DNA of 64,000 bases from an uncultured bacterium. GTDB lineage: Bacteria > Chloroflexota > Anaerolineae > Anaerolineales > UBA4823. The notes under the pieces are model-generated. The model saw nothing but the letters and a program-made list of their open reading frames with translations. It had not been told where the DNA came from and ran no database searches. A program made the translations under genes and the position numbers. The stretch covers positions 8,507 to 72,506 of the forward strand of contig CBFDCK010000004.1 of the NCBI GenBank assembly GCA_965603285.1, read 5' to 3'. Positions 1 through 64,000 of this stretch are shown in pieces. Position 1 is the first letter of the stretch, and each line of letters begins with the position of its first letter.

Positions 1-728
1 ACCTGAGCTTCCGCACTGACATTCCACCGTTTGACGATGTGCGCTTACGGCGCGCGTTTGTCCACGCTGTGGATCGGAATAAGCTGGAAACAAAAGTCTA
101 CAAGGGGTCGCACATGGCAGCTACCGGCGGGTTTGTGCCTCCAGGAATGGTCGGGCATTCAGCGGGAATCGGGTTGGTCTACGACCCGGACCTGGCTCGT
201 CGCTTGTTAAGTGAAGCCGGTTACCCCAACGGAAAAGGGTTCCCGGAGATCACCTGGCTGCATCCGACAGCATCAAAAGATGAACGCTTAATTCCATTCT
301 TGCGCTCTTCCTGGCAGGAAAATTTAGGTTTGGAGCTCGAATCTCAAAGCCCGGAGTGGGGAGAATTCTACCAACGAATTACTTCTGATCCAGCGCATAT
401 GACCATACTCGGGTGGAGCGCAGATTATCCTGACCCCGACGTCATGCTGCGCGTTACTTTTCACAGCGACGAAGGTTTCAACATACCGCGCTGGCACAAC
501 TCGCGCTTCGATACTCTCGTTGAGACTGCAAAGCGGATCACAGATCAGGACAATCGGATGGAACTTTATCGTGAGGCAGATCGAATTCTGGTTGCTGAGG
601 AAACTGTGATAATGCCTCTTGGCTACGCGAACGGATGGATGCTGGTAAAGCCCTGGGTTTCTCTACCCCGTACTCTCTCCGTCCAAATGTCTTTCAACAG
701 ATTCATTGTAGACCGGGATCGACAATAA
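1..728 (+). CDS. ABC transporter substrate-binding protein, family 5 (peptide/nickel type), C-terminal part; 5' end lies outside the window
   Basis: The frame is open to the window edge, with a stop at 726-728. Motifs GWSADYPDP and ELYREADRILVAEE...PLGY are typical of DppA/OppA-like SBPs. Confidence 0.8.
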   Translation, partial: LSFRTDIPPFDDVRLRRAFVHAVDRNKLETKVYKGSHMAATGGFVPPGMVGHSAGIGLVYDPDLARRLLSEAGYPNGKGFPEITWLHPTASKDERLIPFLRSSWQENLGLELESQSPEWGEFYQRITSDPAHMTILGWSADYPDPDVMLRVTFHSDEGFNIPRWHNSRFDTLVETAKRITDQDNRMELYREADRILVAEETVIMPLGYANGWMLVKPWVSLPRTLSVQMSFNRFIVDRDRQ

Positions 729-920
729 TTTAACTGCCTGATCAAAACGATTTGATCGAGAAAAAGGAGGTTGAATTGAAATAATAAAACCGAATAATAA
801 GAGTACAGGTTGATGGATCAGACTGGGTGCTTAGCAAAATAAATCAAAAAGATTTTTGAGTGGTTTAGTACAGCTAAGTGTCTGCCAACGAATCACAACA
901 AGAAAAGGAGATAATGCGAG

Positions 921-1319
921 ATGGGACAAAATAGAGTTCGAGCCTGGATATTCGGCCGTGTCGAATCAATTGACATGCTGAGGGAACGCTATAAAGAAAA
1001 TCAAATAAATGAGTTGGGTGACGACCGGTTTGTGATTGTTCGAGCCGATATTGTGGACCACAGTGATTACAACGTAATCATACCTGTTGATGCAGAGGAC
1101 GATGCGGGGCTGGAAGAGGCCGAAAGTGTGATCACAGAACAACTTGGTGTGCTAATTGTTTCGATCGTGAAGGTTGTGGAAGATGGTCACATTCCCTGGC
1201 CTCCACATGCCGCGCACGGCTACATAACCGAAGGGGAGGTAGAGGCTCTCCCGATAGAACAAATACCTATTAAAGCCGGTCGACAGCATGCCAGTCCCGG
1301 GACAAATAAATGGGGATGA
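921..1319 (+). CDS. Hypothetical 132-aa protein, no family recognised
   Basis: AAGGAG lies about 11 nt upstream of the ATG. The C-terminal 101 aa recur in the 1944-2573 chimera with several synonymous changes. A hairpin terminator follows. Confidence 0.55.
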   Translation: MGQNRVRAWIFGRVESIDMLRERYKENQINELGDDRFVIVRADIVDHSDYNVIIPVDAEDDAGLEEAESVITEQLGVLIVSIVKVVEDGHIPWPPHAAHGYITEGEVEALPIEQIPIKAGRQHASPGTNKWG

Positions 1320-1408
1320 GCGCGCATGTCATCTGACAGCCAGTGAGCGTCATAACTGGTTGCTGCCAAGATGCTGCGCAGCACCTGATTGGGAGTGAAA
1401 GCAATAAG

Positions 1409-1444
1409 GTCGAGTCTCCTGAAATCGGGGACTCGACTTTTGTT
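1409..1444 (+). terminator. Intrinsic terminator hairpin between convergent genes (copy 1)
   Basis: GTCGAGTCTCC-tgaaatc-GGGGACTCGAC followed by TTTTGTT. An 11-bp stem with one G-U pair. Confidence 0.7.
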
Positions 1445-1474
1445 ATTAGCGATGGCGAGTCAGTAGGGATCGGA

Positions 1475-1690
1475 TTACGAGCTCTTATTTGCGCTCGCCA
1501 GATCGCCGCCAAAGTTGAACATCTGCAGGACGGATTGGATGACAACACCCAGGGAGGGTAGATCTTTTTGCTTGATATCTTTCTGGGCTCCCTTCTTGAC
1601 AGCAGCAATCAACCTTTCGTTTTCCGCTTCTTGCAGATATCTTTTCATCTTATCCTTGGCGTATACTTCTAAATGCATTCCGGTGTACAT
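1475..1690 (-). CDS. Small 71-aa helical protein, unknown function (paralog A)
   Basis: AAGGAG then 6 nt then ATG at 1690 (MYTGMHLEVYAKDKMKRYLQEAENERLIAAVKK...). An intact paralog lies at 2729-2944. The ORF-track start at 1711 is probably too far upstream. Confidence 0.6.
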   Translation of the reverse strand: MYTGMHLEVYAKDKMKRYLQEAENERLIAAVKKGAQKDIKQKDLPSLGVVIQSVLQMFNFGGDLASANKSS

Positions 1691-1943
1691 TTTGATCTCC
1701 TTTACCCTCATCCTGTTGGGTTTCTGAATTTTCAGGCACTTTTTTTGTCTCGTCCTGAGCTACCTTATTGAATTGCCCATATCTTAGCAAGCGCCCGTTC
1801 AGAAAATGCTCAAAGATCGTTAAGAATCCGTATATTAAGGAGAAATTGCTCCAATTTACCAAATCAGTGCGGATTTCTTTGATTACACCTGTATTTTGAT
1901 CTCCTCAAAATACTCCGGTCGCGAATAACCGGAACCAGAGCTA

Positions 1944-2573
1944 ATGAATTATCCAGATGAAGTGCTCGCAATAGCGGTGCATCGGGTGACCGCTCTGCCC
2001 GACGCTTTGGATAAGGATGAGTTGGAAGCAAAAGCTTTCAAGGGTTCGCACATGGCAACTACCGGCTGGTTTGTACATACAGGAATGGCCAGGCATTCAC
2101 CAGGAATCGGGTTGGTCTACGATCCGGATCTGGCTCGTCGCTTGTTAAATGAGGCCGGTTACCCCGACGGAAAAGGTTTCCCTGAGATAGACAGTCTGCA
2201 TCCCACAGCATATGAAGATGAACGCATATTTCCATACTTGCGCTCTTCCTGGCGGGAGAATTTAGGATTGGGTGACGACCGGTTTGTGATCCTTCGGGAC
2301 GATATTGTGGACCACAGTGATTACAATGTAATCATACCTGTTGATGCAGAGGACGATGCTGGGCTGGAAGAGGCCGTAAGTGTGATCGGGGAACAACTTG
2401 AGGCGCGAAATGTTTCTATCGTGAAGGTTGTGGAAGATGGTCACATTCCCTGGCCTCCACATGCCGCGCACGGCTTCATAACCGAACGTGAGGTAGAGGC
2501 TCTCCCGATAGAACAGATACCCATTAAGGCCGGTCGACAGCATGTCAGTCCCGGTACAAATAAATGGGGATGA
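1944..2573 (+). pseudogene. Chimeric ORF created by duplication and deletion: antisense acylase fragment + SBP fragment + C-terminal 101 aa of the 132-aa protein
   Basis: Residues KGSHMATTG...SSWRENLGL match SBP 96-333. GDDRFVI...TNKWG match 1017-1319. The first ~20 codons read the antisense of an acylase 3' fragment. No convincing RBS. Confidence 0.6.
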
Positions 2574-2662
2574 GCGCGCATGTCATCTGACAGCCAGTGA
2601 GAGTCCATACTGGCTGCTGCCAAGATGGTGCGTAGCACCTGGTTGGGAGTGAAAGCAGTAAG

Positions 2663-2698
2663 GTCGAGTCTCCTGAAATCGGAGACTCGACTTTTGTT
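2663..2698 (+). terminator. Intrinsic terminator hairpin (copy 2)
   Basis: GTCGAGTCTCC-tgaaatc-GGAGACTCGAC, a perfect 11-bp stem, followed by TTTTGTT. Confidence 0.7.
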
Positions 2699-2728
2699 AT
2701 TAGCGATGGTGGGGCGGTGAGGATCGGA

Positions 2729-2944
2729 CTACGAGCTCCTGTTTGCGCTCGCCAGATCGTCGCCGATGTTGAAAATCTGCAGGACGGATTGGATGACAAC
2801 ACCCAGAGAAGGTACATCTTTATGCTTGATCTCTTTCTGCGCTCCCTTCTTGACAGCAGCGATCAGCCTTTCGTTTTCAGCCTCTTGCAGAAATCTCTCC
2901 ATCTTGTCCTTGGCGTGTACTTCTAAATTCATTCCTGTGTACAT
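2729..2944 (-). CDS. Small 71-aa helical protein, unknown function (paralog B)
   Basis: Same AAGGAG-6 nt-ATG arrangement. 60 of 71 aa are identical to paralog A and most changes are conservative. Confidence 0.6.
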   Translation of the reverse strand: MYTGMNLEVHAKDKMERFLQEAENERLIAAVKKGAQKEIKHKDVPSLGVVIQSVLQIFNIGDDLASANRSS

Positions 2945-3166
2945 TTTGATCTCCTTTACCCGCATCATGCTGGGCTTATGAATTTTCAGGCAGCTTTTTT
3001 GTTTCGTACTGAGCTACCTTATTGAATTGCCCATATTTTAGCGAGCGACCGTTCAGAAAAAGCTCAGAAAGCGTTAAAACCCTTTCTATTATGGGATAAT
3101 TCTTCCGGTTTATTAAAATCGGTATGGATTTCTTTGTTTGCACCCACTTTTTGTAGACGGAAACAT

Positions 3167-3196
3167 AAAAAACCGGTCCCAAATCACCGGGACCGG
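3167..3196 (-). terminator. Intrinsic terminator of the acylase gene
   Basis: The minus strand reads CCGGTCCC-8 nt loop-GGGACCGG followed by TTTTTT, about 70 nt after the stop at 3269. Confidence 0.7.
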
Positions 3197-3268
3197 AGTT
3201 AATGAATTATCTAGATGTTGTCTGCCTCACGCTTGTATTGCCCCCTTACCTGTATACACCTGCCAGCT

Positions 3269-5800
3269 TCACCCCGCTGGTTCTAGAATGAGCGTTTCGG
3301 AATTGCCAAATTCGGCTTCCCCTCGCTCCCAATTCGAAGGATGATATTCGAAATTGCGCCAGGGATCGATGAAGTGATCGTAATAACGGTGCATCGGATG
3401 CCCGCTCTGCCCGACGCTGTGGATCATTAACGAGTTGCTCAAATCACCGAGATCGATGACCTGCCGTAGGGCTGGGATGCAGCCAACTTCGTAGGGTTCG
3501 TTGGCACTCCAGCAGGTTTTCTGGATAACCGACTCGCTCCCGTTTGTGGCATAAGGTCCGCGGTTAAAGATGTCCTCGATAACGCCGATGCCTGACTGTC
3601 CTAATGTTGCATTCCGGAAAGTTATGGTGTGCAGGTCTCCCCAACGCCACTCGTTTATATCATCACCCAATAACTCCACAGCCTCCACATATGCCTCTTC
3701 AAAAGCCTTCCTGAGAATGTCGTCCCTGTCTTCAACATGATCCGGCGTGGTGATGTCATCCCACCACACATTGTCCGGCTCCTGCAGCAAGAAGTACACC
3801 GAGTCGGAAGTTATGTGATTGCCACTCGGGTAGAGGTCGGGCGGAAGCTGGTCGTGAAATAACCCTACCAGCAGATGAACCCAAAAAGTGCTGTAAAGCG
3901 CCGCTTCAGGGCTGTCCATAACCATCTGAGCATCCCACTGGAGCAGCCGGTCACGTGCCTCAGACACAAGAGAATCCTCCAAAGAGAGGTTTTCCAGGTA
4001 AGGAATGATTTCCAGCGCCGAAATACTCTTATTATCGGTTTGAATGGCAGACATGTCCTCAATGGATAAACCGTCCGGGTCGTTCTGGATCATATCCGTG
4101 ACGCGCTGCGCTCGATGGCCGCGGTCCTGGCTGACGTTAATCAAATAAGGATAATCCCCAGCCCTGGTCTGCGGGTTATTTGACGTGGCAATATACCCCT
4201 GGGCAGGATTGAAGACCCTGGGCAGTTCTTCATAAGGAATGAAGCCGGTCCACTGGTAATCGTCATTCCAGCCCGGCACCGGCAGTGAGCCATCACCGCC
4301 AGCGCGAATGGGCACCTTGCCGGGCATGATGTAGCCGATATTACCGTCCACATCAGCATACAGCCAGTTTTGTTTGCCGGCATCGAATTGCTGCAGCGCT
4401 TCCAGGAATCCATCCCAGTTCTGCGCTCCGTTGACCTTAAGTACTGCCTCGAGTGTTTGAACCGGTTCAAGCGCTGTCCAGGCGTAGGATAGTGCAAATA
4501 ACTCTGGAGCCTCATCATCGTGAGAGAACAACGTACGATCGACCATAGAATCAGTGGCAACAACGCCATTGCGGGTGCTGCGGACGAAGAACACCACCGG
4601 TTCATCAAGCCCGCGCACTTTAATCTCCTCGCGGCGGATATCCATATCCACCCACTCACCGTTCACTTCGTACTGGTTTGGGTCATCTGGATTAACCCGT
4701 TCGATGAACACGTCCTCGGCATCAAAAGCAGCGTTGGTTAACCCCCAGGCGATGCGGTCATTGTGACCGATCAGGATGCCCGGCACACCAGGCAGCGAGA
4801 AGCCGCGGAAGTTGTATATACAATCCTCATTTTTTTCAATACAGTGCATACCGATCTCGTACCACAAGGCAGGCATGTTGACGCCCATATGCGGATCATT
4901 TGCCAGCAGCGGCGTACCAGTGGTGGTGTTTTCACCGGAGATAGCAAAGCTGTTGGATCCAGCGGATGAAAAGAAGCCCATATCCGCAAGGAGTGGAGGT
5001 GCAACCTCAGCAACTGATAATACCTTCCTCAGATCGAGCAGATACTGAAAACCGTCTGCTCCGATTTCAGCAACTACGCTCTCTTCGATATCTTCAAGAT
5101 AATCAAGCTCCTCAGATGGAATGATGACCGGGCGATCGTCGCGATAAAGAGGGTGCAGGTCAGCGTACATATCCCATCCCACTGATGCCAGCATGTCGAT
5201 ATTTTTCAACTCCGTTCGCAGTTGGTCCGACTGGTCGAAGATCATCATCTCGGCCCATATCATGGAATCCACCGCGGTCCATTCCTCGATCTCGACCTCC
5301 ACACCCTGTAAATCTAAAAAGGCGAACTCAAGCCCCAACTGCGATGGCTCCCGGTCCCCGATGTAGGCGTTAATACCGGCTGTGTAGGCGTCGATAATGG
5401 AGCGAGATTCCTCATCAAGCATACGATACGACTCGCTGGTTAGATTGTGGAAATCAAAATGGCGCAGATATTTGTCTGTGCTGAGCGTAGTCTCTCCAAA
5501 TATCTCCGAAAGCCTGCCTGCTCCAAGGCGGCGTCGAAATTCCAACTGCCAGAAACGTTCCTGGGCATGGACGTAACCCTCGGCGAAAAAGAGGTCTTCT
5601 GCATTGTGGGCGTAGATGTGAGCCACGCCGTATTCATCGCGGACGATTTCAACTGGCAGACTCAAACCAGGCACCGTGATAGTGCCGCTCGTTTCCGGAA
5701 ACGCCTGGCGCGAGAACCAAAACCAGGCACCCCAAAGGATCAAGCCCAAGACGACGATTACGAGGACAACAATAATAATGACTTTGAGCATTTTCGACAT
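3269..5800 (-). CDS. Penicillin acylase family (Ntn hydrolase, S45) protein, N-terminally membrane-anchored
   Basis: 843 aa. N-terminal TM segment KVIIIVVLVIVVLGLILWGAWFWF. An internal GSNSFAISG motif resembles the Ser-nucleophile autoprocessing site. GAGGAG RBS. Confidence 0.85.
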   Translation of the reverse strand: MSKMLKVIIIVVLVIVVLGLILWGAWFWFSRQAFPETSGTITVPGLSLPVEIVRDEYGVAHIYAHNAEDLFFAEGYVHAQERFWQLEFRRRLGAGRLSEIFGETTLSTDKYLRHFDFHNLTSESYRMLDEESRSIIDAYTAGINAYIGDREPSQLGLEFAFLDLQGVEVEIEEWTAVDSMIWAEMMIFDQSDQLRTELKNIDMLASVGWDMYADLHPLYRDDRPVIIPSEELDYLEDIEESVVAEIGADGFQYLLDLRKVLSVAEVAPPLLADMGFFSSAGSNSFAISGENTTTGTPLLANDPHMGVNMPALWYEIGMHCIEKNEDCIYNFRGFSLPGVPGILIGHNDRIAWGLTNAAFDAEDVFIERVNPDDPNQYEVNGEWVDMDIRREEIKVRGLDEPVVFFVRSTRNGVVATDSMVDRTLFSHDDEAPELFALSYAWTALEPVQTLEAVLKVNGAQNWDGFLEALQQFDAGKQNWLYADVDGNIGYIMPGKVPIRAGGDGSLPVPGWNDDYQWTGFIPYEELPRVFNPAQGYIATSNNPQTRAGDYPYLINVSQDRGHRAQRVTDMIQNDPDGLSIEDMSAIQTDNKSISALEIIPYLENLSLEDSLVSEARDRLLQWDAQMVMDSPEAALYSTFWVHLLVGLFHDQLPPDLYPSGNHITSDSVYFLLQEPDNVWWDDITTPDHVEDRDDILRKAFEEAYVEAVELLGDDINEWRWGDLHTITFRNATLGQSGIGVIEDIFNRGPYATNGSESVIQKTCWSANEPYEVGCIPALRQVIDLGDLSNSLMIHSVGQSGHPMHRYYDHFIDPWRNFEYHPSNWERGEAEFGNSETLILEPAG

Positions 5801-5863
5801 GATATACCGTACTCCTCGTTACAATCCAATTGATTGAGAGTACAAACTCCGGTCGATTCCGTG

Positions 5864-6823
5864 TCAGGTATTTACTATCTCGTCGCGCTCAAACTCATAA
5901 GTATAGCCGCCCGCGATCTCCCGGGGGCGGGAGATATGTCTGATCACAAACTGACCGCAATTGCTGCCAATCAGATTCTCTTCGACTTCGCCAATGCTCA
6001 GGATAACCTGGTAGCCAAAAGCTTCCAGGTCCCGCACAACTTTGTAATCGCTTTTATCCTTAGAAATGTCTATATACGAAGACAATCCACTGTCCAGCGC
6101 TTTATAAGTGGGATTGATCGGGGTGATCTTGATCAGGAATTTATTCGGGGAAAAGTAACTATGCAATATGCTTGCGTCGACCGGCATACCCTCTGCAAGC
6201 GCAAAGTTTAATGTGACCTTGCGGTCACCTTCTTCATAAAAACGTTCTCCATAGGCGGACATCTTCTCGAAATCCCACGTTTTGATCGGTACGATTTCGC
6301 GGCGTCTGCTCTCATCGGTAGTATGGATAGAGTACTGGAATTGAAAATTCCCACCAGAATAGTGTTTGTTTTTAATCTCCAAGAGACGATTGAAGAACTG
6401 GTCCGTTCCGAAAGGGGCAATCGTTGATAGCGAGGGCATTAACCCGGGGGCATCGTACAGGTCTGGCAGCTCTTCTATAACATCGAGAACTTCTGAATTA
6501 AGGGCTGGCTCCCCCATCCTGGAAAACTGGACTTTAAATTGCTTGCACGGAATGACGCCATCTGGATATCGTTTGCGGACAAGGTAATCGATCTGCGAGA
6601 TGATTCCCTCCTTCGAAATTTTACCTTGATAGAACCCACCCGCATCGCACATCGCACATTCCACCGGACAGCCATGAAGAGTTGAAATCAAGAGTACCCA
6701 CTTTTTATCACGCGGGAACGGTGGTGATACGGCTTCTACAAACTCAACCCATTCTCCAGTACCAAATTCAGCAACATAGATTGTCGCAACGTCATCCCTT
6801 CCAGTTGAAGCAATAATTCTCAT
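5864..6823 (-). CDS. Radical SAM enzyme, RlmN/Cfr-like core without the N-terminal accessory domain
   Basis: CX3CX2C motif (GCPVECAMC). Collinear RlmN-like motifs are present: SRMGEPALN, SIHTTDESRRREIVPI, ITPINP and the C-terminal GSNCGQF. Confidence 0.8.
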   Translation of the reverse strand: MRIIASTGRDDVATIYVAEFGTGEWVEFVEAVSPPFPRDKKWVLLISTLHGCPVECAMCDAGGFYQGKISKEGIISQIDYLVRKRYPDGVIPCKQFKVQFSRMGEPALNSEVLDVIEELPDLYDAPGLMPSLSTIAPFGTDQFFNRLLEIKNKHYSGGNFQFQYSIHTTDESRRREIVPIKTWDFEKMSAYGERFYEEGDRKVTLNFALAEGMPVDASILHSYFSPNKFLIKITPINPTYKALDSGLSSYIDISKDKSDYKVVRDLEAFGYQVILSIGEVEENLIGSNCGQFVIRHISRPREIAGGYTYEFERDEIVNT

Positions 6824-7713
6824 GAAAACAATCCCTTTCCTGTGCGGAAAATTTGCATCGCAGCTTTGACCCCATCTCCAACAGCAATAGAAGCCTGCCG
6901 GTAGATGTCATTTTTAACATCTCCAATAAAATGGAGTAGTCCTGCAGATTGCAATGCTTCCCTCTGCTCCGTGATTTGATCTGATAAAAAATCAGTGTCT
7001 GGGACCCTGCCAATCGCTCCTACCAGGTAATCGACTTGGAAACTAGAAGTCCCCTCAATTGCTTTATATTGTACCATCATCCCCCCTTGTTGATTTGAAT
7101 AGATGCTCTCAATACATGCGTTATCGAAGTAGCGGATATTGGGGTCCAGTTCTGCGCGTTCCCACAATAGCGGGAGGCACTTATGAACAAACCCTCTATT
7201 CAGAATGATGACTTGATTGCCCTTGGCGAGATTCAAAGCATAATCAAAAGCAGCATCGCCAGCGCCAACAATTGCGATGACTGCCCCACTCTCTTGAAGA
7301 AGCGGGACAACCTGGTAATATATTTTGTCTTGGAGGCTTGCTGGAATATCAAAACCGGTCAGTAAAACAGGTTTCGTTCCTGATGCGACGACGATAATTT
7401 GTGAATAATATACGCTTGTTCCAGCTTCAACGAGAAATAAACCATCCTCTAACTTCACCCTGGTAACACTAGCTTTGATTGGTTGGATGGAAAGGTTTTT
7501 TAATTGCTCCTCAAAAAGACTGGTTAGATGCAGTCCTGAAATTCCGACCGGAAAGCCAGGGTAATTTTCTACCAGATTCGCATTTTTCAACAAGCCCCCC
7601 AACATATTCCTTTCAAGCAGCAAAGGCGTAATGCCATAACGCTTGAGTTGGATAGCCGCAGCAATTCCGGCTGGACCTGCCCCGATAATCGTCACACCTT
7701 CAACTTTATTCAT
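6820..7713 (-). CDS. FAD/NAD(P)-dependent oxidoreductase, thioredoxin-reductase-like but lacking the CxxC redox centre
   Basis: IIGAGPAGIAAA and VGAGDAAFDYA dinucleotide-binding motifs; ENYPGFP as in TrxB. The CATC position is replaced by YYQVV. ATGA overlap with the rSAM gene. Confidence 0.8.
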   Translation of the reverse strand: MNKVEGVTIIGAGPAGIAAAIQLKRYGITPLLLERNMLGGLLKNANLVENYPGFPVGISGLHLTSLFEEQLKNLSIQPIKASVTRVKLEDGLFLVEAGTSVYYSQIIVVASGTKPVLLTGFDIPASLQDKIYYQVVPLLQESGAVIAIVGAGDAAFDYALNLAKGNQVIILNRGFVHKCLPLLWERAELDPNIRYFDNACIESIYSNQQGGMMVQYKAIEGTSSFQVDYLVGAIGRVPDTDFLSDQITEQREALQSAGLLHFIGDVKNDIYRQASIAVGDGVKAAMQIFRTGKGLFS

Positions 7714-8368
7714 CTTCGTGTAAAGCTGTTAAGACCTCGTCGACCAGCACAGGTGTGGCAAATCCATGCGACAGGTTAAGCAGGGTTGCGCGCTGGAAAT
7801 CCTTATTGTAAGTAGCTGTGCCGTCAACAGCAAACCAGACATCAAAGCCGCGCATGAAGGCGGAGCGGGCGGTTGTTTCACAGCATAAGTGGGTCATTAC
7901 ACCACAAATCACCACGTGGGTGACAGATTTGCTCACCAGCATTTCTTCCAGATCAGTGTTGAAGAAAGCATCGTACTGGCACTTCTTTATCACGCACCCA
8001 TTCGTCGTCGTAAGCTTGTCGGATAACTCACTTAATGGATTGGTTTCCACGATCAATTCGCTCCACCAGGAAGACATCATGCCAGCATCCTGATGAGTGT
8101 TTATGTGCTGGGTAAAAATAACAGGCTTATTCCTTTGGGAGTAGGCTGTGACCAATTTTTGAATACCGGGGATGATGGAACGACCGCTGGGAACAAAGGC
8201 GTGCGATGCGGGATCCAAGAAATACTCCTGCATATCCAACACAAGGAGAGCCGATTGGAGAGGCATCTTTAGGGGAGCACGGTATCTTCTCAATGATGCT
8301 ACACATTGAAGCAGATCCTTTGCTGCTTCATGGATATTATCGGGCGTAAAATACGATTCTTTGGTCAC
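7706..8368 (-). CDS. Isochorismatase-family (cysteine) hydrolase
   Basis: Candidate catalytic triad context: LLVLDMQ (Asp), KKCQYDAF (Lys), VMTHLCCETTA (Cys). 8-nt overlap with the downstream oxidoreductase gene. Confidence 0.8.
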   Translation of the reverse strand: MTKESYFTPDNIHEAAKDLLQCVASLRRYRAPLKMPLQSALLVLDMQEYFLDPASHAFVPSGRSIIPGIQKLVTAYSQRNKPVIFTQHINTHQDAGMMSSWWSELIVETNPLSELSDKLTTTNGCVIKKCQYDAFFNTDLEEMLVSKSVTHVVICGVMTHLCCETTARSAFMRGFDVWFAVDGTATYNKDFQRATLLNLSHGFATPVLVDEVLTALHEDE

Positions 8369-8520
8369 GACACTATGTTACTTGATTCGCTCACTAAAAT
8401 AAAGGGGGAGATGACGCTGGGCTTGTGTTATATTATCAAGACTTTATTTATTATTACAGAAAAATATTAGGTGGAGATTTCTGATCAGTTGGATTTTGAT
8501 CAAAAAGAGGTCATAGAGCA

Positions 8521-9519
8521 ATGAATATGGTTCATATAGCTGTAGACGCTATGGGCGGCGACTACGCCCCCGAAGAGATAGTCGCCGGAGCAATTCAGGG
8601 TGCACGAGACTTTAATTTGAGAGTGTCGCTAGTTGGTGACCCAGATGCAATCCGGTATGAATTATCGAGGGTTCAGATAGACAACCTGCAAATGGAAATT
8701 ATTCCCGCCTGCGACGTGATCCACATGGACGAGAGTCCAGTAAATGCAGTTCGCTCCAAGCCAGATGCCTCAATCAATGTGGCTTGCCGAAAGGTAACTG
8801 AAGGGCATGCCGATGGCGTTCTGACAATGGGTCACACAGGAGCAGGTTTGATCGCCGCCATTTCCAACTTTGGGTGCATTCCAGGAGTGGAACGACCAGC
8901 CGCAATAGTCCCCCTCCTGGGATTGAGAAAGGATGTTTACCTGATAGATGCGGGCGCAAACACCGAGGTGGGTCCCAAACAATTACTCCAGTTTGCATGC
9001 ATGGGATCAGCTTACGCACACTATGCAGGCGGTATTGCTCACCCACGAATCGGCTTACTTTCAAATGGTTCTGAAGCAAGCAAAGGCAATAAGGTGGGGA
9101 GGGATGCTTATAAATTACTTGCTGCAGCCAAAAACATTCTATTTGAAGGTAACGTTGAGGGGCATACAATGTTGGCAAGCGATGTCAATGTGGTCGTCTG
9201 CGACGGCTTTGCGGGCAACGTGCTCTTTAAGACTATCGAAGGGGTAATTGCTGCTGTACTGGCTCAGGTTCAGGACATCCTGCCGCAGCTTTCTGCTGGG
9301 ACGGCTTCCTTGCTACAGGATCATTTGGAGAATATACGCTCAATCAACGATTACGCCAGAATTGGAGCAGCCGCTCTGCTGGGTGTGCAGTTTCCGATGT
9401 TCATCGGACATGGTCGCAGCAAAGCCCTGGCAGTTCGCAACGGCATGGCTACTGCCAAGCGCATGATCACCTCGAACGTGGTGGGGGTAATTCGCAGGGA
9501 ATATGAATCGTGTGTGTAA
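8521..9519 (+). CDS. plsX: Phosphate acyltransferase PlsX
   Basis: IAVDAMGGDYAP at the N-terminus, DGFAGNV motif, 332 aa. Confidence 0.9.
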   Translation: MNMVHIAVDAMGGDYAPEEIVAGAIQGARDFNLRVSLVGDPDAIRYELSRVQIDNLQMEIIPACDVIHMDESPVNAVRSKPDASINVACRKVTEGHADGVLTMGHTGAGLIAAISNFGCIPGVERPAAIVPLLGLRKDVYLIDAGANTEVGPKQLLQFACMGSAYAHYAGGIAHPRIGLLSNGSEASKGNKVGRDAYKLLAAAKNILFEGNVEGHTMLASDVNVVVCDGFAGNVLFKTIEGVIAAVLAQVQDILPQLSAGTASLLQDHLENIRSINDYARIGAAALLGVQFPMFIGHGRSKALAVRNGMATAKRMITSNVVGVIRREYESCV

Positions 9520-9598
9520 AGATGCTGCTGCCAATTGTTCATCACGGGTGCATATGCTGACTGAGGAAAAGATCATAATCGAGTAACCAATTGCCAAG

Positions 9599-10639
9599 AT
9601 GAGAGATGTGCTCGACAGCCTGGAAAAATGGCGTCAAAATAACGAGAAGATAGCGGTTGCGACCGTTGTAAAAACGTGGGGGTCGGCGCCGCGTCCGGTT
9701 GGTTCAAAACTTATCTTAACCCACGGCGGTAGCATCGCGGGCTCGGTGAGCGGTGGCTGCGTGGAAGGCGCGATCATCGACGAAGGCATATCGGTCCTGG
9801 ATACGGGCAAATCCAGCTTGCTGACATTCCAGGTCGCCGACGAAGAGGCATGGGACGTGGGTCTGCCCTGCGGCGGCACGATTCAGGTTTTTGTGGAGCC
9901 TTTTTCCGCCCTGGATGGCATTTACGCCTCGTTGAAACAGCACTTAGAAAATCGCCAACCAATCGCAGTAGCCGGCACGCTGAAAGGTCCGCCCGAATAT
10001 ATCAACCGAAAATTGATCGTACTGGAGGACGGGCGCATCGAAGGGGATCTTAATATCCCCGGACAAACCAATCTTATCGTCAGCATCGCACTTGAGATGC
10101 TGGGAAAAGAGACCGGGGGGATACTGGATCTAGAAGAAACTTCGTTATTCATTGAAGTGTACCCGCCTACGCCGCGCCTGATAATCGTTGGAGCAGTTCA
10201 CATAGCAGAAAAATTAGTGTCCATAGCCCGAACAGTTGGATTTGATACCATCGTGGTCGACCCACGGCGTGCATTCCTCACCCGTGACCGCTTCCCGCAT
10301 GCCAGCGAAATGGTTCAAGCGTGGCCTTCAGAAGCCCTGCCGGGGATGGATCTCAACAACTCGGCATATATCGTCGTACTGTCGCACGACCCCAAGCTGG
10401 ATGACCCCGCCCTGCAGGTTGCCCTCAGAAGTAAGGCGCGCTATGTGGGAGCCATTGGAAGCCGGCGCACCAATCAAAAGCAAATCGAACGTTTACGTGC
10501 AGCAGGATTGACTGATGAGCAAATCGCACGCCTGCATGCGCCCATTGGTCTCGATATATGGGCGCGGCTTCCAGGTGAAATCGCGCTGAGCATCATGGCT
10601 GAGGTTGTTCAAGTACGAAACAGCGTATCTCTCGCTTGA
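9599..10639 (+). CDS. XdhC/CoxI family accessory protein
   Basis: N-terminal XdhC_CoxI-like region (ATVVKTWGSAPRPVGSK...GSVSGGCVEG) and a C-terminal Rossmann-like region (LIIVGAVHIA). No dehydrogenase partner is nearby. Confidence 0.75.
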   Translation: MRDVLDSLEKWRQNNEKIAVATVVKTWGSAPRPVGSKLILTHGGSIAGSVSGGCVEGAIIDEGISVLDTGKSSLLTFQVADEEAWDVGLPCGGTIQVFVEPFSALDGIYASLKQHLENRQPIAVAGTLKGPPEYINRKLIVLEDGRIEGDLNIPGQTNLIVSIALEMLGKETGGILDLEETSLFIEVYPPTPRLIIVGAVHIAEKLVSIARTVGFDTIVVDPRRAFLTRDRFPHASEMVQAWPSEALPGMDLNNSAYIVVLSHDPKLDDPALQVALRSKARYVGAIGSRRTNQKQIERLRAAGLTDEQIARLHAPIGLDIWARLPGEIALSIMAEVVQVRNSVSLA

Positions 10640-10798
10640 TGTTGGGTGAATAACTTGTTGGGTTCAGCCGATTACCAACCGTTGGTGCGCAGCATACTGA
10701 CTGTGCTGCTCTACGTGGACGATTTTTTCCTCAATAATCTAGAGCGCTTAGAAGAATTGGTCGGGTGTATTTATCCGCATCAGCCAATTCTAAGTAAC

Positions 10799-12103
10799 TC
10801 AATGTGAATAGTTACGCAGCGCGAGCGGTAAGAACACCAAATGCGGCGTAAAAAGCCGACCATGGATGTCCCGAAAAGCGGTGTTATTACGCATGTGCTC
10901 CCAAGCTACAAAATAATTTGTAAGACCACCCGCCACTGCCGGATTGGTACGATCTGGATCCCCCGTATAGAGAGGTTTAATCTCTATTGGTTCTCCTTTT
11001 GTATTGTTGGGGAACACCATCTGGGCGAAAATACCGTAGGGTCCCGAAGAGTTGCTGTATTGCTGCATCCAGGTCACGAGATACTGCGTCCCAGATATGT
11101 CACATGACACATCTGCATTAATCTCGTTAATGGGTGTGTTAAATAATAAATGGAGGCTGCCAGGGACGCCATCGCCGGAGATGTAGCGTACGTAGATATC
11201 CGGGAGGCGTGTAGAAGTCTTCGATTCCCAAGCTACCAAGAACTGATCCGCTTCTTTACAGGCAGCCACAGCCGGATAACCTTCATGGTAGGACAATCCA
11301 GCGATGCTGAATTCATAAGGGGGTGCTCCTAATTTTACAAAATCACCCGTCAAGCGGACACCGTATATATCCAAACTGCTCTTTCCCACATCCCATACCA
11401 CCAGGTACTCGTTGCGTTTCAAATTGTAGGCCACATCTGGGGAATCACGATACTCCGCTCCTGTTGAGATTATCTGAGGATATCCCGGTGGGGGGAAGGA
11501 GCCATCGGAAGCTTTGATCCGAATGCCATCAATTTCAGAGGATGTGCCGGATTTATCAGCCCAAACCACCAGGAACTCCCTCATAGTTTCTGCATAAGCC
11601 ACTTTTGGGTGCCACTGGTTGGTGTAATATGGGCAAATTTTGAATTCGATTGGATTTGGAATTGTATCATCCCAATGGATGAATCGACCGGAAAGATCCC
11701 AGTTGCTCCCATCGCCATTAAGATCATGCATCCATACTACCAAAAACCGGTCATTGATCGGGTCATAATCCACAGCGGGTTCACGCCGGATTTTTGAACC
11801 CGTAGCAATGGGAAAAGGACTGGGGCCAACAAACTTACCGTCGCCAGTAATACGCTGACCATAAATGCCATCCGGGTTTCGCCATACGACGAGGTATCCT
11901 CGGTGCTTCCTGCTGTAGGCTACGGCAGGTTCGTATTGCAAATTATCAACGGCCGAGATAACAATCTCGTTGCCAATCAGGTGAGAGCCTGGTTCCAAAG
12001 GGGCTCCAGTTTCGGAGAACTCCGCGTGCACTGCACCACCCGTCACCCCTAGAAAGAAAGTGACTGCAACCAGGATGAGGACAAAAGCTCTTTGTATTGA
12101 CAC
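10799..12103 (-). CDS. Secreted repeat protein, probably a seven-bladed beta-propeller; unknown function
   Basis: GTG start with GGGAGGA RBS and a signal peptide. Seven ~55-aa repeats each contain P-x-V-A ... [YF]-L-V-[VAT]-W. Confidence 0.65.
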   Translation of the reverse strand: MSIQRAFVLILVAVTFFLGVTGGAVHAEFSETGAPLEPGSHLIGNEIVISAVDNLQYEPAVAYSRKHRGYLVVWRNPDGIYGQRITGDGKFVGPSPFPIATGSKIRREPAVDYDPINDRFLVVWMHDLNGDGSNWDLSGRFIHWDDTIPNPIEFKICPYYTNQWHPKVAYAETMREFLVVWADKSGTSSEIDGIRIKASDGSFPPPGYPQIISTGAEYRDSPDVAYNLKRNEYLVVWDVGKSSLDIYGVRLTGDFVKLGAPPYEFSIAGLSYHEGYPAVAACKEADQFLVAWESKTSTRLPDIYVRYISGDGVPGSLHLLFNTPINEINADVSCDISGTQYLVTWMQQYSNSSGPYGIFAQMVFPNNTKGEPIEIKPLYTGDPDRTNPAVAGGLTNYFVAWEHMRNNTAFRDIHGRLFTPHLVFLPLALRNYSH

Positions 12104-12695
12104 CCGATCCTCCCATGTGAAATTAGGTGTGAGACAAATTGGTCGGGTCGAACCCTACACTTTAACATTCTATGTGTCAAGGGGAGATGAAGAAAAGCGT
12201 AAAGTTTACAAATCTTCATTTATAATTTCTGTTTTTTGTACTACGCTGGAAACATCATTTTACATTCAGCGGGTAAAAAGTCAAGTGGGCTCCCACCCAG
12301 CAACTTTAATTCAGCATTCACATCCAAACATATAGACTTGTGATTACCAGATGATTATCAGTATTCTGTCAACCCTTTGTATATAAGTAATTTCTTGGTA
12401 ACTTGAGTAGTCAGCAATTTATTCCACCATGATAATATTTCGTCCCATATTTTTAAAATCCAGACGTATACTTCGTTTTTAAACCGTCAGGGCAGAAAGT
12501 ATCGATAAGGAATTCTATGTGCTTAAATGGTTTGTATATAGCTCAAAGCTGCTCTAAGTCGAGGGAGCAAATATGGTCTTGGTCAGCAAGTCCGGCAATA
12601 ACAGTGCCGGTGTAATTCTACCGAAAACCGCACCCAGAACACCCAGCTACATCTGACGATATATATAACCACGAAGTCACTAAACCTCAGGATGT

Positions 12696-15101
12696 CTAAC
12701 GCCTCTCAACTTCCACCCACATCTGCTCACCATCTGTGCTCAGGTGAATCCAGCCATCCAAGTCTGTTCGCAGCAGAGAGTAGCCCGCCACTGCTTCCAA
12801 GGTCTCTGGTGCGGGCAGACCATCCCGGTCGTCTGCGGCAACGCTGAGCACAACCAACTGCGGATTCCATCTATCGATCCATTCCGGCGGGTTAAGCGGG
12901 GCGTAACCGCTTTCTGCCAAGAGCAGGACTGCGACCGGTACCAGGTCCGGGTCGTTTTGCAGCTCCTCCATACTCTCGAAATCCAATCCAATTGGCAAGA
13001 GCGTTCTAAAGTCCCCCCACTCCAACAATAATACCGCCCCGCGACTCCCGGCTGAAAGCACTTGTAGTCTGGCGCCTTCACCAAGCTCCAACGCGTGTCC
13101 CGGAAGAGCCGGGATTACAAGGGTTTTAGATTCAGCCAACACCTTGCGTAGCTCGCGTGCACTGTGAGTGCCGGCAGTCGGACCTGCCCATAGGACATTA
13201 TGGGGAGGGAAACGCTCTAGCGTGCGCGGCAGGGCTGCTATCTGCCCATCCCCGGCGGCTACCACAACGAGGAAATCAAGCTGGCGGTGAGTGATCGGCA
13301 GGCGCCGACCCAATCCATCTGATAATTTGCTCGGGCTGGGTCCTCCATCGACCAACAGGGTCCTTCCGGTGGGGGTCTGGATCAGCAGTGCATCCCCACT
13401 GCCTACATCAATAAAAGTCAGGTGCAGCCGACCATCTGGTACGGTCAGGGCAGCCCGCCAGACCAGTAATGCCAATATACCCATGACTGCCAGGGTCGCG
13501 GTAGGCAAGAACGTGAATGTCGATGACTGATCCCCGGTCTTTTCAGCGACCCATTCTTGAATACGTTCTCCAAAAAAGGTCCAGGTGAAGAGCACAAGAT
13601 AGAAAAGGATCAACCAGTGAAGCGATATTTCCCCCAATGCCATGACTCGACCCGGTATGCGGTCAAACAGCTCGATAATCCGGATGGTATACGCAACGAA
13701 TGGCCACGCCAGCAAAGACGCCAGTTGACCGAGCGGTGGATGGATCAAACCCAGGATCACGGCCAAACCGCCTAAAATCATCACCGCGGGCTGTGCAGGC
13801 AGAATGGCAGGATTTGCAAGCAGTAAGACCAGCGAAAGGCGCTGAAAATGGTATATCATCACCGGCAAGACGGTCAGCATCGCCGCAAAGGTGAACAGGA
13901 AATACTCGCTCACCGGTCTTGTCAAACGCTGCGCAGTAGTATCCGGAATTATCCGGGAAGTTAGTCTTATAAAGACATTTGAAAGCGGCTCTGCATACAA
14001 CAGCAGTCCTAAGGTCGCCATGAAGGATAGCTGAAAACCTACGTCCCAGATGACATCAGGGTTAAAGAGCGCCATCAGAGCTGCCACAAAGGTCAGCGTG
14101 TTGAGCCCATCCTGACGGCGCCCTACAAGTGCTGCAAGTAGAGAAAGACCACCCATAATGGCGGCGCGCACTACCGCAGCATCAGCGCCCACCAGCACAG
14201 CATAGATTGCGATCACGACAGCCGCCATACCCGCCGCCAGGAAACGCCGGCGCCCTCTGAACAGGAGGTTAAAAAGGAACACAAAAAAAGCGGATAAGAT
14301 CGCTATGTTAAATCCTGAGATCGCAATAATATGAGCGGTTCCTGTGTTTCTAAATGCGTCTTGGACATTTTCGGGGATTCCAGTCTCAACACCGAGCAGT
14401 ATCCCGGCCATCAAGGAGGCTTCCGGATCAGGAAACAGGCGGTAAACAGTCTCAAGGGAGCGTTCCCTTAATCCATATACCAGTGTATAGAATGAGCTGC
14501 CCTGACCACGCAGCAGTAGTCTAGCGCGAGCGCGCGGCATGTATGAATATATCCCCTGCCGTTTCAGGTAACTGCGATAGGAGAAGTCCTCATCCTCAGG
14601 TGGGGTTTCCAACTCACCTTGCAGCCTAACACGGTCGCCATAATGCCACTTACCGCCTGGAGAGATTCTGGCTAATAACAAACCTCCAACAGGGGTGAAG
14701 AGCAGTTCGCCTACCGGGTGGAGCCGCTCCACTCGGAGACGCAGGTTGGTATATCTATCATGCGCATCTGGCTGTTCGACCAATACACCCTCGACGATGA
14801 ATTCCTGCCCAGAATCGTTGTGCCAGGCAATAAAATCAGGGCTCAACTCGGGTTGAGCGAGTTGGTAGCGTGCCCCTCCAAGAGTCAAGGGGATAAGGAG
14901 CAAGAGATAGGGGAAGGGGAGGCTCAGTGAAGAAGGAACACGTTCAAGAAGATGGGGAAAACGCCGTACGAGGAGAAACCACACGAGTACCAGCACCAGG
15001 AAAAAACCGGTGAGTAAAAGCCAAGTCGTAAAAGACCAATTCAGAAACTCTCCCAGCAATATCCCGCCCAGAAATGCCAGTGAGAGCCAGAACAGCGGCA
15101 T
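12696..15101 (-). CDS. comEC: DNA internalisation-related competence protein ComEC/Rec2
   Basis: 801 aa. Polytopic membrane core plus a C-terminal metallo-beta-lactamase-like domain (LTFIDVGSGDALLIQTP). Confidence 0.85.
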   Translation of the reverse strand: MPLFWLSLAFLGGILLGEFLNWSFTTWLLLTGFFLVLVLVWFLLVRRFPHLLERVPSSLSLPFPYLLLLIPLTLGGARYQLAQPELSPDFIAWHNDSGQEFIVEGVLVEQPDAHDRYTNLRLRVERLHPVGELLFTPVGGLLLARISPGGKWHYGDRVRLQGELETPPEDEDFSYRSYLKRQGIYSYMPRARARLLLRGQGSSFYTLVYGLRERSLETVYRLFPDPEASLMAGILLGVETGIPENVQDAFRNTGTAHIIAISGFNIAILSAFFVFLFNLLFRGRRRFLAAGMAAVVIAIYAVLVGADAAVVRAAIMGGLSLLAALVGRRQDGLNTLTFVAALMALFNPDVIWDVGFQLSFMATLGLLLYAEPLSNVFIRLTSRIIPDTTAQRLTRPVSEYFLFTFAAMLTVLPVMIYHFQRLSLVLLLANPAILPAQPAVMILGGLAVILGLIHPPLGQLASLLAWPFVAYTIRIIELFDRIPGRVMALGEISLHWLILFYLVLFTWTFFGERIQEWVAEKTGDQSSTFTFLPTATLAVMGILALLVWRAALTVPDGRLHLTFIDVGSGDALLIQTPTGRTLLVDGGPSPSKLSDGLGRRLPITHRQLDFLVVVAAGDGQIAALPRTLERFPPHNVLWAGPTAGTHSARELRKVLAESKTLVIPALPGHALELGEGARLQVLSAGSRGAVLLLEWGDFRTLLPIGLDFESMEELQNDPDLVPVAVLLLAESGYAPLNPPEWIDRWNPQLVVLSVAADDRDGLPAPETLEAVAGYSLLRTDLDGWIHLSTDGEQMWVEVERR

Positions 15102-15390
15102 AGTATGGCTCCGTTATTTTCTGCAGTTATTTGTTTTTAATGACTCCATGATGGCAAAATATCATGGACTGCTAGATTGTACCAAAAGGTAGTCTGGTAT
15201 TATTAGATAAGTGTCCGATTTTCCGGCTTAAGCAATGTTATATTAACAATATCAGAAGCAACAAGAGAGCATGGTAAATCTTTGACAAATTGAATATACT
15301 ATAGGACAGCGTGACCAAGAAAATGCAAAGCAACTTATTGTCAACCTAACTAAATAAATTTTTGTTTATCCAGACATTTGGAGGATAGCC

Positions 15391-16089
15391 TTGACACTCA
15401 TATTACTTGTCGACGACGAACCTTTAATCACAGACTCGCTCTCGTACAGCTTAAAGCGCGAGGGGTTTGAGGTTGAAATGGTTACGGACGGTCTTTCAGC
15501 GTTAGAAGCAGTCGAGAGACTCAATCCCGACTTGATTGTGTTGGACCTGATGCTGCCGGATATCAGTGGTTTCGAAGTATGCCGCCGCCTGCGTTCAACC
15601 ACCAACACACCCGTCATTATGCTTACAGCCCGGGGTGAGGAAATTGACCGGGTTCTTGGACTGGAAGTGGGCGCTGATGATTACCTGGCAAAACCTTTTT
15701 CTTTCCGCGAGCTGCTGGCGCGCATCCAAGCTACCCTACGGCGGGTGGCATTGGATCGTCAATCTACGGACGCAGATGTGATGGCACTCAGACAGTTGAG
15801 TCTGGATCCAACTGCGAGGCGTGTTTTTAAAAATGATGAGGAACTTCAGCTCTCGGCGCGCGAATTTGAACTGCTGGAAATGCTGATGAAAAACGCCGGG
15901 CGTGCCATGAGTCGCGACGATCTTCTCAAACTAGTTTGGGGAGAAGAGTGGGTTGGCGATTCCCGTACACTGGATGTCCACATCCGCTGGCTGCGGCTGA
16001 AGATTGAAGATGATCCTGCCAGCCCCAAGTATATCCAGACCGTCCGCGGCTACGGATATCGCTTCGCGGGTCCCGAGGAACTATCCTGA
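15391..16089 (+). CDS. OmpR-family response regulator
   Basis: TTG start after GGAGGA. Receiver motifs LLVDDEP and DLIVLDLMLPDISG. Winged-helix C-terminus TVRGYGYRF. Confidence 0.9.
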   Translation: MTLILLVDDEPLITDSLSYSLKREGFEVEMVTDGLSALEAVERLNPDLIVLDLMLPDISGFEVCRRLRSTTNTPVIMLTARGEEIDRVLGLEVGADDYLAKPFSFRELLARIQATLRRVALDRQSTDADVMALRQLSLDPTARRVFKNDEELQLSAREFELLEMLMKNAGRAMSRDDLLKLVWGEEWVGDSRTLDVHIRWLRLKIEDDPASPKYIQTVRGYGYRFAGPEELS

Positions 16090-17531
16090 AACTTCCAAAA
16101 ACACTAAGTGCGCGCCTGGTAATATCCCACCTGCTAGTAGCCCTGGTCAGCATCATCCTATTGGCTGGCTTCGCCGGCAGGACCATTTATCAGGCTTCCA
16201 TTGCTGAGGCCGAACACGCTCTGCAAGATTTGGCTTTTGCGGCCGGCAACGCTTTGGAACTCCCCATTCAGGAACTTCGAGCGGGAAGGGTAGATGCCAA
16301 CTTTATCCAGGGTATGTTGTTCCAGATGTTCGCTGATAACCCTGATATGAGCTTCACGGTGTATCAGCCCGATGGAACTCCACTTGTTGACAGCAGCGCA
16401 TCTTTACCTCCCAAAGCCAATCGTAAGAACGCACCTGAAGTTTGGGGGTCCCTGCAGAGCGACACCGGAAGAGGGGTCGCTTTTCGCCAGAATTCGAGTG
16501 GTAAGCGAACTATGTACATGGCCGTATTAGTGCAGCGTGAGATCGAAGTTACGGCGATACTGCGTCTCGGATTGCCTATGGAACCCGCCCAGGCTGCCGC
16601 CCAACGCTCCATTGCACTCCTGCTGCTTGTTTCTGTAGTGATCGCCTCCGGAGTCAGCCTGTTCGGCTGGCTGTTGGCGAACAACATGGCGCGACCAATA
16701 CAAGTCCTGACCAAAGCAGTCGAAAATATGGAGCAAGGCGATTTAGGAGTGCGGGTAGAACCTTCCGGAACATATGAAATGCACCGGTTAGCGGTTGCCT
16801 TCAACAAGATGGCAAGCCGCCTGCAATCCAATGTAAATGATCTGCGCGCTTTCGTCGCCAACGCCAGTCACGAACTGCGCACACCTCTAACTGTAGTCAA
16901 GCTGCGGGCTGAATCCCTGCAAGACGGCGCGCTGGAAGATCCCGATGTGGCAGGTCGCTTCCTTGAAGAAATTGAATGTGAAGTGGATCGCTTGGTTCGT
17001 ATGGTGAATGACATGCTCGACCTCTCCCGTATGGAAGCGGGGATGGATGCCGACCAGCCCGTTTTGCTCGACTTGAGCACAATCGCATCGGAGGTATACG
17101 AGACATTTGAGATGCGTGCTGAACATGCTGATTTGACCCTGGAGTGTGATATTCAACCCGACTTAGCGCCTGTATTGGGTAGCGAGGATCAACTTCGACG
17201 TGTGCTCTACAATTTGCTGGATAACGCTATCAAGTACACCCCCAGCGGCGGAAGAGTAATCTTAATCATGCAACCCGGTCTTAAAGAAAAAACTGTGCGC
17301 ATCGCGGTCCAGGACAACGGGCCAGGCATAGCCTCAGAACATCTGCCTCATATATTCGAACGATTCTACCGCGTTGAAAAGTCGCCTGGAAGTTCCAGCG
17401 CTGTGCGAGGCAGCGGTTTAGGATTGGCGATTGCCAAATCGATTGTGGAAAGCCACGGGGGAGAAACCGGAGTAACCAGTCAGTTAGACACAGGTACAAC
17501 TTTCTGGGCTGATTTACCAACTCAGGAGTAA
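16086..17531 (+). CDS. Sensor histidine kinase (TM, HAMP, HisKA, HATPase_c); start probably a non-canonical CTG
   Basis: H-box SHELRTPLT, N-box DNAIKYTP, G-box GSGLGLAIAKSIVESHGG. The first TM helix is encoded upstream of the ORF-track TTG at 16161, where no canonical start exists. Confidence 0.8.
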   Translation: MKLPKTLSARLVISHLLVALVSIILLAGFAGRTIYQASIAEAEHALQDLAFAAGNALELPIQELRAGRVDANFIQGMLFQMFADNPDMSFTVYQPDGTPLVDSSASLPPKANRKNAPEVWGSLQSDTGRGVAFRQNSSGKRTMYMAVLVQREIEVTAILRLGLPMEPAQAAAQRSIALLLLVSVVIASGVSLFGWLLANNMARPIQVLTKAVENMEQGDLGVRVEPSGTYEMHRLAVAFNKMASRLQSNVNDLRAFVANASHELRTPLTVVKLRAESLQDGALEDPDVAGRFLEEIECEVDRLVRMVNDMLDLSRMEAGMDADQPVLLDLSTIASEVYETFEMRAEHADLTLECDIQPDLAPVLGSEDQLRRVLYNLLDNAIKYTPSGGRVILIMQPGLKEKTVRIAVQDNGPGIASEHLPHIFERFYRVEKSPGSSSAVRGSGLGLAIAKSIVESHGGETGVTSQLDTGTTFWADLPTQE

Positions 17532-17649
17532 TTCCTTCCCTGCGCTACGGACCTGCTTACGGTCACACATCGTTCACGTCGAGGATTGACGCACAGCAAT
17601 GCAAGCGAATCCGATTTTCAAAGAGCTTTGACCAAATCACCAAATATTA

Positions 17650-18426
17650 TCATTTGCCCATCCACTCAGGTTTGCGCTTCTCGATGAACGCCGCCATGCC
17701 CTCTTTTTGATCAGCGGTGCTGAATAGAAAATAGAACGCCAGGCGTTCATCTGCCAAACCATCACTCAGGAAGGTATCAAGCGCTTTGTTGACCGTCTCC
17801 TTACCCAGGCGAACAGCTAAGGGGGCTCGAGATGCGATCTCAGAGGCCAAATTCAGGGCTTCTTCCAGGTAACGCTCGACGGGGACAATCTTATTGACCA
17901 ACCCAAATCTCAGCGCTTCCTCAGCACTCAAGGTACGGTTATTGAGAACCATCTCCATTGTGATCGCTTTTCCAACCGTCCTCGCCAGACGTTGAGTGCC
18001 CCCCGCTCCTGGGATCACACCAATGTTGATCTCTGGTTGACCGAAGCGTGCCGTTTCAGAAGCCAGGACTATATCGCACGACATTGCCAGTTCGTTTCCG
18101 CCTCCCAAACAATAACCGGACACCGCGGCAATGATTGGCTTGGTGACGCCTCGGATGCGATCAAATTGTGAAATACTGTCGCTCAAGAACATCTCCACAG
18201 CAGAGACATCCATCATCTCTTTAATATCGGCACCGGCGGCAAAGGCACGTTCATTTCCGGTGATAACGACCGCTCCAATGTCCTCGTCAGCATCGAACTT
18301 GTCCAAGACATCCATAAGTTCGGTTAACATTGTGCTGTTCAATGCATTCAGCGCCTTGGGGCGATTGAGGCGCACAAGACCAACACGGTCATGGATTTCG
18401 GTGAGGATTGAAGTGTATTTTGTCAC
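17650..18426 (-). CDS. Enoyl-CoA hydratase (crotonase family)
   Basis: 258 aa. ITGNERAFAAGADIKEM and GYCLGGGNELAMSCDI motifs. Confidence 0.85.
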   Translation of the reverse strand: MTKYTSILTEIHDRVGLVRLNRPKALNALNSTMLTELMDVLDKFDADEDIGAVVITGNERAFAAGADIKEMMDVSAVEMFLSDSISQFDRIRGVTKPIIAAVSGYCLGGGNELAMSCDIVLASETARFGQPEINIGVIPGAGGTQRLARTVGKAITMEMVLNNRTLSAEEALRFGLVNKIVPVERYLEEALNLASEIASRAPLAVRLGKETVNKALDTFLSDGLADERLAFYFLFSTADQKEGMAAFIEKRKPEWMGK

Positions 18427-18623
18427 AGGGCACTCCTTGTGGTCTGTAATATTGAATAAGATGAATTGTCATTCGGAACGGCTGAAAACTCCTTTCCGTG
18501 ATAACGGAGTCTCTCGTTTTTATGGATTGCCATGAAGGGCATCAGGATCATGTTAGCTAAGTCTTTGTAAAATGGGAAAATAAAAACTTTAGGCAGTTGC
18601 CAGTCAGTTTTTATTAATTGAGG

Positions 18624-19109
18624 TTATTCGCGGGTTTTGCCGATTTGACTTTGCATCTGGTGTAAATGATATTCTGCGTGTGCGAGGCTCCGTTCTACAA
18701 ACCACTGCAATGTGCGCACACCTAAGCGGGGGTGTCTCCCGGTCCGGTTCCAGGCGTGGGTTGGTATCTTTCCCAGCAAGTTCAATTCTTGGGCACGAAG
18801 CTCCCCGTATTCCTCCATAATTGTCTCGAAAGGCTCGGCGGCATTATGGCGCTCACTTTCCCTAATCGAAACAGCATCGTTCGCCAGTGAAGGGAAATCC
18901 TCATTCCAAATGCGTTCGAAATACGGCAGGAAGACTTGCCTCTCTACATCCCGCAGGTGAGCTATCACCCTGTGTAGGCTCAAGCCTCTCTGGTCATCGG
19001 GCTTATTACCATCATCAAGAGATATCTGAGTTATTAGCGCCTCGAAATCCGTTGCAATGTCGGCATATCGTTTTACCAAGCGCTTGCGGTATCCATTCAA
19101 TTCTTCCAT
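18624..19109 (-). CDS. DinB-superfamily protein (putative)
   Basis: 161 aa helical protein with spaced His residues (HRVIAHL ... HAEYHLH). Weak call made by eye. Confidence 0.45.
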   Translation of the reverse strand: MEELNGYRKRLVKRYADIATDFEALITQISLDDGNKPDDQRGLSLHRVIAHLRDVERQVFLPYFERIWNEDFPSLANDAVSIRESERHNAAEPFETIMEEYGELRAQELNLLGKIPTHAWNRTGRHPRLGVRTLQWFVERSLAHAEYHLHQMQSQIGKTRE

Positions 19110-19127
19110 AAGCGACCACCTAATATT

Positions 19128-19865
19128 CTAACCTTCACAGGAAGGAACCTCTCCTGTGTTGTGCCCAGCATTTAGCGGCAAGCCAAAATATGGGGTTGGG
19201 TCCAGGGTGTTCTCGATCTCCAACTCGTTTTTAAATCTTCCCTGACCATCATCTTTTACGATGGAAAAGTGGAGGTGAACCCCAACGGGATTACCTGGCG
19301 TACCCGAATAATTACCCTGATAGCCCAAAAGGGTTCCGGCTTCAACATACACCTCTTGGATGCCTGGAGGAAAATCAGATACGATAAAGGATTCTCCCTC
19401 CGGACTCGCCATGTGAGTGTAGTACGTCCAGATCTGGTGACTAGGATTTATCGGATCATCAGGAATGCGAATGATGAGTGACGATTTCCAATCCGACATT
19501 CTGGTGAGATACCCAGGGTAAGCCGCCACGACCGGAGTGACATCACCTGGATTGCCGCTAAAAATATCGATTCCCTGGTGATGATGACCAATACGGAATG
19601 AATCGTCCCACAAATAACCGATAAAACCTTCCGTAGGCATAATAAAGGGAGCATCTCCACAGCGCTCTCCCGCCTGAACCATCCATTCGGGATGTGAAAA
19701 TGGGTCACGCAGCCAAGTGAAAACATGCACCGTCCGAAGAGTATTCGACCGAAATCCGCGGTAGATCAGGTAGCCTCCAAAAAAAATTGTGATGATCAAT
19801 ATCGTTATTAACAAACCTAGCGTAGAACGGCGGGAGCGGAAATGATGATTTCTGTTTAGATTCAC
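19128..19865 (-). CDS. M23 family metallopeptidase, membrane-anchored
   Basis: N-terminal TM segment. HHHQGIDIF and GVHLHFSI zinc-binding motifs. Confidence 0.8.
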   Translation of the reverse strand: MNLNRNHHFRSRRSTLGLLITILIITIFFGGYLIYRGFRSNTLRTVHVFTWLRDPFSHPEWMVQAGERCGDAPFIMPTEGFIGYLWDDSFRIGHHHQGIDIFSGNPGDVTPVVAAYPGYLTRMSDWKSSLIIRIPDDPINPSHQIWTYYTHMASPEGESFIVSDFPPGIQEVYVEAGTLLGYQGNYSGTPGNPVGVHLHFSIVKDDGQGRFKNELEIENTLDPTPYFGLPLNAGHNTGEVPSCEG

Positions 19866-19872
19866 TGTTAAT

Positions 19873-20202
19873 CTACCAATATTTACGGATGTTTTTTAGA
19901 TCATCTTCTTTATGATCTGCGAAAAAGAGTGAGAAGCGCCCGGCGGTCATCTGCTGCAGCAATCTGCCTGCTTCGCGGCCTTGAGGTGAAGCCATGGCCC
20001 TCTCGAGGTCCTGCTGAGAATCAAAATATAATTCATGCATTTGAGCATACGAGATATCACCGAACAAGAACCGCTCTACTCGACCGGTGGCCTCACGGCG
20101 CAGTCCGGGCATTCTTTCCGCATGGTGGAGAAACTCGGGCCAGTTTTCCTCGAAAGTCTCCCAATCGTCCAACGGTTCGATCAGGATTACAAGCTTGTAC
20201 AT
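19873..20202 (-). CDS. EthD-family protein (TIGR02118-like)
   Basis: 109 aa. MYKLVILIE...MPGLRR...ELYFDSQQDLERAMASPQG pattern. Confidence 0.6.
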   Translation of the reverse strand: MYKLVILIEPLDDWETFEENWPEFLHHAERMPGLRREATGRVERFLFGDISYAQMHELYFDSQQDLERAMASPQGREAGRLLQQMTAGRFSLFFADHKEDDLKNIRKYW

Positions 20203-20296
20203 GTGTTTACGCTCCCAATCTCATTATACACTTAGGTGAAATTATGTTTGCGTTATACGGTTTAATGGTATTATTGTCTACAAGGAACAGAATTAA

Positions 20297-20677
20297 ATGG
20301 AAGAAAAAATCACGATTATCGAAGGACCTCCACCCACATTCGAAGCTGTAAGTGAGGATTGGGTCATGGGTCTTAACGAGAGCCCAACTTTGGCAGATGT
20401 CGCCCTCACTCGCCTTCGTACATTTAACGGACCATCCCTCGTCGAACGGTGTTACCGAGCCTGGACAAACCAAGAGACGATTCGCCTCGAGTTTCGGGGG
20501 CAGGACGGGCTTAAATACGACGCACCCATCCTGGCATCTCGGGCGCTGGATGTCGAGGACGGGCAATTACTGTTGCTTTGGGTGCGTTTGGACAAAGAAG
20601 GCGTTGAACTGGAAGTCGGTTACGATGACGATTTAGGAGACGATACCGACAATGACTTCGGTTCTACCGAACTATAA
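20297..20677 (+). CDS. Hypothetical 126-aa protein with an acidic C-terminal tail
   Basis: ORF followed by a strong terminator. No family recognised. Confidence 0.5.
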   Translation: MEEKITIIEGPPPTFEAVSEDWVMGLNESPTLADVALTRLRTFNGPSLVERCYRAWTNQETIRLEFRGQDGLKYDAPILASRALDVEDGQLLLLWVRLDKEGVELEVGYDDDLGDDTDNDFGSTEL

Positions 20678-20704
20678 CTGAGTAAAGCCTCTACTCAACA
20701 TTTT

Positions 20705-20732
20705 AAACCCGGGCGTGCCCGGGTTTTTTTTT
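20705..20732 (+). terminator. Intrinsic terminator
   Basis: AAACCCGGG-cgtg-CCCGGGTTT, with the T run continuing to nine T. Confidence 0.85.
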
Positions 20733-20911
20733 ATACAGCCAGTATGAGCTACATTCATGAGGGACTCCTGGATTATTGATAATCAACACAACATTCTGGT
20801 TCAATTATATAGAATTGCGACATAATAGATAGGCATTGTCGGGCTGCGCACAAGTACCCTAATGGATCGAAAAAGAGACGCTTAGAGTTGCAACCATGGA
20901 ATTGGATTCTG

Positions 20912-21724
20912 TCAGCGCGTGTTCAGGATAATTGCCGTTGCTGCCAATAGACCGAACAACAAACAGACGCTCAAACCAGCCCGCCATACTTCGCCGTGGT
21001 GTCGTTCGTCAACTAAGGTGTGGTAAGGATAAACACCTTCAACCCGTAATACAGGACCTGCGTACCAGGCAAAGAGGGTTCCTCCGACTAATCCGCCCAC
21101 GTGTCCCCAGTTATCAATACCCGGCGAAAGCCCAATGACCAGGTTTATTCCTGCAATAACTAAAATATTGATCAAAGCCCTCTGACCAACGGCCCCATAG
21201 ATTTTTCTATTCTGGTATAAAAATACACCTTCAGCTCCTAATAAACCAAAAATTGCTGTTGACGATCCAAGTGACGGCGAGTTTGTGAATAGAAACGAAA
21301 AAACATTGCCGGCAAACCCCGACAGAAGAAAAAGGGCAAGAAAACGAGCGTGTCCGTAATTACGCTCAAGACCAGGTCCAAAGATGTACAGCGCATACAT
21401 GTTAAAACCAAGGTGTAAAATCGACCCGTGCAAGAACATGGGCGTTATCAGACGCCAGAGTTGGCCTCCCAATATTAATTCATTGACTTTCATCCCTGCC
21501 ATAGCAGGCAAGTCCGCACCATTCAATAGAGCCAGGCTCGCCTGTTGTAATAAGAACACCAAAACGGTGATTCCCATCAAGGTGTAAACAACAATAGGCA
21601 CATCACTTGTCAGCTTAATTCGCATCCGGCGACCAGAAGGTAATTTATTTGAGACAAAATTCTTGTTCGGTTCTTGATAAGAATTCGAGGCTTTATTGCC
21701 CGGAGGAGATGATTCTATTTTCAC
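20912..21724 (-). CDS. Rhomboid-family intramembrane serine protease
   Basis: HLGFNM, the GSSTAIFG serine motif and the WGHVGGL histidine motif in a polytopic protein. Confidence 0.85.
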   Translation of the reverse strand: MKIESSPPGNKASNSYQEPNKNFVSNKLPSGRRMRIKLTSDVPIVVYTLMGITVLVFLLQQASLALLNGADLPAMAGMKVNELILGGQLWRLITPMFLHGSILHLGFNMYALYIFGPGLERNYGHARFLALFLLSGFAGNVFSFLFTNSPSLGSSTAIFGLLGAEGVFLYQNRKIYGAVGQRALINILVIAGINLVIGLSPGIDNWGHVGGLVGGTLFAWYAGPVLRVEGVYPYHTLVDERHHGEVWRAGLSVCLLFGLLAATAIILNTR

Positions 21725-22359
21725 AAGCTCACCTTTCTCGGGTGCACTCGGGAGTGCTCTGAATGTACAATTGCCAGTATCATGTCTACGGTTTCATCTA
21801 GTTGGAATTCCCGGTTTACAACCGTATAGTCAAACTCTTCAACGCGCTCCAATTCCTTACGAGCAGTCGCGATCCTTAGATTCAGTCCCTCAGGAGTCTC
21901 GCTCTTGCGAGCTTTTAAGCGGTTTATCATTTCCAATTCATCCTGAGTTGTCAGAAAAAGCAACAGCGCGTCCGGGCACAAATCGCGAATTGTGGCTGCC
22001 CCTTGTACATCAACCCGCATGACTACATCCTCACCGCTGGCAAGCGCCCGGCGTACTTGCTCCTTTGGGATTCCTTTGTAATCGCTATAAACGATGGCGT
22101 ATTCCAGCAATTCGTCATTTTCAATCATTTCAGCGAACTCATCGTGCGAAACAAAAAAATAATCCTTGCCATGTTGTTCGCTTTCACGAGGCGGACGCGT
22201 CGTTGCGGTGACCACGAAACGTAAAGGCAGATTGCGCTCTTTCATACGTAGAATCACCGAGTCCTTCCCCACTCCAGATGGTCCAGAAATAACGATTAGC
22301 AAGGGTTCTCCTCGTCCTTCAATTGCATATGGATCTGTCACAATCACCTCTTTTAACAA
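21721..22359 (-). CDS. gmk: Guanylate kinase
   Basis: P-loop ISGPSGVGKDS, TTRPPR motif, 212 aa. 4-nt overlap with the rhomboid gene. Confidence 0.9.
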   Translation of the reverse strand: MLKEVIVTDPYAIEGRGEPLLIVISGPSGVGKDSVILRMKERNLPLRFVVTATTRPPRESEQHGKDYFFVSHDEFAEMIENDELLEYAIVYSDYKGIPKEQVRRALASGEDVVMRVDVQGAATIRDLCPDALLLFLTTQDELEMINRLKARKSETPEGLNLRIATARKELERVEEFDYTVVNREFQLDETVDMILAIVHSEHSRVHPRKVSL

Positions 22360-22601
22360 TTATAGGTATTTTCTGTTATATTAACCAAAACGGCTCAATG
22401 TTCAAGGTCCGCAACAATTAATAAACAAACCCCATTTTACAGGTACTCGTCCTTTGATTATAATTTAGGTTTGAAGGATATCACATGAACTATCCGTTAA
22501 AGAAAAACTCTGTTCGTCTGATTCTCAATCATCTCAAGATACAAATACGACTAGATTGAATTTAAATCTTACAGCATCTTAATTCGCACTGGAGATAACA
22601 A

Positions 22602-23006
22602 ATGCCCAATTACCAATATGTATGTATAGAATGCCGAAAGCGGTTCGAAGTCTATTTAACGTATGATGAATATGGGGCGCATCCCATAGATTGCCCCAAT
22701 TGCAGCAGCAAAAACGTGCAAAGGCTTATCGTACGAGTGAGATTCGCCCGCTCGGAAGAAAGCCGCCTAGAAGACTTGGCTGATCCCAGTGCTCTATCAG
22801 GACTAGAAGATGATCCGCGCGCCATGGGACAAATGATGCGCAAAATGAGCCGCGAAATGGGAGAGGATATGGGGCCAGAATTTGATGAAGTAATCGATCG
22901 ACTGGAATCCGGACAGTCACCGGAAGAGATTGAGGAAGCCGTTCCAGACTTGGGAGGTGAGGCTGGTGGTATGGGGGGAGATGCCATGAATGGTCTTGGT
23001 TTTTAA
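22602..23006 (+). CDS. FmdB-family zinc-ribbon protein with a long acidic/Gly-rich tail
   Basis: N-terminal YxCxxC...CPxC zinc ribbon (YVCIECRKRFEV...CPNCSS). Confidence 0.7.
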   Translation: MPNYQYVCIECRKRFEVYLTYDEYGAHPIDCPNCSSKNVQRLIVRVRFARSEESRLEDLADPSALSGLEDDPRAMGQMMRKMSREMGEDMGPEFDEVIDRLESGQSPEEIEEAVPDLGGEAGGMGGDAMNGLGF

Positions 23007-23623
23007 CCGCGATTTACCAACCGCTCCAGGACAAACTTCCGGATATCCGCCTGTACCCTTTCAGGCGGCTGTCCGGCGTCGATAACCACCCAACGCTGAG
23101 GTTCCTGGCGAACTAATTCGTGATAACCTTGACGCACACGCTGATGAAAATCAAGGTCATAAGCATCCAAGCGGTTCCATTCCCCGCCTCTTGCACGCCG
23201 CCGCAGCCCCTCTTCGACATCCACGTCAAGAAGCAGACTCAAGTCTGGTGTTAATCCTCTCGTTGCAAAATCAATCAAAGCCGCCAACTTTTTAAGATTT
23301 AACTGGTGACCGTAACCCTGATAGGCTAAAGTCGAATCAGCATAACGGTCACACAAAATGATTCCCCCACTTTTTAGATGTGGAACGATGACCTGTTCTA
23401 CCAACTGGGCTCGTGAGGCTTGATAGAGTAATATCTCCGTGTGCGGGTGCATTTCCGTATTGTTCAGGTCATGCAGGACATCACGAATTTGATCGCCAAT
23501 CGACGTACCCCCTGGTTCACGCGTCGTCAGAACCGGGTAACCTTTATCTTTGAGATAATCGGCGAAGATGGCAAGTTGGTAGGTTTTACCGCTTCCGTCG
23601 GGTCCTTCAAATGTTATGAACAT
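23003..23623 (-). CDS. tmk: Thymidylate kinase
   Basis: FITFEGPDGSGKT P-loop, DRY motif, 206 aa. Confidence 0.9.
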   Translation of the reverse strand: MFITFEGPDGSGKTYQLAIFADYLKDKGYPVLTTREPGGTSIGDQIRDVLHDLNNTEMHPHTEILLYQASRAQLVEQVIVPHLKSGGIILCDRYADSTLAYQGYGHQLNLKKLAALIDFATRGLTPDLSLLLDVDVEEGLRRRARGGEWNRLDAYDLDFHQRVRQGYHELVRQEPQRWVVIDAGQPPERVQADIRKFVLERLVNRG

Positions 23624-23714
23624 TAACAGTTTTATTGATTTTCAATCGTTTTCGTATGGTAAGCACGAATGGAGTGTCCATATTACAAATAACCTTATAA
23701 AGGTTCCGCAAGGA

Positions 23715-25334
23715 CTACCTGAAGATGCGCACGCGTCTGTTTGGGTCTTTTCCATAAGAGTGCGATACAAGATTAGCATCCCGTGCCATCTGGTGCTGTA
23801 AGCGCCGGATGGTGGATTTAGCCGGCTGCAACTCCACCCAACGTTCCCCATTTATCACAGCATTTATTGCAGCGCGGGTTTCGTGAAGAACCACGTCTCG
23901 ACCGGAATCATCACTAAAATCGGAGATTAAGTTGAATAAATCGCTAAGAAACTTCTGCATTTGGTTAATTGTATTGGCACGCAGCACATAAATCGGCATG
24001 TTGCGTTTCTCAGCATCCATAACTGGGCGCTGCCGCTTGCGGTAATGAGAACGTAATGTCACCAATACGTCGGCCTCTCCAAATTCGTTTACAACTACGG
24101 CTGGAACTCTAAGGTGTTTAATCGCTTGCATCAAGCGGTTTCGCGCGACACCATATGGATATATTCGTATCGTGCGCAACATTGACTTATCCCCGCCATC
24201 TATACTCTTGTCTCTTTTGCTACCATGTTCCTGTACCGGATCTCGCTTCCTCCCCTGCGGTAAACCGCTTGTCTGGAAATCTTCATCCTGCTGCCTGCGA
24301 AAACTTTGCTGCGAACGTCCTAACCTGTTGACCGATGAAGTTGCTTTCTCTATGCGAATCTCACCGTCTATTCGTGAGCGGACTTCTGGTGGTAAGGGAT
24401 AACCACGCAGCAGCGCATCAACGGCAGCAGCGACATCCGAATGCACCGCCAACCGGTCACGGCTCTGAATTTCGATCAACACATCAAATGTAGGGGGCGA
24501 GCGACGCTCCAGGACCGTTTTCTGCGTCCCACGACGACGGGCTTCTTCATCTGATAAAGTAACCGATTCGATCCCACCCACAAGATCAGATAATGTTGGG
24601 TTCAGCAGTAAATTGTCCACAGTGTTACCGTGGGCAGTGCCAATCAATTGAACACCACGCTCGGCAATTGTTCGTGCTGCTGTGGCTTCCAATTCTCGCC
24701 CAATTTCATCAATGACGATCACCTCTGGGTTGTGATTCTCGACAGCTTCGATCATCACTTCATGCTGCTGGGAAGGCGTCGACACTTGCATACGACGAGC
24801 CCGTCCAACCGCCGGATGTGGAACATCACCGTCACCGCCGATCTCATTCGACGTATCTACAATCACAACCCTCTTTTTCTCCGCCAATATTCGCGCCGCT
24901 TCACGCAGCATGGTCGTTTTTCCTACTCCGGGACGCCCCAGGAGCAGCAAGCTTTTGCCTCCCTCGATCAAATCGTTTATGATGTCGGTGGTACCATAAA
25001 CCGCCCGCCCCACCCTGCTGGTCAAACCAACGATATGACCGCGCCGGTTCCTGATTGCAGAAACGCGGTGCAGGGTACGCTCTATACCAGCACGGTTGTC
25101 GGAATCAAAGTCACCAATCCTTTCTACGACATAATTAATATCGGCGTGTGCGACCTCAGATTTGCTTAGCTCTACTTCCTTGTCGACGAAGCGTGCGGTA
25201 GGCAATCGTCCCAGGTCCATGACAATCTCCAATAGATTGTCACTGTTATTGGCTTCTTCCACCGCCTGATTGATATCGGGAGATAGTACTGCAAGTAAAG
25301 CCTGTAAATCATCCGTTATGTTAATTTGGTCCAT
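23715..25334 (-). CDS. AAA ATPase with a C-terminal R3H domain (SpoIIIAA/Ycf45-like)
   Basis: Walker A LLLGRPGVGKTT, Walker B VIVIDEIG. C-terminal R3H-like RRLQHQMARDANLVSHSYGKDPNRRVRIF. Confidence 0.75.
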   Translation of the reverse strand: MDQINITDDLQALLAVLSPDINQAVEEANNSDNLLEIVMDLGRLPTARFVDKEVELSKSEVAHADINYVVERIGDFDSDNRAGIERTLHRVSAIRNRRGHIVGLTSRVGRAVYGTTDIINDLIEGGKSLLLLGRPGVGKTTMLREAARILAEKKRVVIVDTSNEIGGDGDVPHPAVGRARRMQVSTPSQQHEVMIEAVENHNPEVIVIDEIGRELEATAARTIAERGVQLIGTAHGNTVDNLLLNPTLSDLVGGIESVTLSDEEARRRGTQKTVLERRSPPTFDVLIEIQSRDRLAVHSDVAAAVDALLRGYPLPPEVRSRIDGEIRIEKATSSVNRLGRSQQSFRRQQDEDFQTSGLPQGRKRDPVQEHGSKRDKSIDGGDKSMLRTIRIYPYGVARNRLMQAIKHLRVPAVVVNEFGEADVLVTLRSHYRKRQRPVMDAEKRNMPIYVLRANTINQMQKFLSDLFNLISDFSDDSGRDVVLHETRAAINAVINGERWVELQPAKSTIRRLQHQMARDANLVSHSYGKDPNRRVRIFR

Positions 25335-25340
25335 AAGTCA

Positions 25341-26279
25341 TTAATTGCTCTTCACGCGTGTGATCGGGGACGTAACTTCGGCATGCCCTCTCTCCAGGGC
25401 TGGTGTTGCATTTCTAATTTCAGCCTTTTGAACGACTGCCATATGCCTGCCCATTAATGCTTGCCGCGGTCCAGCCTCAGCACCCAATTCTTCCAAGGCA
25501 GGCTCCAACCATGACTGGTACGAGCGCACACAAATATATACGGGTCGGTTAAACCGGTTGGGGATTTTATGTAGAAGGTTTAGAAAATGGGCTTGGATAC
25601 CATCAGCGCCTGGATGGACAAATGGCTTAGCCCAAATGCCGCGAAGACCATATTTCAACTCTACGTAGGCTAACAGGTCTGCTCCTTGAAAAAGAACCAA
25701 TCCCCGGGGGTTGTATGCGGCATATGGCTCCACCTGCTGCACCAATCCTGGAACCAGGTTGTTGTAAAGGGATCGTATTGCAATGGAATCCCTGCTTATT
25801 GCAGTACGCCAGGCAGATGGTTTAAATTTCCTTTCTGGACGATCGTGGAACCTCCAAATTCGCTGGCGGGAATAAACTGCAAAATGCTCCCCCCGAAGTG
25901 CATCAAGAGCGGCAGTCTGTTCGTCTACATCCGCGATTACGCGCTGTGCACCTCGCTCTCCAGAAAGGATGACCAGGTGTTCTAATAACCCGGAAACCAT
26001 CGGTGACCTGAGAGCCGCTTCAGGAGTTAGAAATGTTAGATGAGCAAACTGTGATCCTTGAGTATGAATAACTTGACCAATAAGTAGTGGGTCTTCTTGC
26101 GAGCCCCCATTGCTGACATAAGTAAACACACCCATCGTGGGTGCCAGGTAAGAAAGCAAAGCTCCTGGAACCAACAATGAACCCCGAGTCAGCACCAGAG
26201 CGCTATCCAGGAAAACACTTTGATGACGATGACGATGCAAGATTGGTAGGTCGCGCCATTCAAACGGTCGCACTTTCAT
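25341..26279 (-). CDS. Hypothetical protein, possibly a GNAT-like fold
   Basis: 312-aa ORF in an operon-like context. The N-terminal IRPFEWRDLP-type start and the ERGAQRVIADV...FAVY segment resemble GNAT motifs only loosely. Confidence 0.35.
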   Translation of the reverse strand: MKVRPFEWRDLPILHRHRHQSVFLDSALVLTRGSLLVPGALLSYLAPTMGVFTYVSNGGSQEDPLLIGQVIHTQGSQFAHLTFLTPEAALRSPMVSGLLEHLVILSGERGAQRVIADVDEQTAALDALRGEHFAVYSRQRIWRFHDRPERKFKPSAWRTAISRDSIAIRSLYNNLVPGLVQQVEPYAAYNPRGLVLFQGADLLAYVELKYGLRGIWAKPFVHPGADGIQAHFLNLLHKIPNRFNRPVYICVRSYQSWLEPALEELGAEAGPRQALMGRHMAVVQKAEIRNATPALERGHAEVTSPITRVKSN

Positions 26280-26288
26280 ATACGTAGG

Positions 26289-26870
26289 CTACCTGCTCAC
26301 CAGAGAGAGGAAATAACGGTGAAACCGATCATCGGTAGACAATTCCGGATGGAATGAAGTCGCCAGTAAACGCCCTTGTTCAGCAGCCACGATCCCTCCA
26401 TCTGGCAGCTGCGCTAGAGAGCGCGCCTCTTTCCCAAGCGACTCGATCAAAGGTGCACGAATGAAAACTGCATGATAAGGCTGCTCACCAAGTCCGGCTG
26501 CTTTCAGCGCAGGCACATCCAGATCAGCCTCAAAACTGGCGACCTGTCGTCCAAAAGCATTGCGCTTCACTGTGATATCCATCAGCCCTAACAAGGTCTG
26601 AGTGGAATGAACGTCGCTGGACAGCAGAATCGCTCCAGCGCAGGTGCCCCAAATAGCTTTTTCGCTTCCGAACAGGCGCAGGGGTTCCATCAAGTTATAA
26701 GCCGTCGCCAGCTTTCCGATTGTCGTTGACTCGCCGCCGGGGATGATTACGCCGTCCAATCCCTGCAACTGCTCTGGCAAACGTACTTCAACTGTTTCAA
26801 CACCGATCCCTTCTAACACAGAGATGTGTTCAGCGAAATCACCTTGAAGCGCAAGAACCCCTATCTTCAT
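26289..26870 (-). CDS. pdxT: Pyridoxal 5'-phosphate synthase glutaminase subunit PdxT
   Basis: MKIGVLALQGDFAEH start and catalytic WGTCAG. 193 aa, downstream of pdxS. Confidence 0.9.
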   Translation of the reverse strand: MKIGVLALQGDFAEHISVLEGIGVETVEVRLPEQLQGLDGVIIPGGESTTIGKLATAYNLMEPLRLFGSEKAIWGTCAGAILLSSDVHSTQTLLGLMDITVKRNAFGRQVASFEADLDVPALKAAGLGEQPYHAVFIRAPLIESLGKEARSLAQLPDGGIVAAEQGRLLATSFHPELSTDDRFHRYFLSLVSR

Positions 26871-26970
26871 AAAATCCAGAATTGGTTTTACCTCTCTAAA
26901 ACTCTCCTACAACACCCTCGGCGTACGAATTATTATTCTAATTAGGCTAATAATATTCGTGTTTCTTGAC

Positions 26971-27858
26971 CTACCAGCCGCGATTGGCAATCAGTTCAGA
27001 TTCTGGGATCGCTGAAATCTGTCGTCCGACCATCGCTTCACCCAAGTCTCTGCTTACCTCAGCCAAGATATATGGATCATTGAAGTGCGTGGTAGCTTTG
27101 ACGATCGCTTCCGCCCTCTTTGCTGGATTACCCGACAAGAAAATACCCGAACCGACGAAAACTCCATCAACACCTAACTGCATCATCAAGGCAGCATCCG
27201 CCGGAGTGGCGATACCACCAGCTGCGAAATTCACCACGGGAAGACAACCAAGCTCACGTGTTTCCAAAACAACTTGATAAGGCGCACCAATCTCTTTGGA
27301 ATAACCCATCACTTCCTCAATCGGCATATTCTGCAGGCGGCGAATCTCCCCCAAGACAGCACGGGCATGGCGCACAGCTTCCACAACATCACCAGTCCCC
27401 GCCTCCCCCTTAGTGCGGATCATAGATGCGCCCTCGCCAATTCTACGTAAAGCCTCCCCTAGGTTGCGGCAGCCACAAACAAACGGCACCTTAAAATCAT
27501 GCTTGTATATGTGATGTTCTTCATCAGCAGGAGTCAGTACCTCGGATTCGTCAAGATAATCCACACCAACCGCCTGCAAGATCTGTGCTTCGACAAAATG
27601 TCCAATGCGGCACTTAGCCATCACTGGGATCGAAACAGCATCCATGATCTGCGATATAATCTCTGGATCACTCATGCGGGCTACACCACCATGGGCACGG
27701 ATGTCTGCCGGCACGCGCTCCAAAGCCATCACTGCCACTGCCCCAGCATCTTCGGCGATGCGGGCATGTTCCGGAGTGACTACATCCATGATCACACCGC
27801 CTTTCAACATTTGCGCCAAGCCTTTCTTCACTGTGATGGAAGCAACTTCTTGCTCCAT
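26971..27858 (-). CDS. pdxS: Pyridoxal 5'-phosphate synthase lyase subunit PdxS
   Basis: [14 protein letters not shown] and RTKGEAGTG motifs, 295 aa. Confidence 0.95.
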
Positions 27859-28178
27859 AGCTTCACCTCCATTCCTCTAATTAATACACAAACTCTTGAC
27901 CATTAACATTGCTTGAACGAATTTTCGCCTGCGATTTGATTTCTTCTTTGCCCTGGCGAAACAATTTTATCGTTGCTTTTTACACTATGCATTCTACCAT
28001 GCGGGATAGTGCGTGGCAATCTTTGGACGGTATAGCAAGACAGGGCTGGAAATGGTTCTAACAAAAAATTAATGCCAGTTCACCAGGGGAGAATTGTGAA
28101 AAAATCCGGCTAATCCTTTCGAGCATTCACAATAATCCCTCTCTACTTTATACCTGAGCACAAGAGTATAATGATACG

Positions 28179-30893
28179 ATGGGAAAAAAACACAGCAAAA
28201 CCGCCGAACATCAAAGATTAGCAGATTCTGAAGCCCGGCTAGCTGACTGGAAAAACTGGGGACCTTACCTCAGTGAACGCTCCTGGGGGACTGTGCGTGA
28301 AGATTACAGCCCAGACGGGACTGCCTGGGATTACTTCCCGCACAACCATGCTCGCAGCCGCACTTACCGCTGGAATGAAGACGGATTGGGTGGATTTTGC
28401 AACAGGTTTCAAAATATTTGCCTTGCTGTCGCTCTGTGGAACGAACAAGACCCTATCCTTAAGGAGCGTCTTTTCGGTCTGACAGGTCTTGAGGGCAACC
28501 ACGGTGAGGATGTCAAGGAATATTACTTCTACCTGGACGGAACGCCCACCCACTCATATATGAAAATGCTTTACAAGTACCCTCAGGTCGAATTTCCTTA
28601 CTCCCTGCTCGTAGAGGAAAATCAACGCAGAGGGAGGAAAGCCCCTGAATTTGAGCTTATCGAGGCGCTGAGGGATGCGTTTGCACAGAACCAATACTTC
28701 GATGTTTTTATTGAATACGCAAAAGCTGACCAGGAAGATATCCTGTGCCGCATTACCGCCATTAATCGCGCCTCCAAACCGGCTCCAATCCATATACTGC
28801 CGCATCTCTGGTACCGCAACACCTGGTCGTGGGGTTACAATCCGACCCGCCCGGTAATCCAAGTAGTTGAGGATACACGGCGAGATGTTTTAATCACACA
28901 CACCCAATCCCGGCATCTGGGGGACAGGTGGTGGTACCTTTCTGGTTTTCACTCAATAGGAAAGTCGCCTTCATCCCAGCAGGTGGATCGGCTTGAGGCT
29001 CCCCTTCTATTCACCGAAAACGAAACAAACATGGAAAGGCTATTCGGAACACCAAACGCTGGTCCTTATGTCAAAGACGGCATCCACGAAGTCGTGGTTA
29101 GCGGGCTATCAAGCCGGGTTAATCCAGACCAAAAGGGCAGTAAAGCTGCGGCTCATTACCAAACCACGCTTGCTCCTGGTGAGAGTCTGTCTGTAGAAGT
29201 TCGTTTCAGTAGTCTCCCACACGCGAACCCATTTGTTGATTTCGATAATATTTTCGAACTGCGTATACGGGAAGCGGACGAATTTTATACTGCTGTACAG
29301 AACCCAATTCTAAGCGAGGACGAGCGCCTGGTCCAAAGGCAGGCGTTAGCCGGGTTATTGTGGAGTAAACAGTTCTATCACTACAGTGTCGAACTATGGT
29401 TACAAGGAGATCCCGGACAACCAAAACCGCCAGCATCGCGTTTAGACGGGCGCAACTCAGACTGGAAGCAGCTTTATAACCTGGATGTGCTCTCAATGCC
29501 CGACAAGTGGGAATACCCCTGGTTTGCTGCCTGGGATCTTGCGTTTCACACAATCCCATTAGCGATTATTGACCCTGAATGGGCTAAACGCCAGCTTATC
29601 CTGCTCTTACGCGAATGGTACATGCACCCCAACGGGCAATTACCAGCTTATGAATGGGCTTTCGGTGACACAAATCCACCGGTACACGCCTGGGCTGCGC
29701 TGCAGGTCTATCATATCGATTGCGACTTGAATGAACGCCAAGACACAGATTTTTTAGAAAAGGTTTTTCACAAACTGCTTCTAAACTTCACATATTGGGT
29801 CAACCGCAAAGACCAAGACGGTAATAATGTCTTCCAGGGGGGCTTCCTGGGTCTGGATAACATCGGCGTTTTCGACCGCAGCAAGCCATTACCCTCAGGG
29901 GAGTATTTGGATCAAGCCGATGGAACCGCCTGGATGGCAATGTATTGTCTCAATATGCTCAACATAGCATTAGAACTCGCCCGTTCTCGTCCGGCTTATG
30001 AGGACGTTGCCACCAAGTTTTTCGAACATTTTATATACATCGTCAGCGCTTTTTACGATATGGGCTGTCAAGGGATGAGCCTTTGGGACGAGGAGGATGG
30101 CTTCTTCTATGATGCGTTGCATACCTCAGACGGGCGAATCACCCCACTGAAAATCCGTTCCTTCGTAGGGTTGATACCACTTTTTGCCACCACGACAATA
30201 GAACCGGAATTGCTGGAGAATCTGCCACGCTTCAAGCGACGTGTGGATTGGTTCATTAACTACCGTCCAGATCTGGTGAAGAACGTCGCTTCATTGACTG
30301 AGCCAGGTGCTCATGGTCACTACCAATTGTCAATTTTGAACCGGGAAAACCTGAGGCGCGTCTTGGAGCGCGTTTTTGATCAAACTGAGTTCCTGTCCGA
30401 TTATGGGCTCAGGTCACTCTCCCGGTTCCATCTTAAACACCCTTACGAGTTACGATTAGATGGACATACTCAAACCGTGGGCTACGAACCTGCCGAATCC
30501 AGCTATGGTTTGTTTGGCGGCAACTCCAACTGGCGTGGTCCAATCTGGTTCCCGGTCAACTACCTGGTAATTGAAGCTCTTCGCCAATATGGACATCACT
30601 ACGGCGATACACTCAAAGTGAAGGTGCCTCATGGATCAGACCGATTGCTTACATTAAACGAGGCGGCAGATGATTTGTGCCGTAGACTTGCAAGTATTTT
30701 TTTACGTGACGAAAGCAGCGGTGGGCAGCGTCCAGTATTCGGCGGAGAGGATTACTTCCAACGCGATCCACATTGGCGGGATAATATATTATTTTTCGAA
30801 TATTTCCACGGAAATAATGGGACCGGTCTTGGAGCCAGCCACCAGACCGGGTGGACTGCTCTGGTCGCTAAAATGATCCAGGATGCTGGATGA
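28179..30893 (+). CDS. Large glucosidase-like glycoside hydrolase (GH63/MGH1-like)
   Basis: 904 aa. The N-terminal [18 protein letters not shown] pattern is recalled from bacterial GH63-like glucosidases. ATGA-coupled to a debranching-type enzyme. Confidence 0.65.
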
Positions 30894-32929
30894 AACTCGA
30901 TTTTGGTCGTCCGATTTGTGGAAACCTGACCAACGCCGCATCCCGAGAGTGGTTGGTGACGAACGGGATAGGTGGATTTGCCTGCGGTACTATTGCCGGC
31001 TTACTGACACGCCGCTATCACGGGCTCTTGATCGCAGCGCTACAGCCGCCGCTGGCAAGGAAATTGTTGGTCACCAAGTTCGATGAAACGGCGTTCTACC
31101 AAGACATTAGTTATCCATTGTATACCAATCGCTGGGCAGATGGAACTCTAGAACCACAAGGCTTCCGTTATATTGAACGTTTCCATCTCGAAGGCACAAC
31201 GCCCGTATGGACTTTCACCTGCGCCGACAGCCAGCTTGAGAAACGGGTGTGGATGGGTACCGGAGAAAATACCACATACGTTCACTATCAACTGAGCCAG
31301 GGCAGCGCTCCTTTCACCCTAACTGCCAAAGTCCTGGCCAACTACCGCGATTTCCATGGTTCCACTCAAGGAAGTTGGGATTGGCAGATCGATCCTGTAC
31401 CAGGTGGGCTTAGATTTCAAGCTTTCGAAGGCGGGATCCCCTTCTACCTGCTGAGTAAACAGGCTGAAATTACCCCTAAAGATGAATGGTTCCGGGATTT
31501 CGCATTGAGCGCCGAACAATATCGCGGCTTCGAAGGCAACGAAGATCACCTCAATGCCGGCGAGTTCCGTGCGACATTGATACCCGGCGAATCTGTAAGC
31601 ATAATCGCCACCACAAACCCGGACACCAGTCTTGATGAATCAGAAGCCTATACTGAACGGCGACAACATGAAGGGGATTTAATCGCCTCGTTCGAGCGAG
31701 CCAGCCAACATACAAGTTACAGGTCCCACCCGGTGGATGAAATAACTGAGCGGCTTTTACTGGCGGCTGACCAGTTCATCGTCCAGCGCACGGCCATTAA
31801 CGAATCTAGTGACTATATACCAATCGGGTCTGGAGCCTCGTCTGTTAGTAATACAACCGGTCATTCGATCATCGCCGGCTATCCCTGGTTCGGTGACTGG
31901 GGCCGCGATACAATGATCAGCCTGCCCGGTTTAGCCCTTTCCACCGGCAGGCACGAGATAGCACGCTCCATTCTACTCACTTTCTCCCGATTTGTAGATG
32001 AGGGCATGCTTCCAAACCGTTTCACTACTACCGGCGAGACACCCGAATACAACACCGCAGACGCTACCTTATGGTTTATCGAGGCCGTTCGTGCCTACCA
32101 CGCGGCCACCGGCGACGATGAATTTCTGGAAATGCTCTTCCCCGTTTTAATGGACATCATCACCTGGCACCAGCGTGGCACGCGCTACCAGATTCACGTC
32201 GACCGCGATGACGGCTTACTGTACGCCGGTCAACCTGGGGTACAACTAACCTGGATGGACGCCAAAGTGGACGACTGGGTGGTCACGCCGCGCACCGGCA
32301 AACCAGTGGAAATTAATGCGCTGTGGTACAACGCATTGCGCAGCATGTCGGATTTCGCCCGCCACCTTGGCGAACCGAGCAAACCTTTCGATGAGCTTGG
32401 TGACCGCACCCAATCCGGGTTTGCTCGATTTTGGAACCTGGTTGGGAACTGCTGCTACGACGTAATCGATGGTCCAAATGGTAACGACGACAGCCTGCGC
32501 CCCAACCAGATCCTGGCAGTTTCATTAACCCACAGCCCGCTCGATATGGTCCAACAAAAAGCAGTGATAGACGCCGCTGCCCGGTACCTGCTTACATCCC
32601 ACGGGCTGCGAAGTCTGGCTCCCCAGGACCCTTTGTACGCCGGTCATTATGGCGGCGACACCCAGCAGCGCGATAGCGTTTACCACCAGGGCACAGTCTG
32701 GGGTTGGTTGATTGGACCATTCGTCAGCGGACACTTGCGTGTATACAAAGACCGTCAACTGGCGCGCTCTTTTCTGCAGCCGCTGATATACAACATGGCA
32801 GACCATGGCTTGGGTACAATCAGCGAAATTTTCGACGGCGATCCGCCATTTGCGCCGCGCGGATGCATCGCCCAAGCGTGGAGCGTGGCAGAAGTACTGC
32901 GAGCCTGGTTAGAAACGGAACAATATTAG
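30890..32929 (+). CDS. Amylo-alpha-1,6-glucosidase / glycogen debranching enzyme family protein
   Basis: [19 protein letters not shown] motif and a C-terminal (alpha/alpha)6-type region. 679 aa. Confidence 0.8.
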
Positions 32930-33093
32930 GTGATCTATAGCATCAACATTTTTTAATGCGTAATAATGTCTTCCTTGATGTCGTCTAAAAAGTTGGGCAT
33001 ATCTACGCCGTGATTTGAAAATAACACAGGGAGCGGTTTTTTATCCTTTCCGGCTAAATCGTTTCTGCCTTATACATAAAAAAGGAGGTTACA

Positions 33094-34086
33094 GTGCTAC
33101 TAGCAGGTGATATCGGTGGAACGAAGGCAAACTTAGCCGTGTTTTCAGTTGAAAAATGTTCTGTTGTCCCACTCACGGAAATGACATATCGCAGCACTGA
33201 TTATCCCAACCTTGAGACAATAATCTCCGAATATCTCTCCCAATTTGATTTTAAAGTTACCCAAGCCAGCCTCGGGGTCGCTGGTCCCGTCGTAGAAGAC
33301 CAGGCCTCCATAACCAACCTCGCGTGGTCTATGACGGTTGACGGGCTCCGGGATACGTTTGACCTCACCCGTGTCCATCTACTCAATGACCTGGTCGCCA
33401 TGGCTGCGGCAGTTCCCCGGCTTGAGGATAAGGACCTGCATACATTGAACCCGGGTAAGCCGGTTTATGGTGGAACCATAGCCGTCATCGCGCCGGGTAC
33501 CGGTCTTGGAGAGGCTTATCTAACCTGGGATGGCTCACACTACTTCCCGTATGCCTCCGAAGGTGGGCACTCGGATTTTGCACCCACAAACCAGCTCGCA
33601 TTAAAGCTGCATCAATATCTTCTGGATCGCTTTGGTCACGTAAGCTGCGAGCGGGTTTGTTCGGGAAAAGGAATACCGAACATCTACGCCTTTCTCAGAG
33701 ACGAAAAATACGCCGAAGAACCAGACTGGCTGGCAGAACAATTAGTAAGGGCGAAGGATCCTACTCCCATTATTGCAAAGGCTGCTCTGGATAAAAAACG
33801 ATCCTGCAAGCTCTGCAGTCTGACAATGGACACATTTGTATCCATCCTGGGCGCTGAATCCGGGAACATGGCCCTTAAAGTACTATCCTCGGGTGGGGTT
33901 TACCTGGGTGGGGGAATCCCGCCCCGTATTTTGCCTTATCTCGATAGCGGCATCTTCATGCAGGCATTCCTGCACAAAGGGCGTCTAGCAAGCGTCTTAA
34001 GCCAGATGCCGGTGCACGTGATTCTAAACCGCCAGGCAGCCCTCCTAGGTGCTGCATATTATGGGCTTGACAGGTGGCAAGACTAA
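33094..34086 (+). CDS. glk: Glucokinase
   Basis: GTG start after AAGGAGG. LLAGDIGGTKANLAVF ATP-binding motif, 330 aa. Confidence 0.85.
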   Translation: MLLAGDIGGTKANLAVFSVEKCSVVPLTEMTYRSTDYPNLETIISEYLSQFDFKVTQASLGVAGPVVEDQASITNLAWSMTVDGLRDTFDLTRVHLLNDLVAMAAAVPRLEDKDLHTLNPGKPVYGGTIAVIAPGTGLGEAYLTWDGSHYFPYASEGGHSDFAPTNQLALKLHQYLLDRFGHVSCERVCSGKGIPNIYAFLRDEKYAEEPDWLAEQLVRAKDPTPIIAKAALDKKRSCKLCSLTMDTFVSILGAESGNMALKVLSSGGVYLGGGIPPRILPYLDSGIFMQAFLHKGRLASVLSQMPVHVILNRQAALLGAAYYGLDRWQD

Positions 34087-34110
34087 ACTTATCTTTTGAG
34101 GAGCATCAAC

Positions 34111-36900
34111 ATGTCTAATCTAGAACAATTATCAAAACTTGGTCAGGCGGTATGGTTTGATTACATTCGCCGTTCTTTCATCACAGGTGGTGAACTACAA
34201 AAACTGGTCGATCAAGGTGTGCGTGGGGTCACGTCGAACCCTGCTATTTTCGAAAAGGCTATTGCTGGAAGCGCAGACTACGACCAGGATCTTAACATTC
34301 TAGTTGAAGCCGGAAAGTCGGTTGAAGAGATTTACGAAACCCTAACGTTAGAGGATATTCGCCACGCAGCCAACATTCTGCATCCGGTTTACGATCAATC
34401 TAACGGTGAGGATGGATATATCAGCCTGGAAGTTAGTCCAACACTGGCAAACGACACAAATGGCACGGTGGCTGAAGCTAGCCGTCTGTTCAATGAGCTC
34501 GACCGCCCAAATATAATGATCAAAATACCAGCAACCCGGGCTGGCATCCCGGCAATTGAAATGGCTATCAGCAAAGGGATTAATGTCAACGTCACGCTGC
34601 TTTTCTCCCTCTTACATTATGAGGCTACGGCTCAAGCTTATATCGCCGGCTTGGAAAAATACGCTGCCTCAGGTGGTGATGTTTCAAAAATCGCTTCGGT
34701 GGCATCCTTCTTCGTCAGCCGGGTTGATACGGCTGTAGACCGCGAACTTGAAAATCTTGGGGGATCAAGCCTGCAGGGAAAAATTGCCATAGCTAACGCA
34801 AAAATTGCTTACGCTCGCTTCAAGGAAATCTTCAGTGGTGAGCGGTGGGAAAAATTAGCTTCGCAGGGCGCACGTGTCCAGCGTCCCTTGTGGGCAAGCA
34901 CCGGCACAAAAAACCCGGCCTATTCTGATACGCTATATGTAGACAATTTGATCGGTCTTGATACGGTCAACACAGTTCCGCCAGCCACACTGCAATCCTT
35001 CCTCGATCATGGGACCGTTTCCTCTACACTTGGAGTCGATATCGACGAAGCGCACCGCCAGTTGGCACAGCTCGCCAAGTTAGGCATCGATCTTGACGCC
35101 ATCACACAAAAACTCCAAGATGACGGTGTGGCAGCGTTCTTAAAATCCTTTGAGGTCTTAATGGCAAGCATTGCCGGAAAGCGGGAAAAACTTCTCGCTG
35201 GATGGGGGCTAATAAGCGCTGATCTTTCTGGATATGAGGGTTTGGTTAATTCCGCCCTGTCCGAAATGGAAGAAGACCAGATCATGTCACGTATCTGGTC
35301 AATCGACCACACTGTTTGGAAACCCAAGCCGAAGGAGATTACAAACCGTCTGGGTTGGCTGCACATCACCGAAAAAATGCTGGAAGATCTGCCGCGCCTG
35401 CAATCCTTAGCAGAAAACGTGGGTTTGGAAGGCTACACTAACGCCCTCCTGTTGGGCATGGGCGGTTCAAGTCTGGCTCCCGAGGTTTTCCGTAATACTT
35501 ACGGCGTTAGAAAAGGATATCTGGATCTCACCGTTTTAGACAGCACCGATCCAGATGCGGTGTTGAGTAAGGCGGAAAAACTAAACCCTTCCAAGACCCT
35601 GTTTATCGTTTCGACAAAATCCGGCGGCACAGTAGAGACACTTTCATTTTTTAAGTTCTTTTACAACCGTGTTCTCGAGGCGGTCGGAGCGGAAAACGCC
35701 GGGGCACATTTCGTCGCCATTACCGACCCGGGCAGCCATCTCGCCGAGCTGGCTGAACAATACGAATTCCGGGCCACTTTTTTCAATGATCCCAATATAG
35801 GTGGTCGCTACTCCGCGCTCTCATACTTCGGTCTGGTACCGGCATCTCTGATTGGTATGGACGTGGAGCTGCTTCTCGAACGGGCTTCGAATATGGTCTG
35901 TAATTGCGAAGGATGCAACAACCCAATATCCGGAGATAACCACGGAGCACATCTGGGCGCAATTTTGGGCGAACTTGCCAAAGCTGGACGAGATAAAGTG
36001 ACCTTGATCACCTCGCCCGGCATCCGCAGTTTTGGTGACTGGCTGGAACAGCTCATCGCTGAAAGCACTGGCAAAGAAGGTAAAGGCATCTTGCCCGTGG
36101 TAGGCGAAACCGTTGGATCACCAGAGGTATACGGCGACGATAGACTCTTCGTTTATCTCAAACTGGAAGGAGACGAAACCTTCGATTCGACCCTAAAGGT
36201 CCTAGAAGATACCGGCAGCCCGGTTGTGCGCCTGAACCTGGATGATCTTTACGACCTGGGAGAGCAGTTCTTCCTGTGGGAAATGGCTACTGCTGTGGCA
36301 GGATATCGCCTGGGAATCAACCCATTCGACCAGCCCAATGTCGAGTCTGCAAAAGTGTTGGCCCGTAAAATGTTAACCGCCTACCAGGAAAATGGAAAGC
36401 TTCCAGTCTCAAATCCTATTCTAGGTGCGGACGGCATCAGCGTATTCGGGGACGTTCAAGCCAACACACCTGAAAGTGCACTACAATCGTTTCTCTCTCA
36501 AGCCCAACCAGGCGCTTACATTGCACTGCAGGCTTTTGTCCAGCCGACGCAAGAGACTGACGCCGCCCTACTGCGACTGCGTACCAACCTGCGGGACGAG
36601 ACAAAAATGGCAGTTACAAACGGCTACGGACCGCGTTTTCTGCACTCTACGGGTCAGCTGCACAAAGGCGATGCCGGTAGAGGTCTGTTTATCCAATTCA
36701 CCTCTGACGGCGCCCAGGACGCCTCAATACCTGATGAGGCGGGCGCAAGCGAATCCTCGATCAACTTTGGGGTGCTTGAGATGTCGGCAGCGCTTGGCGA
36801 CAACCAGGCACTGCTCGATGCTGGTCGAAAGGTTATTCGCTTCCACCTCGGGACGGATATTCTTGGGGGGCTGAACCTGTTATCAGAATCTTTAGTATGA
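34111..36900 (+). CDS. Bifunctional transaldolase / glucose-6-phosphate isomerase
   Basis: The N-terminal half has transaldolase motifs (GVTSNPAIFEKAI, MIKIPAT). The C-terminal half has PGI motifs (GMGGSSLAPEV, VSTKSGGTVET). GAGGAG lies 7 nt before the ATG at 34111. Confidence 0.85.
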   Translation: MSNLEQLSKLGQAVWFDYIRRSFITGGELQKLVDQGVRGVTSNPAIFEKAIAGSADYDQDLNILVEAGKSVEEIYETLTLEDIRHAANILHPVYDQSNGEDGYISLEVSPTLANDTNGTVAEASRLFNELDRPNIMIKIPATRAGIPAIEMAISKGINVNVTLLFSLLHYEATAQAYIAGLEKYAASGGDVSKIASVASFFVSRVDTAVDRELENLGGSSLQGKIAIANAKIAYARFKEIFSGERWEKLASQGARVQRPLWASTGTKNPAYSDTLYVDNLIGLDTVNTVPPATLQSFLDHGTVSSTLGVDIDEAHRQLAQLAKLGIDLDAITQKLQDDGVAAFLKSFEVLMASIAGKREKLLAGWGLISADLSGYEGLVNSALSEMEEDQIMSRIWSIDHTVWKPKPKEITNRLGWLHITEKMLEDLPRLQSLAENVGLEGYTNALLLGMGGSSLAPEVFRNTYGVRKGYLDLTVLDSTDPDAVLSKAEKLNPSKTLFIVSTKSGGTVETLSFFKFFYNRVLEAVGAENAGAHFVAITDPGSHLAELAEQYEFRATFFNDPNIGGRYSALSYFGLVPASLIGMDVELLLERASNMVCNCEGCNNPISGDNHGAHLGAILGELAKAGRDKVTLITSPGIRSFGDWLEQLIAESTGKEGKGILPVVGETVGSPEVYGDDRLFVYLKLEGDETFDSTLKVLEDTGSPVVRLNLDDLYDLGEQFFLWEMATAVAGYRLGINPFDQPNVESAKVLARKMLTAYQENGKLPVSNPILGADGISVFGDVQANTPESALQSFLSQAQPGAYIALQAFVQPTQETDAALLRLRTNLRDETKMAVTNGYGPRFLHSTGQLHKGDAGRGLFIQFTSDGAQDASIPDEAGASESSINFGVLEMSAALGDNQALLDAGRKVIRFHLGTDILGGLNLLSESLV

Positions 36901-36937
36901 ACGCAAAGCGATCTGATAACATGCGAGGCAAACGAGC

Positions 36938-37696
36938 ATGATCAGAGCGATGATCTTTGACCTCGATGGGACGCTGGTACAAACTGAGCGCCTTAAAGCG
37001 CTCTCTTACGCCAGCGCGATGACCGAACTTTGCTCATATGAAGTTGACGAAACAGAGATCGTAGAAGTGTTCAAAGAGGTCGTGGGCTTATCGCGCCGTG
37101 AAGTTGCAACGTATCTGCTAAAAAGGTTTGAAGCAGAAAGTGCTGCCAGTCAGCACATGGATGAATTTGGTGTGAGCACGCCCTGGCAGGCTTATGTCCA
37201 GATGCGCATGCGCTATTATGAAGACATGCTCGCTGACCCCGATGTCTTGCGTAACAACCAATGGCCGCATAACATGGCCCTGTTGGAAGAAGCCAGGAGG
37301 GCACAATGCAAAGTCGGTTTGGCGACCATGTCCCACTGTCCCCAGGTTCAGCGTGTACTTCAGGTGCTTAATCTGTCTGAGGCTTTCAATTTCATCGCCA
37401 GTCGCGACGATGTAGAGAACGGTAAACCTGATCCAGAGATATACCTGCTGGTCGCCAAAGAACTAGATGTCCCTCCCGAAGAATGCCTGGTTATTGAAGA
37501 TTCGCCTACCGGCGTACAGGCAGCTCTAGCTGCCGGAATGTGGTGCATCGCGGTAACCACGCCTTTTACCCGTCAGTCAATGCACACCCAGAAGCTTTTG
37601 GATGAAAAGTGGGTCGTCGATGATCCATCCGCACTGCCTGAAGTTGTGAATCATATGATTACAGAGCGTAAAAAGGATCAATTAAAAATCCAATAA
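36938..37696 (+). CDS. HAD-superfamily hydrolase (beta-phosphoglucomutase-like subfamily IA)
   Basis: Motif I FDLDGTLV; GKPDPEIY; EDSPTGVQAA. Confidence 0.8.
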   Translation: MIRAMIFDLDGTLVQTERLKALSYASAMTELCSYEVDETEIVEVFKEVVGLSRREVATYLLKRFEAESAASQHMDEFGVSTPWQAYVQMRMRYYEDMLADPDVLRNNQWPHNMALLEEARRAQCKVGLATMSHCPQVQRVLQVLNLSEAFNFIASRDDVENGKPDPEIYLLVAKELDVPPEECLVIEDSPTGVQAALAAGMWCIAVTTPFTRQSMHTQKLLDEKWVVDDPSALPEVVNHMITERKKDQLKIQ

Positions 37697-37897
37697 TGAA
37701 TAGGTAGAACTTAGTCAATAAAATCCTGATGGATGTCGCAGAGAACTCTCGCAACGAGATTATTAACTCAGCTTCGCTCCAATCAGAGTGACAGTTCATC
37801 TTATTCTATGTGACCGAGCAATAGAATATAAACCAATCAGATCTCAGTAGGGACATTAATCACATAGATTTTCATAAACTATCAAAGGAAAAAACAA

Positions 37898-38806
37898 ATG
37901 GAAATAGCAATGATCGGACTAGGTAAAATGGGTGCTAATATGACCACCCGTATGCTGCGAGGCGGGCACAGTGTCGTAGCCTTTGACTTAAACGAGGATT
38001 CAATTCAGGCTGCCGAAGCACAGGGCGCTGACGGGGCCCGTACCCTGGATGAAATCATCACAAAGCTGGCTTCACCACGCGTTGTTTGGGTTATGGTCCC
38101 GGCTGGAAACCCAACCGAAAGCACAATAACAGCGCTTGCGGATATATTATCCCCTGGTGACATAATCATCGACGGTGGCAACAGTAATTACAAAGACAGC
38201 ATACGTCGCGCTGGAATGTTGGAGGAAAAGGGTATCTTTTTTGTGGACGTTGGCACCAGCGGCGGCGTTTGGGGTTTGGCTGAAGGATACAGTATGATGG
38301 TCGGCGGCGAAAGTGAAGCTGTGGATCGCATTCGCCCTGTACTGGAGACATTGGCTCCGGGACCTGACCTGGGCTGGGGGCATGTCGGTCCTGCGGGTTC
38401 TGGTCATTTCGTCAAAATGGTCCACAACGGGATCGAATACGGTCTGATGCAAGCCTACGCAGAAGGTTTTGAGATTATGCGTGCCAAAGAAGTATTCGGT
38501 CTGGATCTGCACCAAATCGCCGAAATCTGGCGCTTCGGCAGCGTCGTGCGTTCGTGGTTGCTTGATCTAACCGCAGATGCTCTGGCTGAAAATCCTGAGC
38601 TGGAGGGCATAAAAGACTGGGTTGCCGACAGCGGGGAAGGGCGCTGGACAGTATTTGAAGCCATTGACCTGGACGTGCCTGCACCAGTGATCACCCAAGC
38701 CCTTCAGGCTCGCTTCGTCAGCCGCCAGGAGGAGAGCTACGCCGCCAAATTGTTAGCCGCCATTCGCAACCAATTTGGTGGACACGCAATTAAACGAGAG
38801 GAATAA
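37898..38806 (+). CDS. gnd: 6-phosphogluconate dehydrogenase, decarboxylating, short (~300 aa) type
   Basis: [11 protein letters not shown] Rossmann start, [14 protein letters not shown] motif, 302 aa. Confidence 0.85.
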
Positions 38807-38814
38807 CTTCCATC

Positions 38815-40260
38815 ATGAACGATTTACCTACCACAATCCTGATTTTCGGCGCCTCCGGTGATCTGACCAGGCGCAAACTGATACCCGCACTGTACAATCT
38901 CAGGCGCAAAGGGCGCTTACCAGAAGACACAAACATCGTCGGTTACGCCCGCCGCCCTTACAACGATCAGGATTTCCGTACTCACATGCAGGATGGCGTT
39001 ATGGAATTCAGCCAGAGCACTTATGACCCCGGATTGTGGGGGGCATTCGCTCCCTCACTGAGATACTTCCAGGGCGATTTATCCACGGGGCAGGATTTAG
39101 TACGGCTGCAGAACTATCTTCAAAAACTCGAGAGCGGACCTGCGAACCGGCTTTTTTATCTCGCCACCTCACCCACCTTTTACGAACAAATCGTCAGCAA
39201 TCTGGGCGCGGCTGGCATGGTATCCCAGGAAGCCGGTAAGCGTAATATCATCATCGAAAAACCCTTCGGCAGAGATCTATCATCCGCCCAGACTCTAAAC
39301 CGTTCTATCCACACAGTTTTTGACGAAAGTCAGATCTATCGCATCGACCATTATCTGGGTAAAGAGACCGCACAGAACATTCTATTCTTCCGGTTTGCTA
39401 ACACCATCTTTGAGCCGGTCTGGAATCGCAACTATGTGGATAATATCCAGATCACAGTAGCCGAAACCGTGGGGGTTGGTCACCGGGCTGGATATTACGA
39501 CACCTCCGGGGTCTTGCGGGATATGTTCCAGAACCACCTGCTGCAGCTCTTTGCCCTGGTGGCGATGGAACCACCTGCCTCATTCGAGGCCGATGCCCTG
39601 CGCAATGAAAAGGTTAAGGTACTGAGCGCCACTCGTCCCATCGCATTATCCGATACTGTGCGCGCCCAATACCAGGGCTACAGCGAGACGGAGGGCGTCA
39701 CGCCTGATTCAAGGACTCCTACCTTTGCGGCTCTTAAGCTGCATATCGACAACTGGCGTTGGCAGGGTGTGCCTTTCTACCTGCGCTCCGGTAAATACCT
39801 GGCGAAGAAAGTAAGTGAAATCTCGATCGAGTTCAAGCGTCCGCCTCACATGATGTTTGACCTTCCAACCAATTACGACTTCACACCTAACATCCTTTCA
39901 CTGTGCATTCAACCCGATGAGGGTATGCATCTCAAATTTGAAATCAAAGTACCCGACTCTATCCAGGAATCACGATCGGTGGACATGGATTTCCATTACC
40001 TCGATGCCTTTAGCGAAACAGCCTTACCTGAGGCTTACGAACGGCTGCTTCTGGATGCGTTAAAGGGAGATGCCTCTTTGTTCGCGCGCAGCGACGGAAT
40101 CGAACTTGCCTGGAAATTGATCGACCCGGTCATACAGGGTGATTCTACGCTAGAAGCAAATAAAATGGCTGTTTACGAGCCAGGCAGCTGGGGACCCGCA
40201 GGAGCTGACGATCTATTAACTCGCGATGGGCGTGTATGGCGCCTGGGATGTGTACACTAA
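38815..40260 (+). CDS. zwf: Glucose-6-phosphate 1-dehydrogenase
   Basis: [17 protein letters not shown]-binding motif, RIDHYLGKE active-site motif, 481 aa. Confidence 0.95.
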
Positions 40261-40270
40261 TACCCATAAG

Positions 40271-41050
40271 ATGATAGACATCAAAATATATCAGGATCGA
40301 GAAAGCCTCGCTCGGGCAGCGGCTGAACACATTATCGAATCAGGAACAACTGCGCTACAAAATCGAGACCGGTTCAGCCTCGCCTTAGCCGGCGGGTCGA
40401 CGCCGAAAGCGGCTTATGAATTACTGGCGAGCGACGAGTATGCCCAGCGCTTGGACTGGAAGCGGATTCATATCTTCTGGGGAGACGAGCGCTGTGTGCC
40501 ACCCGAACATCCAGATAGCAACTACCGCATGGCGCACCAATCTCTCCTGGATCACGTCACCATCCCAGTAAAAAACATTCACCGCATGCGTGCGGAAGAG
40601 GAGCCCAAAAAAGCAGCCCTAGAATATGAAGGTTCTTTACGAACCTTCTTCTCCATACAGCATGATCACTCAAATGATCCAGATGTTGGGTCTGCTGGAC
40701 TGAAATCCTTTGACCTAGTCCTGCTAGGCATGGGCGATGATGGACACACAGCTTCGCTTTTTCCATCTTCGGATGCACTTAATGAATCCGTATGCTGGGT
40801 AACGGCGGTCGAACATACTAACCCGCCCCCACCTTTAGTTACGCGCCTCACCCTCACACTGCCCGCCATTAACGCCGCTGCGCAGGTGACTTTTTTAGTC
40901 GCCGGCGCGAGCAAGAGTCAGAGCTTGAAACACGTATTGTCCTCTCCAGACCAATCGTCACCCGCACTACCTGCCCAGTTCATCCAGCCGTTAAACGGGC
41001 GATTGCTCTGGTTAGTTGATGAGGCAGCATACTCAGGGAAATCAAAGTAG
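40271..41050 (+). CDS. pgl: 6-phosphogluconolactonase
   Basis: LALAGGSTPK and FWGDERCV motifs. I prefer ATG 40271 (MIDIKIYQD) over the track start at 40226, which overlaps zwf. Confidence 0.85.
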   Translation: MIDIKIYQDRESLARAAAEHIIESGTTALQNRDRFSLALAGGSTPKAAYELLASDEYAQRLDWKRIHIFWGDERCVPPEHPDSNYRMAHQSLLDHVTIPVKNIHRMRAEEEPKKAALEYEGSLRTFFSIQHDHSNDPDVGSAGLKSFDLVLLGMGDDGHTASLFPSSDALNESVCWVTAVEHTNPPPPLVTRLTLTLPAINAAAQVTFLVAGASKSQSLKHVLSSPDQSSPALPAQFIQPLNGRLLWLVDEAAYSGKSK

Positions 41051-41070
41051 TAAGATACGATATAAACTGA

Positions 41071-41745
41071 ATGCGTACGAACGTTATCATCCCTGCCTTG
41101 AACGAGGCCGAAAGCCTGAAGCACGTTCTTTCAGAAATCCCCGATGAAGTAGTTTCTGAAGTAATCCTGGTGGATGGCGGCTCAACGGATGACACTGTGC
41201 GGATAGCAAAAGCTGGTGGCGCGCGGGTTGTTATTGAAAAGCAGCGCGGGTATGGAATCGCCTGCACAACCGGAGTGAATCACTCGGACGGGGATATACT
41301 GGTTTTTATGGACGGTGACGGTGCAGATAACCCCAGCCAGATTCCCGCATTAACCAATCCCATCCTGACCGGTCAAGCTGATATGGTACTCGGATCACGT
41401 TTGGCCGGCTATATCACCCCGGGAACTATGCCCTGGCACCAGCGGGTGGGGAACCAGATCTCCGCTAGGTTAATTCATCTGCTGTACGAACTTCCCATCA
41501 CAGACCTGAGCCCTTTCCGTGCTGTTAAGCGCGAAAAACTTCTCACGCTGGATCTTCAAGACATGACCTACGGATGGCCTACCGAAATGATCGTTAAAGC
41601 CGCTCGTCAGGAATGGCGCATCCTTGAAATCTCCGTCAACTACCGGTCTCGTTTTGGCGGCAAATCAAAAATAAGCGGTACGATCCGGGGGACACTTCTT
41701 GCGACACTTCATATCCTAAGTACAATCATATACTATTCGAGATAA
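41071..41745 (+). CDS. Family 2 glycosyltransferase (polyprenyl-phosphate sugar synthase-like)
   Basis: VIIPALNE start, VDGGSTDDT, a DXD-like FMDGDGAD, 224 aa. Confidence 0.75.
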   Translation: MRTNVIIPALNEAESLKHVLSEIPDEVVSEVILVDGGSTDDTVRIAKAGGARVVIEKQRGYGIACTTGVNHSDGDILVFMDGDGADNPSQIPALTNPILTGQADMVLGSRLAGYITPGTMPWHQRVGNQISARLIHLLYELPITDLSPFRAVKREKLLTLDLQDMTYGWPTEMIVKAARQEWRILEISVNYRSRFGGKSKISGTIRGTLLATLHILSTIIYYSR

Positions 41746-41795
41746 TAACAAACTCCCAAATTAATTTATTTATTCTTGACTTCAGATCCAACATC

Positions 41796-42476
41796 ATGAA
41801 CGACACATCCCTGGTCATAATGGCCAAAAAGCCCATCGTTGGCTCCACTAAAACCCGGCTCTGCCCGCCGCTTTTACACCACCAAGCCAGCGCTCTTTAC
41901 GAGGCACTTTTATTGGACACTATCGCTTTAGTGACAGAATTGAAAGGAGTCGACCTGGCAATCGCCGTAACACCGTCTGACTCCAGCAATTATTTTCAAA
42001 CGATCACCCCGCCGGATGCATTACTGCTCCCCGTCGATTGCCCGGATATCGGCTCCTGCTTGAGCCAGGTGTTGGAAAAGCTTATCAATAAAGGCTACAA
42101 GAAAGCCTTCGCTATAAACTCGGATGGTCCTTCTCTACCTCCAGACTACCTTCACCAGGCTGTCCGATCCCTGGACGATCGCGATCTCGTCCTGGGTCCA
42201 AGTGAAGACGGCGGTTACTACCTGGTAGGTGTCAAACGACATCTACCAGATGTGTTCATAGGAATCACCTGGAGCACCTCACTTGTACTGTCACAAACAT
42301 TGTCCAAAGCTTCAAATCTGGGACTGCGGGTTGCACTGCTGCCGGAATGGTACGATATCGATACATGGGAAGACTTTATGCGCCTGGAGGCTGAGCTTGA
42401 GCATATACCGCCTGATAGATTGATTTACACCCGCAGGTTCGCAGAGAGATTCTCTTTAAAAAACCGGCAAACATGA
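41796..42476 (+). CDS. DUF2064 / TIGR04282-like putative transferase
   Basis: IMAKKPIVGSTKTRLCPPL start and PSEDGGYYLVG motif, characteristic of DUF2064. 4-nt overlap with the next gene. Confidence 0.7.
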   Translation: MNDTSLVIMAKKPIVGSTKTRLCPPLLHHQASALYEALLLDTIALVTELKGVDLAIAVTPSDSSNYFQTITPPDALLLPVDCPDIGSCLSQVLEKLINKGYKKAFAINSDGPSLPPDYLHQAVRSLDDRDLVLGPSEDGGYYLVGVKRHLPDVFIGITWSTSLVLSQTLSKASNLGLRVALLPEWYDIDTWEDFMRLEAELEHIPPDRLIYTRRFAERFSLKNRQT

Positions 42477-43984
42477 ACCGCTATCAATCGGGTTACCTCT
42501 TAAGATTGGGCGGTCCATCATTTCTTGCGGCTGTGGTTTTGGCTGTCTGCTTTGCAGCCTACATCCCGCTGCCCAGCCTGAGGGGCTCCTATGTAGTTTC
42601 ATTTTTAGCTTACTTCCTGATTGCGGCTGCTGCTTACGTATTGGCAGTGGCGCGCCTCAACCGCGACCGCCTTCCATTGACGGCAATCTGGGTATTTGCG
42701 ATCTTGTTTCGCCTTATCCTGCTGGTAACCGATCCCACGCTCTCAGACGACGTATACCGCTATGTTTGGGACGGTCATTTGCTTAATCAGGGGATTAACC
42801 CTTTCTCCCTGCCAGTTAATTCCCCACTGCTAGATCGATATGACACTCTCCTTAGGGGTTTGGTCAATCATGATTGGATGGCATCGCCGTATCTGCCTGT
42901 CAGCCAATTATTTTTTGCACTCGTGAACCGGGTCACCCCGCAGAGCACACTGGCTTTCCAGGTTGGCGCTGTTATTTTTGATTTATCAACCGGCTGGCTG
43001 GTATTCGATATTCTGAGGATGCTCGGATTATCTCGCAACAAGGTTCTAATTTATTTGTGGAATCCCCTGGTAATCGTCGAATTTGCTCACGGCGCCCATA
43101 TTGATGCGCTGATGATCTTCCTGATGATGGCGGCATTCTGGTTCCTGGTGCGCTCCAAACCGGGGCAGCCAGGTGGAGACAGAAGTTGTTACTTATCGGC
43201 ATTTGCTCTAGCTGGCTCAACATTGACCAAGGCGATCCCTGCCTTGCTGGTGCCACTTTTTGTACGAAGATGGGGATGGCGTCGTCTGGTCGTCTACTTT
43301 GCCCTGCTGTTGAGCCTGAGCGCCCTCTTCGCCGCTGGTGCTGGATGGGGTCTCAGCGGGCCCCTCGACGGCAGAGGGCTTTTTGGCGCCCTACGGATCT
43401 ACTCCAGCTACTGGAACTACAACAGCGGGATTTACCACTGGCTTGAAGTATTGATAATGAGCAGCCAGACAGCCAACGCTATGTCTGGGGAGATTGCAGG
43501 AGACACGCCTATACTTTTTGCAAAACTGTTCACCACAGTATTGACGGCGCTGATATCGTTAGCCAGCGGGTTTTGGGCCTGGAAACTCGATGATCCAGGT
43601 AAAGCCGACTTTAACACGCGCAGCGTTTACCTTCTTCGCCTGACCGTTATCCCGTTAGGGGCTTATGTTTTGTTAACTACCACTGTCCACCCCTGGTATG
43701 TGACCCTCATCGTACCTTTTCTACCTTTCCTGTACCCAGTTCGTGATGAAACTAACCTCACAGGGCGATTCGTGTGGCCCTGGATATATTTATCCATTGC
43801 CGTCTCGCTTTCTTACCTGACTTATATCGACCCGCAGAATCTGCGTGAGTATCCCCTTGTAAGGCTCCTTGAATACCTTCCAATGTACCTGCTGTTCATT
43901 TGGGCAGCCATGCCGTTATTCCATCACAGATTTGGGCAGATCATTGATACAGGAATACTTTGGGAACGTATAAAACGCAGATAA
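42473..43984 (+). CDS. Polytopic membrane glycosyltransferase, GT-C fold (DUF2029/GT87-like), putative
   Basis: 503 aa with more than 10 predicted TM segments. The first extracytoplasmic loop carries an acidic motif, SDDVYRYVWDG. Confidence 0.6.
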   Translation: MNRYQSGYLLRLGGPSFLAAVVLAVCFAAYIPLPSLRGSYVVSFLAYFLIAAAAYVLAVARLNRDRLPLTAIWVFAILFRLILLVTDPTLSDDVYRYVWDGHLLNQGINPFSLPVNSPLLDRYDTLLRGLVNHDWMASPYLPVSQLFFALVNRVTPQSTLAFQVGAVIFDLSTGWLVFDILRMLGLSRNKVLIYLWNPLVIVEFAHGAHIDALMIFLMMAAFWFLVRSKPGQPGGDRSCYLSAFALAGSTLTKAIPALLVPLFVRRWGWRRLVVYFALLLSLSALFAAGAGWGLSGPLDGRGLFGALRIYSSYWNYNSGIYHWLEVLIMSSQTANAMSGEIAGDTPILFAKLFTTVLTALISLASGFWAWKLDDPGKADFNTRSVYLLRLTVIPLGAYVLLTTTVHPWYVTLIVPFLPFLYPVRDETNLTGRFVWPWIYLSIAVSLSYLTYIDPQNLREYPLVRLLEYLPMYLLFIWAAMPLFHHRFGQIIDTGILWERIKRR

Positions 43985-44402
43985 TTGGCCAACCAATCCC
44001 CTAAAAACGTGAAAGTTATTGCTGCCAACTAATAATTGCATTTGGTTTAATATTATATCAATTTTGCTCTTAAATATCGTAATATACTGTCTCAACGCAC
44101 AAACAGCACTAACCACAAAAAGCCAGTAGCTGTGCAGCACAGCCCAATAATAATTGCTCAGAGTATCGGGGTTGTAATCTCATCGTGTGCTTTTAATATG
44201 ATCTATCAAATATTTTAGTAGAGTATAATGGTCGTTATGGTCTTGTTATTTGGGGTACACTAATTTTCGTGTTGTAAGACGAAAGAATTCAAACTTGAAG
44301 GGCGTCAATATTAAGTGGCTTTGGTGTTATAAAACTCGTTAGCGACCATCGCAGCCCAGAATCAATAACAAACAAAAGCAAATTCGGAGGAGAATATTTA
44401 TC

Positions 44403-44900
44403 ATGATCACATTTCAATCATTAAAGCACCCCCAGGTACCGCTGTTTTGGATCGCTTTGCTGCGTATAATGCTGGGCGTGATGTTCTTGACTACCTGGTT
44501 GAGCAATCTCTCCAAGGGATTTTACACACCTGAGGGTCTGCAGTTCTTCTTCAGCGAAGTTTTTCCGCAATCACAAAACTCGCTCATCTGGTATGCCGCC
44601 TTCATCGAAAACGTAATCCTGCCGATGGGGGGCACCTTCGCACCATTCCAATTGGTAGCCGAATTCCTGTTAGGACTATTTTTGCTGGTCGGTTTTCTTA
44701 CTCCTTTTACCAGCGTGGCGGCTGCCTTCTTTATAACCAATACCTTCCTTGCCACATTCGGTCATGATTGGCCCTGGAGCTACGTGATGATATTAGGGAT
44801 TCTGGGAGTCTTATTCTTTACAAAAGCGGGACGTAGTCTGGGTATTGACACCAGGCTGGCGAAAAACCGCTCCAAACCACCCATTCCATATCTCTGGTAA
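44403..44900 (+). CDS. DoxX-family membrane protein
   Basis: 165 aa with four hydrophobic segments and a DoxX-like N-terminus (ALLRIMLGVMFL). Confidence 0.6.
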   Translation: MITFQSLKHPQVPLFWIALLRIMLGVMFLTTWLSNLSKGFYTPEGLQFFFSEVFPQSQNSLIWYAAFIENVILPMGGTFAPFQLVAEFLLGLFLLVGFLTPFTSVAAAFFITNTFLATFGHDWPWSYVMILGILGVLFFTKAGRSLGIDTRLAKNRSKPPIPYLW

Positions 44901-44911
44901 TTATCCTGGTC

Positions 44912-46435
44912 ATGGAAATACCCACTTGGATAATTATCCTGCTCGAAATTATTTATGGCGTGATTGTTATTGCTCTGGCGATTTACGGTTTCAACACCCT
45001 TTTCCTGACATGGAGGAGGATGCGTCAAACAAAATCAACCAACAAACTGCGCGCAAATCAAGGGAATGACCTGCCTCGAGTCACCATCCAGTTGCCTGTA
45101 TACAACGAGCGCTATGTTGTTAAACGATTGATCGATTCCGTCGCAGCGTTGGATTATCCCAAAGAACTACTCGAAATCCAGGTTTTGGATGATTCCGACG
45201 ATATCACTTCAGATATCGTCTCTCAAGTAGTAACTTATCATCGAAATCTAGGGGTAGACATCAGGCATATCCAACGCTCTAACAGGGTAGGCTACAAAGG
45301 CGGCGCTTTGGCTCACGGTATGCTAAACGCTCGGGGGGAATTCGTCGCCATATTTGACGCCGACTTCATTCCAAATCCCGATTTTCTCCAGGCAACCATT
45401 CTCTACTTTGTAGAAGACACAAATATCGGTTGCGTCCAAGCCCGCTGGGGACACACTAATTCCGATTCATCATGGCTAACACGCGCCCAGGCAACTGGGA
45501 TAGATGGTCATTTCCTGATCGAACAGGAAACCCGCAGCGCAGGTGGTTTTCTTCTCAATTTTAACGGCACGGCCGGGATTTGGCGGCGTTCCTGCATTGA
45601 AGATGCCGGTGGGTGGCAGAGCGATACTCTTACGGAAGATCTAGATCTGAGCTACCGTGCTCAACTGCGGGGATGGCGCATCCTGTACCTACCACACATC
45701 AGTGTGCCTGCCGAACTGCCTGTTCACATCAATGCTTTCAAACGCCAGCAGTTTCGCTGGGCAAAGGGCAGCATCCAGACCGCTCGCAAAATGCTGCCCG
45801 AGTTGTGGCGTTCTACTCAACCGCTGCGCAATAAGATCGAAGGTTCGATTCACCTTACCCACTACGTCGTTCACCCGCTGATACTGGTCAACTTATTCTT
45901 AACCCTGCCGGTGCTGCTTTTAAACAGCCGGTTCTTTTGGACCATCCATCTCTTTACAACCGCTGCTATCGGTCCACTTCTCATGTATTGGATCTCTATG
46001 CGAGAGGAGGGTCAAAGCATCCAAGAACGCCTATCGCACTTGATCGGACTGCTTTTCCTGGGGATGGGCTTATCGGTGAACAATACCCGCGCCTTCACGG
46101 AGGCTTCTTTGGGGATCAAAACTTCATTTCTAAGGACACCAAAATTCAACCTTCAGGGAGGTGAGGGAGCAGGTGAAAACCATGATTATATGTTACCGCG
46201 CGATGCCAACTTCTGGATTGAGGCTCTGCTGGGGGTCTACTCCGTGGGATTATTAGCTTACGTGATATTGATCGGAGCCTGGGGGCTTGTGTTCTGGGTG
46301 TTATTATACGCTGGGGGCTTCAGCTATGTCGCTGGCTTGAGTTATATCCAGTCTCTACCGCGTAATGCAAAAAGCAAACCTGGTCGATTAACCTTGAGCC
46401 AAGAAAGCAAGGAGTCCAAGCTCATCGGGGGTTAA
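44912..46435 (+). CDS. Family 2 glycosyltransferase, processive beta-glycosyltransferase-like, membrane-embedded
   Basis: LDDSDD and FDADF motifs plus the QxxRW motif (FKRQQFRWAKG). TM segments flank the catalytic domain. Confidence 0.8.
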   Translation: MEIPTWIIILLEIIYGVIVIALAIYGFNTLFLTWRRMRQTKSTNKLRANQGNDLPRVTIQLPVYNERYVVKRLIDSVAALDYPKELLEIQVLDDSDDITSDIVSQVVTYHRNLGVDIRHIQRSNRVGYKGGALAHGMLNARGEFVAIFDADFIPNPDFLQATILYFVEDTNIGCVQARWGHTNSDSSWLTRAQATGIDGHFLIEQETRSAGGFLLNFNGTAGIWRRSCIEDAGGWQSDTLTEDLDLSYRAQLRGWRILYLPHISVPAELPVHINAFKRQQFRWAKGSIQTARKMLPELWRSTQPLRNKIEGSIHLTHYVVHPLILVNLFLTLPVLLLNSRFFWTIHLFTTAAIGPLLMYWISMREEGQSIQERLSHLIGLLFLGMGLSVNNTRAFTEASLGIKTSFLRTPKFNLQGGEGAGENHDYMLPRDANFWIEALLGVYSVGLLAYVILIGAWGLVFWVLLYAGGFSYVAGLSYIQSLPRNAKSKPGRLTLSQESKESKLIGG

Positions 46436-46525
46436 ATTCGCGAATCAGCAATGAGCATAGGTGATGGGAAGAGATTATAACAGGGAAACTTACTGGAGCA
46501 TTGATCGCAAGCGTATCCAAATAAG

Positions 46526-46543
46526 ATGTTTCACGTGAAACAT
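46526..46543. repeat. Perfect 18-bp palindrome ATGTTTCACGTGAAACAT, copy 1
   Basis: Read directly from the sequence; it is self-complementary over all 18 nt. Confidence 0.95.
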
Positions 46544-46570
46544 CAAGAAAAGAAAGGCTGCAGTAGCTCA

Positions 46571-46588
46571 ATGTTTCACGTGAAACAT
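46571..46588. repeat. Perfect 18-bp palindrome ATGTTTCACGTGAAACAT, copy 2
   Basis: Identical to copy 1, 45 bp start to start. TATAAT follows at 46595-46600. Confidence 0.95.
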
Positions 46589-46609
46589 TGAGCGTATAAT
46601 CTCTCCTTT

Positions 46610-47620
46610 TTATTCCACCCACACACCGTTACGGCGCGCCCACGCTTCTGTTGTTTCTTCGATCAGGTCCAGGAAGGCGTCCAACCCCGCAATCCGCTCC
46701 ATAAACTCGGGACTTAACAGCCCCAAGTACTTGAAGGTTTGCGCCCAGGTTTCCCTTTCCGGAGCCTCACCGGGCAGCGAATTGACTGCTATCGTCCAGG
46801 TACGCAACAACGACCACAAAATGTTTTTCGGCTGCTCTCCCTCAAGCATAGATTCGAAGGCTTTTTGGTAGTACGGCTGTCGTATTGGGTGGATGCGAAC
46901 AGGTGCTTTATCAGGAGGTACGGCTTGAAACGCTGATCGCCAAAGAGATACCAGCCTGGGCAGATCACTGTCTTCAAGGTTGGGAGCGCCGAGCAAACCC
47001 AAAAGCCCGGCATACATTCCTGGTTTTCCCATCGCCTCAGCACGGTCAGGAAAATTGATCAGGAAACGCCGCTCGGTAAGTGGGGATCCGTTGAAACTGG
47101 CAATCGCGTTGGCAGCCTGTCCTAAGGCTTTTAGATAACCCAAAACTTCACCTGGTCCAGGATCCGGTTTTTCCATCTGGTACGTTAGCCAGATTTTTCG
47201 AGCCTTCTCCAGTTGGGACCGTGATCTCTCGAAAACACGATCTGGTCGGTCAAATTGTCCCCGAACGCTGGCTTGTGTGAAATCCATAAAGTGCTGCGGG
47301 TCGTGTAATATTCTACATTCCTTAATTGTTGGACCTAGCCAGGGATGCACGCGCAGGCTCCTCGGCGTGCGGTACATGTTTTGCGAGTGATGGGCGATGT
47401 CCAGGTGAACTTCGTCCGTAATCGTTACTATTTCGCGCTTCTCAGCTTCGTCATCTATATGAATGAATACCAGATCGACATCGGCAGCGCCCCCCAAAAG
47501 ATAGTCTTCATCCAACAAGGTACCGCACAAGTATACCGAGACCAGGTTGCGATCTTTGTTTGAGCGCTCTTCTATCGTCTCACTAACAATCCGCATCAAA
47601 GCTTCACGATTTATGCGCAC
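46610..47620 (-). CDS. Hypothetical protein with a possible N-terminal nucleotidyltransferase (Pol-beta-like) fold
   Basis: 336 aa. LCGTLL...GGAADVDLVFIHIDD resembles the G[GS]-x-DxD NTase signature. Weak call. Confidence 0.4.
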   Translation of the reverse strand: MRINREALMRIVSETIEERSNKDRNLVSVYLCGTLLDEDYLLGGAADVDLVFIHIDDEAEKREIVTITDEVHLDIAHHSQNMYRTPRSLRVHPWLGPTIKECRILHDPQHFMDFTQASVRGQFDRPDRVFERSRSQLEKARKIWLTYQMEKPDPGPGEVLGYLKALGQAANAIASFNGSPLTERRFLINFPDRAEAMGKPGMYAGLLGLLGAPNLEDSDLPRLVSLWRSAFQAVPPDKAPVRIHPIRQPYYQKAFESMLEGEQPKNILWSLLRTWTIAVNSLPGEAPERETWAQTFKYLGLLSPEFMERIAGLDAFLDLIEETTEAWARRNGVWVE

Positions 47621-47806
47621 AGTCCCTTGCCTCCTTATTACATTACTAACGACCGTCTGACAAAAACAATCTTAAAACCTACAACACGCTAGGCACCAGG
47701 CTTTTAAGGCAGTTCCTCAAAAAACGCACATCTGAATATAGCTACTGACTAAGCGCTTTTACAATATGGTTGAATATTTACCACAGAGCAAACAATAGGG
47801 CTTAAA

Positions 47807-48460
47807 TTAACTTGAAGAAGGTGCGTTCAATGGCAGCTCTTGCTGGAACGGCGGCATTTTCAAAGCCTGACGAATCCCGTTTTCCACCAACTTCAAGTCT
47901 TCTCCATTCTGAACATAATCTAACTCATTTGTATCGATCGTTAGCAATAGTGAGCGGCGCTTATTGCGGTCGCCGAAGAATGCCTCATAAGCCTGGTTGA
48001 CCTCTTCGATATATGAATGCTCAATACTGCGCTCATAAGAGCGGTCGCGCAGAGCAATACGCCCCATAAGTGTGTCCGTATCCGCCCGCAGGTAAACAAT
48101 CAAGTCTGGTATAGTTATTTTCTCAGCTAAGGCTTCGTGTACCCTGCTGTACATTACGAGTTCATCGCCTCGAAGATTGATCTGGGCGAAAAGAGCGTCT
48201 TTTTCAAAGGTGTAGTCAGAGATAAGACGCTCGTCCTGGGATAGGATATCGGTCACCGTACGCCGCTGCTGATGGTAACGACTGAGCAGGAAAAAGATCT
48301 GGGTTTGAAAAGCATACCGCTCCCTGTCACTATAAAAATCGGATAAAAAGGGGTTCTCCTCAAACACCTCCAATAACAGCCCTGCATCGAATGAGGGTTG
48401 TAATAATCTGGCAAGAGTAGTCTTCCCAACGCCTATTGCACCTTCGATTGCTATGTACAT
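47807..48460 (-). CDS. Deoxynucleoside kinase
   Basis: IAIEGAIGVGKTT P-loop, ERS/DRY-type motifs, 217 aa. Confidence 0.8.
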   Translation of the reverse strand: MYIAIEGAIGVGKTTLARLLQPSFDAGLLLEVFEENPFLSDFYSDRERYAFQTQIFFLLSRYHQQRRTVTDILSQDERLISDYTFEKDALFAQINLRGDELVMYSRVHEALAEKITIPDLIVYLRADTDTLMGRIALRDRSYERSIEHSYIEEVNQAYEAFFGDRNKRRSLLLTIDTNELDYVQNGEDLKLVENGIRQALKMPPFQQELPLNAPSSS

Positions 48461-50415
48461 TTCAGAACCTATATTTTATTACCTGTTTATGCTATATTTG
48501 TGTCATATTTATAACGTTTTTCTAGTGCGCTTTTATCGCTACGGCCCCGCGAACCGTTGTTTGTTACCATTCCACTTATGAGCTACAGGATAAAGGATAC
48601 CAGTGAACATCTCAAAACGCAACAATCGACAGCGCTAAACTACCTAGCGGCACTAAACTAATTAGCGGCGCGAGTTACAGTTCCAAAGTTATGTCTTCCA
48701 GTTGTTCTACTAGCTCCAAGATCACATCAAATCCTCCTTGCCAGAATCCGGTGTCATAGACATCGATTCCGGCCTCCGCAAGGATACGGACAGGCGCATC
48801 TGAACCGCCAGCGGCAAGAATTTTAATAAAGCGCGGCTTAAACGCCTCACCCTCCTCTTTATACTGCTGGTAAAGCGACAACACTAACAACTGTCCAAAT
48901 GCGTAGGCATACACATAAAACGGGACATGATAAATATGCGGGATGGAGACCCATTCCCAACCAAATTCAGCGCTTACTTCCACCGCCTCGCCGAATTGCT
49001 TCTTCAGGTTTTCTTGATAAGCCTTAGAAAGATCGTCCACAGAGGCGTCCTGTTTGACCATCTCGTGTGCCTGGCGCTCGAACAGAGCGAAAAATGCCTG
49101 GCGCAGGATGGTGGCATAAGCATCGTCCACCTGTCGGAAGAGTAAGTCCTGTCGTACACTCTGATCTTCTTCTTGCGCCAGCAAGCGATCAATCAGCAGC
49201 ATCTCGGCGAATGTAGAAGCCGTTTCTGCTAAAGGCAGGGAGGAATGCTGTGTGAAAATGCTGTGATGTTCGGCCAACATGGAGTGAATTGCGTGACCGA
49301 GCTCGTGCGCCAATGTCGCCACGTCTCTTGGACGACCCTGGTAGTTAAGCAGGACCCAGGGAGTCAAATCCGGCGTAACTGTTGCGCAAAAAGCACCGTC
49401 CCGCTTCCCTTTACGCACTTCGCTGTCGAGGTGATCGTCATCAAAGACCCGCTGCGCCAATTTCGAAATTTGAGGGTCAAACTGACTGAATGAATCCAGA
49501 ACTAGATCAACCGCGGTTTGATATTTATACTTCTTATCGGATCCGGCTACCGGTGCGTAAATATCGTAACGCCGCAGTCGTTCAACACCCAGCAAGCGCG
49601 CCTTGAGTTCAAAAAAGCGCTGAAAAATAGGCGTGTTACGCTCGCAGACATCTAACAGCGTGTTCACTACTTCATCCGGAATATCGTTCACCAAATTGCG
49701 AACCGCAATCGGTTTATCAAAATGGCGCATATCCAACTGCTCGTTGCGCCAGTCGCGCACTAAGGTCTGGTAGATTTGCCCTAAAATTGGACCGTCATCC
49801 CCGTAAACTCGGTAAAGCTCCTGGTATACACCGGCACGCAGCTGCGGATCACTATCGTGGACATAAACCATCAGTTGGCCGCGGGTTAGCTCTTTCTCCT
49901 CGCCATCAACGGTCAGTTTGAACACATACCGGTTGGTGATTGAATCGTATAATGTGTTGAGAGCACTTGAGCCGGTTACATCCTTTATGTTGATAACCTT
50001 CTCCTCGGCCTCGGACAATGTGTGCGGTTTAAAATGACGCATCTCCTCCAGCCAGTAGTGAAAATCGCCTGAGCCGGCCATTAACCGGTCCGCTGGGATG
50101 TCATCCAATCCTTTCCACCACAAACTGAAAAACAAAATCTTGTTTTGCATCTCGGCCATTAGCTGTTCCACTTTCGCCAGGAACACCTGCGCATCCTGAT
50201 TCTGTGTGTCAGCAGCAAACTGCAACGCGCCGAAATCGTAGATACGAGAAACCAGGCTGGTGATCTCTTCCAACCGTCGGATAAGTTCTGAAAATTCGGT
50301 TTTATCTATGTCCTCGTTCAATTGCTGGCGCACAGTCTCAAAATCGGTGACCTTGGCCTCTAATTTCGAAATAGCAGCCTTCATTTCAGGGTCGTCTTGG
50401 GTTTCAAACAGGTCA

Positions 50416-51564
<1,149 letters not shown>

Positions 51565-51658
51565 TTATATACTTCCATAAATATTCGATTAACTTTTATG
51601 AAGGAGGTTCACGGTCTAAGAACCGGTTCGTTTCCGACGTTAATTATAACCCTTCGCC

Positions 51659-51687
51659 TTGACCTGACAACTAACTTTCGATATACT
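51659..51687 (+). promoter_or_regulatory. Sigma70-like promoter for tRNA-Leu
   Basis: TTGACC (51659-51664), 17-nt spacer, TATACT (51682-51687), 28 nt before the tRNA 5' end. Confidence 0.55.
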
Positions 51688-51715
51688 TTGGAAACCAATC
51701 ACTTATCCAACTCAT

Positions 51716-51797
<82 letters not shown>

Positions 51798-51812
51798 CTA
51801 TATAGATCGCCT

Positions 51813-51840
51813 AACAGCTGTCCGCGGCCAGCTGTTTTCT
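51813..51840 (+). terminator. Intrinsic terminator after tRNA-Leu
   Basis: AACAGCTG-tccgcggc-CAGCTGTT followed by a TTCT-type T-rich tail. Confidence 0.6.
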
Positions 51841-52132
51841 ATTAACTTGTTTTCCCTATGATAATGGGACGTTTTTTCTATGGTCATTTAACCATCATAC
51901 TAAGGTTTCTTCACTGTCGTTGATTGAAGTTTTCAGCCACTCCAATTGACATTGTTCGTCACGACCCGCATTGCAATGAACTAACCGGGTAAATAGGTTC
52001 TGCAAATCGACCCTTGTAGAGTAGCTTTCCATACCTGGTACCTTGTTTCCATGCCTGCCCGCCCCAAACAGGCGGGCAAGATACCCTCTCTGCCGTGTAG
52101 AACAACAAAAATATCGAGTAAGATAGGAGAGG

Positions 52133-52933
52133 ATGAACAATCAATTGAAAAGAATAAGAAAGACAACAAGTTTATTCCTGATATCATTACCAATTCTGGC
52201 GGTCGCTCTAGCAGCATGCAATGCAGGAGGTCAATCGCAGAGTCTGGAAGGGACTAACTGGGTGCTTGAATCGCTGCGGGGGGAAAGTGCACTGTCCGAA
52301 ACAACAGTCATGGCAGGATTCCAGGTGGATGGCAGGATGAGCGGTTCAACCGGATGCAATAATTACAATGCGGCATATACAACCGACGGGGATACGATCA
52401 CCATATCCCCAGGCGCAACCACGCTCATGGCCTGCCCCACACCAATCATGGCACAGGAAAGTGCCTTTCTGGACGTGCTGGCATCTGCGACAACCTACAA
52501 GATTGAAGGCGATGAGATGGAGTTAAAAGACGCTTCCGGTGCTGTCATTGCTAAGTTCTCTGATTTGGAGCCAGTATCATTAGAAAATTCTTCCTGGCAG
52601 GTGATTGGGTATAACAACAGCAAACAGGCTGTAGTAAGCGTCATCATTGGCACCGAGATCACGGCTAATTTTGGTGAGGACGGCACTTTGAGCGGTTCTG
52701 CTGGCTGTAATAATTACACCGCAACCTATAAAGTCAATGGAGATAACATATCCATCGGTCCAGCGGCTGCGACGCGCATGTTTTGCCCGGAGCCAGACGG
52801 GGTCATGGAGCAGGAAGTCCAATATCTGGCAGCGCTTGAAACTGCGTCGACATATCTCATTGAAGTAGACAAGATGGAAATGCGAACCGCCGAGGGCGCG
52901 CTTGCGGCTACGTTTCGGACTGCAGGTGATTAG
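52133..52933 (+). CDS. Lipoprotein with two META (HslJ-like) domains
   Basis: Lipobox LAAC. Two repeats each contain GCNNYxAxY (GCNNYNAAY, GCNNYTATY) and MxCP motifs. Confidence 0.8.
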   Translation: MNNQLKRIRKTTSLFLISLPILAVALAACNAGGQSQSLEGTNWVLESLRGESALSETTVMAGFQVDGRMSGSTGCNNYNAAYTTDGDTITISPGATTLMACPTPIMAQESAFLDVLASATTYKIEGDEMELKDASGAVIAKFSDLEPVSLENSSWQVIGYNNSKQAVVSVIIGTEITANFGEDGTLSGSAGCNNYTATYKVNGDNISIGPAAATRMFCPEPDGVMEQEVQYLAALETASTYLIEVDKMEMRTAEGALAATFRTAGD

Positions 52934-52984
52934 CACAAATCAAGCTTTTGCTAGATAGGTTAAGAAAAGAGGAGGTCCCAAATA

Positions 52985-53398
52985 ATGTTTCGTAGTCTTA
53001 TCACCAGCTTTGGCACAGGAGAAGTGATCCTGGAATGGATCGAGTACGCCGCACTCGCTATTGAGGTTTTGGCTGTGGTGATTATCGTGGTGTTTATTTT
53101 CAAATCAATTACTCGTTATTTCATCTCGGGTATCCGCAATCCAGGGGAACAGCGCCAACAGTATGGGAAGCTCAAATACAACCTGGGTAGAACGTTGTTG
53201 TTAGGTTTGGAGATCCTGGTCGCGGCAGACATTATCCGTACAGTAGCCCTGGAATCAACCCTGGAAAGTGTAGCCATCCTGGGTTTACTGGTGTTGGTTC
53301 GCACCTTCCTGAGCTGGGCGCTGATTGTTGAGATCGAGGGACACTGGCCGTGGCAAGCAGGTGACTCGGTGGAGCGAACAGAAGAGGGGTCTCTCTAG
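52985..53398 (+). CDS. DUF1622-like small membrane protein
   Basis: 137 aa with three hydrophobic segments. The pattern LEILVAADIIRT is recalled from DUF1622. Confidence 0.55.
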   Translation: MFRSLITSFGTGEVILEWIEYAALAIEVLAVVIIVVFIFKSITRYFISGIRNPGEQRQQYGKLKYNLGRTLLLGLEILVAADIIRTVALESTLESVAILGLLVLVRTFLSWALIVEIEGHWPWQAGDSVERTEEGSL

Positions 53399-54831
53399 GC
53401 ACGAATTTCCTGTACACCCTCTTCGTCAATACCCCGTAATGCCAGGATTGAGAGCAAAAAAAGCACTCCATAAATGGTGAACAGCAGCACATAGCCGGCG
53501 TTATCCGCGATCGGTCCACCGATATAAGCGCCAATAGCGCCCGCTCCCGCGCCAGCAAGATTGGATAATCCCAGGAAGCGTCCAGCCTGTTCCGGCGGCA
53601 CAATCTCCGTGCCAAGCGCCCAATTGGTGGAATAAAACAACCCGACCCCAGCACCTATCAGGCAGGCGCCAATATATAAGCCTGTGATCACCGGCACGAT
53701 CAAGGCAATAAAAGTGCCTAAGGCTGCTAAAAAACCGCACACGGCAACCAGGGGCTTCTTTCCAAAACGATCAGCCAGCCAGCCGCCGGGTAATGCCACC
53801 AATAGAACAAAAACGCCCACAAACATTAATACTGTCGCAGCGGGTCCAGCGGCACTTTGACCTTGAAATTCGTCAAATCGTTCCTGAAGGTAGAATAGCA
53901 TAAAAACCCCCAGGTTAGTAGCCGCAACCAAGAACGTCAACCGGTTCACCACCCACCAGGTGAACGATGAGTGTTCGCGAATTGCAGGACCAATACTAAT
54001 CCGGATGCTCGACCAGACACCGAACCCAATGGCGAACCCCATTCCAGCTAATCCCACAAATCCGGTAAGGACAATGCTCGCGTGCTGAGACAAATTAAGG
54101 GTCACACCCATGATCTGGTTAACAGCCCCACCCATAAACAAAATGATCGTTGTAAAGACAACTGTCATCAGGAGCAAACGCAGAAAAGGTTCCCAAACCA
54201 CACCTCCCGACGCCTCTTGCAGTGGTTGCTCGCGTACAAACATGACCACTAAAACGCAAATGACCAATACCGCCATTAAAACAAACAAAGCGCCCCACAG
54301 GTTGCCGGCACTGATGAGTTTACCCATGACAAATGAAACGAATATCAACGGCAGTGGAAGCTCAAAAAGCGCCTTAACCCCTGAAAAGCGCCCCTTTTTA
54401 TCGTCGGGTACCATGTCTGGGATCAAGCCCTGTGTCCCTGATTGGGCTGTGTTAGAAAAAACCATTGAAAGGATATAAACAGCAAATAATGCCCAAAACC
54501 CAGTCAAGCCTTCCATCCCAGCGATAAAACCTATCAATGCAAACACGACCAACTCGCCTGCTGTGCCGGCGAGGATAAAAGGTCTTCGGCGACCCCACCT
54601 CAACGTGCTGCGGTCGGAGAACATTCCCATTAGAGCCTGTACAAGGACTGCTACCATCAATGACCACAGTCGGATGATGCCAATATAGGTTCCTTTATCC
54701 GCCTCGCCAATAAACCTCTGCACCAGCAGGGGGGCAATTAAGGGCGCTAATACCTGGGAACGTGTAGTCAGAGCGAACCAGTAGATATTGATAGTGATGT
54801 AGTCATACCAGTGAACTGTGCGTCTCATCAA
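53395..54831 (-). CDS. MFS transporter
   Basis: 478 aa with ~12 TM segments. The MFS loop motif GMFSDRSTLRWGRRRP lies between TM2 and TM3. Confidence 0.8.
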   Translation of the reverse strand: MMRRTVHWYDYITINIYWFALTTRSQVLAPLIAPLLVQRFIGEADKGTYIGIIRLWSLMVAVLVQALMGMFSDRSTLRWGRRRPFILAGTAGELVVFALIGFIAGMEGLTGFWALFAVYILSMVFSNTAQSGTQGLIPDMVPDDKKGRFSGVKALFELPLPLIFVSFVMGKLISAGNLWGALFVLMAVLVICVLVVMFVREQPLQEASGGVVWEPFLRLLLMTVVFTTIILFMGGAVNQIMGVTLNLSQHASIVLTGFVGLAGMGFAIGFGVWSSIRISIGPAIREHSSFTWWVVNRLTFLVAATNLGVFMLFYLQERFDEFQGQSAAGPAATVLMFVGVFVLLVALPGGWLADRFGKKPLVAVCGFLAALGTFIALIVPVITGLYIGACLIGAGVGLFYSTNWALGTEIVPPEQAGRFLGLSNLAGAGAGAIGAYIGGPIADNAGYVLLFTIYGVLFLLSILALRGIDEEGVQEIRA

Positions 54832-55042
54832 TCATTGACCAGGTTTTACCACCGTCTGTATCTTTGTGTACGACAGCCAGCAGTTGTAGGTTGAGGCTCT
54901 ACTTGTATATTTAATTATACCTACGATGGTGTGATTTAAAACTTCCCTCTACGCCTAGTTCATCTTATAATTAGGTCGAACCAATCTATTGGTCTAATCT
55001 GTCTCTATAAATCTTGTTCCTAGGACTTCAGGAGAGTATTAA

Positions 55043-56302
55043 ATGCCTTCATCCGACAACATCCTGGCTATCATATTAGGTGGAGGGGTAGGTAAACGCC
55101 TGTACCCTCTTACTAAAGAACGGTCCAAACCAGCTGTCCCTATGGCTGGAAAATACCGCTTGATTGACGTGCCAATCAGCAATTGTATTAATTCCGACAT
55201 CAACCGAATCGCCATCTTGACACAATACAACTCGGTCTCCTTGCACCGACACATCACTCACACATATAATTTCGATTCATTTCACCGCGGCTGGGTGCAA
55301 ATCCTGGCTGCCGAACAAACCCCGCTCAGCAGAGACTGGTACCATGGAACGGCTGATGCCGTACGTAAACAGCTCTTTGAGATTAAATCAACGGGTGCGG
55401 AGTATGGGCTCATTCTGGCAGGAGATCATCTCTACCGCATGGATTACAAAGCCCTAGCTAAATTTCATTGGGAACACGAGGCCGACATAACGGTAGCGGT
55501 GCAGCCCGTGGCCGCTGCGGATGCCCACCGTCTTGGTTTGCTCAAGCGCAACGCAGATTGCCGCATTACCGCTTTTGTTGAGAAAACCAAGGATCAAGAT
55601 ATTTTAGCCAAATTCGTCAGCCGGGACGAACCTGAACGACCATATTTGGGATCAATGGGCATCTATCTTTTCAATATGGATATCCTGGTGGACATCCTTG
55701 AAAACACAACCTTCGACGACTTTGGCTCGCAGATCATCCCAAACAAACTCTCCACCAACAACGTCTTCGGATACGATTTCGATGGTTATTGGGAAGACAT
55801 CGGAACGATCCGCTCTTTTTACGAGACAAACCTGCTGCTCGCTCGACCGGATTCACCCTTTAACTTCAACGATCCCCATAGCCCAATTTACACGCGCCCG
55901 CGATTTCTGCCTGGGTCAGTGATCGACGGCGCAATACTTCGCAACGTGCTGCTGGCTGATGGATGTAAGATCCTCCAGTCTGAAATTACTGATTCTGTTG
56001 TGGGTCTGCGCAGTCAAATCGCTGATGGGGTCAGGATGAATAGAACGATCATGATGGGGACTGATTATTATGATCCCGTTGATATCGCGCCTCCAAGCAT
56101 TATTCCACTTGGTATTGGACTCAATTGCCAGATAGAAGGGGCTATCCTGGATAAAAACGTGCGCATAGGAGAAGGTGTTACCATCAAACCATTCCCTCCA
56201 GGCACGGAATTAGATGATGGTAGATGGGTCTCGAAGGATGGAATTGTAGTAATCCCCAAAAACTCAACCCTGTACCCAGGTACATATATTGGACCTGATT
56301 AA
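55043..56302 (+). CDS. glgC: Glucose-1-phosphate adenylyltransferase
   Basis: ILGGGVGKRLYPLTKERSKPAVP and GKYRLIDVPISNCINS motifs, with a C-terminal left-handed beta-helix region. 419 aa. Confidence 0.9.
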   Translation: MPSSDNILAIILGGGVGKRLYPLTKERSKPAVPMAGKYRLIDVPISNCINSDINRIAILTQYNSVSLHRHITHTYNFDSFHRGWVQILAAEQTPLSRDWYHGTADAVRKQLFEIKSTGAEYGLILAGDHLYRMDYKALAKFHWEHEADITVAVQPVAAADAHRLGLLKRNADCRITAFVEKTKDQDILAKFVSRDEPERPYLGSMGIYLFNMDILVDILENTTFDDFGSQIIPNKLSTNNVFGYDFDGYWEDIGTIRSFYETNLLLARPDSPFNFNDPHSPIYTRPRFLPGSVIDGAILRNVLLADGCKILQSEITDSVVGLRSQIADGVRMNRTIMMGTDYYDPVDIAPPSIIPLGIGLNCQIEGAILDKNVRIGEGVTIKPFPPGTELDDGRWVSKDGIVVIPKNSTLYPGTYIGPD

Positions 56303-56366
56303 TATCGCACAATCGTAATCCTGTTATGGGTGGGCACTCTTCCCAATAAAAGCCTGTTTATCTTTT

Positions 56367-56762
56367 TCAAACAGCCATCTCTACCGCTCTAGTATAAATC
56401 TCAAATTGGGGCGGCTGCTCGAAATGTTTCTTAACCGCACACAGTTCTGCTGAACGCACGAGCGATGAATAGTACTTCTGCGGGAAATTTGAGGGTACCT
56501 GAATTTCTATTTCAATCTTTCCTAGCATGCCGTTATTGGGAGACTTATGTACTCGCTGGATGATACGGATGCCTTCCGTCGGAATACCTCTTTGCTGGCA
56601 GAAACCCAACACATAAATACCTGCGCAGGTGCCAAGTGAGGCCAAAAAGGTCGCAAAAGGCGTTGGCGCTGTTGACATAGGTGGTTGGTCTGTGTGTACT
56701 GTAAATTGCCCAAAATGAGCGTCGACTCGAGCTCCACCGGGAAAATCTATAACCATTTCCAT
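56367..56762 (-). CDS. OsmC-family protein
   Basis: 131 aa with two Cys in the typical OsmC spacing (LGTCAGIY, AELCAVKKH). Confidence 0.7.
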   Translation of the reverse strand: MEMVIDFPGGARVDAHFGQFTVHTDQPPMSTAPTPFATFLASLGTCAGIYVLGFCQQRGIPTEGIRIIQRVHKSPNNGMLGKIEIEIQVPSNFPQKYYSSLVRSAELCAVKKHFEQPPQFEIYTRAVEMAV

Positions 56763-56847
56763 TAATTAAATCCTCCAAATAAACTTCCGATTAACTCTCA
56801 TACTTAGATGCAGGTTTCTCAAATAAGTTACACATCTTAAAATATTG

Positions 56848-56876
56848 CTGGGGCTGCAAAGTTGTTACAGCCCCAG
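56848..56876 (-). terminator. Hairpin downstream of the ArsR-type operon (putative terminator)
   Basis: CTGGGGCTG-11 nt loop-CAGCCCCAG, a 9-bp GC-rich stem. The tail on the minus strand is only weakly T-rich. Confidence 0.4.
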
Positions 56877-56965
56877 TTGATGACCCTACCTGAACCTAAG
56901 GAGACAACATTTCAATTGTCTGGCATAAGAGCAGGTTTACTCAGCATGTAAAGTAACTAATACTT

Positions 56966-58144
56966 TTATTCCAAAGTCATTTCTCCCGATTCTGATTCTA
57001 CGAAATTGTGCAACAAAGAATTCAATTCATTAATCGCTTCATTTCGGGCTGCATAATGCCTTTCACCATGCGTTTCAAGTGACAGATGCACCAATCCGGC
57101 TAAACGAAGGGTTTTTAAATGATGCGTTACCGTCGGAGCGCGCAGTCTTAATTTGCGAGCAAGCTCAGCCGGTGTCATCGGTTCCTGCGCTAAATAATGC
57201 AGGATCCGCAACCTGGTTGGGTCTGAAACAGCTTTAAGTCCCCGCAGCAGTGCATCGGGAATAACTTCACCGTGTTCAAGTGATGCATCCTTGGGACGTA
57301 CTCCAAACGTAACCAACATCTTCTTTTCGCTTATTTCACCAAAAATGACGAGGGGGGTACACCAATATGAAGGCACAAGCACCATCTCAGTCATTTCAGA
57401 AAGATTATCCATATACAGCCCTTGAGAAAGTTGCTCAAACAACTCAGGAAATGGAAGACGCTTTGCTAAATCCTTTGCTTTGCGCAAACCATCCTCTAAC
57501 ACCGGTTCTATTCGTTGCTCCTCTTCTGAAAAAAATGCATGGTAATAGTTCTCCAGGGCTGCTAAATAATTTTCACCATACTCGACAGGATGAATCCATG
57601 CATCCAGGATGCATGCCAGCACTTTCGATGAGGGGATTTTGTGGTGCTTTCCTTGGGAGCGATATGTAGTGCGATAAGCTTTATTGAGAGTTTCAATATC
57701 AGCGTCGTTCCACGATCTCCGGTCTGCAACATCCTTCAATACTTCGTTTATTTCCTGAAAGTAACACGTTGAGAACACCAGCATAGGTAAAAGCTGATCT
57801 GATGGTAATTGCCGTAAAGCCCACAACGCACTGGAGGCACTCTTAGGAGCCGGTAAATTATATATCCACTTCAAAGGGGGACCGACAAGCCTTTCTGCAA
57901 CCAACAGCGTTTTACGGTCATCAGTTGAAAGACGTGATCGAACACCGGCTGCCCACGAAGAGCGCAAACCAAAGCTGTCCGGCTCATGCAAGACCGAAAG
58001 ACTGATAAAAAAATCGTACGCAGTACCAGTGTCCCAACTCAATTGGGGCAATTGAGAGTATTCTCCTGATTGTACCAATTGGTCACTGCTGTTTTTATCA
58101 ATATTCGTTTCGTTATTGTCGGATTGGATTAGATTTTCGTTCAT
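56966..58144 (-). CDS. ArsR/SmtB-family transcriptional regulator with a ~290-aa uncharacterised N-terminal domain
   Basis: C-terminal wHTH VSDPTRLRILHYLAQEPMTPAELARKLRLRAPTVTHHLKTLRLAGLV. The ATG at 58144 forms an ATGA overlap with the upstream small ORF. Confidence 0.75.
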   Translation of the reverse strand: MNENLIQSDNNETNIDKNSSDQLVQSGEYSQLPQLSWDTGTAYDFFISLSVLHEPDSFGLRSSWAAGVRSRLSTDDRKTLLVAERLVGPPLKWIYNLPAPKSASSALWALRQLPSDQLLPMLVFSTCYFQEINEVLKDVADRRSWNDADIETLNKAYRTTYRSQGKHHKIPSSKVLACILDAWIHPVEYGENYLAALENYYHAFFSEEEQRIEPVLEDGLRKAKDLAKRLPFPELFEQLSQGLYMDNLSEMTEMVLVPSYWCTPLVIFGEISEKKMLVTFGVRPKDASLEHGEVIPDALLRGLKAVSDPTRLRILHYLAQEPMTPAELARKLRLRAPTVTHHLKTLRLAGLVHLSLETHGERHYAARNEAINELNSLLHNFVESESGEMTLE

Positions 58145-58362
58145 ACCCGCACCCGGGAGAACTCTGCGCATGAACAATTACTCTCTTTTCTAATTCTCAT
58201 TCCAACAGATATCAGTGTATTGCCAAGTCTAAGCATCAACCTATCCCTAATGCCTGGTAAGGAGAATTTTGCTCTCTTTGACAAACGTTCTCTTTTAACG
58301 GCACGCAGAAGTTCATCCCGATAGGCTTTACCAAAATCATAATCACTGTGATAAACAGGCAT
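58141..58362 (-). CDS. Small 73-aa protein translationally coupled to the ArsR-type regulator
   Basis: AAGGAG-6 nt-ATG at 58362 (MPVYHSDYDFGKAYRDELLRAVKRERLSKR...). Its stop overlaps the regulator's start. Confidence 0.5.
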   Translation of the reverse strand: MPVYHSDYDFGKAYRDELLRAVKRERLSKRAKFSLPGIRDRLMLRLGNTLISVGMRIRKESNCSCAEFSRVRV

Positions 58363-58419
58363 CTCAAACTCCTTTCTATATAAAACATCAAAAACGACCA
58401 TGTTACTTAGATATACATC

Positions 58420-58459
58420 TAAATTAGACTATTATCTAATTAGATAATAGTCTAATTTA
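58420..58459. promoter_or_regulatory. Perfect 40-bp palindrome, candidate operator of the small-ORF/ArsR operon
   Basis: TAAATTAGACTATTATCTAA|TTAGATAATAGTCTAATTTA. I verified self-complementarity base by base. It lies 58-97 nt upstream of the 58362 start. Confidence 0.6.
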
Positions 58460-58533
58460 AGCCTTTTGTCAAGACCTTTTATGAGGAAAAATATTTATCA
58501 AATCCCCTTTAGCACATATTCATTCGCTTGTGT

Positions 58534-58895
58534 TGTGGATAACCTGTGAATTTCTGTGGATAATTGTCATGATCTGGGGATATTTTGTGTTTATTAGATT
58601 GAGAAAAAATTTCACATAGTCCCCTATATGGGGGATAAATATTAGCACAACCCAGATACGTGTTTTCCTTGGAATATGCACCGTAACCAAATCCAATTTC
58701 CACACACTTCCCCATAAACCATCTGACAAAAACCTATTCATCGCCCCCCGAATGTAGCACCAACCTTTGCTATTACCCCCACATTTACTGGTATCTTTGC
58801 TATAAATATCTTTTATCCACTTTTCCCCAATGACTACTATTATTACTAATCATATATATCTATTTAAATTGTTGATATATTTAAACAACCAATAT
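58534..58895. promoter_or_regulatory. DnaA-box cluster with an adjacent AT-rich tract (oriC-like or DnaA-regulated region)
   Basis: Perfect TGTGGATAA at 58534-58542 and 58555-58563. TTATCCACT at 58813-58821. Boxes with 2 mismatches at 58575, 58630, 58696, 58773 and 58821. AT-rich tract at 58831-58895. Confidence 0.4.
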
Positions 58896-60452
58896 TCACT
58901 CAGGCGATTCTGAGAAATACTTATCAGTGATGGGTGTTATGTCTTCTGTTGTATATTTTTGAAGGAGAGTAAAAAAATCACTCGTAGTGGCAATCTTGTG
59001 TGTGAAGCTTTGGGCATAATCTCGGAGGAAATCAAAAAAGGCTTCATCGCCGATTGAAAGCCGTAGATCTTCCAGGAATAATGCTCCATTCAAATAGACC
59101 GCATCCCGGTAAGAGCGATATGCATTGGCTACACCGTGGGGATTATAAATGCTGTCGTCCACCCAGCCTTGTGGTTGATAATAAAAAATTCGATAATTCC
59201 ACCACCACTCGAGTGCTTCAGGATATTTATTTTCATAAAATAGGCGCTCGCTGTAGGTACAAAAAGCTTCATCCAACCAGGGCTCAAGTGCCTGATCGTT
59301 GCCCACCATTGCATACCACCATTGGTGAGCGGTCTCATGAGCCGCTATGGCTATCAAATACTCTCCAGGTGTATTTGTATATAGATTGTAAAAACCGTTG
59401 CTTAAGAAATACATTCCATCGTATTCCATACCGTCCATGAAATCTGCCTCAACCACACTCAATATCTCCCTGGGATACGGACCGAAGAGATCAGAATAAA
59501 GCGCCAAAGACTCAACAGTGGTTTGAAGGACCGCTTCACCTGCGTTTGTGTGAAGAGGAAATGAATAACTTAGAACAGTCACTGAATCCATCGTGTCAGT
59601 CATCACCTGGTAGTCGTGACTGACAGACCAGACAAAGTTTCTCGCATCTTTGAATTGGAATCTATGCCAGTTATCATCAATTTTTGCTGGCGCGCTGGCT
59701 GCGATGGTCAGATCTTCGCGCTCATCCAGCAGTTTGATGGCAACTTCAAAATCTGAGGTTTCGTAAGCCAGATGTTCGCCGTAGAAGCCGGCTTTGTGAG
59801 ACAACCAGCCTGTGCCAGGAATATATGGGGGAATGAATGGATACCAATCCACGAAATTGGTCTGGCGTTCTGTGTACCCAAAGGGAACCGGTCGTTTATT
59901 TGCAGATCGATCAGGAGAAGGCAAGTCGAGCTCGTAAGATAAGTTTATCCTGATTTTCTCTCCGTGTTCTAATGGTTCCGACAGGGGCAATCTTAGTTGG
60001 CTGCCTTCCCATTTGTAATCACCAATAGGATCTCCACTCTCCCAATTTAATTCGCTCAGTGTGAAAACATCCGAATAATAGACTGGTTCTACCATCAACA
60101 ACAAATCTGAAAGCGGTTCGGGAGCGTTGTTGTGATAAATGATCTGCTCGTCTACAGCCAGATGGTGATTGTCGTAGTTAAGTTCAGCGCTGAGGATGTA
60201 TTGGGTGTTCTTATGATCTATCGCTAGGGAAGTAGAGGTTCGGGGAAAGGTTGTAGGGTCATTGGGATGGGTTGATGGAGTAGATGGTTGGTCTTGCTCC
60301 ACAGCATCTTCATATGGCGTTCCTGGGGTATTTGTTACAGTAGGTTTATTTGATTCAGGGCTTTTGACCACACCAGTTGGGCTGCCTCCAGCGCAAGCAG
60401 ATAAAACGAGCGTGAGCATGAAAACCAGATAAAACGATACGCTATGCAACAT
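58896..60452 (-). CDS. M1-family metallopeptidase, lipoprotein
   Basis: Lipobox LSAC. HETAHQWWY (HExxH) with a downstream E (WLDEAF). 518 aa. Confidence 0.8.
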   Translation of the reverse strand: MLHSVSFYLVFMLTLVLSACAGGSPTGVVKSPESNKPTVTNTPGTPYEDAVEQDQPSTPSTHPNDPTTFPRTSTSLAIDHKNTQYILSAELNYDNHHLAVDEQIIYHNNAPEPLSDLLLMVEPVYYSDVFTLSELNWESGDPIGDYKWEGSQLRLPLSEPLEHGEKIRINLSYELDLPSPDRSANKRPVPFGYTERQTNFVDWYPFIPPYIPGTGWLSHKAGFYGEHLAYETSDFEVAIKLLDEREDLTIAASAPAKIDDNWHRFQFKDARNFVWSVSHDYQVMTDTMDSVTVLSYSFPLHTNAGEAVLQTTVESLALYSDLFGPYPREILSVVEADFMDGMEYDGMYFLSNGFYNLYTNTPGEYLIAIAAHETAHQWWYAMVGNDQALEPWLDEAFCTYSERLFYENKYPEALEWWWNYRIFYYQPQGWVDDSIYNPHGVANAYRSYRDAVYLNGALFLEDLRLSIGDEAFFDFLRDYAQSFTHKIATTSDFFTLLQKYTTEDITPITDKYFSESPE

Positions 60453-60527
60453 ATGTCAATATCTTCCGCACAATGCTCTCCTGGCAACTACAAGAGATTC
60501 TAAAAGAAGCTCGAAAAATGGGAATAA

Positions 60528-61478
60528 TCAGGATGCCATCTCTTCTTTCACTTTTTGGTAAAGGGTTTCAGCCTTGAGCTCGCTTAAAGTGTAGCAGGGT
60601 GCCTGGAGGTGATCGGCCAGATTTTGTGCAAGACCTTGATCAAAAGCGGCGTGTTCCATATTTATGACCACGCTTCGGATCTCGTCGGTGGAAATTTGGT
60701 CTGCCAGGCGGTTTGCCTCCTCCTGTGGAGGAAGATTGCTCATAGAGACGTTGCCAGCCCCATCGGTCAAGAGGATAATTAAGGGGTTCACATCAGGGTG
60801 CAGGATGCGCTCTTTTTGGATAACCTGGTGAGCGCTGTACAGACCAGCAGAAAGAGGCGTCTTACCACCGACCGGGATGTCAGCCAGAGCGCGTTTGGCA
60901 AGCTGAACAGAATTTGTTGGAGGAAGGATGAGCGTTGAGCGATTTTTCTGGAATACAACCAGCCCAACCCGGTCGCGACGTTTGTAGGCATCGGTCAAGA
61001 GGGAAAGTATAGCACCTTTGGTAGCCGACATGCGTTCTGCAACAGCCATTGACCAGGATGCATCAACAACGAAAAGAATCAAGTTCGCAGTCTTCTTAAT
61101 TCGGATCTTGCGCTGAAAGTCGCTGGATTTAATGGCAAAAGCCAGCCGTTTACGCTGTTCGATGCGCTTCTTTTGGTGCGGGGCAGCGGCGCGAATGGTA
61201 GCATCGAAAGCGATATCATCGGTTTTTCCGTGAGCTGGACGAGCTTGGATATAGCGCCCGCGTTTGCGATCGGTATGTGAACGCGAGCGCCTACCAGCAT
61301 GCCGGCGTGTTGTTCTATCGAGTGGATTGTCAATCTTGCGTGGGTCAAAGGTTGAACCGACCTTTACCTTTTCTCCGCCCTCCCACCAGTTGGCGCTGAT
61401 TGTATCAAATACTTTCTGATGAGCGGGTTCGGCGGGGACTTGCTGTGTATCTTCGATCTGAACTTCCGTCGTCAGGGC
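60528..61478 (-). CDS. ChlD/BchD-like linker plus VWA domain; no start codon of its own, reachable only in the -1 frame from the upstream AAA+ ORF
   Basis: Hand translation shows the frame is open from the stop at 61518-61520. There is no ATG/GTG/TTG until the internal TTG at 61082. Basic linker RRHAGRRSRSHTDRKRGRY; VWA MIDAS motif VVDASWSM. Confidence 0.75.
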   Translation of the reverse strand, partial: ALTTEVQIEDTQQVPAEPAHQKVFDTISANWWEGGEKVKVGSTFDPRKIDNPLDRTTRRHAGRRSRSHTDRKRGRYIQARPAHGKTDDIAFDATIRAAAPHQKKRIEQRKRLAFAIKSSDFQRKIRIKKTANLILFVVDASWSMAVAERMSATKGAILSLLTDAYKRRDRVGLVVFQKNRSTLILPPTNSVQLAKRALADIPVGGKTPLSAGLYSAHQVIQKERILHPDVNPLIILLTDGAGNVSMSNLPPQEEANRLADQISTDEIRSVVINMEHAAFDQGLAQNLADHLQAPCYTLSELKAETLYQKVKEEMAS

Positions 61479-62569
61479 TTTTTTTTTTCGCTGTGTGACT
61501 CCTCTTTGGGTACGGGTTCAGGTTCACCTTCACCGGACGAAGCGCCTTGCAATTGTTCAATTCGTTCTTGCAGTTCTTCGGTCGTTATCTCGGATTGATG
61601 GAAGGGACCGCGCTTGATACGGTGAGGTAATGCCAATTCCGCCGCCAGAGCGATATCGCGATCAGTTATCGCTGTCCTGCCTTCAAAAGCAGCATGAGCT
61701 CGGGCAGTTTTCAAAATCACTAAGTCGGCGCGATGCCCGTCCACGTCCAAGGAAGACGTCAAAGCCGCGATGGAAAGCAAATCACGATTTGAGTAAGTGA
61801 CCTTGTCAATTAATGTGCGTGCTTCTTCGATCTGGCGAGATAATTCCACCTCGGAAGGCAGCCATTGCTGGCGAAATTCTTCCTGATTTGTCTCAAATGC
61901 CAAATTGCGCTGCATAATAAGGACCCGGTCTCTGGCGTCGCGTATCCCGTGGATTTCAACCGATAAAGCGAATCGATCCAGCAGTTGGGGACGTAAATCT
62001 CCTTCTTCAGGGTTCATCGTCCCGACGAGGATAAAGCGCGCCGGATGGGAGAAGGATATCCCCTCTCTTTCGACAATGTTGACCCCCATAGCGGCGGAGT
62101 CGAGCAGGAGGTCTACGACATGATCGTCAAGCAGGTTGACCTCGTCGATGTAGAGCAGACCACGATTGGCGGCTGCCAGAACACCTGGCTCGAAGTGCCG
62201 TTCACCTTTCTGAATAGCCTTCTCGATATCAAGGGTTCCTACCACGCGATCTTCAGTGGCGGAGACTGGCAAATCAACGAATCGAATCTGGCGTTTTTCT
62301 GTTAACAGTTCTTTTTCTGCTGGCATTTGTTCCTTCACCCAATCAGACCAGGTGTTGGGAGCATTAGGGTCGTCATTGAAAGGTGAATCGGCAAAGACTA
62401 CGATTTGGGGTAGAAGTGCGGCCATTGCGCGTGCGGCAGTGGACTTTGCGGTCCCACGCTCACCACGTATCAGTACTCCACCTATACGGGGGTCAACAGC
62501 GTTGAGAACCAGGGCACGTTTCATGCGATCCTGGCCGACGACAGCGGTAAAAGGATAAATCGGAAGCAT
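61472..62569 (-). CDS. Magnesium/cobalt chelatase ATPase subunit, ChlI/BchI-like (zero-frame product)
   Basis: PFTAVVGQDRMKRALVLNAVDPRIGGVLIRGERGTAKST (Walker A) and LLYIDEVNLL (Walker B). 365 aa. Confidence 0.85.
   Translation of the reverse strand: MLPIYPFTAVVGQDRMKRALVLNAVDPRIGGVLIRGERGTAKSTAARAMAALLPQIVVFADSPFNDDPNAPNTWSDWVKEQMPAEKELLTEKRQIRFVDLPVSATEDRVVGTLDIEKAIQKGERHFEPGVLAAANRGLLYIDEVNLLDDHVVDLLLDSAAMGVNIVEREGISFSHPARFILVGTMNPEEGDLRPQLLDRFALSVEIHGIRDARDRVLIMQRNLAFETNQEEFRQQWLPSEVELSRQIEEARTLIDKVTYSNRDLLSIAALTSSLDVDGHRADLVILKTARAHAAFEGRTAITDRDIALAAELALPHRIKRGPFHQSEITTEELQERIEQLQGASSGEGEPEPVPKEESHSEKKKP
61478..61488 (-). promoter_or_regulatory. A10 run containing an A_AAA_AAG slippery heptamer (candidate -1 frameshift / transcriptional slippage site)
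   Basis: The minus strand reads GAA AAA AAA AAG CCC TGA in the zero frame. GAGGAG lies 10 nt upstream of the run. Confidence 0.6.
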
Positions 62570-62679
62570 TAATTAACTCTTAGTTAGTGAGAGGTGCAAT
62601 AGTCTTGGAATGGACAATATACTGTTGATCAAATGCGCTCACCGAATATTAGACGGATATTCTAATCTTATCACAAAGG

Positions 62680-62708
62680 TTGTCAAGTTGCTTGTTCACC
62701 TTTATAAT
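62680..62708 (+). promoter_or_regulatory. Sigma70-like promoter upstream of rpsA
   Basis: TTGTCA (62680-62685), 17-nt spacer, TATAAT (62703-62708), 40 nt before the ATG. Confidence 0.55.
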
Positions 62709-62748
62709 ACACCCCACAAATTTACAGCAGGTTGGAGTCAGCAAACAC

Positions 62749-64000
62749 ATGGAACAGAATGAAGCCCCTTTGGAGCAGCAGGAGGAGATTGAAAACAATC
62801 AAACGATAGAAGAAGGTGCAAGCGCCGTTGGGAAAGAAGAAGACAGTTCGCCGATGGAAACTCTTCTAAACGAAGGAGAGTTCAAACTAGATTTTCCCAA
62901 ACAAGGAGAAGTTCGCCTGGGGAATATTGCCGAAATCCGCGCCAGTGAAATCTTAGTTAGTATTGGGACAAAGTCTGAAGGAGTGATTTCAGGAAGGGAG
63001 TTTGAACAAATACCCGACGAAGAAAAATCCGTTTTCGAAATTGGTCAAGAGATACCAGTTTACGTAGTTGCCCCAGAGGATCCTAGCGGGAGTGTGGTGC
63101 TTTCATATACACGTGCCCGCGAAGAACAAGACTGGGAAAGTGTAGAGCAGCTCTTAGAAACGGGAGGCACTTTCGATAGCGAGGTGATCGGGTACAACAA
63201 GGGCGGGTTAATCGTACCGATAGGAAGGCTGCGCGGGTTTGTACCGGCTTCACAGGTCAGTTTGCTGCGGCGGTTATCCTTTACTGGAGAAACCCCAGAA
63301 GAGCGTTGGGGAACCCTGGTTGGTGAACAAATGGAGGTCAGTGTTATAGAGATGGATCGAACGCGCCGCCGTTTAATCCTCTCGGAACGTGTGGCTTTGC
63401 AGGAAACCCGTGATACTTTAAAAGACCGGTTGCTGGAAGAGTTGGAAGAAGGATCGGTTCATACGGGACGTGTCACCAGCCTGGCAGATTTTGGTGCGTT
63501 TGTCAACATTGAAGGTGCAGATGGTTTGGTTCATCTCTCGGAAATATCCTGGGAGCGTATCAAGCATCCAAATGAAGTATTGGAAGTTGGGCAAGAAGTT
63601 GATGTTAAGGTCATCAGCGTGGACCGCGACCGCAAACGCATCGGACTATCCATACGCCAATTGCAAGAGGATCCCTGGGTACAAAAAGTTGCTCACCTGC
63701 GAGATGGCTTGCTGGTCGAGGGCACAATCACACACTTAACAAAGTTTGGGGCTTTTGCCCGAATTGATGATGAATTGGAGGGTTTGGTACACGTCTCCGA
63801 GTTGAGCGACCATCGCATTGAACATCCTAAGGAAATTGTGTCCGAAGGAGATGTGGTGACCTTACGGATAATTAAGATCGATACAGATCGCAGGAGGATC
63901 GGGTTGAGCCTGCGTAAGGTTGACTCTCCGGCGTACGCTGACCTGGATTGGAAGATGGCGCTGGCTGATGAAGTGGACAGGGCTCAAGAAGAGGTTCATG
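62749..64000 (+). CDS. rpsA: 30S ribosomal protein S1, 3' end outside the window
   Basis: The frame is open from ATG 62749 to the window edge, so it is missing from the ORF track. Repeated S1 domains (GRVTSLADFGAFVNI...GLVHLSEIS; GTITHLTKFGAFARI...GLVHVSELS). Confidence 0.9.
   Translation, partial: MEQNEAPLEQQEEIENNQTIEEGASAVGKEEDSSPMETLLNEGEFKLDFPKQGEVRLGNIAEIRASEILVSIGTKSEGVISGREFEQIPDEEKSVFEIGQEIPVYVVAPEDPSGSVVLSYTRAREEQDWESVEQLLETGGTFDSEVIGYNKGGLIVPIGRLRGFVPASQVSLLRRLSFTGETPEERWGTLVGEQMEVSVIEMDRTRRRLILSERVALQETRDTLKDRLLEELEEGSVHTGRVTSLADFGAFVNIEGADGLVHLSEISWERIKHPNEVLEVGQEVDVKVISVDRDRKRIGLSIRQLQEDPWVQKVAHLRDGLLVEGTITHLTKFGAFARIDDELEGLVHVSELSDHRIEHPKEIVSEGDVVTLRIIKIDTDRRRIGLSLRKVDSPAYADLDWKMALADEVDRAQEEVH

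Follow-up and report, generated by a model that had tools for sequence, protein, structure and literature searches.

The closest described relatives of the radical SAM (rSAM) protein considered here are RlmN and Cfr, to our knowledge the only class A rSAM methyl synthases characterised so far; RNA is the substrate of each. In RlmN, C355 is the methyl carrier and C118 resolves the adduct; turnover uses two thiol-derived electrons, and loss of the resolving cysteine traps the enzyme on RNA. Flavin modules coupled to a catalytic unit are found in other systems: eukaryotic TYW1 has a fused flavodoxin domain, and in ThyX and TrmFO a reduced flavin finishes methylation. These may offer a precedent for the supply of reducing equivalents at the locus described below, by analogy and as a lead only, their folds being different and homology absent.

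The locus lies in a window of 64,000 nt (the whole stretch of DNA analysed, from an uncultured bacterium), in which ORF calling places three overlapping genes on the minus strand: an isochorismatase-family cysteine amidohydrolase of 220 aa with a GTG start (7706-8368; PF00857), a thioredoxin-reductase-fold flavoprotein of 297 aa that lacks CxxC (6820-7713), and a minimal class-A-like, RlmN/Cfr-related rSAM protein of 319 aa (5864-6823). The hydrolase stop and flavoprotein start overlap by 8 nt (7706-7713, ATGAATAA), and the flavoprotein stop and rSAM start share the four nucleotides ATGA (6820-6823); both overlaps, first described in a sequence-only reading of this DNA, were read again in the sequence and agree exactly with the ORFs. 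An AT-rich intergenic region at 8369-8520 separates the genes from a divergent plsX gene, whose product was identified by PF02504. This is presumably the promoter region of the module; it held no significant promoter match and no Rfam match, riboswitch or other, even at E <= 1.

Our principal observation is that these three genes are linked across genomes by kept order, by overlapping stop and start codons and by natural fusions. The flavoprotein gene stands directly upstream of the rSAM gene at 56 of 59 informative loci, and their codons overlap at 47 of 66 (by 4 nt at 34, by 1 nt at 13); the hydrolase gene is upstream at 39 of 49, and in orthologous loci it often overlaps the flavoprotein gene or is separated from it by a short gap. 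Flavoprotein and rSAM domains are fused in P0126, P0150 and P0168 (Pyr_redox_2 with rSAM, the flavoprotein N-terminal), rSAM and isochorismatase domains are fused in P0160, P0170, P0173 and P0198, and at one locus (L097) a hydrolase gene is followed by a gene for a flavoprotein-rSAM fusion. Recurring at about 60 independent loci, and also in the form of fusion proteins, this arrangement is more than chance would produce. About 20% of informative loci have the pair with no adjoining hydrolase gene, and so the hydrolase may be dispensable, or its gene may lie at another site. The flavoprotein and the rSAM enzyme are thus the obligate core and the cysteine amidohydrolase a usual member, which bears out the earlier suggestions that the flavoprotein is a dedicated partner of the rSAM protein and that the hydrolase belongs with them. 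The module is widespread in anaerobic Chloroflexota and in other phyla, with examples from Acetothermia, Elusimicrobiota (which carry rSAM-isochorismatase fusions) and one Myxococcales MAG. No further neighbour is conserved in more than five loci. The sequence-only reading did not recognise the gene combination as a described pathway, and we likewise found no curated family or pathway naming it in NCBIfam, Pfam, PADLOC or the literature searched.

The rSAM protein shares with RlmN and Cfr (TIGR00048, TIGR04432; 3rfa, 5hr7, 9p0p, 6fz6) the fold, a collinear core, the CxxxCxxC and GEP motifs, a glutamate aligned with Cfr E91 and the CGQ loop, at about 20% identity. All of the motifs once singled out as RlmN/Cfr-like are present (GCPVECAMC, MGEPALN, SIHTTDESRRREIVPI, ITPINP, NCGQF), and profile and fold matches support their collinearity: a profile of the family aligns with structures of RlmN and Cfr over the entire core (E 1e-16 to 1e-19), and the AF2 model (pLDDT 86), compared with known structures as had been proposed, has RlmN 3rfa as its best fold match (TM 0.68). 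Profile searches were run on all three proteins, again as proposed, and placed the rSAM protein below every RlmN and Cfr cutoff, with its best NCBIfam match, RlmN (TIGR00048), at 38 bits against a cutoff of 290 and TIGR04432 at 22.8 bits against 550. Judged by these profiles and by the predicted structure, the protein is a divergent, shortened homologue of RlmN and Cfr, a sister rather than a member. Its family is large, comprising 5134 clusters at 90% identity and 644 at 50%.

Residue by residue, the family keeps the methyl-carrying half of the class A machinery and has dropped the resolving cysteine. The [4Fe-4S] cluster motif (C52, C56 and C59; 6647-6670, minus strand) is invariant among 29 diverse family members and aligns with the cluster cysteines of RlmN and Cfr. 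Judged by alignment only, E30, which at least 90% of members keep, corresponds to Cfr E91, the glutamate of the second SAM site (E105 in RlmN); in the profile alignment to 9p0p, Cfr E88 is matched by E27, which is invariant. The C-terminal cysteine, C289 of the SNCGQ loop (5957-5959), is placed by profile alignment at RlmN C355 and Cfr C338 (IgsnCGQl against IDAACGQL in RlmN), and both C289 and G290 are invariant in the same 29 members; a low-confidence loop of the model, residues 278-287, precedes it. What is missing is the resolving cysteine. In profile alignments to Cfr (9p0p) and to RlmN in its wild-type form (3rf9, unlike the C118A variants in PDB entries 4pl1 and 5hr6), Cfr C105 and RlmN C118, seven residues ahead of the cluster motif, fall at L45 (6689-6691); the 29 members have L, I, V, T, N or S at this position, and never cysteine. 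The N-terminal, RNA-contacting accessory domain is absent too, the protein starting at RlmN/Cfr profile position 61-104 and at Cfr residue 67 with only a three-strand beta extension ahead of the core. The earlier claims of a missing N-terminal domain and a retained C-terminal cysteine therefore hold, and so does that of a leucine at the position of C118; the description of C118 as the methyl-carrying cysteine does not, because that role belongs to C355, and what leucine replaces is the resolving cysteine.

With RlmN and Cfr as the sole detectable relatives of known function, the rSAM protein could also be read as an RNA adenine C-methyltransferase (of rRNA or tRNA, making m2A or m8A), a lineage-specific replacement or paralogue of RlmN for which the flavoprotein is a reductase and beside which the hydrolase is merely co-located. 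The JGI automatic annotation of the family is indeed 23S rRNA A2503-C2 methyltransferase, the methyl-carrying cysteine and the Cfr-E91-like glutamate are kept, and phage relatives lie near RNA repair genes. Against this, the protein lacks both the accessory domain and the resolving cysteine, whose loss traps RlmN on RNA, and its scores fall far under the RlmN and Cfr cutoffs; the rSAM domain is also found fused to the amidohydrolase, and a sister clade has it joined to a transporter component. The acidity of the window protein, shared by its close clade (net charge -11, pI about 5.1), speaks against RNA as well, although pI ranges from 5 to 9.8 over the family, some members being basic, and RNA binding therefore stays conceivable. 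On this evidence we regard an RNA methyltransferase as quite unlikely.

The absence of the cysteine that finishes class A methylation also allows that the enzyme does not methylate at all, and could be a radical lyase, reductase or isomerase acting on a small molecule, with C289 as a hydrogen-atom donor and the flavoprotein re-reducing the system. A conserved cysteine is the hydrogen-atom donor in spore photoproduct lyase, which is the next fold match of the model after RlmN, albeit a much weaker one (TM 0.43 against 0.68). A side clade from Moorella and its phage lacks the C-terminal cysteine entirely, and the wider superfamily is therefore not tied to a single chemistry. Within the module clade, however, the RlmN/Cfr-specific CGQ loop and the glutamate are strictly kept, and a non-methylating enzyme seems to us unlikely, if conceivable.

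Phages, too, have short RlmN-like rSAM proteins that lack the N-terminal domain. The window protein matches phrog_24834 (E 1e-23), whose members come from Moorella phage MTATph1, Bacteroides phage Versailles, the crAss-like Kehishuvirus and Pectobacterium phages. Identity is 24-32%, some of the phage proteins are without the C-terminal cysteine, and their genes occur singly amid phage replication or early genes, unaccompanied by a flavoprotein or a hydrolase. Genes for RNA ligase and kinase are sometimes found close to phage relatives of the rSAM protein, a setting compatible with an RNA substrate.

The rSAM protein also differs from RlmN and Cfr in its obligate flavoprotein partner, its frequent hydrolase partner and the occasional fusions. 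The flavoprotein matches Pyr_redox_2 and Pyr_redox_3 in Pfam and has, as was claimed from the sequence, two dinucleotide-binding motifs, GAGPAG for FAD (residues 11-16; 7666-7683, minus strand) and GAGDAA (residues 150-155; 7249-7266), and no CxxC. With low-molecular-weight TrxR (TIGR01292; 4zn0, 2q7v, 1tde) it shares the two-Rossmann FAD/NAD(P)H architecture, the GGxL..VENYPGFP sequence and the C-terminal GD motif. It differs in that residue alignment to 4zn0 and 2q7v sets Q134-V-V against the C-A-I-C of 4zn0, in carrying LNRG where TrxR has the HRR NADPH motif (NRG..HK for HRRxxxR), and in its partner, since it is encoded with or fused to an rSAM protein and TrxR works with thioredoxin instead; its TIGR01292 score is 134 bits, below the cutoff of 343. 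By eye, no CxxC is evident in the fused flavoproteins P0126 and P0150 either.

TrxR-type ferredoxin-NADP+ reductases are one-electron donors to Fe-S proteins. Those of Bacillus subtilis (YumC, 3lzw) and Chlorobium tepidum (3ab1) also have the TrxR fold without CxxC, and the window flavoprotein had been likened to them. In sequence this likeness gives way to true TrxRs, which are the best matches (E about 4e-23), whereas the reductases 3ab1 and 3lzw are matched at E 5e-10 to 1e-6 over the N-terminal 160-180 residues only, and the matches to 6gas and 5ygq are likewise weak and confined to the N-terminal half. The window flavoprotein is also about 35-60 residues shorter and ends soon after the GD motif, so that the C-terminal extension of these reductases appears to be missing, judged by length only.

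The closeness of this pairing, including the fusions, could be read in another way, with the rSAM protein as a maturase that modifies its partner protein or a flavoprotein-bound adenine cofactor (FAD or NAD) and not a free metabolite. Its homologues act on an adenine ring, the flavoprotein binds two adenine dinucleotides, and the lack of any other conserved pathway gene nearby would fit. Such a reaction would nonetheless be without precedent, and the intact hydrolase triad suggests a metabolic step; nor does the flavoprotein bear any mark of a modification site, the sole notable cysteine being C179 (83% conserved among the query and 53 orthologues, n=54; the only other cysteine, C200, is conserved in 9%). 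We consider a maturase very unlikely.

The hydrolase is securely placed in its family (PF00857, E 6.5e-40, 137.5 bits against a gathering score of 27) and shares the D-K-C triad with the nicotinamidase PncA, RutB, BiuH, N-carbamoylsarcosine amidase and 3irv, the last of these a cysteine hydrolase to which alignment located the nucleophile. The catalytic residues are D45 (8234-8236), K129 (7982-7984) and C162 (7883-7885), all on the minus strand; at least 95% of the 31 sequences compared (the query and 30 orthologues) keep these residues and C163, the C162-C163 pair being invariant (31/31), and conservation of the triad to this degree argues for genuine hydrolase activity. No NCBIfam equivalog was reached, PncA, RutB, BiuH and YcaC included: the best matches, PRK11440, RutB and BiuH, fell far under cutoff, at most 54 bits against 195. 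Unlike the characterised isochorismatase-like hydrolases, the protein has an N-terminal extension of about 38 residues, a conserved WW motif and an rSAM partner or fusion.

In proposing a function for the module we tentatively favour, at somewhat less than an even chance, a scheme in which NAD(P)H electrons reach, by way of the flavoprotein, an rSAM enzyme of class A type that works on a small molecule, with the hydrolase acting before or after it. The TrxR-fold flavoprotein, having no redox-active disulfide of its own, would take electrons from NAD(P)H and hand them to its rSAM partner, where they would reduce the [4Fe-4S] cluster for SAM cleavage, although we know of no direct precedent for electron donation from flavin to an rSAM cluster by this fold. 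A first SAM would methylate C289; from a second SAM, the 5'-deoxyadenosyl radical would generate a methylene radical on C289, which would attach to the substrate at an sp2 carbon. The same electrons would probably replace the two that RlmN draws from its C118/C355 pair, freeing the methylated product from the Cys-CH2-substrate adduct. The substrate would most likely be a small heteroaromatic metabolite rather than rRNA, and the D-K-C hydrolase would take an amide group off the precursor or the product.

The most specific form of this proposal makes the module a class A methyl synthase in split form, in which the flavoprotein as external two-electron donor replaces the resolving cysteine, either by donating hydride or by reducing a trans disulfide that involves C289, so that a small heteroaromatic metabolite or cofactor precursor is methylated and the hydrolase completes the pathway. 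Taken with all of these particulars, the proposal is doubtful. If it were true, rSAM methylation would be finished in a new way, and anaerobic Chloroflexota, Acetothermia and Elusimicrobiota would commonly carry a metabolite pathway that is new as well. The three-protein system is testable in vitro, both for re-reduction of the RlmN/Cfr cysteine pair and for electron delivery to rSAM clusters. In more general terms, the module points to a probably small-molecule rSAM reaction common in anoxic sediments and to a large, phylogenetically broad family, of thousands of sequence clusters, in which the methyl-carrying half has been kept and the resolving cysteine dropped; the widespread automatic annotation as 23S rRNA A2503 methyltransferase is corrected.

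Our leaning towards a small-molecule substrate would follow from the missing RNA-binding N-domain, the acidity of the window protein and its close clade, a hydrolase family that acts on small amides and the fusions in the sister clade, where rSAM domains are joined to a QueT-type ECF S-component (a marginal match, 30-40 bits against a gathering score of 33.7) and to an MTA/SAH nucleosidase. The QueT fusions led us to consider the characterised rSAM queuine lyase QueL (Clostridioides difficile CD1684, Q186P0); in the table of its authors QueL is filed under IPR006638 only, with no RlmN-type entry, and the QueT-fused rSAM domain used as query returned eight proteins, none of them from C. difficile. 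An adenine phosphoribosyltransferase gene neighbours the module at one locus. Recycling of 5'-deoxyadenosine could explain both this neighbour and the nucleosidase fusion, which accordingly say little about the substrate.

The mining of gene neighbourhoods around rSAM homologues that the sequence-only reading had put forward recovered the flavoprotein and the hydrolase repeatedly, and the acylase not. In the window, a gene for a membrane-anchored penicillin-acylase-family protein of 843 aa with a hydrophobic N-terminal helix (3269-5800, minus strand; PF01804, E 5.6e-216) follows the rSAM gene after 63 nt, with GAGGAG about 10 nt ahead of its ATG. As had been stated, no terminator-like site was found in this spacer, which folds no better than shuffled sequence (z -0.64), and co-transcription may occur at the window locus. 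Membership of the module was a different matter, and here the earlier link of the acylase to the trio was not upheld. A fourth enzyme in one pathway on an N-acylated substrate would suit the same-strand, terminator-free junction and the acylase genes downstream at L004-L007 and L016, but an acylase gene lies downstream at only 4 of 39 informative loci, all from close Chloroflexota relatives and at distances that vary from 67 to 2696 nt. It is absent from L001 (a complete Chloroflexota genome) and L002 (Acetothermia), the metagenome loci that are more distant do not show it again, and no fusion with a module protein was seen. Because it is downstream at so few loci we treat the acylase as local synteny, outside the conserved module, and its participation in the pathway as highly improbable, being already largely refuted by low co-occurrence. 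The terminator reported after the acylase gene (at 3167-3196) was recovered as an intrinsic-terminator-like, GC-rich hairpin of 10 bp followed by a U-tract, read on the minus strand from 3196 to 3173. This hairpin sits within a 54-nt repeat, the second copy of which lies at 1906-1959.

The three overlapping genes on the minus strand of the window, which encode an isochorismatase-like cysteine hydrolase (7706-8368), a thioredoxin reductase (TrxR)-like flavoprotein (6820-7713) and an RlmN-like radical SAM (rSAM) protein (5864-6823), form a module that is, in our judgement, very probably real and conserved. The six-frame ORF list agrees exactly with the coordinates that a sequence-only reading had given for these genes and for the adjoining penicillin-acylase-family gene (3269-5800, also minus strand), and the layout it described was seen again: stop/start overlaps of 8 nt and 4 nt within the trio, a 63-nt spacer with GAGGAG before the acylase ATG, nothing resembling a terminator from the rSAM gene to the acylase gene (against shuffled sequence the spacer has no folding advantage, z -0.64), and a strong hairpin with a U-tract at 3196-3173, 3' of the acylase gene. 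Pfam places the hydrolase in PF00857 (E 6.5e-40), the flavoprotein in Pyr_redox_2 and Pyr_redox_3 and the acylase in PF01804 (E 5.6e-216), and gives the rSAM protein only a sub-threshold match to Radical_SAM. A riboswitch or leader was looked for 5' of the module and none was found.

The rSAM family is large. A word-indexed search returned 5134 clusters at 90% identity, and the top 120 of these all have lengths of approximately 315 aa and share 61-94% identity with the query; an exhaustive search of 50% representatives returned 644 at E <= 1e-3 and 275 at E <= 1e-10. Chloroflexota, Acetothermia, Elusimicrobiota and a Myxococcales MAG are among the named sources. The order hydrolase-flavoprotein-rSAM is kept in the first seven loci recovered (a complete Chloroflexota genome, an Acetothermia MAG with two near-identical loci, and four Chloroflexota MAGs), and a metagenome scan added 80 more loci at 55-94% identity. 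Among the 59 loci that extend at least 900 nt upstream, 56 have the flavoprotein gene immediately before the rSAM gene; among the 49 that extend at least 1600 nt upstream, 39 have the hydrolase gene on that side. The flavoprotein stop and rSAM start overlap by 4 nt in 34 of 66 loci and by 1 nt in a further 13. Natural fusions confirm a functional link among the module proteins: Pyr_redox_2 is joined to rSAM in proteins of 553-625 aa, rSAM to isochorismatase in Elusimicrobiota proteins of 503-544 aa, and at one locus (L097; L-numbers denote homologous loci from genomes and metagenomes) the hydrolase gene is followed by a gene for a flavoprotein-rSAM fusion. Taken together, the adjacency counts, the overlaps and the fusions identify the flavoprotein-rSAM pair as the core of the module and the hydrolase as a frequent third member.

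The same comparison separates the acylase from the module. It had been considered a possible participant in the same pathway as the trio, but of the 39 loci that reach at least 3 kb downstream, only 4 have it inside that distance, and all 4 are close relatives of the window. We have therefore rejected the acylase as a module member, a role that now seems very improbable; its position next to the module is local synteny.

Exceptions to flavoprotein-rSAM adjacency look like insertions. In L049 a ThaI-type restriction endonuclease and an N6/N4 DNA methylase lie between the two genes (1783-3338) in an otherwise typical module, and in L045 the intervening genes encode a nitroreductase and an SCP2 protein. 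L038 lacks the flavoprotein. In that locus (4953-5699) and in L092 (1839-2726), the gene directly downstream of the rSAM gene encodes a ParA/Mrp-like P-loop NTPase that may be an Fe-S cluster carrier.

Clustering of 584 neighbouring ORFs produced no further family in more than five loci. Minor recurrent neighbours were a Nudix hydrolase (five loci), a class I methyltransferase (four) and MobA (four, in mixed strand orientation), while a single locus, L097, has an adenine phosphoribosyltransferase gene (4773-5324), immediately ahead of the module. Each time (L036, L041, L059, L067 and L080), the Nudix gene lies downstream and in the same orientation as the rSAM gene, and in two of these five it is preceded by the class I methyltransferase. 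All four minor neighbours are too sparse for use, though the Nudix hydrolase and the phosphoribosyltransferase hint at adenine nucleotides.

On sequence comparison, the rSAM family is a sister of RlmN/Cfr and not a member. Among curated models it matches those of RlmN and Cfr best, but far under their cutoffs (TIGR00048, 38 bits against 290), and a PDB search with the single sequence found RlmN only, at E 0.003. A profile built from 29 diverse family members reached RlmN/Cfr structures at E 1e-16 to 1e-19 with the whole core aligned, and the fold closest to the AlphaFold model (pLDDT 86) is that of RlmN (TM 0.68), followed by a Sphaerobacter RlmN-like enzyme, with other rSAM folds far behind. 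The likeness to RlmN/Cfr first read from motifs is thereby upheld. The JGI automatic name for the family, '23S rRNA (adenine2503-C2)-methyltransferase', appears unsupported when judged by membership of RlmN/Cfr at the sequence level. A tblastn search with RlmN core sequences for a canonical rlmN nearby returned, among the best 40 of 113 matches, only the family's own rSAM genes.

The alignment also specifies what has been kept and what lost. The protein begins at approximately position 61-104 of the RlmN/Cfr models and so lacks the N-terminal accessory domain, as originally proposed. C52, C56 and C59 align with the cluster cysteines and E30 with Cfr E91, while C289-G290 is invariant and aligned with the loop of RlmN C355 (SNCGQ against AACGQ). 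At the position of RlmN C118 and Cfr C105 there is an aliphatic residue, L45 in the window protein, and never a cysteine in the 29 members. The sequence-only reading had correctly observed this leucine and the retained C-terminal cysteine, but had swapped the roles of the two positions: in RlmN the methyl carrier is C355, and C118 serves to resolve the covalent adduct. Of the class A machinery, the family has therefore kept the half that carries the methyl group and not the half that resolves the adduct.

The partner proteins are altered in their own ways. The flavoprotein had been likened to TrxR-type ferredoxin-NADP reductases because it has no CxxC. The absence of the motif stands, with Q134-V-V in its place, but the protein is closest to genuine low-molecular-weight TrxRs (E ~4e-23), and the ferredoxin-NADP reductases match more weakly and over the N-terminal half only. 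It also differs from TrxR in having NRG..HK instead of HRRxxxR, and among 54 sequences (the query and 53 orthologues) its only well-conserved cysteine is C179, at 83%. In the hydrolase, the cysteine nucleophile sits at the canonical cysteine-hydrolase position, where true isochorismatases such as EntB have glycine, and D45, K129, C162 and C163 each show at least 95% conservation across 31 sequences (the query and 30 orthologues). Judged by these residues the enzyme is probably catalytically intact; among curated models it reached no characterised equivalog.

RlmN uses one electron for SAM cleavage and two thiol-derived electrons to free the product from its Cys-CH2-substrate adduct. That the family has lost the resolving cysteine and gained a flavin partner without a disulfide of its own suggests that the flavoprotein may take over product release, cluster reduction or both, in which case it would pass NAD(P)H-derived electrons to the rSAM enzyme. 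Flavins assist related chemistry in the flavodoxin domain of TYW1 and, as reduced flavin, in ThyX and TrmFO, and by analogy these may serve as precedents. We rate the module as a class-A-like rSAM enzyme whose catalytic equipment is altered and which has its own dedicated flavoprotein; the mechanism itself is put forward tentatively, as one that could well prove wrong.

The rSAM family has three side clades, at approximately 30% identity. One is found in phage and prophage contexts (318-436 aa; phrog_24834, function unannotated), its loci (L008-L012, L014, L098 and L099) including gut prophages; homologues occur in the deposited Moorella phage MTATph1, Bacteroides phage Versailles, a crAss-like Kehishuvirus, and Pectobacterium (FelixO1-like), Yersinia and Vibrio phages. 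The surroundings of these genes often include DNA methylases, a PAPS-reductase-like gene, or genes for RNA ligase and kinase. We discarded a role in defence, there being no PADLOC match for the three module proteins or the phage relatives. A Moorella clade (approximately 275 aa) is without the C-terminal cysteine. The third clade has a QueT-type ECF S-component at the N-terminus, and two of its three cases also have an MTA/SAH nucleosidase at the C-terminus, as in the 814-aa triple fusion of a Bacilli MAG (L013, 8001-10445; MCQ2753177.1), which is annotated as a nucleosidase only. This nucleosidase and the adenine phosphoribosyltransferase of L097 can be explained by recycling of 5'-deoxyadenosine. 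The transporter fusion speaks for the handling of an imported small molecule by at least one clade of short RlmN-like enzymes.

For the rSAM enzyme of the module we likewise lean towards a small-molecule substrate, because the N-terminal domain is missing, the close clade of the window protein is acidic (pI ~5.1), the partner hydrolase belongs to a family known to act on small amides, and a sister clade is fused to a transporter component. We go no further than leaning, because charge varies across the family and RNA repair genes sometimes adjoin the phage relatives. The QueT-type fusions in these distant relatives also prompted us to consider identity with the queuine lyase QueL, which we dropped as unsupported: the sole InterPro entry listed for QueL (Q186P0) is a generic rSAM one, no C. 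difficile protein was returned when the QueT-fused rSAM domain served as seed, and no riboswitch, preQ1 or other, lies upstream of the QueT fusion gene in L013 or of the window module.

No curated family in Pfam, NCBIfam or PADLOC describes the rSAM family or the gene combination, and PHROGs holds only the unnamed phage relatives. The literature searched for the combination and for RlmN-like subfamilies yielded nothing relevant, in keeping with the original impression that this is not a described pathway.

Elsewhere in the window, the sole Rfam match at gathering score is a tRNA gene (51716-51797, plus strand), and an ORF of 434 aa at 10799-12103 (minus strand) has a signal-like hydrophobic segment at its N-terminus and no match in Pfam. 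G+C content is approximately 0.50, falling to 0.41-0.45 at 56000-60000, which may be acquired DNA; it is also slightly low across the module (0.46 at 6001-8000). Two pairs of segments are duplicated, 1014-1313 with 2268-2567 (92% identical) and 64-333 with 2002-2271 (84%), resulting in a chimeric ORF (1944-2573) in which an SBP_bac_5 fragment is fused to the C-terminus of ORF 921-1319. Finally, a 54-nt repeat at 1906-1959 and 3164-3217 holds the hairpin that acts as the putative acylase terminator.

Follow-up and report, generated by a model that had tools for sequence, protein, structure and literature searches.

Two-product genes of the fs-chlD and dnaX types

The closest described counterparts of the locus analyzed here are the frameshifted Mg-chelatase genes (fs-chlD), a family reported by Antonov 2013 (PMC3711429), Atkins 2016 (PMC5009743) and Kuznetsov 2022 (PMC9227772), and also treated in Antonov 2020 (doi 10.1093/molbev/msaa081). 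The fs-chlD literature counts 169 such genes, comprising both –1 and +1 types. In these genes, a ChlI-like AAA+ ORF and a VWA frame devoid of a start codon overlap in the same orientation, the overlap carries an A-rich slippery site (A_AAA_AAR or poly-A) followed immediately by the zero-frame stop, and the small and medium subunits are produced from one gene. The mechanism is already documented for this family, Anaerolineae included, and its principle has been published since 2013. The literature reads the fs-chlD sites as ribosomal frameshift signals, and downstream RNA structure is described as usual, not obligatory (PMC9227772, PMC5009743). Published Mg-chelatase cassettes from other members of the family, assayed in E. 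coli, presented frameshifting of 10%, 40% and 63% for A7, A9 and A11, respectively.

The two dnaX genes represent the ribosomal and the transcriptional modes of slippage. The E. coli dnaX cassette is composed of the A_AAA_AAG heptamer, an upstream Shine-Dalgarno (SD) sequence and a downstream hairpin, and its short product is the one that needs the shift. Thermus thermophilus dnaX is governed by transcriptional slippage at A9, needs no ribosomal stimulators, and yields two products with a common N-terminus, the long one by default and the short one by slippage (PMC5009743). In fact, runs of nine or more A's slip in bacterial transcription (Atkins 2016, PMC5009743). As to protein architecture, the models are the ChlI/ChlD (BchI/BchD) subunits and the ChlID-type 'putative cobaltochelatase' of TIGR02442, the latter a partner of CobN, in which AAA+, an acidic/basic linker and a VWA domain with a MIDAS motif follow one another.

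Organization of the locus

In the window (the whole 64-kb stretch of DNA that was analyzed), ORF1 lies on the minus strand at 61472..62569. Its product of 365 aa, a ChlI-like AAA+ ATPase with hits to Pfam Mg_chelatase, AAA_5 and AAA_lid_2, carries the Walker A motif GERGTAKST and ends in SEKKKP-TGA; a protein identical to it is present on 11 contigs. The –1 frame of the same strand is open between the stops at 61520-61518 and 60530-60528, and the segment beginning after the A-run described below (60528..61478, minus strand, 316 codons plus stop) encodes a conserved basic linker, with the motifs WWEGG, GRRS..TDRKRGRY and DIAFDATIRAAAP, and then a VWA domain (60624..61079, minus strand; Pfam VWA_2 at 134-240 and VWA at 134-285 of the segment) with the MIDAS-type motif DASWS. 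At the sequence level the matches were unambiguous, the best PDB hits being the ChlI structures 8osf/6l8d for ORF1 (E about 1e-104, residues 4-325) and the BchD VWA structure 2x31_A for the VWA part; 'chelatase subunit' is here a label for this domain architecture, not for a demonstrated function.

The junction between both frames reads, on the minus strand, GAGGAG(61504-61499)-TCACACAGCG-A10(61488-61479)-G-CCC-TGA(61474-61472). The A10 run (61479..61488, T10 on the plus strand) is the longest homopolymer of the window, and the zero frame crosses it as AGC GAA AAA AAA AAG CCC TGA, which places the A_AAA_AAG heptamer (61478..61484, minus strand) in the X_XXY_YYZ phase; the heptamer is a candidate for tandem –1 slippage by the ribosome. 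The short product ends at the zero-frame TGA (61472..61474), two codons past the run, and another TGA (61518..61520) closes the –1 frame upstream, so that any change of frame has to fall within the 49 nt of overlap in which the run lies. The SD-like GAGGAG (61499..61504, two Glu codons) is placed 10 nt upstream of the run and 13 nt upstream of the heptamer.

A –1 slip at this site would give a product of 680 aa, with the junction ...SEKKKALTTEVQ... and with 364 N-terminal residues shared with the short product; the predicted junction peptide of the long form, SEKKKALTTEVQIEDTQQ, is identical for –1 programmed ribosomal frameshifting (PRF) and for a transcript with one additional A. The conceptual product presented the AAA+/linker/VWA order of BchD/ChlD, was matched end to end by the TIGR02442 (positions 1-640/641) and BchD-ChlD (1-606/608) models, and was aligned at 100% coverage by fused relatives of 680 aa. 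It differs from ChlI/ChlD and TIGR02442 members in scoring just under all three curated NCBIfam cut-offs, with 761 bits against 779.45 for TIGR02442, 456 against 499.55 for TIGR02031, and 412 against 466.95 for TIGR02030. The first-pass annotation of this DNA had set out the layout of run, in-phase heptamer, GAGGAG and CCC-TGA, the AAA+ ORF with its Walker A motif and SEKKKP end, the open –1 frame with its DASWS-bearing VWA domain, and a slip product of about 680 aa in BchD/ChlD order, and it proved accurate on all of them. Its core reading, in which one gene gives a ChlI-like protein of 365 aa and a ChlD-like protein of 680 aa by ribosomal or transcriptional slippage, is supported, and it was right to warn that frameshift chlD genes had already been published (PMC3711429, PMC5009743, PMC9227772).

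Gene callers annotate the members of this clade as a 365-aa "ATP-binding protein" followed by a truncated VWA ORF of 173/184 aa, as would be expected from two separate genes, the VWA protein then being started internally or by reinitiation after termination of ORF1, for instance at the CTG overlapping the TGA; moreover, GTGA is found at the stop overlap in a few orthologues and ATGA in one (L070). However, the first 132 codons of the –1 segment hold no ATG, GTG or TTG, and the first such codon is the TTG at 61082, 392 nt beyond the zero-frame stop, as had been claimed before. The available VWA starts, either this TTG or the gene-caller ATG, are all at or after the DASWS motif, so that independent initiation would drop the entire conserved linker and, from the ATG, would also truncate the VWA domain. 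Furthermore, the first start in the VWA frame has no fixed place among orthologues, its position ranging between –1 and +392 nt; conservation of the peptide sets in directly at the run, with invariant motifs in the start-less segment of 133 aa; and in the in-frame relatives an uninterrupted protein of 680 aa carries the same KKK junction. On this evidence, two separate genes are very unlikely. The 89-aa ORF at 61079-61348, previously taken as off-frame, does lie in another frame than the conserved VWA frame.

Conservation of the run and selection on both frames

Within the species, A10 was found in six of six independent metagenome assemblies with 99.4-99.9% identity (Illumina-type consensus sequences, minor subpopulations being beyond their resolution), which spoke for A10, not A11, as the run length that the first-pass annotation had proposed to verify. 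In one of them, strain L085, the zero-frame stop changed from TGA to TAA, a substitution that keeps the stop and that the –1 frame reads as a silent CTG>CTA. The best 120 protein-database relatives of ORF1 (84-100% identity) were all short/split forms, of 364-369 aa or, in a few cases, 384-413 aa, whose C-terminal ends fell 0-5 residues past KK/KKK with one outlier at 24, and a length of 365 aa was shared by 28 of the 29 clusters of proteins with ≥97% identity. The fused (in-frame) relatives showed 62-82% identity, and no fused allele was found above 82% among the relatives.

Such data bear on phase variation at the DNA level, by which an A-tract contingency locus would switch the population from split (A10) to fused (A11) genotypes and back. 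The occurrence of A9 in place of A10 in a strain contig with 97% identity (L088) agrees with this idea, as do the at least six changes of frame configuration in the tree presented below. Nevertheless, the constancy of A10 in the six near-identical consensus assemblies and of the 365-aa length in the clusters, the lack of fused alleles above 82% identity, and a –1 configuration that is monophyletic and stable over about 40 species make phase variation extremely improbable.

Among 44 out-of-frame species-level relatives, all from Anaerolineae, 38 need a –1 and six a +1 change, and the A-run was located inside the frame overlap in every one of them, as A9/A10 in 43 and as A7 in one; L031 was left out as an artefact, its N and C matches being at different places. 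The run was also carried by 14 in-frame relatives, and A9/A10 was observed in 57 of the 59 run-bearing loci, with all three codon phases represented. The overlap of some orthologues measures no more than 16-19 nt, essentially the run alone, and the zero-frame stop comes 1-3 codons past the run in 39/39 loci needing –1. The comparison of orthologues suggested at the outset showed that all three features are kept, namely the run, the early stop of the zero frame and a VWA frame devoid of a conserved start. Four of the six +1 loci came from 'MFD' MAGs, and extra stops were seen in three other MFD loci, so that homopolymer errors could account for some of the +1 calls.

Strong purifying selection acts on the start-less –1 frame, with dN/dS at about 0.1 or lower. 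Between species, dN in this frame was 0.15-0.3 with dS saturated, and sister pairs gave dN/dS values of 0.02-0.14 in both halves; the VWA part of the +1 lineage is still under selection as well (dN/dS of 0.04 for L021/L024). The conservation of the A-run exceeds chance, since it is kept while synonymous sites are saturated and AAA accounts for only 55% of the Lys codons elsewhere in the gene.

Homopolymers are error-prone and fused relatives do occur at 62-82% identity, as would suit a sequencing or assembly error, or a once ordinary fused chlD now decaying as a pseudogene. Against this stand the independent Illumina-type assemblies agreeing on A10, the split in 120/120 best relatives, the strong purifying selection on both halves, and a run conserved despite saturated synonymous sites. 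The probability of such an explanation is negligible, and it was regarded as refuted by the six A10 assemblies, the 120 split relatives and the selection on both halves.

Ribosomal and transcriptional slippage

A purely ribosomal –1 PRF of the E. coli dnaX type would involve a tRNA-Lys slip on A_AAA_AAG, pairing of GAGGAG with 16S rRNA and homogeneous A10 transcripts. In line with it, the heptamer of the window is identical to that of E. coli and correctly phased, this phase is common to 15 of the 17 A10 loci needing –1, the SD-like GAGGAG is found 13 nt upstream, and the published reading of fs-chlD sites is one of PRF signals (PMC9227772, PMC5009743). However, upstream SD-like motifs were not conserved, being absent or variably spaced in about half of the orthologues, and GAGGAG is therefore probably incidental. 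Likewise, folding of the 90 nt that follow the run, and of 112 nt surrounding it, detected no downstream RNA structure in the window (z = –0.27), and the 70 nt after the run, folded in 59 loci and compared with dinucleotide shuffles, gave a mean z of –0.25 over 39 loci, with z < –2 in 2. The clade of the window thus departs from most fs-chlD genes in its lack of detectable structure, and from E. coli dnaX in having neither a conserved SD nor a hairpin, in requiring the shift for the long product rather than for the short one, and in a run extending to 10 A's. The dnaX likeness put forward in the first-pass annotation consequently comes down to the heptamer, which stood, whereas the GAGGAG stimulator did not, its presence and spacing varying among orthologues.

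The conserved signal is the long A-run itself, the sole nucleotide-level element conserved across orthologues. For a ribosomal site, seven A's would suffice, yet 9-10 are kept by selection; the run is retained in +1 and in-frame lineages, and the published reporter efficiency climbed with run length. In addition, a homogeneous pool of A10 transcripts is itself unlikely, given that runs of this length slip in bacterial transcription (PMC5009743). A purely ribosomal mechanism is accordingly possible but rather unlikely.

The locus is probably a functional recoding site that evolution has maintained and that belongs to the published fs-chlD type, sharing with that family the ChlI-like ORF overlapping a start-less VWA frame, the A-rich site with its immediate zero-frame stop and, as far as can be read from the DNA, two subunits from one gene, and its frame change would be mainly due to RNA-polymerase slippage, with a ribosomal –1 contribution. 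Slippage by RNA polymerase is favored because only the run is conserved, with neither a conserved SD nor a downstream structure, because the run persists in +1 lineages and in in-frame relatives, where the remaining frames are stopped close by, and because run lengths cluster at 9-10 nt, as long as the RNA polymerase hybrid (Atkins 2016, PMC5009743). Two features of transcriptional slippage are present, namely an A/T homopolymer of roughly 9 nt or longer conserved regardless of codon phase, and –1, +1 and in-frame configurations on the same run whose non-productive frames are stopped nearby. A ribosomal share is counted in view of the A_AAA_AAG phase of 15 of 17 A10 loci, as a ribosomal mechanism would select.

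In this proposal, standard decoding of the A10 mRNA would reach the stop two codons past the run and yield the 365-aa ChlI-like ATPase, while a net –1 change within the run would join the 364 N-terminal residues to the basic linker and the VWA domain in the 680-aa ChlD-like protein. By slipping on the A/T tract of 10 nt, RNA polymerase would create a subpopulation of A11 transcripts with one continuous ORF, and ribosomes slipping by –1 in tandem on A_AAA_AAG would raise the yield. The production of both proteins, their ratio, and the division between transcriptional and ribosomal events are what we infer from these features. By analogy with ChlI and ChlD, the short and long products presumably form a mixed AAA+/VWA complex. 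T. thermophilus dnaX is similar in its 9-10-nt run independent of ribosomal stimulators, in two products with a common N-terminus, and in that the in-frame relatives of the window have close stops in both alternative frames (PMC5009743). The defaults, judging by the sequence, are reversed in the window, where the short product would result from standard decoding and the long one from slippage.

Evolution of the run and genomic context

In a neighbour-joining tree, the basal homologues were in-frame, without the run, and adjoining CobN. They were followed by a grade of in-frame Anaerolineae already provided with A9/A10 and with close stops in both alternative frames, then by a single later transition to the –1 clade containing the window, within which +1 derivatives arose at least five times. 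The in-frame alleles at 75-82% identity keep the run; they were represented by the DNA of P0004/L087, the closest in-frame allele being P0001. In the in-frame relatives with A9/A10, stops occur in both alternative frames, and at 6/10 in-frame loci both are closed within 7 codons, a situation met at just 1-5% of the positions of these genes. In-frame relatives keeping the run have no mention in the fs-chlD literature, as represented by the 2013, 2016 and 2022 papers.

It is conceivable, with a chance that we would place somewhat below even, that the A-run is older than the gene split and works in every frame configuration, that the fused-looking genes also give two products, and that the CobN-less pair has a role other than tetrapyrrole metalation. 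If so, the fused-looking 'putative cobaltochelatase' genes of the clade would behave like Thermus dnaX, with the long product by default and the short one by slippage, and subunit stoichiometry would have been tuned in evolution by flipping the default product. For annotation, the AAA+ ORF and the VWA stub of the clade should become one recoded gene, and the A7, A9 and A10 runs of the clade, found in –1, +1 and in-frame configurations, form a natural series with which the question of transcriptional versus ribosomal chelatase recoding could be decided.

The window also differs from TIGR02442-type loci in its gene content. As the first-pass annotation had stated for cobN and bchH, the 64 kb hold no CobN, ChlH or BchH, and they hold no second chlI and no cobalamin riboswitch either, a search for RNA families having returned one tRNA only. 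Anaerolineae species with fs-chlD but without cobN and the B12/chlorophyll pathways have been described, and their CobN-less ChlI/ChlD pair has no known function (Kuznetsov 2022, PMC9227772); if the proposal of a role outside metalation is true, the pair might act, for example, as a remodelling machine of the MoxR/VWA type. Flanks of up to 6 kb around the A-run relatives contained no CobN-sized ORF, and their two largest ORFs encode a sensor diguanylate cyclase and a beta-helix protein. In Dehalococcoidia, distant homologues of the in-frame kind adjoin cobN.

Recoding site and reading frames

The chelatase-like gene lies on the minus strand, where the zero frame of the ChlI-like AAA+ gene (ORF1, 62569-61472, 365 aa, motif GERGTAKST, with Pfam matches to Mg_chelatase, AAA_5 and AAA_lid_2) enters an A10 run at 61488-61479, followed by G, CCC and the stop TGA at 61474-61472. 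No homopolymer in the window is longer. Since the zero frame reads AGC GAA AAA AAA AAG CCC TGA, the heptamer A_AAA_AAG (61484-61478) is placed in X_XXY_YYZ phase. The -1 frame is open from a stop at 61520-61518 to another at 60530-60528 and encodes a VWA domain recognized by Pfam, with the motif DASWS; its earliest ATG, GTG or TTG is a TTG at 61082. By conceptual translation, a -1 slip would produce a protein of 680 aa whose junction reads SEKKKALTTEV. Re-reading of the sequence and frames, together with Pfam, upheld what the first-pass annotation had described, namely the AAA+ frame ending in SEKKKP-stop, the A10 run, the heptamer phase and the start-less VWA frame, and each of its factual statements that was checked was correct. 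Its central proposal, that one gene gives rise to two subunits by a frame change at the A-run, was supported except for the Shine-Dalgarno (SD) stimulator, and we hold with high confidence that the site is a real one, kept by selection and recoding one gene into two products.

Antonov is said to have reported in 2020 that one chlD gene can yield both small and medium subunits. Mg-chelatase genes sharing a conserved -1 frameshift had earlier been described as a cluster that includes one Chloroflexi genus, with cassettes validated in E. coli (Antonov 2013, PMC3711429), and the review by Atkins (2016, PMC5009743) has a section headed 'Magnesium chelatase: also regulatory?'. The catalogue of 169 fs-chlD genes, of both -1 and +1 types, contains Anaerolineae species carrying fs-chlD but neither cobN nor a B12/chlorophyll pathway, the function there being stated as unknown (Kuznetsov 2022, PMC9227772); the window gene is therefore a further member of a known family in an already recorded taxon. 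The production of two products from one chlD-type gene by frame change is thus already known, and the 2013 and 2022 papers bear out the remark in the first-pass annotation that such genes had been reported.

Conservation and selection across relatives

A species-level scan, with one genome each, covered 80 loci, mostly from Anaerolineae MAGs, and the frame relation of each was called from the reading frames in which tblastn matched its N-terminal and its C-terminal part. With one locus (L031) left out of the counts as an artefact, a -1 change was needed in 38 loci and +1 in 6, and 35 were in frame. In 44/44 out-of-frame loci the A-run (A9 in 23, A10 in 20 and A7 in one) falls within the overlap bounded by the stop that closes the VWA frame upstream and by the zero-frame stop, and because this shared stretch can shrink to 16 nt (TAAAAAAAAAGCCTGA), the shift must happen within the run. 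The orthologue comparison suggested by the first-pass annotation revealed that the run and the early zero-frame stop were kept, the latter 1-3 codons past the run in every locus needing -1. The earliest possible VWA-frame start was scattered anywhere between 1 nt before and 392 nt past the zero-frame stop, so this frame has no conserved initiation site. In three MFD MAGs (L001, L002 and L016), the N and C parts were nominally in the same frame with the span broken by a stop; this suggests extra indels, probably homopolymer errors, and MFD frame calls need caution.

The A10 run was present in 6/6 contigs retrieved from separate ENA/JGI assemblies of the window species (L081-L086, 99.4-99.9% identity to the window), and these independent assemblies settle the question of A10 versus A11 against an assembly error; an identical 365-aa ORF1 was found on 11 contigs in the database. 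The zero-frame stop of L085 is TAA where the window has TGA, a change that is synonymous in the -1 frame (CTG>CTA), and this combination of stop-to-stop and synonymous change is the pattern expected under constraint on both frames. The best 120 database matches to ORF1 alone (84-100% identity) were short forms in 120/120 cases, none of about 680 aa, with lengths of 364-369 aa except for five of 384-413 aa, and in all but one the C-terminus lay 0-5 residues past KK/KKK. Full-length identity to relatives fused in a single ORF never rose above 82%. The six assemblies, the L085 change and the 120 short relatives rule out a sequencing error or a pseudogene. A 97%-identical strain contig (L088, ENA ERZ23498717 scaffold_33355) carries A9 instead of A10 at 2582-2590, through which ORF1 enters the +1 frame and reaches 387 aa; this is either a genuine within-species run-length polymorphism or an assembly error, and it parallels a possible route by which +1 lineages arise.

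Orthologue comparison revealed near-invariant WWEGG, GRRS..TDRKRGRY and DIAFDATIRAAAP in the 133-residue stretch that follows the run in the window and precedes the first start codon, a start-less segment with dN of 0.15-0.3 and saturated dS. In sister-species pairs, dN/dS was 0.02-0.14 in both halves. Outside the run, AAA accounts for only 55% of Lys codons in these genes, and the unbroken maintenance of A9-A10 across lineages despite this share and saturated synonymous sites therefore indicates nucleotide-level selection on the run.

Stimulators and mechanism

The motif GAGGAG (61504-61499, minus strand), separated from A10 by TCACACAGCG, had been compared to the dnaX stimulator, a role that could not be sustained: SD-like motifs were absent upstream in about half of the orthologous loci and variably spaced in the rest, and GAGGAG arises as Glu-Glu codons of a Glu-rich linker. 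Likewise, the 90 nt past the run in the window folded no better than shuffles (z = -0.27), and averaging z over the 39 loci that need -1 gave -0.25, with values below -2 in only two. The dnaX-like accessories, SD and downstream structure, thus do not hold up for this clade. One of those two loci, L070, gave the strongest fold predicted past the run (z = -3.6) and has, near position 7100, the sole A7 and sole short run among -1 loci (TCA AAA AAA GTA TGA), where an ATG overlaps the stop (ATGA); it may depend instead on translational coupling or on a ribosomal shift stimulated by a hairpin.

The conserved element is a stretch of 9-10 A's, whatever the codon phase, which is the length of efficient slippage by bacterial RNA polymerase and likens the window clade to Thermus thermophilus dnaX (Atkins 2016, PMC5009743). 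In an NJ tree, +1 lineages had at least five origins inside the -1 clade, with the run retained. A sister pair of distinct species, L021 and L024 (dS about 1; run near 7100 in both loci), has a common +1 state with A10 and a dN/dS of 0.04 in the VWA part, which suggests that the long product is made despite the need for a net +1/-2 change. A9 or A10 also occurs at the same linker position in in-frame Anaerolineae relatives (L003-L011; L087:2029-2038), and KK, KKK or KKKK in the linker protein sequence of 115/116 in-frame relatives. Both alternative frames were closed within 7 codons in 6/10 in-frame run loci, compared with only 1-5% of positions in those genes; L087, an in-frame allele with A10 and one extra G, has a TGA in its -1 frame after two codons. 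By analogy with Thermus dnaX, slippage at in-frame run loci may yield a short ChlI-like form. In an E. coli reporter, the efficiency of chelatase cassettes rose with run length, from 10% (A7) to 40% (A9) and 63% (A11) (Antonov 2013, PMC3711429). The +1 lineages, the retention of in-frame runs and this length dependence fit a transcriptional component; however, slippage that is purely transcriptional, with no ribosomal share, is not favoured, as A_AAA_AAG is in phase in 15/17 A10 loci needing -1. Our estimate is that both processes would contribute at the run, RNA polymerase slippage having the larger share, and the comparative sequence data incline us slightly towards transcriptional slippage as the main route.

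Slightly beyond the texts of Antonov 2013, Atkins 2016 and Kuznetsov 2022 are the finding of no stimulator but the A-run, the run retention in in-frame relatives, and the apparent evolutionary order, in frame with the run first and then the -1 clade, as read from a quickly built NJ tree, rooted arbitrarily on archaea, and from MAG assemblies, some error-prone-looking (extra stops in L001, L002 and L016).

An uncultured Leptospirales locus (L037) has an in-frame A10 elsewhere in the linker (KKKSESG, at its start), with a -1-frame stop one codon on, and may represent a slippery run that arose independently in a chlD-like gene of a spirochaete. The second-longest homopolymer of the window (20700-20740, intergenic, T9 on the plus and A9 on the minus strand) flanks a perfect GC hairpin (CCCGGGC-ACG-CCCGGG) with TTTAAAA after it, and resembles an intrinsic terminator acting in both directions rather than a recoding site.

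Product identity and gene neighbourhood

The fused product aligned end to end with TIGR02442, 'putative cobaltochelatase' (761 bits vs a cut-off of 779.45), and also with BchD-ChlD and BchI-ChlI, slightly under the cut-off for all three families. Among solved structures, ChlI (8osf and 6l8d) came nearest over residues 4-325 and the BchD VWA domain (2x31_A) over residues 496-627. A search of the 64-kb window found no CobN/ChlH, second chlI or cobalamin riboswitch, in agreement with the first-pass annotation as to a cobN/bchH partner. In-frame Dehalococcoidia homologues (L033, L044, L048, L050, L059, L063, L067, L072, L076, L077 and L080; about 45-57% identity) lack the A-run, and immediately upstream of each is an ORF of ~1270-1350 aa, which in L033 (768-4610), the sole one tested, is CobN (TIGR02257, 1259 bits). 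No CobN-sized ORF was found in the up-to-6-kb flanks of A-run clade loci, and in this sample CobN linkage and the A-run are mutually exclusive. From the alignments and the structures, the architecture is ChlI/ChlD, and the products are putative chelatase subunits.

The upstream neighbour is a divergent gene for an S1-domain protein. On the minus strand, an M1-family peptidase gene (58896-60452) lies 76 nt downstream of the chelatase-like gene, followed by a gene (56966-58177) whose 403-aa product carries an ArsR-type HTH at its C-terminus. The peptidase gene is also downstream in 9 related loci, with the HTH protein next in 4, and a functional link between these genes and the chelatase-like gene may exist.
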